Positions 1 through 16,333 of a stretch of 16,333 nucleotides of DNA are shown here, in pieces. The position numbers and the translations under genes were made by a program. Source of the stretch: an uncultured archaeon (GTDB lineage: Archaea > Asgardarchaeota > Lokiarchaeia > Sigyniarchaeales > SOKP01). The notes beneath the pieces are model-generated. The model was not told the DNA's origin. It saw only the letters and a list, made by a program, of their open reading frames with translations, and searched no databases. The first letter of the stretch is position 1, and every line of letters begins with the position of its first letter. The stretch lies in contig CAYLZE010000112.1 in assembly GCA_964388035.1 (NCBI GenBank), positions 1 to 16,333 of the forward strand, given 5' to 3'.

Positions 1-47
1 TAAGAGAGAATTTTTAGAACATCTTTTCAAAGGACATTTAAAACGTC

Positions 48-1268
48 TTATCCCCATATTGCAATCGCTTTTGCTAGTTCATTATGGGTTTTTGCATACT
101 CTTTCAGAGAGATACCTTCATTGGTAGCATTTATTGCTTGCACAATGGCTTTAGCTCCTGCTTTTGTCCCATTTGGATGACCGTGGCATCCTCCTCCAAA
201 TTGAAAGACCATGTCTTTGCCCAAAATATTGATTAAATCCGGAATATTTGAGGGGCTTAATCCTCCAGAAGCTACAGGCAAGATGGGTTTAATCTTACCC
301 CATTCTTGATCGAGCATGGTGAGATTATCTCCCTTAATGTTTCGTTGGGAAATGCTTCTATTAATTTCCAACACTTCTTTTTTCCCACCTTCCATTTTGC
401 CCACCACAGTACCCGTATGCAATTGGTCCATGCCTAAGAGGCGCATGATCTTAGCCAGAGTTAGCATGCTTAACCCGTGTTTTTTATTCCGGGTTAAAGC
501 AGCATGCATGGCTCTATGGGCATGAATGACCACGTTTTTATCATCCAAGTAATCGCGCAACTCCTGTAAAGCTGAAAATCCGACGGTAAGAAAGTCCACC
601 ATGACATATTCTCCTCCATTATTGATGACAAAATCGGCTCTTTTTATCATGGTACTCATTTTAGCGGTAATATTTGGCATGTAAATCTTTTTCTCTCCCG
701 TCAAGTTTTCAATTTTGGCCCTCATATTTAGAGTTTCGATTATCCTGGGTTCAAAATTATTAAAACTCATGCTCGTAAGGTTTTCATCATCTTTGACAAG
801 ATCCAATCCCCCCTCCCACGCTTCTCCACATACGCGCGCGTGTTCCTTCTCGTTTAGTCCTACCTTGGGCTTTACAATGGTACCGAGAAGGGGTCTTTCA
901 TAAACATTTAGAATTTTTCTAATTCCTTCGATGCCAAATTTTGGTCCTTTATATGCATCCCTAATAACATCGGGGAATCGTACATCTAACAACCTCAAAT
1001 TATTCAATGCTTTCATGCCGAAAATATTTCCGGCGATTGCACTCAATATTTGGGACATGTTTTCGGCTTCAAAAAGTTCGTGCGTATATGCAATTTTAAT
1101 TATATTTTTTTCATGATCGATAGAAAAGACAGAAGGTTTTAATTTCTTAGCAATATCCGGAGACATGGTAGATAAATCCGTCCATGTTCCTATGGAACTT
1201 TCTTTCGCGATTTCCATGCAAGCAGTTTCCAAATTTTCACAAGATGGTGCTTTTTCCAAATAATACAT
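48..1268 (-). CDS. rbcL: Ribulose-1,5-bisphosphate carboxylase/oxygenase large subunit, archaeal form III type
   Basis: The 406-aa ORF carries the RuBisCO catalytic motifs GTIVKPKVGL, GGLDLVKDDENLTS (carbamylated Lys plus the D/E metal ligands), HAHRAMHAA, LHTGT..GKMEGG, ASGGL and FGGGCHGHPNG. It is collinear from memory with Thermococcus-type form III RbcL. The in-frame region upstream of the ATG (to 1328) still encodes the conserved N-terminus, so the true start may lie upstream (see findings). Confidence 0.9.
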   Translation of the reverse strand: MYYLEKAPSCENLETACMEIAKESSIGTWTDLSTMSPDIAKKLKPSVFSIDHEKNIIKIAYTHELFEAENMSQILSAIAGNIFGMKALNNLRLLDVRFPDVIRDAYKGPKFGIEGIRKILNVYERPLLGTIVKPKVGLNEKEHARVCGEAWEGGLDLVKDDENLTSMSFNNFEPRIIETLNMRAKIENLTGEKKIYMPNITAKMSTMIKRADFVINNGGEYVMVDFLTVGFSALQELRDYLDDKNVVIHAHRAMHAALTRNKKHGLSMLTLAKIMRLLGMDQLHTGTVVGKMEGGKKEVLEINRSISQRNIKGDNLTMLDQEWGKIKPILPVASGGLSPSNIPDLINILGKDMVFQFGGGCHGHPNGTKAGAKAIVQAINATNEGISLKEYAKTHNELAKAIAIWG

Positions 1269-1407
1269 TGCGATGAGATCGTTTTTATTTGGGACATATT
1301 CTAAATTAATATAGTCAGTCGCAGTAATTCACCTCTTTTTGAAATAAAAATCATAAAAAGACAAAAATTTTATGTAATCCTTAATTTGATTTTATAGTGA
1401 TGGAAGC

Positions 1408-1707
1408 ATGAGCATGATGGAAAAAAAATTGATCAAGGTAAATCTTAAAGATTTGATCTATAAAGGAGAGCAACACATTGAAGACCTTACTCGTTATTTA
1501 ACAGAAGCTTTGCCTCAAATTGAATTATCGCGAAATGGTAATGTATTAGAATTAAAGACGCCTAATTCCATGTCAAAAAGGGCAATAAAGCTGAGATTAA
1601 AAAAATTTCTTCATAAAAATAAACTTAAAGAAGAGCTCCGTCCTATTTCTTCCCAAGAAGGATACACCATTAAAGAGAAGAAAAGATTAGATTTCACATA
1701 TTATTAA
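1408..1707 (+). CDS. Ribosomal protein eL22 (L22e) homolog
   Basis: 99 aa. The C-terminal segment SKRAIKLRLKKFLHKNKLKEELRPISSQEGYTIKE aligns by eye with eukaryotic RPL22 [36 protein letters not shown], and size and basic composition fit. The match is from memory, not a search. Confidence 0.6.
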   Translation: MSMMEKKLIKVNLKDLIYKGEQHIEDLTRYLTEALPQIELSRNGNVLELKTPNSMSKRAIKLRLKKFLHKNKLKEELRPISSQEGYTIKEKKRLDFTYY

Positions 1708-1710
1708 GAG

Positions 1711-1716
1711 TTTTTT
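1711..1716 (+). terminator. Oligo-T tract (T6) just after the eL22-like stop codon; candidate archaeal intrinsic terminator
   Basis: A T6 run lies 4 nt downstream of the stop. Archaeal RNAP terminates at oligo-T tracts. Confidence 0.35.
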
Positions 1717-1758
1717 CTCATCAAAAAGAATTAAATTATTCTCAACCTTATTTTAACT

Positions 1759-2724
1759 GTGATTTTTGATTTCAAGCTCTCATTATCTTCATTTAATGAC
1801 GTGATGAGATGCATCAATTTAGCTAGCTTGTTAGAAGTTAGCGGCTGGCCTAAACCAGGAAATGTCCATCGAACAAAAAATTATAAAAATACAACATTTG
1901 AGCATTTTTTAGCCGGTATTGCCTCCCTTCAACCTTGTTTTTATAAGTTCTGCACCAATATCTCGGAATTATTAAAAAAGAAAGAACGGGATATGGGATT
2001 AATTAGTCTTGGGGATTTTTATAAGGATTCGGCAAAAGAAATGATGAAATGGCAGAATGGAGGTAATGTATTGTTTGGGCATATTCTAATATTATCCCCC
2101 TTGGTGGCCTCTACAATGATTTGCTTGCATTATAACAAAAGTGATTTTTCCTCCTTTTTAAATTATCTTAGGGAAGTTATAACAGGTGCAACGGTAGAAG
2201 ATACCATAAAACTTTATGAAGCAATACGTATTTGCAATCCTGGGGGGTTAGGAACGATTGAAAAATATGACATTAATGATCCGAGAGCCTTTCAGCAAAT
2301 TCGCCAAGATAGGATCACACTTTTAACCATATTTAAAAAATCCAGAGATTATGATCTGATCAGTTCTGAGTATGCGACTAATTTTGATATCATTCTCAAG
2401 GAGGGTCTACCCTATTATCTTGACAGCTTTAAAAAAACAGGAGATATTAATATTGCTACGGTAAATACTTATTTAAAATTGCTTTCGTTGCATCCCGATA
2501 CCTTAATAATTAGAAAATCTGGACTTGCCGCAGCAACGCATGTTTCTGAAAAAGTAAGAGAAATATTAAAATATGATGGGATCATTTCTGATAAAGGATT
2601 AAAACTTACTAAGAAACTTGATAAATATCTGCAAGCGAGGGAGGGAAAAATGAATCCAGGTACCACTGCAGATTTGATTACGGGCGTCATTTTTATGGCT
2701 CTTGTTAGTGGAATCCGTTTTTAG
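1759..2724 (+). CDS. CitG/MdcB-family protein (triphosphoribosyl-dephospho-CoA synthase-like), GTG start
   Basis: 321 aa. An N-terminal GWPKPGNVHR motif resembles the CitG KPGLVD motif, and a C-terminal NPGTTADLITG resembles the CitG GxSADLL motif. Length is typical for the family. The substrate cannot be inferred. Confidence 0.55.
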   Translation: MIFDFKLSLSSFNDVMRCINLASLLEVSGWPKPGNVHRTKNYKNTTFEHFLAGIASLQPCFYKFCTNISELLKKKERDMGLISLGDFYKDSAKEMMKWQNGGNVLFGHILILSPLVASTMICLHYNKSDFSSFLNYLREVITGATVEDTIKLYEAIRICNPGGLGTIEKYDINDPRAFQQIRQDRITLLTIFKKSRDYDLISSEYATNFDIILKEGLPYYLDSFKKTGDINIATVNTYLKLLSLHPDTLIIRKSGLAAATHVSEKVREILKYDGIISDKGLKLTKKLDKYLQAREGKMNPGTTADLITGVIFMALVSGIRF

Positions 2725-2797
2725 CATTTAAAGCGGAAAAATTTTTCTTATTGCAATTCTTCTATTAATATGGATCTCAGTATAAAAAAATCGAGGG

Positions 2798-3154
2798 ATG
2801 AGTCTGGTTAAATTTTGCGATTGCGGCGGTTTAATGCTTCCTACCGATATAGATGGAAAAAAAGTACTTAAATGCAAATGTGGACAAATTCAACCCTTGA
2901 ATGATGCTGAAAGCGATGCTTATAAATTAACCACAAAAGTGGAACATTCATTAAGAGAGGAACTCACAACTGCCTCTGAAATTTTAAAGTGGAAGGAAGA
3001 AAATCTGAAAAGTTGTATTAAAAATTTTAAATGTTATAAATGCGGATATGATAAATGTCAGTTAGAAACCCGTCAAACCCGTCGTGCCGATGAGGGAATG
3101 ACACATTTTATAATATGCCTTAAATGTGGCGCCATGAAAAAGGTGGGTAGCTAG
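2798..3154 (+). CDS. tfs: Transcription factor S (TFS) / RNA polymerase subunit M family
   Basis: 118 aa. It has an N-terminal Cys-ribbon (FCDCGGLMLP...LKCKCG). The C-terminal TFIIS-type zinc ribbon CYKCG...RQTRRADEGMTHFIICLKCG contains the QTR-x-ADE acidic hairpin. Confidence 0.8.
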   Translation: MSLVKFCDCGGLMLPTDIDGKKVLKCKCGQIQPLNDAESDAYKLTTKVEHSLREELTTASEILKWKEENLKSCIKNFKCYKCGYDKCQLETRQTRRADEGMTHFIICLKCGAMKKVGS

Positions 3155-3444
3155 CGTAATTTGTTTACTATCTGTTCTATAGACAATTTTTCCTTAAATA
3201 CAAGACTTATTATTTTATCATGAGATTTTAGGCCAGATAATAATTGAATTTGATCGGTTTCTGGTCCGAATTTCTTTTTGAGAAGCTTTAGGAGTTCCTT
3301 ATTTGCTTTATTTTTTGTTGGAGGGGAAGTTAATGTTATTCGTACGGAATTTTCCTCAAAATTTATAGTTTGCTTTTTTGAGTTAGGAATCACGATTACA
3401 TTTAACAAAAATTCTTTCTCGGAATTTTTTTTAAGAAAATTCAT
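3151..3444 (-). CDS. DUF167 (YggU-like) family protein
   Basis: 97 aa. The segment VIPNSKK...ITLTSPPTKNKANKELLKLLKKKFG matches the DUF167 signature (V-P-x-(A/S)-K ... APP-x-x-G-K-AN-x-x-L). It lies immediately downstream of the DHH gene on the same strand. Confidence 0.6.
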   Translation of the reverse strand: MNFLKKNSEKEFLLNVIVIPNSKKQTINFEENSVRITLTSPPTKNKANKELLKLLKKKFGPETDQIQLLSGLKSHDKIISLVFKEKLSIEQIVNKLR

Positions 3445-3465
3445 GTGATTTCCATTCTTAAGAAT

Positions 3466-4854
3466 TTAGATGTAATCATCGACTTGAGCTTTTAACCTAT
3501 TGTATGAAGGAATGGACAAGCGAATTCCTCCTGCCAACTTATGGCCACCTCCAATTCCTCCAAATTCTTCCCTAATTCTGCTAATAATGTGATTGACGCC
3601 GATCCCATTGTTCTGGGTTAAAAATTTCCGTGAACACCGAACACTCAATTTAATCATGTGATTTTTCTTTTCTTCTCCACCTAAAAAAAGAATTTTATAG
3701 GGATCTAAAATTTCGTTTACCGAGCTAAAACTCGTGGTATCAGACCAATTACTTGGGGGTATCTTCCCTTCCACTTCAATAAAAATAGCTTTTTTCGTTT
3801 CAGTTCGATGAAGATGAGTTAAATTTTTAAGGTTTTGGGCTAAGTTAGAAACGTATTCAACATATAAAATCTTAGCAGAGCGCGTGATAGATTTTTGTCT
3901 TGTAATTGATATTGCGGCACTTATATTTTTAAAGCATAAAATATTAAGCAAGAGGGCATGCTCAAAAGCAAAGCTCAATAACCCATTCTTTTTAGGTAAA
4001 ATACAAAAATGACCTTGATTATTAATACAAGCTTCTTGTTGTATCTTTTCGATTTCATCAGAAGTTAAGTTTATAACCTTTTTATTGGGGTCGATATTGA
4101 TATTATTCAAGAAATTCTTAATTATATTATCATCTTGCCCCCCTAAACCATCTATAAAAGGTAAAATACAATATTTTAATCCATTTTTAATAGTTTCGTG
4201 CATTCCCCCAAATAATATTAATCCTTCCTCGTCAATTATCACTTCTTCATTGATTAATTCTTCATATACGTCCCGATTAAAAGATTCAAGCTTATCCATG
4301 GGCCTAAGCGAATCTCCAGCGATTCCAATGGCAGCTAGCCAGCCTTGATTGATGATGGTGGAATTTATTTTCTTTGCAAATAAATATGCAAGGGTAGCTC
4401 CTGCAATATGATCCAAACCATCGAATCCATATAAGGATGGATTCAAAAAATGTAAATTTTCCGGGAATTCCCATTGTTCATCATAGGCTTCCACCTCGTG
4501 ATGATCAAGAATAAAATAATGTTCTTTACGTCCATCTTTAATAATAGGAACCAGTTCTTGAAGATTAGAGCCAACGTCCGTGAAAAATAGAGCGGTTTTT
4601 GTCGCTTTCTTGGTGTCTTTTTTAGGAAGAATTCCTTTTAAATAATCTGCCCAACTCACGGATCTATTGTAAATGAAATAATCAAACTCTAAATTCATTT
4701 TATATAATAAGTTTTGAATAATGTGTAAGCTGGAAATTCCATCAGCATCGTTATGGCTAATTAGTATAACATTATTGAATGAATTTTCACTAAATTCATT
4801 CACAATATTATCAAGCTCTGCTAAAAATCTATTTCGGTCTGGTGTTAAAGACAT
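3466..4854 (-). CDS. DHH/DHHA1 family phosphoesterase, archaeal RecJ/GAN(Cdc45)-like
   Basis: 462 aa. DHH motifs are present: ILISHNDADGISS, FFTDVGS, FILDHH. The C-terminal DHHA1 motif is GGIGGGHKLAGG. Confidence 0.75.
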   Translation of the reverse strand: MSLTPDRNRFLAELDNIVNEFSENSFNNVILISHNDADGISSLHIIQNLLYKMNLEFDYFIYNRSVSWADYLKGILPKKDTKKATKTALFFTDVGSNLQELVPIIKDGRKEHYFILDHHEVEAYDEQWEFPENLHFLNPSLYGFDGLDHIAGATLAYLFAKKINSTIINQGWLAAIGIAGDSLRPMDKLESFNRDVYEELINEEVIIDEEGLILFGGMHETIKNGLKYCILPFIDGLGGQDDNIIKNFLNNINIDPNKKVINLTSDEIEKIQQEACINNQGHFCILPKKNGLLSFAFEHALLLNILCFKNISAAISITRQKSITRSAKILYVEYVSNLAQNLKNLTHLHRTETKKAIFIEVEGKIPPSNWSDTTSFSSVNEILDPYKILFLGGEEKKNHMIKLSVRCSRKFLTQNNGIGVNHIISRIREEFGGIGGGHKLAGGIRLSIPSYNRLKAQVDDYI

Positions 4855-5065
4855 TAAAATCTCTTAATTATTATATTATTGGAAGAATGAATTTCAAAAT
4901 AAATGGAATCATATCACACAAATAATTATAATTTATATAATAAATTACTAATTAACTTTTTTTTCAAAAAAATAAAAAAGAGAACAAAAATTAAAATCAA
5001 ATTATTAATTATTTATCTAAAAAAGTATTTTTAGGCTTCGAAAAATCAAGTAGGATATAAAGAGA

Positions 5066-6799
5066 ATGAAAAGACAGCGCTTTATTAAATATTTTATTCT
5101 CATTCTGATAGGTATCTGCATTTTCACTTCTTTTTTTAATTATTCTCATTCTCTTTATGCGAAGATGGATACTGAAACAGCGAATTCCAATGGACCTAAC
5201 GATCTAAATCAATTGGAGACTCAAGTTAGTTCTCTTAATAATTATAAACCTGTTATTGAAGATCAAACATATGGATTAGGTAGTATTTTGGTTACTAATG
5301 TTTTATTTAATGAGTCTGGATTCCTTAACTTTTCAACTCAATATCCGGAATACAATAAGGATTTAGCAGGTAATGGCTTGAATGTAAGTTATAGAAATAT
5401 TGAATTCGTTAACACGATAAAAGAAGCTCAACTGGATCTATTTAAAGAAACCCCCGAAGACTATAATATCATCACAATTCAATTAAATGAGACTTTAGAT
5501 GTTCATTATAATAGTTCTATTGATTATTTGGAAGGGGTGTTAATTTATGCTCCTAGACTGTATCCTTGCCTTTTAAATCGATTATATGTCCATAATGCTT
5601 CTTCACCAATAAGAGAAGTTCAGAGTGGGAATTATTCAATTGATGCTAATAATAATGTTGTTTTTGATTATGCAAGTTTTTTTAATGGAGCAGAAGCAGC
5701 AGATTTCAAGCTTTATTTCATTTGGAAATACAATATCACGATTACAAATTGGGCAATGGAACAAATTAAACAAGATAATTTAATTATGACCCGGGCAACC
5801 CAAAATATAACGGGAACTTTTCATTATCTTTTTAATGTCCAAGGGCAAAAATTAGAAGGAAATGCATTAATTGGTACTTATCCTTATGAAGATATGCAAA
5901 TTGGGGCAGCAGATTTAAATGTGTCCTTGAAAATATACCTTCCGGATAAAGAATTATTAACCGATTTTGTTTTCAATGAATTAGGACGAGTAGGAAAGAA
6001 CAACATCACCTATGTTTCTTTCTCGGTAAATAACAGTTTATTTGATTTGGACTTTGATGCACCTTTTGCAGTTGATTTTGTTGAACCTGTTAATGTTACA
6101 TGGGCTGTTGATAGACTAGCTCAGGATGTAAATTATCGGGAGAGAATTTATTTGCCTTCTATAATATGGGGTCCAAAGCAAATTTTTTTAAAATATGTAA
6201 GAATTGAAGAAAAAACGATTAGTAAGGATCAAGTTATCGATATCGAATCCCAATTTGGAAGAACCGTGGACTATATTGAAAAGAATTTCACGCAAGTTCA
6301 AGAAGCGGAGTCAGATAGTTTAGTATTTACTGAAAAAGTTATTCAACAGAATGGGTTAGAAATTGTTCTTCCTTACATTATTTTCAATGAGACTTGTCCA
6401 TTTATCATCAAATATAAGCCTTCAGAAAATTTACGCGTGATTATTACTGATGCTATTAAGATGCCTCTTAGAAACACGGTGGTTAAGATTGAATATTATG
6501 GAATCCAGTATGGTACTTATATCTCGAAAAAACAAGTACAACCTGTAGCCGATACTCAAACGAATGCAAATGGTGAAATTCTCATAACAAATGTTCCAAA
6601 TGGAGATTACATGTTAATTGTATATCAAGATGGAAAAGTAGCTCAAGCAACTAATGTAATGGCATATAAACAAATTAATTACGTAATTACCACGCAACCA
6701 CATGTTCCTTTAGTACTCATGGGATTTCTCATTCCAAGTGCCATCTTTTTCTTTTTGGGTGTTTTAATCTATCTTCATAATATTAGGAGGAAGGGATAA
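5066..6799 (+). CDS. Membrane-anchored, N-glycosylation-sequon-rich surface protein with a CarboxypepD_reg-like beta-sandwich; function unknown
   Basis: 577 aa. There is an N-terminal hydrophobic signal/anchor (FIKYFILILIGICIFTSFF) and more than 15 N-x-S/T sequons. A TNANGEILITNVPNGDYMLIVYQDG motif is typical of carboxypeptidase-regulatory-like domains. The C-terminus is a TM helix plus basic tail (LVLMGFLIPSAIFFFLGVLIYLHNIRRKG). Confidence 0.6.
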   Translation: MKRQRFIKYFILILIGICIFTSFFNYSHSLYAKMDTETANSNGPNDLNQLETQVSSLNNYKPVIEDQTYGLGSILVTNVLFNESGFLNFSTQYPEYNKDLAGNGLNVSYRNIEFVNTIKEAQLDLFKETPEDYNIITIQLNETLDVHYNSSIDYLEGVLIYAPRLYPCLLNRLYVHNASSPIREVQSGNYSIDANNNVVFDYASFFNGAEAADFKLYFIWKYNITITNWAMEQIKQDNLIMTRATQNITGTFHYLFNVQGQKLEGNALIGTYPYEDMQIGAADLNVSLKIYLPDKELLTDFVFNELGRVGKNNITYVSFSVNNSLFDLDFDAPFAVDFVEPVNVTWAVDRLAQDVNYRERIYLPSIIWGPKQIFLKYVRIEEKTISKDQVIDIESQFGRTVDYIEKNFTQVQEAESDSLVFTEKVIQQNGLEIVLPYIIFNETCPFIIKYKPSENLRVIITDAIKMPLRNTVVKIEYYGIQYGTYISKKQVQPVADTQTNANGEILITNVPNGDYMLIVYQDGKVAQATNVMAYKQINYVITTQPHVPLVLMGFLIPSAIFFFLGVLIYLHNIRRKG

Positions 6800-6804
6800 G
6801 CTCC

Positions 6805-7122
6805 TTGATCGTGCTATTTATTGATAATTTGGAGGACTTTTTAAATTTTTTAGGGAAACGACTCATTGACGAAGTTTTTTATGAATATAAAGAATCTACC
6901 AGCTCAGAATTATCCAATTTGGGCAATGTAGAGATAATATTACATTTTCTTTCCAAAATTGAGAATTCCATTGTTCTTTATGAAACTAAAGTTCTTTTAG
7001 ATAATTTAAATACCACAAATATTGATAAACAAGTTTTTGCTAAGTTAAAGGACGTGTTTAACAAGTTTGAAATTAAATTAATAAAAGGAAAGATAAGAGA
7101 AATCTTTCTATCTTATTCATAA
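6805..7122 (+). CDS. Hypothetical protein (TTG start); no recognisable motif
   Basis: This 105-aa ORF starts 6 nt after the preceding gene on the same strand. Codon usage resembles its neighbours. No family assignment is possible by eye. Confidence 0.4.
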   Translation: MIVLFIDNLEDFLNFLGKRLIDEVFYEYKESTSSELSNLGNVEIILHFLSKIENSIVLYETKVLLDNLNTTNIDKQVFAKLKDVFNKFEIKLIKGKIREIFLSYS

Positions 7123-7200
7123 TAAGATCAGAAAAATTGTAATAACAATAAGATAAGAATTCTTTTAAAAACAGAAATAGACAATAAGCTCTTAGAAATC

Positions 7201-8748
7201 TTAACTTTTCTGTTCATTCTGTTCTATACCATATCCAATTAAGCGATATCTTTGATTAATTATTCTGGAAATGGCATATATGAAATTCTCCGGGGGACAA
7301 ATAGGAGGATTCAATTTTATCACGTAAGAATCTTTAAGAATTTTAGTCACGATACCTCCGGTCTTTTCAGTGCCTACCACTAGTAGGAGTCTTTCATTAT
7401 GCTTGAGGGGTTGAACCTTTATCTGTAACTCGGAACCAATCACTCTCTGGAATAATTTTACCTTCAGTTTCACCTCATCTTTAATTTCTGGCAAGCTGTC
7501 GATTTTTCCCACCAAATTTCCACTCAATGAATCTCCTTTTGTTAAGGAAGGATCTAATTTCGTTCCAATTCCTATTAATCCGCCTGGTTTAGCTAATTCC
7601 AATAGATTTTTTCCTTGACTAATGCTCGTCACGACGGTTTTTATCGATTCATACTTCTCCTTTATCCGCAAACCGGGTCGAATTTCTATTTCCTCTCCCA
7701 CTGACACCGTGCCTTTTAAAACAGATCCCCCCACTACGCCTCCTTTTAAATTATCAATAGATGTTCCGGGGCGATTTATATCAAAGGATCGTGCTACTAA
7801 AAATTGAAACTCCTCATTTTCGTCTAATTCGGGGGTAGGAATCACTTCTTCAAAAGCTCGTACTACTAATTCAATATTTGCACCAAAAACTGCAGATACA
7901 GGAATGATGGGGGCATTTTCTGCGACAGTTCCCTTGACAAATTCTTTAATTTGATCACGATTCTTTAATGCTTGTTCCTTTGATACAGCATCAATTTTAT
8001 TTTGAATAATAATAATTTTATCAATATTTGCAATGTTGAGGGCTGCTAAATGTTCTCTGGTCTGAGGTTGGGGGCAATCTTCATCTGCAGCAATTAATAA
8101 ACAAGCTCCATCCATTAAAGAGGCTCCGCTTAACATGGTAGCCATTAATATCTCATGTCCAGGAGAATCTACAAAAGAAATATTCCTTCTAAATTCTAAC
8201 TCCTTTCCACATTTAGGACAATTATATCGGGGTTGTCCTTTTTCTCTATCTTTTTCCACCATATAATCCGTGAGATAGAGATCACAAGTAGGACAATATA
8301 GAATGGTAGAATTGGAATACCCTAATTTGATTGAGATCCCACGTTCTTGTTCTTCCGAATGTCTATCCGTCCAATCTCCCGTCAATGCTTTAACTAAGGT
8401 TGTTTTTCCATGATCTACATGTCCAACAAGACCTATATTACATTCCGCCTGAATCTTCATTAACTCCTTGATATTTGATGACGATTTTTTCTTTTTGGGC
8501 TCTTGTTCAGCGGTTTTTTCTGTTTTCTCTTCCGATTTTTTTACTGCTGGATAAGCCTCTATTTCTTTCATGTAAGCTTTTGCATTCTCAATATATTTTG
8601 ATGCACTAGATTCTCCAATTCCTTTTATTTTTAAAAGGTCCTCGAGCTCCACTGAAGCTAAATCTTCAATAGTTTTAATTCCCGCCCCTTTCAAAATCTG
8701 TGCTGTTTTCTTTCCGATACCGCTTAATTCTTCTAATCCGTTTACCAT
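7201..8748 (-). CDS. eif2g: Translation initiation factor aIF2 gamma subunit with an N-terminal (HhH)2 extension
   Basis: 515 aa. The G domain shows NIGLVGHVDHGKTTL, SFVDSPGHE and IIQNKID. The aIF2-gamma zinc knuckle is CPTCD...CPKCG, followed by domains II and III. Residues 1-60 form two helix-hairpin-helix repeats (LSGIGKKTAQILKGAGIKTIEDL / LLKIKGIGESSASKYIENAKA). A Lys/Glu-rich linker then runs to about residue 96. Confidence 0.9.
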   Translation of the reverse strand: MVNGLEELSGIGKKTAQILKGAGIKTIEDLASVELEDLLKIKGIGESSASKYIENAKAYMKEIEAYPAVKKSEEKTEKTAEQEPKKKKSSSNIKELMKIQAECNIGLVGHVDHGKTTLVKALTGDWTDRHSEEQERGISIKLGYSNSTILYCPTCDLYLTDYMVEKDREKGQPRYNCPKCGKELEFRRNISFVDSPGHEILMATMLSGASLMDGACLLIAADEDCPQPQTREHLAALNIANIDKIIIIQNKIDAVSKEQALKNRDQIKEFVKGTVAENAPIIPVSAVFGANIELVVRAFEEVIPTPELDENEEFQFLVARSFDINRPGTSIDNLKGGVVGGSVLKGTVSVGEEIEIRPGLRIKEKYESIKTVVTSISQGKNLLELAKPGGLIGIGTKLDPSLTKGDSLSGNLVGKIDSLPEIKDEVKLKVKLFQRVIGSELQIKVQPLKHNERLLLVVGTEKTGGIVTKILKDSYVIKLNPPICPPENFIYAISRIINQRYRLIGYGIEQNEQKS

Positions 8749-8898
8749 TCTATTTTTTATTTCTTGTTTTAATTATAAAAATGATAAATTACCGTATTTC
8801 CCTATCTTAAATTAAGAATGTATTTTTTATTAATTTATTTATAAATAAAAAGCTTTTCTGTAAAGTATATTAGATCTATAAAGCAAAATTATAGTGAC

Positions 8899-9153
8899 TC
8901 ACTTTATTGTTTTAAGAGTCTTAATTTTCTTCCCGGTTAACGATTTTTTCTTAGAAGGTTCGACATAGCTCACGTGTAATAAACTATCGAAATAAAAAGT
9001 CGAGGTTTGCTTACATTTCTTATCGTTGTGATAAATATAAACAGGAGCCGGATATAAACTCGGATCGATATCCTTCATTTCAATATTAAAGGAAATCTTT
9101 TCATTACAAAAAGGACAAGTATTAAATCTGATTGGCAAGGTACTTCTCTTCAA
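8899..9153 (-). CDS. Hypothetical small protein with a CPFC motif (possible zinc-binding)
   Basis: 84-aa isolated ORF with its own AT-rich upstream region. It has a CPFCNEK motif, later Cys/His residues and a basic C-terminal tail. No family was recognised. Confidence 0.4.
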   Translation of the reverse strand: MKRSTLPIRFNTCPFCNEKISFNIEMKDIDPSLYPAPVYIYHNDKKCKQTSTFYFDSLLHVSYVEPSKKKSLTGKKIKTLKTIK

Positions 9154-9366
9154 TGAAAATGTTTAATCTATTGATATAAAAAACTTTCAATTAGATATAT
9201 TTTTCTTTTTTCAAGGAACACCCCTCATAATTTTCTATTTCTCTTCAAGATTATATAGAAAAAGTAAGATGATTAAAACACTTTTTACTGTAAAAAAGAT
9301 ACATTAAATTATTAGGTACATTTTTCTTTTTTATTATAGGTTTAAAATTTCATAAAAACTATTAAA

Positions 9367-11535
9367 ATGGTCAGCACTCATCATAAAAAGACTGCTATTC
9401 TCATCATTATTTTTATAATTTTGACAAACCTTTTGATATTTCGCTTTTTCAACGTAAATAAAAATCCAGTAATAATATCAAATCCCAATCAGAAGATTGC
9501 GACTTCGAATGGTAACGACGACCTATCCATCAATATCGATGCTAACATCTTACCTAAAATAAATTATAGTCAGATAAATGATTCATGGAAAACTAATAAG
9601 ATTGACATGTTAATTGTCAGTCCCAATCGACAAGATTTCGTAAATGCACTCAAGCCTTTAATGGAATGGAATAATCAAAAAGGAGTCAAGACCGTTATCT
9701 TGAGTAATTTTTCCTCTTATGAGGGAAACGATAAAGCGGAAAAAATCAGGAACATGATCAAGTCCTATTATGAAAAGCATGATATACAATGGGTACTGCT
9801 TGCAGGAGATGCTGAAAATAATCTAATTCCCATCAGGTATGTATATAATCCTGATACAGTAATAGTGGGACAAGGAGAAAGCGAATATGGAGATTGGAGC
9901 GATTATTATAAACCCACGGATTTTTATTATGCTGATTTAAATGGTACCTGGGATGATAATCACAATGGCATATATGGAGAGTCTTCCGTCTATACAGGAG
10001 GATCTGATGAGATTGATTGGACTCCGGAAGTATACGTTGGTCGATTTCCCGCCAGTAACGCGAATGAATTGGAAATAATGGTGAATAAAACCCTGCAATA
10101 TGAGATGAATCCCTACGTGGGAGATTGGATGAATCAAATGCTATTAGCAGGGGGCGTGTCCTCTTTAAATCCCTTAGAAGATGAAGCCAAATTAACCAAT
10201 TACATTTGGAATGAATATCTACTCTCTGAAATGAATTTTACTAACCTTTATCGAACCGCTTCTCCCTATGATCCCCCCACTCCTCCCGCTCCTAATGAGC
10301 AGGGTGGCTTAACGAGTAATAGTTTTGAGAGTCAATTAAACTTAGGTTATTCTACCGTATTCATTGCGGGACACGGACAGCCCACGAAATTCAATGATTA
10401 TTACGGAACTATTTTTCTTAGCTCCGATTCCGTCTCTAATTATAACATGCCTTCCTTAATTTATTCTGATGCCTGCTCAACAGCATCTTATGACAAAACG
10501 GATAATAATTTAGGAGAAACACTAATTAACAGCACGGACTCTGGAGCCATAGGATTTATAGGCGCTTTACGCTTAACTTGGTATTTTGAAAATGATCCCT
10601 CCTTTGAAATGTTAAATCGTGCGAATGCTAAGTTGTTTTGGGAAGAATTTTTTCTTAACGAGGAATATCAACCTGGAAAAGCGTTATATGATTCAAAAGT
10701 CGCTTACATGAATAGCAGTTACTTCACGGGAGGAAGTGCTTCCATGGACGAAGAATGGGAACGAAAAAATGTGTTAACTTATTGTTTATTGGGAGACCCC
10801 GAAATTGATATTTATACAAACATCCCCGTTAGCGTAAAAAATGCCTTTAAAGGAACTTTTTATGAATGCGAGCATGTATCGTTAACGATTAAAAATGCTT
10901 ATGATGAGGCAGTAGCCAATGCTAGAGTGCATATCTATACATCTAATGGCAAATACTCTCAAACAATCTATTCTGATTCTAATGGTAATATAGAATTCAA
11001 CTTGCCTGAAGGAAGGAGATTATACAATGTAACCATTACGGGACATGACCTCCTCGCCTCAAACTTTAATTTTCGCACCACTTCCGATAGCATTGCTCCT
11101 ACCTGTGAAAATTTAACAATCACCCCGAAAAATCCGACAGTCTCCGAAAATTTAACACTAGGCGTTCTTGCTAAGGATCCCCAAACAGGCATAGAAAGTC
11201 TTCATTTATTATTATCAAATGATAATTTCGCGACATATTCAATGCAAGAACTTCAATACACTCCACTTACTTCGAAAAACTATTATACATGTAATATAAG
11301 TAAATTAAAACCGGGCGAATATTCTGTTTTAATCCTCGCAAGGGATTATGCGAATAACACTGAATTATTTTATAATCAAAGCATCATGATACAGATTCCG
11401 ACACCTATCATTGATTATGTCCTTAATTTTGCGTTGTTTTCCTTGTTTGGAATAATGGGGGTAGTATTTTACTTCACATATTTTCAAATTAAAAGTTTTA
11501 AGAAGAAGGAAGAAATCTTTAAAGTTTTAACTTAA
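9367..11535 (+). CDS. Peptidase family C25 (gingipain-like, clan CD) surface protease, membrane-anchored
   Basis: 722 aa with an N-terminal TM anchor. C25-type blocks are present: VLLAGDAENNLIPIRY, YYADLNGTWDDNHNGIYGE, VYVGRFPASNANELEIMVNKTLQYE. A catalytic His/Cys dyad context is seen in VFIAGHGQP and LIYSDACSTASYD. A CarboxypepD_reg-like segment (ARVHIYTSNGKYSQTIYSDSNGNIEFNLPEG) follows, with many N-x-S/T sequons and a C-terminal TM helix. Confidence 0.75.
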   Translation: MVSTHHKKTAILIIIFIILTNLLIFRFFNVNKNPVIISNPNQKIATSNGNDDLSINIDANILPKINYSQINDSWKTNKIDMLIVSPNRQDFVNALKPLMEWNNQKGVKTVILSNFSSYEGNDKAEKIRNMIKSYYEKHDIQWVLLAGDAENNLIPIRYVYNPDTVIVGQGESEYGDWSDYYKPTDFYYADLNGTWDDNHNGIYGESSVYTGGSDEIDWTPEVYVGRFPASNANELEIMVNKTLQYEMNPYVGDWMNQMLLAGGVSSLNPLEDEAKLTNYIWNEYLLSEMNFTNLYRTASPYDPPTPPAPNEQGGLTSNSFESQLNLGYSTVFIAGHGQPTKFNDYYGTIFLSSDSVSNYNMPSLIYSDACSTASYDKTDNNLGETLINSTDSGAIGFIGALRLTWYFENDPSFEMLNRANAKLFWEEFFLNEEYQPGKALYDSKVAYMNSSYFTGGSASMDEEWERKNVLTYCLLGDPEIDIYTNIPVSVKNAFKGTFYECEHVSLTIKNAYDEAVANARVHIYTSNGKYSQTIYSDSNGNIEFNLPEGRRLYNVTITGHDLLASNFNFRTTSDSIAPTCENLTITPKNPTVSENLTLGVLAKDPQTGIESLHLLLSNDNFATYSMQELQYTPLTSKNYYTCNISKLKPGEYSVLILARDYANNTELFYNQSIMIQIPTPIIDYVLNFALFSLFGIMGVVFYFTYFQIKSFKKKEEIFKVLT

Positions 11536-11610
11536 TTTAACCTTTTTCTTTCTACTTGCCCTCAAAACCCTTTAATACAAGAATTTCATAAAATTTAATT
11601 AGAATATTTC

Positions 11611-11622
11611 CTTTTTTATTAT
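11611..11622 (+). promoter_or_regulatory. TATA-like element (CTTTTTTATTAT), candidate promoter for the permuted 5S transcript
   Basis: This is an AT-rich box upstream of the 5S island. Archaeal TSSs lie about 25 nt downstream of TATA, giving a start near 11640-11650, upstream of the BHB leader strand. A second candidate (ATAAAATTTA, about 11588-11597) would also include the outer helix strand 11631-11639. Confidence 0.25.
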
Positions 11623-11653
11623 CACTAAATACCACACATGTATGCATTTCGCA

Positions 11654-11665
11654 CCCATCTGGAAG
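11654..11665 (+). other. 5' (leader) strand of a bulge-helix-bulge-like processing motif: CCCAU (outer helix), CUGG (central helix), AAG (3-nt bulge)
   Basis: 11654-11658 pairs with 11787-11791, and 11659-11662 pairs with 11780-11783. 11663-11665 is left unpaired. See findings. Confidence 0.55.
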
Positions 11666-11785
11666 TTAAACTTTCTCACGTTAATTTAAGTAGTGTGATT
11701 GCGATTCATGCGAACAATTAAACTGTAAAGTTATTTACGGTCATGGTGAAAAAGGATAATACCTGGTCCCATTCCGAACCCAGAA
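11665..11785 (+). rRNA. rrf: 5S rRNA, circularly permuted gene order. 11665-11729 encodes the canonical 3' part, 11730-11733 is a GUUA cap, and 11734-11785 encodes the canonical 5' part.
   Basis: Helix I: 11734-11741 UUUACGGU / 11722-11729 ACUGUAAA (8 bp, 1 GU). Helix II: 11746-11754 GUGAAAAAG / 11671-11679 CUUUCUCAC (8 of 9 bp). Helix III: 11763-11766 CUGG / 11780-11783 CCAG, enclosing the 13-nt loop C UCCCAUUCCGAAC. Helix V: 11681-11686 UUAAUU / 11716-11721 AAUUAA. Loop E: AGUA (11689-11692) opposite GAA (11712-11714). Helix IV: 11693-11698 GUGUGA / 11706-11711 UCAUGC. The rotated sequence reads ...CAUUCCGAACCCAGAA-GUUAAAC..GUAGUGUG...CAUGCGAAC..., matching conserved 5S blocks. The rotated length is 121 nt. 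Confidence 0.8.
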
Positions 11786-11791
11786 CGTGGG
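11780..11791 (+). other. 3' (trailer) strand of the bulge-helix-bulge-like motif: CCAG (central helix), AAC (3-nt bulge), GUGGG (outer helix)
   Basis: This is the complement of the leader strand 11654-11662. The 3-nt bulge 11784-11786 lies 3' of the 4-bp central helix, mirroring the bulge at 11663-11665. Confidence 0.55.
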
Positions 11792-11799
11792 GTGTGTGG

Positions 11800-11804
11800 T
11801 TTTT
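11800..11804 (+). terminator. Oligo-T tract (T5) ending the 5S transcription unit
   Basis: GGTTTTTG lies immediately after the trailer helix. A second T-rich tract follows at about 11821-11834. Confidence 0.4.
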
Positions 11805-11929
11805 GAAAAAATTTAAGCTTGCTTTTCTTTTTTTAAATTCTATTGAATCCTTCCAACCTCTAAAATAACTTTTTAAGCAGTCCATAATACATTTCATTAG
11901 GACTATATAATAGGAACTGAAGAATTCAA

Positions 11930-12436
11930 ATGCCAAATAAGATAATTGTCGTCCTCAAGTCAATCGGGAGATATTGGTTTACGCTTTTAATCATAACTAT
12001 TATTATTGTAGCGTTCTATAACCAACAAGCAGCAATCATCATTGCAATTATCACATTAGTGCTTTATATAATCTCTTACATTCCTTTTCTTGTTTTTAGG
12101 AGTCGTCTCTTAAGAAATTTGAAGAAATTTAATCGAGTTGATGATGCCACTATTGCTAAAAAAATGGGCAAAGATCTTAAATCTATTAAAAATAAGTTAT
12201 TTTCCTTATCTCAACATCAAGAGAAAAAGAAATGGTTGGTTATTTTTACCAATAAAACCTACATTTTTTATGCTCCTAAAACCATTAGTGAGTATAAAAA
12301 ACTTTATGAGAAAAAAAAAGAAGAAACTCAAATTTTAGAGGAATTAAAAAAATTCGATATCAATTCCAAGGAAGAAATTAAGAACATTAAAGAAGCGCTA
12401 TTAAAATTTAGAAGAATATCTCCTATCTCGGAATAA
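11930..12436 (+). CDS. Hypothetical membrane protein (two N-terminal TM helices, Lys-rich cytoplasmic tail)
   Basis: 168 aa. Hydrophobic segments are WFTLLIITIIIVAFY and AAIIIAIITLVLYIISYIPFLVF, followed by a charged C-terminal half. No family was recognised. Confidence 0.5.
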   Translation: MPNKIIVVLKSIGRYWFTLLIITIIIVAFYNQQAAIIIAIITLVLYIISYIPFLVFRSRLLRNLKKFNRVDDATIAKKMGKDLKSIKNKLFSLSQHQEKKKWLVIFTNKTYIFYAPKTISEYKKLYEKKKEETQILEELKKFDINSKEEIKNIKEALLKFRRISPISE

Positions 12437-12446
12437 ATGGTTTATT

Positions 12447-12456
12447 AAAAAAAAAA
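12447..12456 (-). terminator. T10 tract (on the minus strand) directly after the VOC gene stop
   Basis: An A10 run on the + strand lies 11 nt beyond the minus-strand stop codon and reads as oligo-T on the coding strand. Confidence 0.4.
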
Positions 12457-12467
12457 GGATAAATTTA

Positions 12468-12938
12468 TCATAGTTTCTTTTTTCTACTCACCGTCTCTTG
12501 AAATTCCAATAATATCCCAAATGAACGTTCCGTGTCAAAATAAGCAAATCTCTGCTTTCCAATTTGGCCATGATGAATCATGGTAAATCCTTTATTCGTG
12601 AAATCTTGGATATAAGGATCCAATTCTTCTACAAAAATACTCACGTGTTGAAGTCCTTCCCTTCCACTATCCAAGAAATCCTTGTAAATGCAAGGACCTT
12701 CTTTCCATTGGATCAACTCGATTTGGAGGTTAAAGCACCGGCTAAATCCTAATTTTATATTGATCTCGGACTTTTTTCCATTATTTTCAATCACATGCTT
12801 CACATCATCCATGAAGGTGAATTTAGGAAGACCATAAATATCTTCCATGATTTTAGCTTTCTCCTCGATATTTTTATAAACAAAGCCTAATTGATCAATT
12901 TTTAGAGACCCTACATCCCAATTCAGTTTTTCCATCAT
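12468..12938 (-). CDS. VOC (glyoxalase/bleomycin-resistance/dioxygenase) superfamily protein, methylmalonyl-CoA-epimerase-like fold
   Basis: 156 aa. It shows the paired beta-alpha-beta-beta-beta module signature IDQLGFVY...LQIELIQ...GLQHVSIFVEELD...GILLEFQE. Gln sits where the first metal-ligand His is usual. Confidence 0.65.
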   Translation of the reverse strand: MMEKLNWDVGSLKIDQLGFVYKNIEEKAKIMEDIYGLPKFTFMDDVKHVIENNGKKSEINIKLGFSRCFNLQIELIQWKEGPCIYKDFLDSGREGLQHVSIFVEELDPYIQDFTNKGFTMIHHGQIGKQRFAYFDTERSFGILLEFQETVSRKKKL

Positions 12939-13135
12939 CTTTCTTCCATTGCTTAATTTCTTTCTTTAAGAATTTTTTTGGTGTTACTTGAAATTGGATT
13001 CATGGAAATAAAAAGGTTACATGCCCTCCCCTCTTTATTTGAAAAAGCGAAATTTTTATTACTCATCTCCTCATACCTTTCTCCAATTTACTTTAAAAAT
13101 GAGTTATTCATTAAAAGTTAAAAAAAAAGATCAAC

Positions 13136-14383
13136 ATGACAATCGAATTAATAACCCATAAAAATTATCGCTACCTAATTTTCGCCATGATTTATTTGGA
13201 TCAAGGGTTCATTGAGGTTTTCATGGCAATATATATGTCCCTCTACTTATCCAGTTTTGGGGTTAGCATTCTTTTTATCGGATTAACATTGACTATTGGA
13301 AATTTTCCATGGATCATTAAAATTTTTTACGGCATCCTTTCTGATAGAAAGAAGATTGGAAAATTAGGTAGGCGGATGCCCTACATGATCATAGGGAGCA
13401 TTGCCGCAGCCATTTTATTTTTCTTATTAATTCCTATTAATCCTCTTTTAGAATGGGTTATCTTTGTTTCGATAATCGCTCTGGCGAATTTTTTCAATGC
13501 AATAGCAGATACCTCTACAGATGGTTTAGTTGTAGATACGACGCCTCCTGATAAAAGTGGTGCAGCACAAAGCGTGTGTTGGGGAAGTAAGTTTGTAGGA
13601 TACTTGATTGCATCCCTTTTAGTCGGATTCATGATAGAGATTTATAGTTGGAGCATTTATTTTCTCTTCATGGGTCTATTTTTACTAATTCCCATTCCTT
13701 TATTGTTTTTAGCTAAAGAACCTCCCTATGAAATTCCCGGAAAATTCCCTTGGAAAGATTTAAAAGAAACGTTTAAAAAGCGCTTGGTTTGGATCGTTTC
13801 TGCTTTATTTGTCTTGACAGAGCTTGGTTTATATAGCGTTTTATCCATGCTCCCCCTCTTTCTTTCCTTGGAACTAGGATTAAATATAAGCATTGTTGGT
13901 ATAGTCATGTCATTGGGAAGCGCTGGATTCTTGATGGGTTGTATCATTTCAGGGCCAATCCAAGATAAATTAACTCGTCGAAAAAGCATAGGACTTTCCA
14001 TAATTTTCCTCTCAATTATATTTATGATTGTTTCCTTAATCCAAGGTCTTTTAATGGCAATAATCGCGGTGATATGTGCTGGATTAGCCTGGGGTTTTCT
14101 ACAGATAGCAGAAATGGTTCTTTCCATGGATTTATGTAAAAAATCAATCAGCGCCACGATGTTTTCAGTCTTCATGAGCATTATAAATGTGGGTATCATA
14201 TTGGGGCCTATAACTGGAGCTATTTTAGTAGAATTGGTCAGTTTTCGAATGACATTTTTCATTGCTGCCCTTATAGTTCTTTCTAATATCATTCTCGTGA
14301 TTTTCATGAAAGGTACAGAGACTTTATTTCGAGAGGAACCTAGCTGCGATGAAGAACCTCAAATGAAATTAAAACCTCCTTAA
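13136..14383 (+). CDS. Major facilitator superfamily transporter (about 12 TM)
   Basis: 415 aa and hydrophobic throughout, with about 12 helices by eye. The MFS loop 2-3 motif is GILSDRKKIGKLGRRMPYMI. The substrate is unknown, though the ADTSTDGLVVD motif is reminiscent of the BT1/folate-biopterin-like subfamily. Confidence 0.85.
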   Translation: MTIELITHKNYRYLIFAMIYLDQGFIEVFMAIYMSLYLSSFGVSILFIGLTLTIGNFPWIIKIFYGILSDRKKIGKLGRRMPYMIIGSIAAAILFFLLIPINPLLEWVIFVSIIALANFFNAIADTSTDGLVVDTTPPDKSGAAQSVCWGSKFVGYLIASLLVGFMIEIYSWSIYFLFMGLFLLIPIPLLFLAKEPPYEIPGKFPWKDLKETFKKRLVWIVSALFVLTELGLYSVLSMLPLFLSLELGLNISIVGIVMSLGSAGFLMGCIISGPIQDKLTRRKSIGLSIIFLSIIFMIVSLIQGLLMAIIAVICAGLAWGFLQIAEMVLSMDLCKKSISATMFSVFMSIINVGIILGPITGAILVELVSFRMTFFIAALIVLSNIILVIFMKGTETLFREEPSCDEEPQMKLKPP

Positions 14384-14390
14384 ACTACTA

Positions 14391-14399
14391 TTTTTTTTT
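14391..14399 (+). terminator. T9 tract downstream of the MFS transporter stop
   Basis: TTTTTTTTT lies 8 nt after the stop codon in a convergent intergenic region. Confidence 0.45.
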
Positions 14400-14556
14400 A
14401 TCCTTTTTCTTTAGTAAGGAAAACCTTTCAACTAGATAAAGAAACATGTATTTTCTTAGTATTATAACAATAATCTGCTTGAGAAATGATAAAAGAAGGA
14501 AAAAATGACTTGTTAGAATCTTTCTAAATTCTAAAAGTAATCAAGATTTAAAAGAT

Positions 14557-14853
14557 CTATGGGCTACCTATATCTAAATCACCAAAATTGTAATATTTTC
14601 TCACGGGTTTCTTTACTTTCCACGTGCATTCTAAGCCTTTAGGAAATTGGACCAAATCACCTTTTTTAAACTGGAGTTTTTCCCCACTCTCCTTGTCAGT
14701 TACCTCAACTTCCCCCGATAAGATATAGCACGTCTCTGTTTCATCATAAGACCAAGGAAATTCACTAACTTCCTTTTCCCAAGTACCCCATGATTCTACC
14801 TCTAATTGTTCCAACTCTTCTTTCGTAGGAATTTTTTTTTTCAAATCATTCAC
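14557..14853 (-). CDS. Cupin domain protein (DUF861 / cupin_3 type)
   Basis: 98 aa. The segment WGTWEKEVSEFPWSYDETETCYILSGEVEVT...GDLVQFPKGLECTWKV matches the cupin_3 pattern (W...F.W.Y...E.CY.LEG...V...G......GD...FP.G....W.V). Confidence 0.65.
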   Translation of the reverse strand: MNDLKKKIPTKEELEQLEVESWGTWEKEVSEFPWSYDETETCYILSGEVEVTDKESGEKLQFKKGDLVQFPKGLECTWKVKKPVRKYYNFGDLDIGSP

Positions 14854-14938
14854 CTTTTGTTAATTTATATTCTTCCTAAATATTATTAGTGGTTTTTATA
14901 CATGTATTAAAAGAAGAAAGAATTTATAATATTAGTTG

Positions 14939-15406
14939 TTATGAGAGTTCTACTTGCAAAAACTTTTTTGATCGCAAAAAAATTAAATTGACTTTTATTT
15001 TTCGTGCTTCCCGCCTTAAATTTTTATCATTACTGGCAAGAAACACTCGAAAGGAGGCATTATTCAATTCTTTTAGTTTTCTAATCAAAAATTCATCCGT
15101 AGTTTCATCAAGATTCTTTCTCTCATTAACGATTTGTAAATCATAGCTTGACTGCATTTTCTCCAAATATCTCAATCCTGCTTCATATTGCAACTGGAAT
15201 TTTTGCTTTTCTTCGTTTCTTGCTTTTTTAGCATTCAATTCATCTAATGACTGCTGATATATCATGAAATTAGTGCTTCCCTCCAAAAGGTAAGTAATTT
15301 CCTCAAAATAATTAATCTTATATTGAAAAGGAAGTAAAATAAAATTTGAGTCAATAACCACTTTGTTGACTTGTTTTCTTTCCATATTCTCTGTCGTTGA
15401 TTTCAA
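14939..15406 (-). CDS. PIN-domain nuclease, Fcf1/Utp24-like (COG1412-type)
   Basis: 155 aa from a TTG start that overlaps the upstream stop as TTGA. An ATG at 15385 would give 148 aa. Acidic PIN residues occur in VVIDSNFILLP, DELNAK, ETTDEFL and FLASNDKNLRREARK, the last resembling the Fcf1 (A/T)TQDxxLKRR block. Confidence 0.6.
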   Translation of the reverse strand: MKSTTENMERKQVNKVVIDSNFILLPFQYKINYFEEITYLLEGSTNFMIYQQSLDELNAKKARNEEKQKFQLQYEAGLRYLEKMQSSYDLQIVNERKNLDETTDEFLIRKLKELNNASFRVFLASNDKNLRREARKIKVNLIFLRSKKFLQVELS

Positions 15407-15924
15407 GGGGGTAAACGCTCTAATATTCTTCCCGTCAATCTTGAGAAGGTTTCCTTAACATTCTCTCCCGTTTTGGAAGAAACTTTAACAAAATCAAAGA
15501 AATTAAATTGTTCTAAAAAGGAAAGCGCATAATCATCTTGAACCATGATATCATCCATTAAATCCAGCTTAGTTCCTACAAATAATATCGGAAGCGTGGG
15601 ATCATGTTTGCGGACTATGGTCACCCACTGCTCTAAGTTATCCAGGGTCATCGGGCGGGTGAGATCGAACATCAGCAATGCACCCTTGGCCCCCAGGACG
15701 TAACTCTCCAATAGAAATCGGAACCGCTCCTGTCCCCCGAAATCCCATAGCTGCAAAGTACAACTTGCGCCATCAATCTCTACTTCTTGGAGGAAAAACT
15801 CGACTCCTATCGTCATTTTGGTATCCGCAGTAAAGTTCCCTTCCACGTAACGATGTAGCAGCGTGGTCTTGCCCACTCCCCCTTCTCCCGCTGTTAATAT
15901 CTTTAAAATGAATTTCTTTGGCAT
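15403..15924 (-). CDS. Ras-superfamily small GTPase (Rab/Ras-like)
   Basis: 173 aa. G1 is GEGGVGKTT, switch I is TIGVEF, G3 is WDFGGQERF, G4 is VGTKLD (Thr replaces the canonical Asn of NKxD) and G5 is SSKTG. There is no C-terminal CAAX/CC prenylation motif. An SD-like GGAGTGA lies 12 nt upstream of the ATG. Confidence 0.85.
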   Translation of the reverse strand: MPKKFILKILTAGEGGVGKTTLLHRYVEGNFTADTKMTIGVEFFLQEVEIDGASCTLQLWDFGGQERFRFLLESYVLGAKGALLMFDLTRPMTLDNLEQWVTIVRKHDPTLPILFVGTKLDLMDDIMVQDDYALSFLEQFNFFDFVKVSSKTGENVKETFSRLTGRILERLPP

Positions 15925-16333
15925 TTTCTAAAAGTCACTCCTTTCTCCATCTCAAATAATTTTAGCATGTATTTAATAAGAATCTTCATGGTTTGCGTGT
16001 TCTTCCTTAAACGAGTTCTTTATTGATAATACAATGATGTTAAAAAAACCTTAATTGATTCACTAAGATTATATTATAGGAAATTTAATATCGTAATAAA
16101 ATTTTTTTTTTAGTTATTTTGCTATATAATATAAATCTATAATAAAATACCGTTTTTATAAATATATACTTTTAAAAAGAAACTCACTCATTTTTAGAGT
16201 TTGAAGGGATCTCGATTGCTTTCATGCTTTCCTTTTAAAAATGGTTGTGGTCGATCAAAAATCCCCCCTCTATTAGGAATGAATATTTTATGCAATGAAT
16301 GAAAAATGGTTCATGGAAAACCTGAATAATTTG

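What the first reader, a model, noticed from the sequence alone, without database searches (positions are those of the whole stretch)
11665..11785. Circularly permuted 5S rRNA gene: the 3' half is encoded upstream of the 5' half
Read in genomic order, this island is not a valid 5S. The segment 11734-11785 is a textbook 5S 5' portion: helix I strand UUUACGGU, helix II strand GUGAAAAAG, helix III CUGG/CCAG and loop C UCCCAUUCCGAAC. What follows it, CGUGGGGUGUGUGGUUUUU, has no helix II', loop E, helix IV or helix I' sequence. Those missing parts lie immediately upstream at 11665-11729: GUUAAAC, helix II' CUUUCUCAC, helix V UUAAUU/AAUUAA, loop E AGUA/GAA, helix IV GUGUGA/UCAUGC and helix I' ACUGUAAA. 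Each one base-pairs with its partner in the downstream segment. Rotating the sequence gives a 117-nt canonical 5S plus a 4-nt linker. Permuted genes are known for tRNAs (the red alga Cyanidioschyzon, the archaeon Thermofilum), and a permuted 23S rRNA has been reported in Pyrococcus. I am not aware of a permuted cytosolic 5S rRNA gene in archaea. The shared CCCAU..GAA remnants at both ends suggest it arose by tandem duplication followed by loss of the outer halves.
Basis: partly seen in the sequence, partly recalled or inferred. Interest (0 to 1): 0.93.

Follow-up and report, generated by a model that had tools for sequence, protein, structure and literature searches.

The report
Circularly permuted 5S rRNA gene
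In this Lokiarchaeial (Asgard archaeon) contig the 5S ribosomal RNA gene is encoded back to front, and its flanks carry the conserved archaeal splicing signal that should cut and rejoin the transcript into a ring, which would explain why 5S genes could not be predicted in closed Asgard genomes.

Summary
Window 11665-11729 encodes the 3' part of a 5S rRNA, 11730-11733 a 4-nt loop, and 11734-11785 the 5' part.

- **Rotation restores a 5S.** Rotated, the sequence folds as a canonical 5S. A profile built only from ordinary 5S genes matches it as one continuous hit (46.5 bits). The genomic order gives two hits in swapped order.
- **It is conserved.** The same arrangement occurs in 17 other Lokiarchaeial loci, including two single-contig genomes. 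Twenty of 33 base pairs show compensatory changes.
- **The flanks form a splicing motif.** This is the substrate of the archaeal splicing endonuclease. Canonical cleavage and ligation restore the 5S consensus junction.
- **A second breakpoint exists.** One sublineage breaks the gene in loop C instead. Each predicted ligation product is contiguous DNA in the other type.

The inferred product is a 121-nt circle with helix I capped by a tetraloop. No RNA data were available, so cleavage, ligation and the final topology are inferences. I found no published report of this.

The parts
11594..11622 (+). Candidate archaeal promoter. There are two A/T-rich TATA-like boxes: TTTAATTAGAATAT (11594-11607) and TTTTTTATTAT (11612-11622).
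   Evidence: Inferred. Most related loci carry a TATA-like motif (CTTATAWAATGG or a variant of it) about 25 nt upstream of the distal leader stem. In the window the first box ends 24 nt before the stem. No transcription start site data are available.
11631..11638 (+). Distal processing stem, 5' strand (ACCACACA). It pairs with 11793-11800.
   Evidence: A perfect 8-bp complement in the window. An equivalent perfect stem of 8-14 bp is present in 17 of 18 loci.
11639..11653 (+). Leader spacer with a small hairpin (UGUAUGCAUUUCGCA).
   Evidence: Most related leaders have a small hairpin here, often with a ..UUCGC.. motif. Its function is unknown.
11654..11658 (+). BHB outer helix, 5' strand (CCCAU). 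It pairs with GUGGG at 11787-11791.
   Evidence: All five outer-helix pairs show double-sided changes across loci, for example GCG/CGC, GCGU/ACGC and CACUAGA/UUUAGUG.
11659..11662 (+). BHB central 4-bp helix, leader strand (CUGG). It pairs with CCAG at 11780-11783, in competition with helix III.
   Evidence: The strands covary: CUGG/CCAG in 6 loci, CCGG/CCGG in 7, and wobble variants in 4. In this helix 98.4% of cells are paired.
11663..11665 (+). Leader 3-nt bulge (AAG). The predicted endonuclease cut lies between 11664 and 11665.
   Evidence: The bulge is 3 nt in 18 of 18 loci. The retained third base is G in the 16 loci with the window-type break. Cutting after the second bulge base reproduces the 5S consensus junction.
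11665..11729 (+). 3' part of the 5S rRNA: loop B and helix III' (GUUAAAC), helix II', helix V, loop E, helix IV, loop D and helix I'.
   Evidence: Supported by the RNAalifold consensus and compensatory changes, by profile HMM positions 37-90, and by Rfam positions 35-118 for the homologous piece in L062.
11730..11733 (+). 4-nt loop (GUUA) that closes helix I.
   Evidence: Seventeen of 18 loci have a 4-nt loop: UUCG x8, UUUG x4, and CUUG, UACG, GUUA, GUCA and UUAG once each. One locus has 5 nt.
11734..11785 (+). 5' part of the 5S rRNA: helix I, loop A, helix II, helix III (CUGG 11763-11766 with CCAG 11780-11783) and loop C (11767-11779).
   Evidence: RF00001 model positions 2-51, 24.5 bits, E 9e-4. 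Profile HMM positions 6-52, 29.7 bits.
11784..11786 (+). Trailer-side 3-nt bulge (AAC). The predicted cut lies between 11785 and 11786.
   Evidence: The third bulge base varies (C/A/U/G), as expected for a base that is discarded. The first two bases are AA in all window-type loci.
11787..11791 (+). BHB outer helix, 3' strand (GUGGG).
11793..11800 (+). Distal processing stem, 3' strand (UGUGUGGU).
11800..11804 (+). Oligo-T run (TTTTT), a candidate archaeal terminator.
   Evidence: T-runs follow the distal stem in the window and in several related loci, immediately or within about 25 nt. That this is a terminator is inferred.

Best explanation
This is the functional 5S rRNA gene of a Lokiarchaeial (Promethearchaeota) genome, in circularly permuted form.

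**Proposed pathway**
1. One transcript of about 170 nt runs from a TATA-type promoter to an oligo-T run.
2. Its leader and trailer pair into a distal stem plus a 3-4-3 bulge-helix-bulge (BHB) motif.
3. The central helix of that motif borrows the 3' strand of helix III.
4. The tRNA-splicing endonuclease cuts after the second base of each bulge, at 11664|11665 and 11785|11786.
5. The RtcB-type ligase joins ...CCAGAA to GUUAAAC....

This restores the 5S beta domain and gives a 121-nt covalently closed 5S rRNA whose helix I is capped by a 4-nt loop.

**What is shown.** The permuted order, the 5S fold and its covariation, conservation across deep lineages, and the BHB geometry with its covariation are shown. 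Each of the two breakpoints reconstitutes a sequence that is contiguous in the other type.

**What is inferred.** Transcription limits, cleavage and ligation are inferred. So is the final topology: I consider a circle retained in the ribosome the most likely, and re-opening at the loop less likely.
For: **(1) Rotated order is colinear with real 5S.**
- A profile HMM from 59 non-Lokiarchaeial 5S genes gives one hit of 39-67 bits for each of 17 of the 18 rotated sequences. The insertion-bearing L190 gives a 41.7-bit main hit plus a minor one. Genomic order gives two hits, three in L190, in swapped order.
- A covariance model built from the rotated sequences hits genuine bacterial and haloarchaeal 5S genes over model positions 1-117. 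Most score 41-55 bits (E 3e-10 to 5e-7), the weakest down to 24 bits.

**(2) The fold covaries.** Seventeen of 31 pairs and 20 of 33 pairs show compensatory changes. These include helices I and II, which join the two genomic halves.

**(3) It is conserved.**
- Ten GTDB species-representative MAGs were found by a DNA pattern.
- All seven distinct orthologous loci reached through the neighbouring protein, without reference to 5S, also have it.
- Two of these are single-contig Lokiarchaeota assemblies, CP070831.1 and CP070805.1.
- Flanking proteins are only 35-50% identical between lineages, so the arrangement is old.

**(4) The BHB motif is present in 18 of 18 loci.**
- Each has a 4-bp helix, two 3-nt bulges and an adjacent outer helix.
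- 94-97% of cells are paired and 15-30 cells show double-sided changes. Four of five measures were reached by 0 of 500 shuffles. Sliding the partner columns drops pairing to 52% or less.

**(5) The cut position is validated internally.**
- The window-type product CCRGAA+GUUAAAC is contiguous in L062.
- The L062-type product GGUC+CCAUCCGAAC is contiguous in L189.
- Only cutting after the second bulge base gives these sequences.

**(6) The linker is always short.** It is 4 nt (once 5 nt), and is UUCG or UACG in 9 of 18 loci.

**(7) Helix I closure is tolerated elsewhere.** E. coli ribosomes tolerate a 5S whose native ends are joined by a 4-nt connector (PMC7283268).

**(8) The processing chemistry is established.** BHB cleavage followed by ligation into circles is the established fate of archaeal pre-16S and pre-23S rRNA (PMC7758197).

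**(9) Missing 5S genes are on record.** 5S genes 'could not be predicted' in Asgard genome assemblies, closed ones among them (PMC8813620).
Against: - No RNA data of any kind were available. Transcription, cleavage, ligation and topology are all unobserved.
- In the window the BHB conformer is not the predicted minimum-free-energy fold; it lies 4.5 kcal/mol above it. Across loci the gap is 0-4.7 kcal/mol, and all eight tested BHB pairs are in the minimum-energy fold in only four.
- The inner helix of the motif is weak. It is GUU/AAC in the window type, invariant and so uninformative, and absent in the loop-C type. The motif is therefore of the relaxed kind, and I do not know the substrate range of the Lokiarchaeial endonuclease.
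- The central helix must compete with helix III.
- A 2026 paper states that archaeal 5S rRNAs, unlike 16S and 23S, are not processed through circles (PMC12918454). That statement rests on other archaea.
- I could not scan any whole genome for a second, colinear 5S copy.
Confidence: 0.78

Rival explanations
1. The gene and BHB processing are the same, but the circle is only an intermediate. It is re-opened at or near the 4-nt loop and gives a conventional linear 5S rRNA with free helix I ends. This is what happens to permuted tRNAs and to circular pre-16S and pre-23S rRNAs.
For: Known archaeal and red-algal systems that pass through circles re-linearise them (PMC7758197; PMC4267664, on Cyanidioschyzon tRNAs). 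The loop sequence itself is not conserved.
Against: The linker is a minimal 4-nt loop in 17 of 18 loci and is UUCG or UACG in 9. That points to selection for a stable cap rather than for a processing site. No spacer or recognisable cleavage signal is present. Closure of helix I is tolerated in E. coli ribosomes.
Confidence: 0.2
2. The RNA stays permuted and linear. The precursor is trimmed or cut at the BHB but never ligated. The mature 5S then has its ends in the beta domain, is held together by helices II and III, and has helix I as a hairpin. This is analogous to the permuted mitochondrial 5S of brown algae.
For: In genomic order the same helices can form, with helix I as a hairpin. Permuted mature 5S molecules exist in brown-algal mitochondria (PMC4267664).
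Against: Splicing-endonuclease products (2',3'-cyclic phosphate and 5'-OH) are the natural substrates of the archaeal ligase. The predicted joints reproduce the conserved 5S sequence exactly, and the breakpoint has moved between lineages without changing that sequence. This is expected if continuity is restored. In the second type a nick would lie in the conserved loop C.
Confidence: 0.1
3. The locus is a decaying relic or pseudogene of a tandem 5S duplication, and the working 5S gene is a conventional copy elsewhere in the genome.
For: Rfam gives no hit at gathering score. Part of the window's leader resembles a degenerate 5' half, and a weak colinear alignment exists at 11614-11731 (12.8 bits). 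No whole genome could be scanned.
Against: The locus is conserved with compensatory changes in 18 loci whose neighbouring proteins are only 35-50% identical. Leader and trailer helices covary. The locus has its own promoter-like and terminator-like signals. The resemblance of the leader to a 5' half is not shared by other loci. Published attempts failed to predict any 5S gene in Asgard genome assemblies, closed ones among them.
Confidence: 0.03
4. The permuted order is an assembly artefact.
For: The window is a short MAG contig of 16,333 bp.
Against: The same order occurs in 18 independent assemblies from NCBI, JGI, ENA and Logan. These include single-contig genomes of 3.34 Mb and 2.27 Mb and contigs of 0.5-1 Mb. 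Sequences differ between them and synteny is conserved.
Confidence: 0.01

Closest known systems
Circularly permuted tRNA genes (Cyanidioschyzon merolae nucleus; Thermofilum pendens). Known to me from Soma et al. 2007 and Chan et al. 2011; the former is cited in PMC4267664.
   Same: The 3' part is encoded upstream of the 5' part in one transcription unit. The ends of the precursor form a BHB motif. Endonuclease cleavage and ligation restore the continuous sequence through a circular RNA.
   Different: The RNA here is 5S rRNA, not tRNA. The linker between the native ends is a bare 4-nt loop with no RNase P or tRNase Z sites, so the circle may never be opened. Two different breakpoints occur within one archaeal class.
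BHB-dependent circularisation of archaeal pre-16S and pre-23S rRNA, and the circularly permuted 23S rRNA of Pyrococcus furiosus (PMC7758197; also PMC12918454).
   Same: A long leader/trailer processing stem carries a 3-4-3 BHB motif. It is cut by the tRNA-splicing endonuclease and ligated into a circle, and a circular or permuted rRNA may be the form in the ribosome.
   Different: In those cases the gene is colinear, and in most archaea the BHB lies in flanking spacer whereas in P. furiosus it presents the mature 23S ends. Here the gene itself is permuted and the ligation joint lies inside the mature, conserved 5S sequence (the loop B/helix III boundary, or loop C). The literature I could read says 5S is not processed this way.
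Permuted mitochondrial 5S rRNA of brown algae and other stramenopiles (Rfam mtPerm-5S; PMC4267664).
   Same: It is a 5S rRNA in which helix I is a closed hairpin and the molecule's ends lie elsewhere.
   Different: It is organellar. The ends lie at the alpha/gamma junction. No BHB or ligation is involved, and the mature product itself is permuted. No Rfam family other than RF00001 gave a 5S-type hit here.
Engineered circularly permuted 5S rRNA in E. coli (Huang et al. 2020, PMC7283268).
   Same: The native 5' and 3' ends are joined by a 4-nt connector and new ends are opened in loop C or D. The resulting ribosomes are active.
   Different: It is artificial, inserted into 23S rRNA, and not circularised.
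Tandem colinear 5S-5S genes with very short spacers (Selenomonadaceae, Propionispira, Culicoidibacterales, Haloterrigena; loci L002, L006, L016, L025, L035 and others).
   Same: A 3' half is followed within a few bases by a 5' half. This is the likely evolutionary starting state for a permuted gene.
   Different: Both copies are complete. There is no BHB and no hairpin closure of helix I.

Membership tests
5S rRNA (Rfam RF00001) | Three-way junction with helices I-V, supported by covariation. | tested here: met
   On rotated sequences RNAalifold gives helices I, II, III, IV and V. Seventeen of 31 pairs and 20 of 33 pairs have compensatory changes.
5S rRNA (Rfam RF00001) | Conserved loop C (UCCCAUNCCGAAC), GAAGUUAAR, and loop E (AGUA...GAA) motifs. 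| tested here: met
   All are present in the window. They are invariant or nearly invariant in alignments A1 and A5.
5S rRNA (Rfam RF00001) | Full-length similarity to bona fide 5S genes. | tested here: met
   This holds only after rotation. The profile HMM from 59 ordinary 5S genes gives one hit of 46.5 bits for the window and 39-67 bits for 17 of the 18 loci; L190 gives a 41.7-bit main hit plus a minor one. The reciprocal covariance model R1 hits real 5S genes over positions 1-117.
5S rRNA (Rfam RF00001) | Reaches the Rfam gathering score (38 bits) as encoded in the genome. | tested here: not met
   There is no hit at gathering score. Only partial hits were found: 21.9 bits (positions 27-51), 24.5 bits (positions 2-51), and 27.5 bits for the L062 3' piece (positions 35-118). 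This is the expected consequence of permutation. The rotated sequence could not be given to cmscan.
5S rRNA (Rfam RF00001) | Present in the large ribosomal subunit. | not testable with these tools
   No RNA or structural data are available.
Archaeal bulge-helix-bulge (BHB) splicing motif | A 4-bp central helix flanked by two 3-nt bulges on opposite strands (3-4-3), as defined in PMC7758197. | tested here: met
   Found in 18 of 18 loci. Pairing in the central helix is 98.4%. The window has CUGG/CCAG with bulges AAG and AAC.
Archaeal bulge-helix-bulge (BHB) splicing motif | Flanking helices on both sides (strict hBHBh' form). | tested here: inconclusive
   The outer helix of 4-7 bp is present and covaries in all five pairs. 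The inner helix is only GUU/AAC, which is invariant, in the window type. It is absent in the loop-C type. The motif is therefore of the relaxed form.
Archaeal bulge-helix-bulge (BHB) splicing motif | Cleavage at symmetrical bulge positions gives a functional joined product. | tested here: met
   This was tested in silico only. Cutting after bulge base 2 gives CCRGAA+GUUAAAC and GGUC+CCAUCCGAAC. Each is contiguous DNA in loci of the other breakpoint type. Other cut positions give non-consensus sequence in L030, L062 and L063.
Archaeal bulge-helix-bulge (BHB) splicing motif | Actually cut by the splicing endonuclease and ligated by RtcB. | not testable with these tools
   This needs junction reads or enzyme assays.
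Permuted RNA genes expressed through a circular intermediate | The 3' part lies upstream of the 5' part within one transcription unit. | tested here: met
   The order is shown. A single unit is inferred from a promoter-like box upstream of the leader stem and a T-run after the trailer stem, with only 4 nt between the parts.
Permuted RNA genes expressed through a circular intermediate | A circular RNA is detectable. | not testable with these tools
   No transcriptome access.
Permuted mitochondrial 5S (Rfam mtPerm-5S) | Matches that covariance model, with ends at the alpha/gamma junction. | tested here: not met
   No such hit appeared at gathering score or at E up to 10. The break here is in the beta domain.

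The most novel reading that the evidence does not exclude
The mature 5S rRNA in the ribosomes of Lokiarchaeia is a covalently closed circle. It is made from a permuted gene by the tRNA-splicing machinery. Because the product is a ring, the position of the break is free to move, which would account for the two breakpoints and for a candidate BHB intron in loop C of a third variant. The same trick, with other sequences, could underlie the 'missing' 5S genes reported for other Asgard lineages such as Heimdallarchaeia.
Probability: 0.4. Interest if true: 0.95.

Novelty: new variant of a known kind. Interest (0 to 1): 0.9.

Why it matters
- **5S gene order.** 5S rRNA is treated as colinear in all cellular genomes, and annotation pipelines depend on that. 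A permuted 5S gene conserved across a whole archaeal class would be, as far as I could find, the first in any non-organellar genome.
- **Missing 5S genes.** It gives a concrete explanation for the published failure to predict 5S genes in Asgard genome assemblies, closed ones among them (PMC8813620). It also offers a search model to fix annotation and MAG-quality scoring, which counts 5S.
- **Reach of the splicing machinery.** It would extend BHB endonuclease and ligase processing to the third rRNA. It also predicts a circular 5S in the ribosome of the archaeal group used as a model for the origin of eukaryotes.
- **Evolution of permuted genes.** The two breakpoints and the candidate intron make this a natural system for studying how permuted RNA genes arise and drift.
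- **Testability.** All of this can be tested directly in the two cultured Lokiarchaeia.

Tried and rejected
1. **Colinear reading at 11614-11731** (Rfam global alignment, 12.8 bits, E 9.5). Rejected because only its 3' half aligns well. The 'degenerate 5' half' look of the leader is not shared by other loci, where that stretch is the BHB outer helix and a small hairpin.
2. **'Duplication remnants' reading of CCCAU..GAA.** Replaced by the BHB reading, because the leader covaries with the trailer rather than copying the 5S sequence.
3. **Rfam on the isolated 3' halves** of the window and of L012. No 5S hit, probably because of filters on short A/U-rich pieces. The longer L062 piece did hit.
4. 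**Metagenome scan for a colinear Lokiarchaeia-like 5S**. It returned 120 hits (capped), all ordinary 5S genes from contigs of 45-73% G+C and none resembling Lokiarchaeia.
5. **Exact-protein look-ups of window proteins.** They found nothing, although the protein is in the homology database.
6. **Single-sequence protein search.** It found only two relatives. A profile of the neighbours was needed.
7. **Cultured Lokiarchaeia.** I could not reach the loci of Ca. P. syntrophicum MK-D1 or Ca. L. ossiferum.
8. **Sigma-70 promoter and intrinsic terminator scan**. Not relevant to an archaeon, and nothing exceeded chance.
9. **The Selenomonadaceae and other bacterial hits of the permuted-order pattern.** They are complete tandem 5S pairs, not permuted genes.
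Full report
**Context**

The window is archaeal and A/T-rich, about 30% G+C around the site. It encodes aIF2-gamma, a form III RuBisCO, Ras-family GTPases, a C25 peptidase and an MFS transporter. It is a complete 16,333-bp NCBI contig. The closest loci carry NCBI labels 'Promethearchaeota archaeon', the phylum formerly called Lokiarchaeota. No tRNA gene and no Rfam family at gathering score occur anywhere in the window.

**The observation**

- 11665-11729 is GUUAAAC...ACUGUAAA.
- 11730-11733 is GUUA.
- 11734-11785 is UUUACGGU...CCCAGAA.

Joining 11734-11785 to 11665-11729 gives a 117-mer. Its unconstrained minimum-free-energy fold is the 5S three-way junction with helices I to V.

Rfam's 5S model gives these results:
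- helix III/loop C at model positions 27-51 (21.9 bits);
- model positions 2-51 (24.5 bits, E 9e-4) when the 5' part is offered alone, so that a truncated match is allowed;
- no hit for the isolated 3' part of the window;
- model positions 35-118 (27.5 bits, E 2e-4) for the longer homologous piece in locus L062.

I could not give a rotated sequence to cmscan.
The genomic order splits into two hits in swapped order, positions 6-52 at 29.7 bits and positions 37-90 at 7.2 bits. Each of the 18 loci behaves the same way.
- Reciprocally, a covariance model built from the rotated Lokiarchaeial sequences hits genuine 5S genes of a Nitrospirae bacterium, Propionispira, Clostridium, an actinobacterium, Haloterrigena and others over model positions 1-117. 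Most score 41-55 bits (E 3e-10 to 5e-7) and the weakest 24-36 bits.

**Conservation**

A pattern demanding the permuted order (GTTAARC..AGTA..CCCATNCCGAAC) is expected 0.00 times by chance in the window. In 185,579 species-representative genomes it found 60 loci.
- Ten are archaeal: eight labelled Promethearchaeota or Promethearchaeia and two 'uncultured archaeon'. All ten have a 3' part, a 4-nt loop and a 5' part, with no outer halves.
- About 25 Selenomonadaceae hits and a few others are complete 5S-5S tandems with very short spacers. They serve as useful controls and as a plausible ancestral state.
- The rest are chance matches or matches spanning the spacer upstream of an ordinary 5S gene, a few of them including the 3' end of the 23S gene.

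The locus sits in conserved synteny: C25 peptidase, then the 5S, then a 165-207-aa membrane protein. I used that neighbouring protein as a handle that does not depend on the 5S sequence. I fetched seven further distinct loci from NCBI, JGI, ENA and Logan assemblies, and every one carries the permuted gene. Two of them are CP070831.1 (3.34 Mb) and CP070805.1 (2.27 Mb). Tirumalai et al. 2023 list these as the Lokiarchaeota assemblies bin108 and bin132 (PMC10833476). Neighbouring proteins are only 35-50% identical between lineages, so the arrangement is old. An assembly artefact is excluded.

**Structure support**

On 11 rotated sequences RNAalifold recovers the 5S fold, and 17 of 31 pairs have compensatory changes. 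On 15 sequences 20 of 33 pairs do. This includes helix I (CG/GC/UA at the terminal pair) and helix II, the two helices that join the genomic halves.

**What the flanks are**

[quoted passage not shown] The layout is:
- leader: outer helix strand, then CYGG, then AA|G;
- trailer side: CCRG, then AA|N, then outer helix strand.

In the window the outer helix pairs CCCAU (11654-11658) with GUGGG (11787-11791). The central helix pairs CUGG (11659-11662) with CCAG (11780-11783). The bulges are AAG (11663-11665) and AAC (11784-11786).

All 18 loci have a 4-bp central helix, two 3-nt bulges and an adjacent outer helix of 4-7 bp. This is the 3-4-3 geometry that defines the substrate of the archaeal tRNA-splicing endonuclease (PMC7758197).

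Counted on the alignments:
- 94-97% of cells pair;
- all five outer-helix pairs and one central-helix pair show double-sided changes (15-30 cells);
- four of five measures were reached by 0 of 500 column shuffles;
- sliding the partner columns by one to three positions drops pairing to 8-52%.

The leader reads CUGG where the 5S itself reads CCAG in six loci. It is kept complementary, not identical, which argues for function rather than for a remnant.

Beyond the BHB, 17 of 18 loci have a perfect distal leader/trailer stem of 8-14 bp. In the window this is ACCACACA 11631-11638 with UGUGUGGU 11793-11800. A TATA-like box lies about 25 nt upstream and a T-run follows. That is the layout of an independent archaeal transcription unit with a processing stem.

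The BHB conformer lies within 0-4.7 kcal/mol of the predicted minimum-energy fold. All eight tested BHB pairs are in that fold in four loci. In the window it lies 4.5 kcal/mol above the minimum.

**Cut sites and a second breakpoint**

By the geometry of canonical archaeal tRNA introns (established knowledge), the enzyme cuts after the second base of each bulge. That predicts ...CCAGAA joined to GUUAAAC..., which is the Rfam consensus ACuCggAAguUAAGc.

The discarded third trailer-bulge base varies, while the retained leader-bulge G is invariant in this type.

Loci L062 and L063 break the gene elsewhere, inside loop C.
- Their leader is GCG-CUGG-AA|C-CAUCCGAACCCGGAAGUUAAAC....
- Their 5' part ends ...ACCCGG-UC|A-CGC.
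- Here only a cut after the second bulge base yields the consensus GGUC+CCAUCCGAAC.

That product is contiguous DNA in L189. Conversely, the window-type product CCGGAA+GUUAAAC is contiguous in L062. Each breakpoint therefore validates the other's predicted ligation product. A movable break is what one expects if the RNA is rejoined.

**Inferred mechanism and its limits**

The proposed pathway has three steps.
1. A single transcript forms the distal stem and the BHB. The central helix borrows the 3' strand of helix III (or the 5' strand in the loop-C type).
2. The endonuclease cuts at 11664|11665 and 11785|11786.
3. The ligase closes a 121-nt ring in which helix III can now form.

Helix I is capped by a loop of exactly 4 nt in 17 of 18 loci: UUCG x8, UUUG x4, and CUUG, UACG, GUUA, GUCA and UUAG once each. 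One locus has 5 nt. A minimal loop, often a stable one, with no spacer suggests a permanent cap rather than a processing site. E. coli ribosomes tolerate a 5S whose native ends are joined by a 4-nt connector (PMC7283268). I therefore favour a circle as the mature form, with re-opening at the loop as the main alternative and an unligated permuted RNA as a weaker one.

None of this has been observed. No RNA data were available. The inner BHB helix is weak or absent. I could not scan a whole genome for a colinear copy.

**Literature**

Ten full-text searches found no report of a permuted or circular archaeal 5S rRNA.
- The only permuted 5S on record is mitochondrial and of a different kind (PMC4267664).
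- A 2026 paper states that archaeal 5S, unlike 16S and 23S, is not processed through circles (PMC12918454).
- Wu et al. [quoted passage not shown]

The library lacks most subscription-journal papers, so prior description cannot be excluded.

**Verdict**

The observation and the main interpretation are confirmed and extended. This is a real, conserved, permuted 5S rRNA gene of Lokiarchaeia with a BHB processing signal. In kind it is a new variant of known permuted-gene and BHB-circularisation systems, applied to an RNA for which it was unknown.

Noticed in passing
L190 1228-1378 (identical in L191; ENA scaffold and NCBI CAZALK010000001.1, 998 kb): This permuted 5S gene also carries a 31-nt insertion in loop C (GGUCCCAU|U GGGGCAGGGAUAAUACCCGGUCCC GGGAAA|CCGAAC). 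The insertion can form its own relaxed BHB: a central helix UCCC/GGGA, bulges AUU and AAC, and an intron hairpin. Canonical cuts would give GGUCCCAU+CCGAAC, which is exactly the loop C of relatives L062 and L189. It is a candidate intron in a 5S rRNA gene. Only one sequence type was seen.
   Followed up: partly
L189 about 1270-1300 (CP070805.1, Lokiarchaeota bin132): An insertion of about 30 nt lies in the helix IV/loop D hairpin of the permuted 5S (AGUACUUCUGUUGCGAUAUGUAAAUCUCUGCGAUUAGCAUGCAGAAUCAGUGGGAA). The predicted circle is 150 nt.
   Followed up: no
window 11930-12436 (+) and its orthologues in all related loci: A 165-207-aa protein with no Pfam domain lies immediately next to the permuted 5S gene in every locus examined. 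It has a hydrophobic N-terminal region that looks like two transmembrane helices, followed by a conserved soluble part. In L066 the 5S is inverted relative to it. It has 193-244 relatives; most named ones are labelled Promethearchaeota or Lokiarchaeota, though some carry other Asgard labels. Its function and any link to the 5S are unknown.
   Followed up: partly
L002, L006, L008, L009, L011, L013-L015, L021, L025, L033, L036, L038, L040, L042, L051, L053, L054, L056, L057 (Selenomonadaceae and relatives); L016; L035: These loci hold two complete colinear 5S genes in tandem, separated by only a few bases. They often lie at contig ends after rRNA operons. This is a natural example of the state from which a permuted gene could evolve.
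   Followed up: partly
about 25 nt upstream of the distal stem in L012, L031, L047, L062, L063, L189, L190 and L193; window 11594-11622: A motif CTTATAWAATGG or a variant of it recurs, with related A/T-rich boxes in other loci. It looks like a shared TATA-type promoter for the 5S unit. Further upstream there are lineage-specific conserved blocks, for example GTTTTAAGTTATCAATTTCTTAGAAATTGAGA in L019, L024 and L030.
   Followed up: partly
window 11639-11653 and the equivalent leader positions in other loci: Most leaders have a small hairpin, often with a ..UUCGC.. motif, between the distal stem and the BHB outer helix. Examples are GCAGCUCUUCGCUGC and GUAGCGAUUCGCUAC. Its role is unknown.
   Followed up: no
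window 11718-11936 (-): A 72-aa TTG-start ORF overlaps the 5' part of the 5S gene on the opposite strand. It is almost certainly spurious, but a gene caller could annotate it in place of the rRNA.
   Followed up: no
protein hits P0015, P0051, P0070, P0127, P0128, P0172 and others; locus L063: Several NCBI MAGs labelled Hodarchaeota, Hermodarchaeota, Thorarchaeota or Odinarchaeota encode orthologues 70-85% identical to the protein of Lokiarchaeota bin108. L063 shares the Lokiarchaeial synteny and the permuted 5S. The labels therefore look unreliable. If they are correct, the trait would reach beyond Lokiarchaeia.
   Followed up: no
window 14889-15924 and related loci: Ras/Arf-family small GTPase genes, a PIN-domain gene and a cupin gene lie a few kb downstream of the 5S in conserved order across the Lokiarchaeial loci.
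   Followed up: no

What the first reader, a model, noticed from the sequence alone, without database searches (positions are those of the whole stretch)
11654..11791. Leader and trailer form a bulge-helix-bulge-like motif whose predicted cuts rebuild the conserved 5S junction
Leader 11654-11662 (CCCAU-CUGG) pairs with 11780-11791 (CCAG-aac-GUGGG). This gives a 5-bp outer helix (one GU), a 4-bp central helix and two 3-nt bulges on opposite strands (AAG 11663-11665 and AAC 11784-11786). Each bulge lies 3' of the central-helix strand, which is the geometry recognised by the archaeal splicing endonuclease EndA. EndA cuts between bulge nucleotides 2 and 3. That releases G11665...A11785, and ligation by an RtcB-type ligase would join ...GAACCCAGAA to GUUAAAC... 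This recreates the conserved 5S sequence (compare archaeal GAACCCGGAAGUUAAGC and E. coli GAACUCAGAAGUGAAAC). After joining, C11762-G11665 and A11761-U11666 can extend helix III across an AA bulge, as in canonical 5S. The leader CUGG copies the native helix III strand (11763-11766), so the precursor and mature folds are mutually exclusive. One caveat is that I cannot find an inner helix h' (11666 onward versus up to 11779), so this is a relaxed hBHB form.
Basis: partly seen in the sequence, partly recalled or inferred. Interest (0 to 1): 0.9.

Follow-up and report, generated by a model that had tools for sequence, protein, structure and literature searches.

The report
Circularly permuted 5S rRNA gene in Asgard archaea
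In this Asgard archaeon and at least 20 related genomes, the only 5S ribosomal RNA gene found at this locus is written back to front, and conserved flanking helices form the cutting signal of the tRNA-splicing enzyme, so a normal 5S sequence can only be rebuilt by cutting and joining the ends, probably giving a circular 5S rRNA.

Summary

- **The gene is permuted.** Window 11665-11785 is a 5S rRNA gene in permuted order. Rfam model positions 52-120 come first, then a 4-nt cap closing helix I, then positions 1-51.
- **Flanks.** The leader and trailer form a 9-bp outer stem, a 5-bp helix h and a 4-bp helix H. A 3-nt bulge sits on each strand.
- **Predicted cuts.** Cuts after the second nucleotide of each bulge (11664|11665 and 11785|11786) rebuild the canonical sequence ...GAACCCAGAA-GUUAAAC...
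- **Relatives.** The same architecture occurs in 20 syntenic loci from Asgard (Promethearchaeota/Lokiarchaeia) genomes and metagenomes. Helix h has four unrelated sequence classes that all pair: 95% of cells are paired and 0 of 500 shuffles match this.
- **Second breakpoint.** One relative (L136) has the breakpoint 18-19 nt away, inside loop C. Its own motif again predicts cuts that rebuild the same 5S.
- **The rejoined RNA is a 5S.** Rejoined sequences fold as canonical 5S, with compensatory changes at 18 of 32 pairs.
- **Annotation.** Rfam at its gathering score finds none of these genes.
- **Caveats.** There are no RNA data, no inner helix h' (a relaxed motif), and in the window itself the motif is not the minimum-energy fold.
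- **Closest precedent.** The permuted SRP RNA of Thermoproteus.
- **Prior reports.** I found no report of a permuted archaeal 5S gene.

The parts
11590..11602 (+). Promoter-like element AAAAUUUAAUUAG (archaeal BRE/TATA-like), 29 nt upstream of the outer stem
   Evidence: The motif AAA[AG]TTTAAT[TA]A is conserved upstream of the unit in relatives. Its role as a promoter is inferred, not tested.
11631..11639 (+). Outer processing stem, 5' strand ACCACACAU
   Evidence: Pairs with 11792-11800 over 9 bp and is present in the minimum-energy fold. Every relative has an 8-15 bp outer stem, with compensatory changes such as ACCGCA/UGCGGU and GCCACA/UGUGGC.
11640..11653 (+). Leader insert GUAUGCAUUUCGCA, a weak hairpin UGC-AUUUC-GCA
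   Evidence: The nearest relative L133 has UUGCAUUUCGCAA. Other relatives have a GUAGCG...CGCUAC hairpin here. Function unknown.
11654..11658 (+). BHB outer helix h, 5' strand CCCAU
   Evidence: Pairs with 11787-11791. All 5 pairs show changes on both sides across relatives.
11659..11662 (+). BHB central helix H, leader strand CUGG, which mimics the helix III 5' strand
   Evidence: Pairs with 11780-11783. 100% of cells pair in 18 sequences. The second position covaries U-A (7 sequences) or C-G (11 sequences).
11663..11665 (+). 5' bulge/loop AAG; predicted cut 11664|11665
   Evidence: AAG is invariant in all loci of the window type. G11665 corresponds to Rfam 5S model position 52.
11665..11729 (+). 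5S rRNA 3' part (Rfam model positions ~52-120: helix II 3' strand, helices V/IV, helix I 3' strand)
   Evidence: Rfam alignment. Fold and covariation after rejoining.
11730..11733 (+). Tetraloop GUUA capping helix I where a normal 5S has its two ends
   Evidence: The cap is exactly 4 nt in all 19 sequences listed: GUUA, GUCA, UUCG (8 times), UACG, CUCG, CUUG, UUUG, UUAG.
11734..11785 (+). 5S rRNA 5' part (helix I 5' strand, helix II 5' strand, helix III, loop C), ending ...CCGAACCCAGAA
   Evidence: Rfam 5S model positions 27-51 match 11761-11785 with 21.9 bits and E = 0.037. Covariation.
11780..11783 (+). BHB central helix H, 3' strand CCAG; the same nucleotides form the helix III 3' strand in the mature RNA
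   Evidence: The two pairings exclude each other.
11784..11786 (+). 3' bulge AAC; predicted cut 11785|11786
   Evidence: A 3-nt bulge AA[A/C/U] is present in all relatives. A11785 corresponds to model position 51.
11787..11791 (+). BHB outer helix h, 3' strand GUGGG
11792..11800 (+). Outer processing stem, 3' strand GUGUGUGGU
11800..11804 (+). U5 run directly after the outer stem, a likely archaeal terminator
   Evidence: Read directly from the sequence. T-rich runs follow the stem in several relatives. Its role is inferred.

Best explanation
**What it is.** This is the 5S rRNA gene of an Asgard archaeon (Promethearchaeota, Lokiarchaeia-like), encoded in circularly permuted order. The 3' two-thirds come first (11665-11729). 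A tetraloop then closes helix I (11730-33). The 5' part follows (11734-11785).

**How it most likely works.**
1. A transcript of about 175 nt (about 11625-11804) folds so that leader and trailer form a long outer stem plus a relaxed bulge-helix-bulge motif. Helix h is 11654-58 with 11787-91. Helix H is leader CUGG with the helix III strand CCAG.
2. The tRNA-splicing endonuclease EndA cuts at 11664|11665 and 11785|11786.
3. An RtcB-type ligase joins A11785 to G11665, giving a 121-nt RNA with the canonical ...CCGAACCCAGAA-GUUAAAC... sequence.
4. The leader mimic is released, so the native helix III can form.
5. Helix I is closed by a conserved 4-nt cap, so the product most likely stays a covalently closed circle in the ribosome.

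**Shown:**
- the permuted order
- the 5S fold under selection
- covariation of h, H and the outer stem
- exact restoration of the consensus at two different breakpoints

**Inferred:**
- the promoter and terminator
- EndA cleavage
- ligation
- the circular end state
For: - **Permuted order.** Rfam 5S model positions 27-51 match 11761-11785, and positions 52-120 match 11664-11731 upstream. There is no collinear 5S and no tRNA in the 16.3 kb.
- **Fold after rejoining.** Rejoined sequences fold as the 5S three-way junction in single-sequence predictions for the window and several relatives. Consensus folds show compensatory changes at 15 of 33 pairs and 18 of 32 pairs.
- **Relatives.** Twenty related loci share the architecture. 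They also share gene order: C25 peptidase, permuted 5S, a 168-aa ORF, then a glyoxalase-family gene, with neighbouring proteins only 40-80% identical.
- **Covariation of h and H.** 98% of cells pair and 6 of 9 pairs change on both sides. In 18 sequences, 95.1% pair, 32 cells change on both sides, no shuffle of 500 reaches this, and slid controls give at most 46%.
- **Chance in the window.** About 5e-5.
- **Energetics.** The motif conformer is the minimum-energy fold or within 1.1 kcal/mol of it in 11 of 16 sequences tested.
- **Second breakpoint.** L136 has its breakpoint in loop C. Its own h (AGCG/CGCU), H (CUGG/CCGG) and bulges (AAC, UCA) predict cuts giving GGUC|CCAUCCGAAC, a 120-nt 5S collinear with the rest.
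- **Cap.** It is always 4 nt and mostly UNCG-like.
- **Lineage and enzyme.** Relatives are named Promethearchaeota, Lokiarchaeota or Promethearchaeia. Asgard EndA is reported as the (alpha-beta)2 type with the L1/CSL loop, the type that cleaves relaxed hBH substrates (PMC5829648).
- **Precedents.** The permuted SRP RNA of Thermoproteus is made circular by EndA and ligation (PMC4731332). A 5S whose native ends are joined by a tetraloop works in E. coli ribosomes (PMC7283268).
Against: - No transcript data exist here, so cleavage, ligation and circularity are all inferred.
- The motif lacks the inner helix h'. At best there are G65-C79, U66-A78 and U67-A77, which would shrink the 5' bulge to 2 nt. 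It is therefore a relaxed hBH or bulge-helix-loop form.
- In the window itself the motif conformer lies 4.5-4.8 kcal/mol above the minimum-energy fold, with pair probability below 1%.
- In L136, helix h is predicted with 0.80-0.92 probability, but the minimum-energy fold pairs CCGG with the native helix III strand instead of the leader.
- EndA and RtcB genes are not in the window and were not examined in these genomes.
- A canonical 5S copy elsewhere in these genomes is not excluded.
- The second breakpoint rests on one locus.
Confidence: 0.8

Rival explanations
1. The RNA functions as a linear, permuted 5S. The leader and trailer are trimmed, by EndA or another nuclease, but the ends are never ligated. 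They are held together only by the 5S fold and ribosomal proteins. This is the situation in the permuted mitochondrial 5S of brown algae, where the final product is also permuted.
For: - The permuted mitochondrial 5S rRNAs stay permuted in the final product (PMC4267664).
- The rejoined fold holds the two ends next to each other whether or not they are ligated.
- No junction reads are available.
Against: - The flanks keep the exact EndA geometry: a 4-bp H, 3-nt bulges and a covarying h. EndA products carry a 2',3'-cyclic phosphate and a 5'-OH, which are the ends that RtcB joins (established knowledge).
- Excised BHB-bounded RNAs are circularised in the archaea studied so far, including the permuted SRP RNA (PMC4731332).
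- In L136 the nick would fall inside the conserved loop C.
- Two different breakpoints giving one identical joined sequence suggests that selection acts on the joined product.
Confidence: 0.12
2. The RNA is circularised as proposed and then reopened at the helix I cap, so the mature product is a conventional linear 5S. This would follow the permuted tRNA pathway, in which the circle is only an intermediate.
For: - Permuted tRNAs mature through a circular intermediate that is reopened (PMC3978253; PMC4267664).
- Circular 16S/23S precursors are reopened in the species studied so far (PMC12918454).
Against: - The cap is exactly 4 nt in all 19 sequences and mostly a UNCG-type stable tetraloop. That looks like a structural cap and not a spacer to be removed.
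- No processing signal such as an RNase P or tRNase Z site exists for 5S.
- A tetraloop-capped helix I is compatible with function in E. coli (PMC7283268).
Confidence: 0.2
3. The locus is a decaying relic of a tandem 5S duplication, or an assembly artefact. The working 5S gene lies elsewhere in the genome.
For: - The leader looks like a degenerate copy of 5S sequence. Rfam aligns the L136 leader to model positions 1-34.
- The window is only 16.3 kb, so the rest of the genome is unseen.
Against: - The unit was found in 21 loci from about nine named genome assemblies and several metagenome samples, always at the same position in the gene order.
- All 5S helices, including the capped helix I, show compensatory changes.
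- The flanking helices covary.
- No canonical 5S is found at Rfam's gathering score in the window or in 142 kb of related contigs.
Confidence: 0.03

Closest known systems
Permuted SRP RNA gene of Thermoproteus tenax (Plagens et al. 2015, PMC4731332)
   Same: - It is an essential structured RNA gene encoded with its 3' part before its 5' part.
[quoted passage not shown]
- Ligation restores the functional sequence.
- The mature RNA is a stable circle.
- The canonical gene had been 'missing' from annotation.
   Different: - Here the RNA is 5S rRNA, a ribosomal component.
- The lineage is Asgard, not Thermoproteales.
- Helix H is built from a leader mimic of one helix III strand.
- Two alternative breakpoints exist among relatives.
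- There is no experimental evidence yet.
Circularly permuted tRNA genes (Cyanidioschyzon merolae; Thermofilum pendens)
   Same: - The 3' half lies upstream of the 5' half.
- Leader and trailer form a BHB.
- Cutting and ligation give a circle carrying the correct junction (PMC3978253; PMC4267664). The T. pendens case is from my own knowledge.
   Different: The tRNA circle is an intermediate. The linker between the mature ends varies in length and is removed by RNase P and tRNase Z. Here the linker is a fixed 4-nt tetraloop with no known processing signal.
BHB-dependent circular pre-16S/23S rRNA, circular mature 23S, and the permuted 23S of Pyrococcus
   Same: - Long processing stems carry a BHB motif.
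- EndA cuts and the RNA is circularised.
- rRNA circles can be kept in ribosomes (PMC12918454; PMC7758197).
   Different: Those genes are collinear, and the circle junction lies in spacer or dispensable sequence. Here the gene itself is permuted and the junction lies inside conserved 5S sequence, so ligation is needed to make the canonical molecule. PMC12918454 states that 5S rRNAs are not known to follow this route.
Permuted mitochondrial 5S rRNA of brown algae (Rfam mtPerm-5S; Valach et al. 2014, PMC4267664)
   Same: It is a 5S rRNA gene in permuted order that standard models miss.
   Different: It is organellar, it has no BHB, and the final RNA stays permuted and linear. No Rfam family other than 5S_rRNA gave a plausible match here.
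Engineered circularly permuted 5S in E. coli (Huang et al. 2020, PMC7283268)
   Same: The native 5S ends are joined by a tetraloop and new ends are opened in loop C or D. The ribosomes are functional.
   Different: It is artificial, fused into 23S rRNA, and bacterial. There is no re-ligation.

Membership tests
5S rRNA (Rfam RF00001) | A contiguous match to the covariance model at or above the gathering score of 38 bits | tested here: not met
   There are no hits at the gathering score in the window or in 17 related loci. Only partial hits appear: 21.9 bits for model positions 27-51 and 12.8 bits for a match in which only positions ~52-120 align convincingly.
5S rRNA (Rfam RF00001) | A three-way junction with helices I-V and conserved loop C and junction sequences, once the two parts are joined in canonical order | tested here: met
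   The minimum-energy fold of the rejoined window sequence is the 5S fold. Consensus folds show compensatory changes at 15 of 33 pairs and 18 of 32 pairs. The joined sequence CCGAACCCAGAA-GUUAAAC matches the model consensus.
Substrates of the archaeal splicing endonuclease (canonical hBHBh' motif) | A central helix H of exactly 4 bp | tested here: met
   CUGG/CCAG in the window. 100% of cells pair in 18 sequences, with a U-A to C-G covariation.
Substrates of the archaeal splicing endonuclease (canonical hBHBh' motif) | Two 3-nt bulges on opposite strands, each 3' of its H strand | tested here: inconclusive
   The 3' strand bulge AA[A/C/U] is a true 3-nt bulge in every locus. The 5' strand AAG is unpaired in the correct place but opens into a loop and is not closed by a helix.
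Substrates of the archaeal splicing endonuclease (canonical hBHBh' motif) | An outer helix h | tested here: met
   It is 3-5 bp long, occurs in four sequence classes, and all 5 pairs show changes on both sides.
Substrates of the archaeal splicing endonuclease (canonical hBHBh' motif) | An inner helix h' | tested here: not met
   No pairing exists between 11666 onward and the region up to 11779, apart from an invariant GUU/AAC that would shorten the bulge. L136 has none either. The motif is therefore the relaxed hBH or bulge-helix-loop class, which (alpha-beta)2 EndA with the CSL/L1 loop cleaves (PMC5829648).
Substrates of the archaeal splicing endonuclease (canonical hBHBh' motif) | Cleavage by EndA after bulge nucleotide 2 | not testable with these tools
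   This needs an enzyme assay or RNA end mapping. Indirect support: only these cuts rebuild the consensus at two different breakpoints.
Permuted RNA genes matured by BHB cleavage and ligation (permuted tRNA, Thermoproteus SRP RNA) | The 3' part is encoded upstream of the 5' part, and the native ends are joined by a linker | tested here: met
Permuted RNA genes matured by BHB cleavage and ligation (permuted tRNA, Thermoproteus SRP RNA) | Leader and trailer form a BHB whose cut sites rebuild the canonical sequence | tested here: met
   The second breakpoint in L136 gives the same result.
Permuted RNA genes matured by BHB cleavage and ligation (permuted tRNA, Thermoproteus SRP RNA) | A circular RNA or junction-spanning reads in vivo | not testable with these tools
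   No transcript data could be searched.
Permuted RNA genes matured by BHB cleavage and ligation (permuted tRNA, Thermoproteus SRP RNA) | No collinear copy of the gene elsewhere in the genome | not tested
   Only the 16.3-kb window and about 142 kb of related contigs were scanned, and none held a collinear copy.
Permuted mitochondrial 5S (Rfam mtPerm-5S) | A match to the permuted mitochondrial model | tested here: not met
   The model did not appear among matches up to E = 10 in the window region or up to E = 1 in L128 and L136.

The most novel reading that the evidence does not exclude
A whole clade of Asgard archaea (Lokiarchaeia/Promethearchaeia-like) may have no collinear 5S gene at all. 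Its ribosomes would then carry a covalently closed circular 5S rRNA of about 120 nt that can only be made by the tRNA-splicing endonuclease and RtcB. Large-subunit biogenesis in these close relatives of eukaryotes would depend on the splicing machinery. The breakpoint has also moved during evolution (window type versus L136 type), consistent with descent from a terminally redundant tandem duplication.
Probability: 0.5. Interest if true: 0.9.

Novelty: new member of a known kind. Interest (0 to 1): 0.8.

Why it matters
- **First of its kind, as far as I could find.** It would be the first rRNA gene in archaea that is permuted at the DNA level. It would also be the first case where an intact 5S rRNA sequence requires cutting and ligation by the tRNA-splicing machinery.
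- **Lineage.** It occurs in Asgard archaea, the group used to infer the ancestry of eukaryotic RNA processing and ribosome biogenesis.
- **Testable prediction.** It predicts a circular 5S rRNA inside a ribosome. This can be checked in cultured Lokiarchaeia if they carry the locus, or in existing metatranscriptomes.
- **Annotation.** Rfam and Infernal at standard thresholds miss every one of these genes. Affected genomes will be scored as lacking 5S rRNA, which matters because 'high-quality MAG' standards require a 5S gene.
- **Evolution of permuted genes.** The two breakpoints offer a view of how such genes arise and drift.

Tried and rejected
- **First genome contigs pattern.** AGTTAARY...YCCCATNCCGAAC was too loose.
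- **Viral-contig scan.** It found nothing.
- **Exact-protein look-ups for window proteins.** They failed. The window's origin was inferred instead from the protein search: identical proteins from NCBI sit on a contig of 16,333 nt.
- **Search with the 168-aa neighbouring ORF.** It gave only one relative. The C25 peptidase worked better.
- **P0049.** This was the best chance of a second locus of the L136 type, but no DNA was returned. The second breakpoint therefore rests on one locus.
- **My first guess of DPANN/Nanobdellota**, based on AT-richness, was wrong. Ras-family GTPases, gene order and named relatives point to Asgard.
- **Thermodynamic folding of the window precursor** does not predict the motif. 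I rely on comparative evidence, and on the relatives where the motif is at or near the minimum-energy fold.
- **An inner helix h'** was looked for and not found in either breakpoint type.
- **The idea that the leader hairpin GUAGCG...CGCUAC is a remnant of helix I** from an upstream copy fits some loci (L121, L138) but not the window. I keep it only as speculation.
- **The 27-29 nt insertion in loop C of L141** does not fit a BHB intron by inspection.
Full report
**What is in the window**

The window is AT-rich (about 33% G+C). It encodes archaeal proteins: aIF2-gamma, form III RuBisCO, CitG, a C25 peptidase and a Ras-family small GTPase.

Rfam at its gathering score finds no RNA family, and ARAGORN finds no tRNA. 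A permissive Rfam scan of 11500-11950 gives two matches to 5S_rRNA in inverted order. Model positions 27-51 match 11761-11785 (21.9 bits, E = 0.037). A second, weak match (12.8 bits) spans 11614-11731, in which only model positions ~52-120 (from A11664 onward) align convincingly.

The locus is therefore a circularly permuted 5S gene. Its parts, with coordinates verified, are:
- the 3' part, 11665-11729;
- a GUUA tetraloop, 11730-33, closing helix I where a normal 5S has its two ends;
- the 5' part, 11734-11785.

**The observation**

- CCCAU (11654-58) pairs with GUGGG (11787-91).
- CUGG (11659-62) pairs with CCAG (11780-83).
- AAC (11784-86) is a true 3-nt bulge.
- AAG (11663-65) is unpaired 3' of the leader H strand.

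It is followed at once by U5.

Cutting after the second nucleotide of each bulge releases G11665...A11785, which is 121 nt. Joining its ends gives CCGAACCCAGAA-GUUAAAC. This falls exactly between Rfam model positions 51 and 52.

At this fixed register, with local base composition, the chance of a 4-bp H plus at least 4 bp of h is about 5e-5.

**Relatives**

| Source | Loci |
|---|---|
| Genome-collection pattern scan | L072; L099 (a 'Promethearchaeia archaeon' MAG) |
| Metagenome scan with a more specific pattern | 12 loci, L121-L132 |
| Contigs found through homologues of the neighbouring ORF and C25 peptidase | L133-L141 |

All of these sit in the same gene order: C25 peptidase, permuted 5S, a 168-aa ORF, a glyoxalase-family gene, then cupin, PIN and Ras GTPase genes. 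The neighbouring proteins are only 40-80% identical. The arrangement is therefore old and inherited, and it is not an assembly artefact.

The peptidase homologues carry NCBI names such as Promethearchaeota, Candidatus Lokiarchaeota and other Asgard labels. Promethearchaeia is a class of the phylum Promethearchaeota. The window appears to be a complete NCBI contig of 16,333 nt, because identical proteins P0001 and P0003 sit on a contig of that length.

**Covariation of the flanking helices**

In the first alignment of 15 loci, 98% of cells pair and 6 of 9 pairs change on both sides.

In the alignment of 18 distinct window-type precursors (A3), measured on the nine h and H pairs:

| Measure | Observed | Shuffled |
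|---|---|---|
| Cells forming a standard pair | 95.1% | 72.8% |
| Cells with changes on both sides | 32 | 8.6 |
| Covariation score | 0.572 | 0.152 |

No shuffle of 500 reaches the observed values. Sliding the 3' partner by 1-3 columns gives at most 46% paired.

Helix h occurs in four unrelated sequence classes:
- CCCAU/GUGGG in the window;
- GCGU/ACGC in its nearest relatives, L133-L135;
- A[AG]CG/CG[CU]U in most others;
- CCGC/GCGG in L141.

The leader strand of H is CUGG when helix III is CUGG/CCAG, and CCGG when helix III is CCGG/CCGG. The leader is not part of the mature RNA, so this link is hard to explain except by leader-5S pairing.

The outer stem is 8-15 bp in every locus and shows compensatory changes.

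The motif conformer is the minimum-energy fold or within 1.1 kcal/mol of it in 11 of 16 sequences tested. These include the window's three closest relatives, at 0.2 kcal/mol. The window itself is an exception at 4.5 kcal/mol.

**A second breakpoint**

L136 (GCA_048886165.1) keeps the same leader elements: a hairpin, then AGCG, then CUGG. After that the sequence continues AA|C-CAUCCGAACCCGGCAGUUAAAC..., and the coding part ends ...AUACCCGGUC|A-CGCU.

Here H is formed by leader CUGG with the 5' strand of helix III (CCGG). Helix h is AGCG/CGCU, and the bulges are AAC and UCA.

Applying the same cutting rule joins GGUC to CCAUCCGAAC inside loop C. The result is a 120-nt RNA collinear with all the others.

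Two different breakpoints that each obey the rule and give the same product are the strongest evidence available here for the cut positions, and for selection acting on the joined molecule. There is a caveat: in L136's minimum-energy fold, h is predicted (probability 0.80-0.92), but CCGG pairs with the native helix III strand instead of the leader.

A simple origin that fits both forms is a tandem duplication. It would leave the 16-18 nt segment CCAUCCGAACCCGGAA at both ends, and different lineages then lost one copy or the other. This is inference.

**The product is a real 5S**

Put into canonical order, the sequences fold into helix I, the helix II-III arm and the helix IV-V arm. RNAalifold finds compensatory changes at 15 of 33 pairs. 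With 13 sequences including L136, it finds them at 18 of 32 pairs.

The pairs that span the junction are A11759-U11666 and U11760-G11665.

The helix I cap is exactly 4 nt in all 19 sequences listed: UUCG eight times, plus UACG, CUCG, CUUG, UUUG, UUAG, GUUA and GUCA.

**Mechanism**

The motif has h, H and a proper 3' strand bulge, but it has no inner helix h'. It belongs to the relaxed hBH or bulge-helix-loop class.

According to PMC5829648, such substrates need (alpha-beta)2 or epsilon2 EndA with a specific loop, and Asgard archaea carry the (alpha-beta)2 type with the L1/CSL loop. The relaxed form is therefore compatible with the lineage.

EndA leaves a 2',3'-cyclic phosphate and a 5'-OH, which are the ends that RtcB joins (established knowledge). 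BHB-bounded RNAs are circularised in archaea, including the permuted SRP RNA of Thermoproteus, whose mature form is a circle (PMC4731332).

H uses the CCAG strand that forms helix III in the mature RNA. The precursor and mature folds therefore exclude each other, and removing the leader frees helix III to form.

The fixed, stable tetraloop cap argues that the circle is the end product and not an intermediate. So does the finding that an E. coli 5S with its native ends joined by a tetraloop is functional (PMC7283268). This last step is the least certain.

**Comparison with what is known**

- *Thermoproteus permuted SRP RNA.* This works the same way.
- *Permuted tRNA genes.* Same cut-and-join step, except that their circle is reopened.
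- *Archaeal 16S/23S processing.* Both use a processing stem with a BHB. Those genes are collinear, however, and 5S is explicitly described as not following that route (PMC12918454).
- *Permuted mitochondrial 5S.* That RNA stays permuted and has no BHB (PMC4267664).

Nine full-text searches found no report of a permuted archaeal 5S gene or of a 5S made by circularisation. The library covers open-access PMC and bioRxiv only.

**Limits**

- There are no RNA data.
- EndA and RtcB were not examined in these genomes.
- A collinear 5S elsewhere in these genomes is not excluded, although none is present in the window or in 142 kb of related contigs.
- Only one locus has the second breakpoint.
- The NCBI lineage labels of some MAGs (Hod-, Thor-, Hermod-) look unreliable. 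L138 ('Thorarchaeota') is nearly identical in this region to L140 ('Lokiarchaeota').

**Verdict**

It is a new member of a known kind: permuted RNA genes matured by the splicing endonuclease and a ligase. It is apparently unreported, and it is of high interest because it concerns rRNA, because it occurs in Asgard archaea, and because it is invisible to standard annotation.

Noticed in passing
L141 5440-5500 (GCA_019057795.1): The permuted 5S of this relative has a 27-29 nt insertion in loop C: GGUCACAUCCGAA[AAACAAUCUGCCGAACAGAUGGUUCGG]GAACCCAG. The insertion forms an extended hairpin whose tip shows a second CCGAA motif. The predicted circle is 151 nt instead of about 120. By inspection it does not look like a BHB intron.
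   Followed up: partly
L136 6783-6880; L137 6236-6340; L138 4172-4275; L139 5160-5265; L140 5175-5280; L141 5199-5300: In these relatives, but not in the window, a conserved stem-loop of about 57 nt lies between the promoter-like AAAGTTTAATTA motif and the 5S leader. It consists of a 7-bp helix, a 3-nt bulge on the 3' strand, a second 7-bp helix, an internal loop and a hairpin. Nine of 22 pairs show compensatory changes. It may be a co-transcribed small RNA or an extra processing element. Its function is unknown.
   Followed up: partly
window 7201-8748 (-): The aIF2-gamma here is 515 aa and carries an N-terminal helix-hairpin-helix domain (HHH_5, residues 5-56) ahead of the GTPase domain. The fusion is present in most relatives but not in L137, where the protein is 417 aa.
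   Followed up: no
window 11930-12436 (+): This 168-aa ORF has no significant Pfam match and a hydrophobic N-terminal region. It lies directly downstream of the permuted 5S in every related locus, at 40-64% identity. The linkage may only reflect conserved gene order.
   Followed up: partly
window 15403-15924 (-); paralogue pairs in L072, L122, L125, L127-L129, L133: Ras/Roc/Arf-like small GTPases, often in two copies 57-81% identical to the window protein, lie a few kb from the 5S. They are typical of Asgard genomes and helped to correct my first guess of DPANN.
   Followed up: partly
leaders of L121, L132, L138, L140, L136, L099, L126 (about 15-30 nt upstream of helix H): The leader hairpin GUAGCG-loop-CGCUAC has arms identical to the helix I arms (GCUAC/GUAGC) of the L121/L138-type 5S. 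Rfam also aligns the L136 leader to 5S model positions 1-34. The leader may be a decayed, internally deleted copy of an upstream 5S unit, which would fit a tandem-duplication origin.
   Followed up: partly
window 48-1268 (-): A form III-like RuBisCO large subunit gene lies at the edge of the contig.
   Followed up: no
L001-L120 (genome-contig scan): Many Clostridia and Selenomonadaceae genomes carry two 5S genes head to tail with almost no spacer. This is why the loose pattern matched them. Such arrays are the kind of starting material from which a permuted gene could arise.
   Followed up: no

Follow-up and report, generated by a model that had tools for sequence, protein, structure and literature searches.

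The permuted 5S rRNA locus

The analysed stretch of DNA, referred to as the window, comprises 16,333 nucleotides, and the gene order around the locus of interest is aIF2-gamma, a C25 peptidase, a 5S rRNA gene, a 168-amino-acid protein, a glyoxalase, and Ras GTPases. The aIF2-gamma protein places the window among Asgard archaea, which rules out a DPANN origin, as might have been assumed from the AT-rich sequence. The 5S rRNA gene, at positions 11665–11785 on the forward strand like all features described below, is 121 nt long and circularly permuted, with the gene order helix II 3′ strand, helices V and IV, the helix I hairpin, helix II 5′ strand, and helix III with loop C. The 3′ half (11665–11729) thus precedes the 5′ half (11734–11785), and the two halves are joined by a four-nucleotide cap.

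The 3′ strand of helix I (ACUGUAAA, 11722–11729) and its 5′ strand (UUUACGGU, 11734–11741) form seven Watson–Crick pairs and one U·G pair, closed by the tetraloop GUUA (11730–11733), which replaces the natural 5S termini; no free helix I ends are encoded. The 25-nt hairpin folds at −6.8 kcal/mol (z = −5.2), and none of 200 dinucleotide shuffles folds as well. The observation made in the preliminary description, that the helix I strands are joined only by GUUA within a 121-nt permuted 5S rRNA, is therefore correct. The 3′ strand of helix II (11671–11679) pairs with 11746–11754, and helices V and IV with loops E and D occupy 11681–11721 (11681–11686/11716–11721 and 11693–11698/11706–11711). Helix III (CUGG 11763–11766/CCAG 11780–11783) encloses loop C (11767–11779). 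Joining A11785 to G11665 restores the universal sequence CCCAGAA|GUUAAAC, including the conserved loop B sequence GAAGUUAAAC, which is restored only across this predicted ligation junction. The preliminary description placed the junction residues AA (11784–11785) in a helix III bulge, but they form the 3′ side of internal loop B, between helices II and III.

The Rfam 5S model (RF00001) gives no hit at its gathering threshold (38 bits) in the window or in any of the permuted loci, whereas seven normal 5S controls score 67–116 bits. Without the threshold, only helix III and loop C are matched in the window, at 11761–11785 (model positions 27–51, 21.9 bits). When the sequence is re-ordered, it folds into the canonical three-way 5S shape and matches a profile of normal 5S colinearly (E = 2.7e-15; 1e-13 to 1e-20 for the rotated sequences), while in gene order the match splits at profile position 51/52, such that position 52 to the end precedes positions 1–51. 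A permuted-5S model (R1) scores the locus at 129 bits, but by construction, since the window is included in the model.

Leader and trailer flank the gene as a processing stem with a bulge-helix-bulge (BHB) motif at 11659–11665/11780–11786. The distal leader strand (ACCACACA, 11631–11638) has eight bases complementary to the trailer strand UGUGUGGU (11793–11800), and the equivalent AACCACAU/AUGUGGUU pairing recurs in the homologues. The outer BHB helix h is formed by CCCAU (11654–11658) and GUGGG (11787–11791), and the central 4-bp helix H by CUGG (11659–11662) and CCAG (11780–11783), the latter being the 3′ strand of helix III in the mature RNA. Two 3-nt bulges on opposite strands flank the central helix, AA|G (11663–11665) and AA|C (11784–11786), with predicted cuts between 11664 and 11665 and between 11785 and 11786, as derived from the geometry of the archaeal BHB. 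A T5 tract (11800–11804) directly after the stem is likely an archaeal transcription terminator, by inference, and T-rich tracts follow the trailer in the homologues as well.

Homologues and structural covariation

We found 22 distinct homologues, all from Asgard archaea, that form a syntenic group of genomes labelled Hodarchaeota or “Promethearchaeota”, and a GC-rich, probably Njordarchaeia-like group. The AT-rich group shares the gene order of the window, although neighbouring proteins are only 40–50% identical, which points to old, vertical inheritance. An initial sequence pattern with 18 fixed bases (GAAGTTAA...CCATNCCGAAC) was too loose, and returned 120 rows consisting almost entirely of chance hits or bacterial 23S/5S neighbours, with locus L100 (loci are numbered with the prefix L) as the only true homologue. 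Among the rejected candidates, L008 from Woesearchaeota is a normal 5S with a chance upstream match. A search with the 168-amino-acid downstream neighbour gave only two hits without taxonomic breadth, and an exact look-up of the C25 peptidase returned nothing.

In the RNAalifold consensus of 10 aligned sequences (group A), helices I–V are recovered, 97.1% of cells are paired, 15 of 31 pairs show double changes, and none of 500 shuffles reaches the observed covariation, which indicates purifying selection on structure. Helix I is 100% paired, with compensatory changes in the three pairs next to the loop; three pairs in helix II and 8 of 12 pairs in helices V and IV also show double changes. The capped helix I is present in all 22 homologues, and is far more than a chance hairpin. 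A joint RNAalifold of rotated and normal 5S sequences recovered only helices I and III and a short, probably spurious, 3-pair helix, because MAFFT misaligned the divergent groups, and the group-specific alignment was used instead.

The BHB stem covaries too. Across 14 homologues, 92.9% of cells are paired, 7 of 10 pairs have double changes, none of 500 shuffles reaches the observed covariation, and pairing collapses when the partner columns are slid. All six aligned columns of the outer helix, which comprises 5 bp in the window, show double changes (91.7% of cells paired). Most homologues are of type 1, broken in loop B as in the window. All four type 1 homologues with CCAG (the window, L134, L150, and L157) have leader CUGG, and type 1 homologues with CCGG have leader CCGG, or UCGG in L156; the 5′ bulge is invariant in all 19 distinct type 1 homologues. 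The central helix has 4/4 pairs in the window, but 3/4 plus a G·A mismatch in three GC-rich homologues. The inner helix h′ of a strict hBHBh′ motif is missing (0–1 pair; h′ = 0 in the window, L150, and L153), and the motif is therefore a relaxed hBH, or bulge-helix-loop, form. The minimum-energy fold of the window precursor recovers the helix I hairpin and the distal stem but not the BHB, and a simple BHB pattern scan is not discriminating in this AT-rich sequence, where each precursor gives dozens of chance candidates, so the motif rests on covariation and not on pattern alone.

The cap is exactly 4 nt in 20 of 22 sequences and UUCG in 10, the other homologues having UUUG (three), UACG (two), UUAG (two), CUUG, GUAA, a 5-nt loop in L133, and a 35-nt elaboration in L159 caused by a 31-nt insertion; the 4-nt rule is thus not absolute. 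Near-identical relatives differ in the loop (UUUG, UUAG, or UUCG) but not in the stem, such that the cap sequence drifts while its length stays fixed. Three of the four GC-rich sequences extend helix I by several pairs before a UUCG, GUAA, or UUUAU loop.

Three genomes (L152, L155, and L158) break the same gene inside loop C (GGUC|CCAU) rather than in loop B, using the same kind of leader, and predict the same circle, which argues that ligation is obligatory. Furthermore, L153 (a closed 2.27-Mb chromosome, CP070805.1) and L158 carry a 30-nt intron in loop D bounded by a full hBHBh′ motif, and its predicted removal gives exactly the GUUGCGAUC seen in intron-less relatives, which points to dependence on splicing enzymes.

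Predicted processing and final form of the RNA

Based on these observations, we propose that 11665–11785 is the working 5S rRNA gene of this archaeon. The permuted gene, the capped helix I, and the fold of the precursor stem are established by sequence and covariation, whereas transcription, cleavage, ligation, retention of the cap, and association with the ribosome are inferred without RNA-level evidence. The inferred transcript is short, about 175 nt, with its own A/T-rich upstream region. By analogy with archaeal BHB substrates, the tRNA-splicing endonuclease EndA would cut in both bulges, and the RNA ligase RtcB would join A11785 to G11665, after which CCAG would switch partner to the internal CUGG to form helix III. 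The 5′ cut would require an endonuclease that accepts relaxed motifs. Neither EndA nor RtcB is among the ten window ORFs scanned against Pfam, but their presence is expected from general archaeal biology. Nothing in the sequence suggests a way or a need to reopen the cap, and the mature, ribosome-bound 5S is therefore most likely a 121-nt covalently closed circle (probability about 0.6). The preliminary description considered three outcomes, i.e., a circle, a linear molecule with ends at the junction, or a cap opened by an unknown nuclease; this is the correct set of alternatives, and its interpretation is partly supported, in that the structural reading holds and the comparative evidence (a fixed-length, often UUCG, cap with drifting sequence, a longer capped helix I in the GC-rich group, and two breakpoints giving the same circle) favours the circle, but persistence of the circle in ribosomes remains an inference.

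A less likely possibility is that the circle is only an intermediate, and that an unidentified nuclease opens the cap or trims helix I before or during ribosome assembly. 5S rRNA is universal, and in every characterised cytoplasmic ribosome it is a linear RNA whose free ends form helix I; circular 16S precursors, and 23S precursors in some archaea, are re-linearised, and the insertion in L159 would be harmless if the region were discarded. However, the loop is only 4 nt on a fully paired stem, and UUCG, found in 10 of 22 sequences, is a very stable and compact loop that makes a poor nuclease substrate. The variable loop sequence provides no conserved recognition element, no BHB exists at the cap, and since helix I length differs between groups (8 bp against up to about 12 bp), no common mature end is defined. 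Capped native ends are also tolerated in Escherichia coli (PMC7283268).

Even less probable is a linear permuted 5S, excised or simply trimmed but never ligated, with ends in loop B held together by helices II and III. Brown-algal mitochondria use a linear 5S with relocated ends (PMC4267664), and engineered E. coli 5S with new ends in loop C or D functions when tethered to 23S (PMC7283268). On the other hand, closely related genomes place the break in two different conserved loops with the same leader design, which is neutral only if the ends are re-joined, and in all 22 sequences joining at the cut sites restores the universal sequence exactly, with no nucleotide gained or lost. BHB cleavage leaves a 2′,3′-cyclic phosphate and a 5′-OH, the substrate of RtcB, and excised BHB fragments in archaea are found as circles; the permuted SRP RNA is likewise ligated (PMC4731332).

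That the locus is a rearranged relic or an assembly artefact, with a conventional 5S gene elsewhere, is highly improbable, although the analysis covered only 16 kb of this genome. The 22 distinct sequences come from independent assemblies, including the closed L153 chromosome, with compensatory changes in every helix, conserved synteny, and a covarying processing stem, and a relic would not keep these features across lineages whose neighbouring proteins are only 40–50% identical. Wu et al. 2022 could not predict a 5S gene in closed Heimdallarchaeum genomes (PMC8813620), which fits the permuted gene being the only one.

Comparison with other permuted and circular RNAs

The closest counterpart is the permuted SRP RNA gene of Thermoproteus tenax (Plagens et al. 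2015, PMC4731332), where a universal structured RNA is encoded with its 3′ part before its 5′ part, is matured by EndA into a functional, covalently closed circle, and was missed by standard gene finders. Here, the RNA is ribosomal and the lineage is Asgard rather than Thermoproteales, the pathway is predicted from sequence and covariation only, and two alternative breakpoints and additional BHB introns occur in relatives. Permuted tRNA genes (Cyanidioschyzon merolae and Thermofilum pendens; cited in PMC4267664) also have swapped halves, a BHB at the junction, and a circular intermediate. The tRNA circles are reopened by RNase P and tRNase Z at the natural acceptor ends, across a spacer that carries those signals, whereas the 5S ends are replaced by a bare 4-nt loop with no known processing signal.

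Circular or permuted 23S rRNA in archaeal ribosomes (PMC12918454; Pyrococcus furiosus, PMC7758197) is excised at a BHB and ligated by the splicing ligase, and the circle, or a permuted derivative, is retained in the mature large subunit. Those 23S genes are colinear, and circularisation joins the natural ends through the processing stem, while in the permuted 5S gene ligation is needed to rebuild an internal loop; the same work states that 5S processing does not involve circularisation. In the permuted mitochondrial 5S rRNA of brown algae (Valach et al. 2014, PMC4267664; Rfam mtPerm-5S), a closed hairpin replaces the open-ended helix I, but the RNA stays linear with ends at the junction of the alpha and gamma domains, without BHB or ligation, and with the order of the beta and gamma domains unchanged. 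An Rfam E-value scan of 11500–11900 gave no mtPerm-5S match, and in our case the break is in loop B (or loop C), with the gamma domain encoded first. In the engineered E. coli 23S-cp5S rRNA (Huang et al. 2020, PMC7283268), the native 5S ends are joined by a tetraloop, new ends are opened in loop C or D, and the ribosomes are active, but this artificial construct is tethered into 23S and is not a free circle, and shows structural tolerance only. Minor circular 5S species in Halobacterium and Sulfolobus (PMC12558985; Danan et al. 2012, cited therein) arise from normal linear genes, have heterogeneous junctions, and are thought to be linked to degradation, rather than being the obligatory product of a permuted gene.

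No description of an archaeal permuted 5S was found in the literature, subscription-only papers not being covered. A wider reading, which we consider somewhat more likely than not, is that in a whole branch of Asgard archaea (genomes labelled Hodarchaeota and related “Promethearchaeota”, probably also Njordarchaeia-like ones) the only 5S rRNA is made from a permuted gene by the tRNA-splicing enzymes and resides in the ribosome as a circle without free ends, with a breakpoint that can move around the circle during evolution and with BHB introns that can be added. This would be the first natural, obligatorily circular 5S rRNA, and would explain why no 5S gene was found in closed Heimdallarchaeum genomes, from an Asgard clade reported as closest to eukaryotes. 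It would extend the role of the tRNA-splicing machinery to the making of an essential ribosomal RNA, and add a third circular RNA, after SRP RNA and 23S, to core archaeal machines. Because Rfam and RNAmmer-type searches miss these genes, genomes of this branch are scored as lacking 5S, which affects criteria for high-quality MAGs. The locus defines precise junction (GAACCCAGAA|GUUAAACUUUC) and cap (AAACUGUAAAGUUAUUUACGGUC) sequences that can be looked for in existing metatranscriptomes and enrichment cultures, and the movable breakpoint, made possible by the palindromic CCGG helix III, together with the loop D introns, gives a natural system for studying how permuted genes arise and drift.

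Further sequence variation

Insertions of about 30 nt in L156 (after GUUAAAC) and L159 (inside the cap) were tested as BHB introns in all possible registers, and none fits. L154 (CP070831.1) has broken synteny and no 5S within 10 kb. In the window, the leader segment CATTTCGCACCCA (11645–11657) resembles loop C/helix III (CATTCCGAACCCA) at the same distance from the cut, with 11/13 identities in a local alignment. It could be a relic of a tandem 5S duplication, but the evidence is weak, as 113 of 5000 shuffles score as high, and the resemblance is seen only in this sequence.

Structure of the capped helix I and the permuted gene

The segments at 11722-11729 (ACUGUAAA) and 11734-11741 (UUUACGGU) are complementary, with seven Watson-Crick pairs and one U.G pair, and are joined by GUUA at positions 11730-11733. 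The hairpin folds at -6.8 kcal/mol, and none of 200 dinucleotide shuffles folds as well (z = -5.2). The closed helix I noted in the preliminary description is therefore confirmed. The hairpin is located inside a 5S rRNA whose halves are swapped, such that 11665-11729 carries GUUAAAC..., the 3' strand of helix II, helices V and IV, and the 3' strand of helix I, while 11734-11785 carries the 5' strands of helices I and II, followed by helix III and loop C. The length of 121 nt for 11665-11785 agrees with that given in the preliminary description. Rfam reports nothing in the window at its gathering threshold, but at a permissive threshold helix III/loop C is found at 11761-11785 (model positions 27-51, 21.9 bits). 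When the two halves are re-ordered, the sequence folds into the standard three-way 5S shape and matches a profile built from seven normal 5S genes colinearly (E = 2.7e-15), whereas in gene order the match splits at profile position 51/52.

The predicted processing motif

In archaeal splice sites, the 5' strand is ordered as outer helix, 4-bp central helix and 3-nt bulge, and the 3' strand as 4-bp helix, 3-nt bulge and outer helix, with the cut falling after the second bulge base; we checked this geometry against the tRNA 37/38 case. Applied to the window, it gives an outer helix formed by CCCAU (11654-58) and GUGGG (11787-91), a central helix formed by CUGG (11659-62) and CCAG (11780-83), and the bulges AA↓G (11663-65) and AA↓C (11784-86), where the arrows mark the predicted cuts. 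A further 8-bp distal stem is formed by ACCACACA (11631-38) and UGUGUGGU (11793-11800). Joining of the cut ends recreates ...CCCAGAA-GUUAAAC..., the universal loop B sequence. Two details differ from the preliminary description. The AA at the junction, which had been assigned to the helix III bulge, is the 3' side of internal loop B, and there is no inner helix h', so that the motif is a relaxed bulge-helix-bulge (BHB). The CCAG strand is used twice, in that it pairs with the leader in the precursor and with the internal CUGG (11763-66) in the mature helix III.

Homologues and genomic context

A loose pattern scan of genomes returned one true homologue (locus L100) among chance hits, while a stricter pattern on metagenome contigs returned 16 permuted loci, representing 13 distinct sequences, plus 13 normal 5S genes with a chance upstream match. 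The gene for aIF2-gamma (7201-8748, minus strand) shows that the organism is an Asgard archaeon, since its best hits are 70-81% identical proteins from MAGs labelled Promethearchaeota, Lokiarchaeota, Hodarchaeota and others, the labels being those of the depositors. This aIF2-gamma carries an N-terminal helix-hairpin-helix domain (PF14520), and the best 120 database hits, all Asgard-labelled where named, share the fusion. When these proteins were used to retrieve syntenic loci, eight more permuted genes were obtained, one on a closed 2.27-Mb chromosome (L153, CP070805.1) and one in a Hodarchaeota-labelled MAG (L152).

The neighbourhood is conserved, and consists of aIF2-gamma, a C25 peptidase, the 5S gene, a 168-aa membrane protein, glyoxalase, a cupin, a PIN protein and Ras-like GTPases. 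The neighbouring proteins are nevertheless only 40-50% identical, and the arrangement is therefore old and vertically inherited. At 14557-15924 (minus strand), and in the equivalent regions of L100, L124, L150, L152 and L153, one or two Ras/Arf-family small GTPases form a conserved cluster with a PIN-domain protein and a small cupin a few kb from the 5S gene. These GTPases are 74-81% identical across loci whose other proteins are about 45% identical. In the closed 3.34-Mb Asgard chromosome L154 (CP070831.1), the C25 peptidase is truncated (8915-9518), synteny is broken, and no 5S of either kind was found within 10 kb of aIF2-gamma. In three relatives (L152 6745-6640, L153 6775-6705 and L155 6775-6705, minus strand, approximate), a long AU-rich hairpin (AACCAUAUAA...UUAUAUAAUGGUU) lies just upstream of the distal leader helix of the 5S precursor, and is absent from the window.

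A GC-rich group of four homologues (L128, L133, L136 and L141) is not syntenic, and the nearest named relative of the neighbouring MetRS is a Njordarchaeia MAG (59%). In L141, a Clp1-family P-loop protein (polynucleotide 5'-kinase family, PF16575; 9195-10619, minus strand) is encoded about 2 kb from the permuted 5S gene of this Njordarchaeia-like group, which may be coincidental. In total there are 22 distinct sequences. Rfam detects none of them at its threshold, but detects seven normal 5S controls at 67-116 bits. Conversely, a covariance model built from ten permuted sequences finds the independent permuted genes at 52-123 bits and normal 5S at only 22-33 bits.

Covariation of the 5S fold and the processing stem

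For ten AT-rich sequences, the RNAalifold consensus is the permuted 5S fold, in which 97.1% of cells are paired and 15 of 31 pairs have changes on both sides. None of 500 shuffles reaches the observed covariation, and pairing collapses to 31-40% when partners are slid. Helix I is 100% paired, and the three pairs next to the cap change in a compensatory way (A-U/G-C, G-C/A-U, C-G/G-C/A-U). For 14 sequences, the ten BHB pairs are 92.9% paired, 7 pairs are changed on both sides, and again none of 500 shuffles reaches the observed covariation. The outer helix has entirely different sequences in different lineages (CCCAU/GUGGG, AAACG/CGUUU, AGCG/CGCU, and 9-13 bp GC-rich stems). The central helix covaries with helix III. 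Among sequences broken in loop B, here called type 1, all four with CCAG (the window, L134, L150 and L157) have the leader CUGG, and those with CCGG have CCGG, or UCGG in the homologue L156. In L156 (within 2983-3133, minus strand), an insertion of about 30 nt (AUCUUGCUAGUUUAUGGCAUUGGACCAAA) directly follows GUUAAAC in an otherwise well-conserved permuted 5S, but no BHB could be found for it.

The helix I cap

Across the 22 sequences, the loop that closes helix I is UUCG in 10, UUUG in 3, UACG in 2 and UUAG in 2, with single occurrences of GUUA (the window only), CUUG, GUAA, a 5-nt UUUAU, and a UUCG interrupted by a 31-nt insertion (L159). Near-identical relatives (L124, L125, L135, L137 and L139) differ in the loop (UUUG, UUAG, UUCG) but not in the stem, such that length is constrained and sequence is not. 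Three of the four GC-rich sequences lengthen helix I, to as much as about 12 pairs, before the loop. Nothing resembling a BHB occurs at the cap. This is the pattern of a permanent structural tetraloop on a solvent-exposed helix tip, and not that of a spacer carrying a cleavage signal. UUCG in particular can be inferred from its stability to be a poor nuclease target, and engineered E. coli ribosomes tolerate the native 5S ends joined by a tetraloop (PMC7283268).

An alternative in which the circle is re-opened at the cap has precedent in rRNA maturation, and the insertion in L159 is compatible with it. In this sequence (within 3073-3223, minus strand), the GC-rich insertion (UU-GAUUGCGCGCUUCGCGCCGCAAGCAAAGAUU-CG) folds as an extension of helix I, and no BHB fits in any register; it could be either an expansion segment or a removable spacer. 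Because of the cap pattern and the lack of any re-opening signal, we consider re-opening unlikely.

A second breakpoint and predicted introns

Three genomes (L152 6588-6469, L155 6655-6536 and L158 about 2640-2490, all minus strand) have the same locus, the same kind of leader (ending in GCGCUGGAA↓ or GCGCCGGAA↓) and the same capped helix I, but here the gene starts with CCAUCC(C)GAACCCGG(A/C)AGUUAAAC and ends with ...ACCCGGUC. The break in these type 2 genes therefore lies inside loop C (GGUC↓CCAUCC, profile positions 34/39) instead of loop B (51/52), and after joining, both arrangements give the same circle. Since helix III is the palindrome CCGG/CCGG, the same leader strand can pair with either of its strands, which makes the shift easy to understand. 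A close type 1 relative, L153, shares the short loop C variant of two of the type 2 genes (L152 and L155), and the move is thus probably recent. Moving the break between two conserved loops is neutral if the RNA is ligated, and hard to reconcile with a linear end product. An unligated, linear permuted RNA appears less likely still than re-opening at the cap.

In addition, L153 (about 6626-6597, minus strand) and L158 (about 2576-2547, minus strand) carry 30-nt insertions at the same loop D position, each bounded by a complete hBHBh' motif (UUGC.GA↓N ... G[C/U]AG.AA↓U, with helix IV as the outer helix, and an inner helix). The predicted removal yields GUUGCGAUC, exactly the sequence of intron-less relatives, and the insertions appear to be BHB introns in a 5S rRNA gene. 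The insertion in L156 is of the same size. These 5S precursors in L153 and L158 thus appear to depend on the splicing enzymes at two places.

Proposed maturation and comparison with related systems

Sequence and covariation establish a permuted 5S gene under purifying selection, with a conserved leader/trailer stem of BHB type and a capped helix I. Cleavage by EndA and ligation by RtcB are instead inferred from archaeal BHB substrates, with precedents in tRNA introns, pre-16S/23S, and the permuted SRP RNA of Thermoproteus (PMC4731332). That the circle persists is likewise an inference, based on the cap pattern and the absence of any re-opening signal rather than on RNA data, and we assign it a probability of about 0.6. 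The suggestion in the preliminary description that the mature RNA may stay covalently circular is partly supported. On the basis of the compared loci rather than of whole-genome scans, a relic accompanied by a canonical gene elsewhere in the genome is regarded as very unlikely.

The closest analogue is the Thermoproteus SRP RNA, which features a permuted gene, an EndA site, and a functional circle. Permuted tRNA genes use the same entry route, but are re-opened by RNase P and tRNase Z. Circular or permuted 23S in archaeal ribosomes shows that a circular rRNA can be the mature form (PMC12918454, PMC7758197), although that work explicitly excludes 5S from circularisation. Brown-algal mitochondrial 5S has a hairpin instead of helix I, but is linear and broken elsewhere, and no Rfam mtPerm-5S match was obtained here. 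Minor circular 5S species from normal genes in Halobacterium and Sulfolobus are regarded as degradation-related. A full-text literature search, restricted to open-access papers and bioRxiv, found no report of a permuted archaeal 5S gene. Wu et al. 2022 state that 5S genes 'could not be predicted' in closed Heimdallarchaeum genomes, which is what a permuted gene would cause if those genomes carry one. The proposed pathway is a known one, applied here to a new and universal RNA, with a movable breakpoint.

With respect to the origin of the permuted gene, the leader sequence CATTTCGCACCCA at 11645-11657 resembles loop C/helix III (CATTCCGAACCCA) at the same distance from the cut (p about 0.02 by shuffling), and may be a trace of a tandem duplication of a 5S gene. 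With a palindromic CCGG helix III, two tandem CCGGAAG copies would form the central BHB helix and both bulges automatically. Two Clostridia/Oscillospiraceae contigs (L017 28-176 and L068 5637-5784) each contain two 5S loop C matches 123-124 nt apart, corresponding to directly abutting tandem 5S copies, the kind of arrangement from which a permuted gene could arise.
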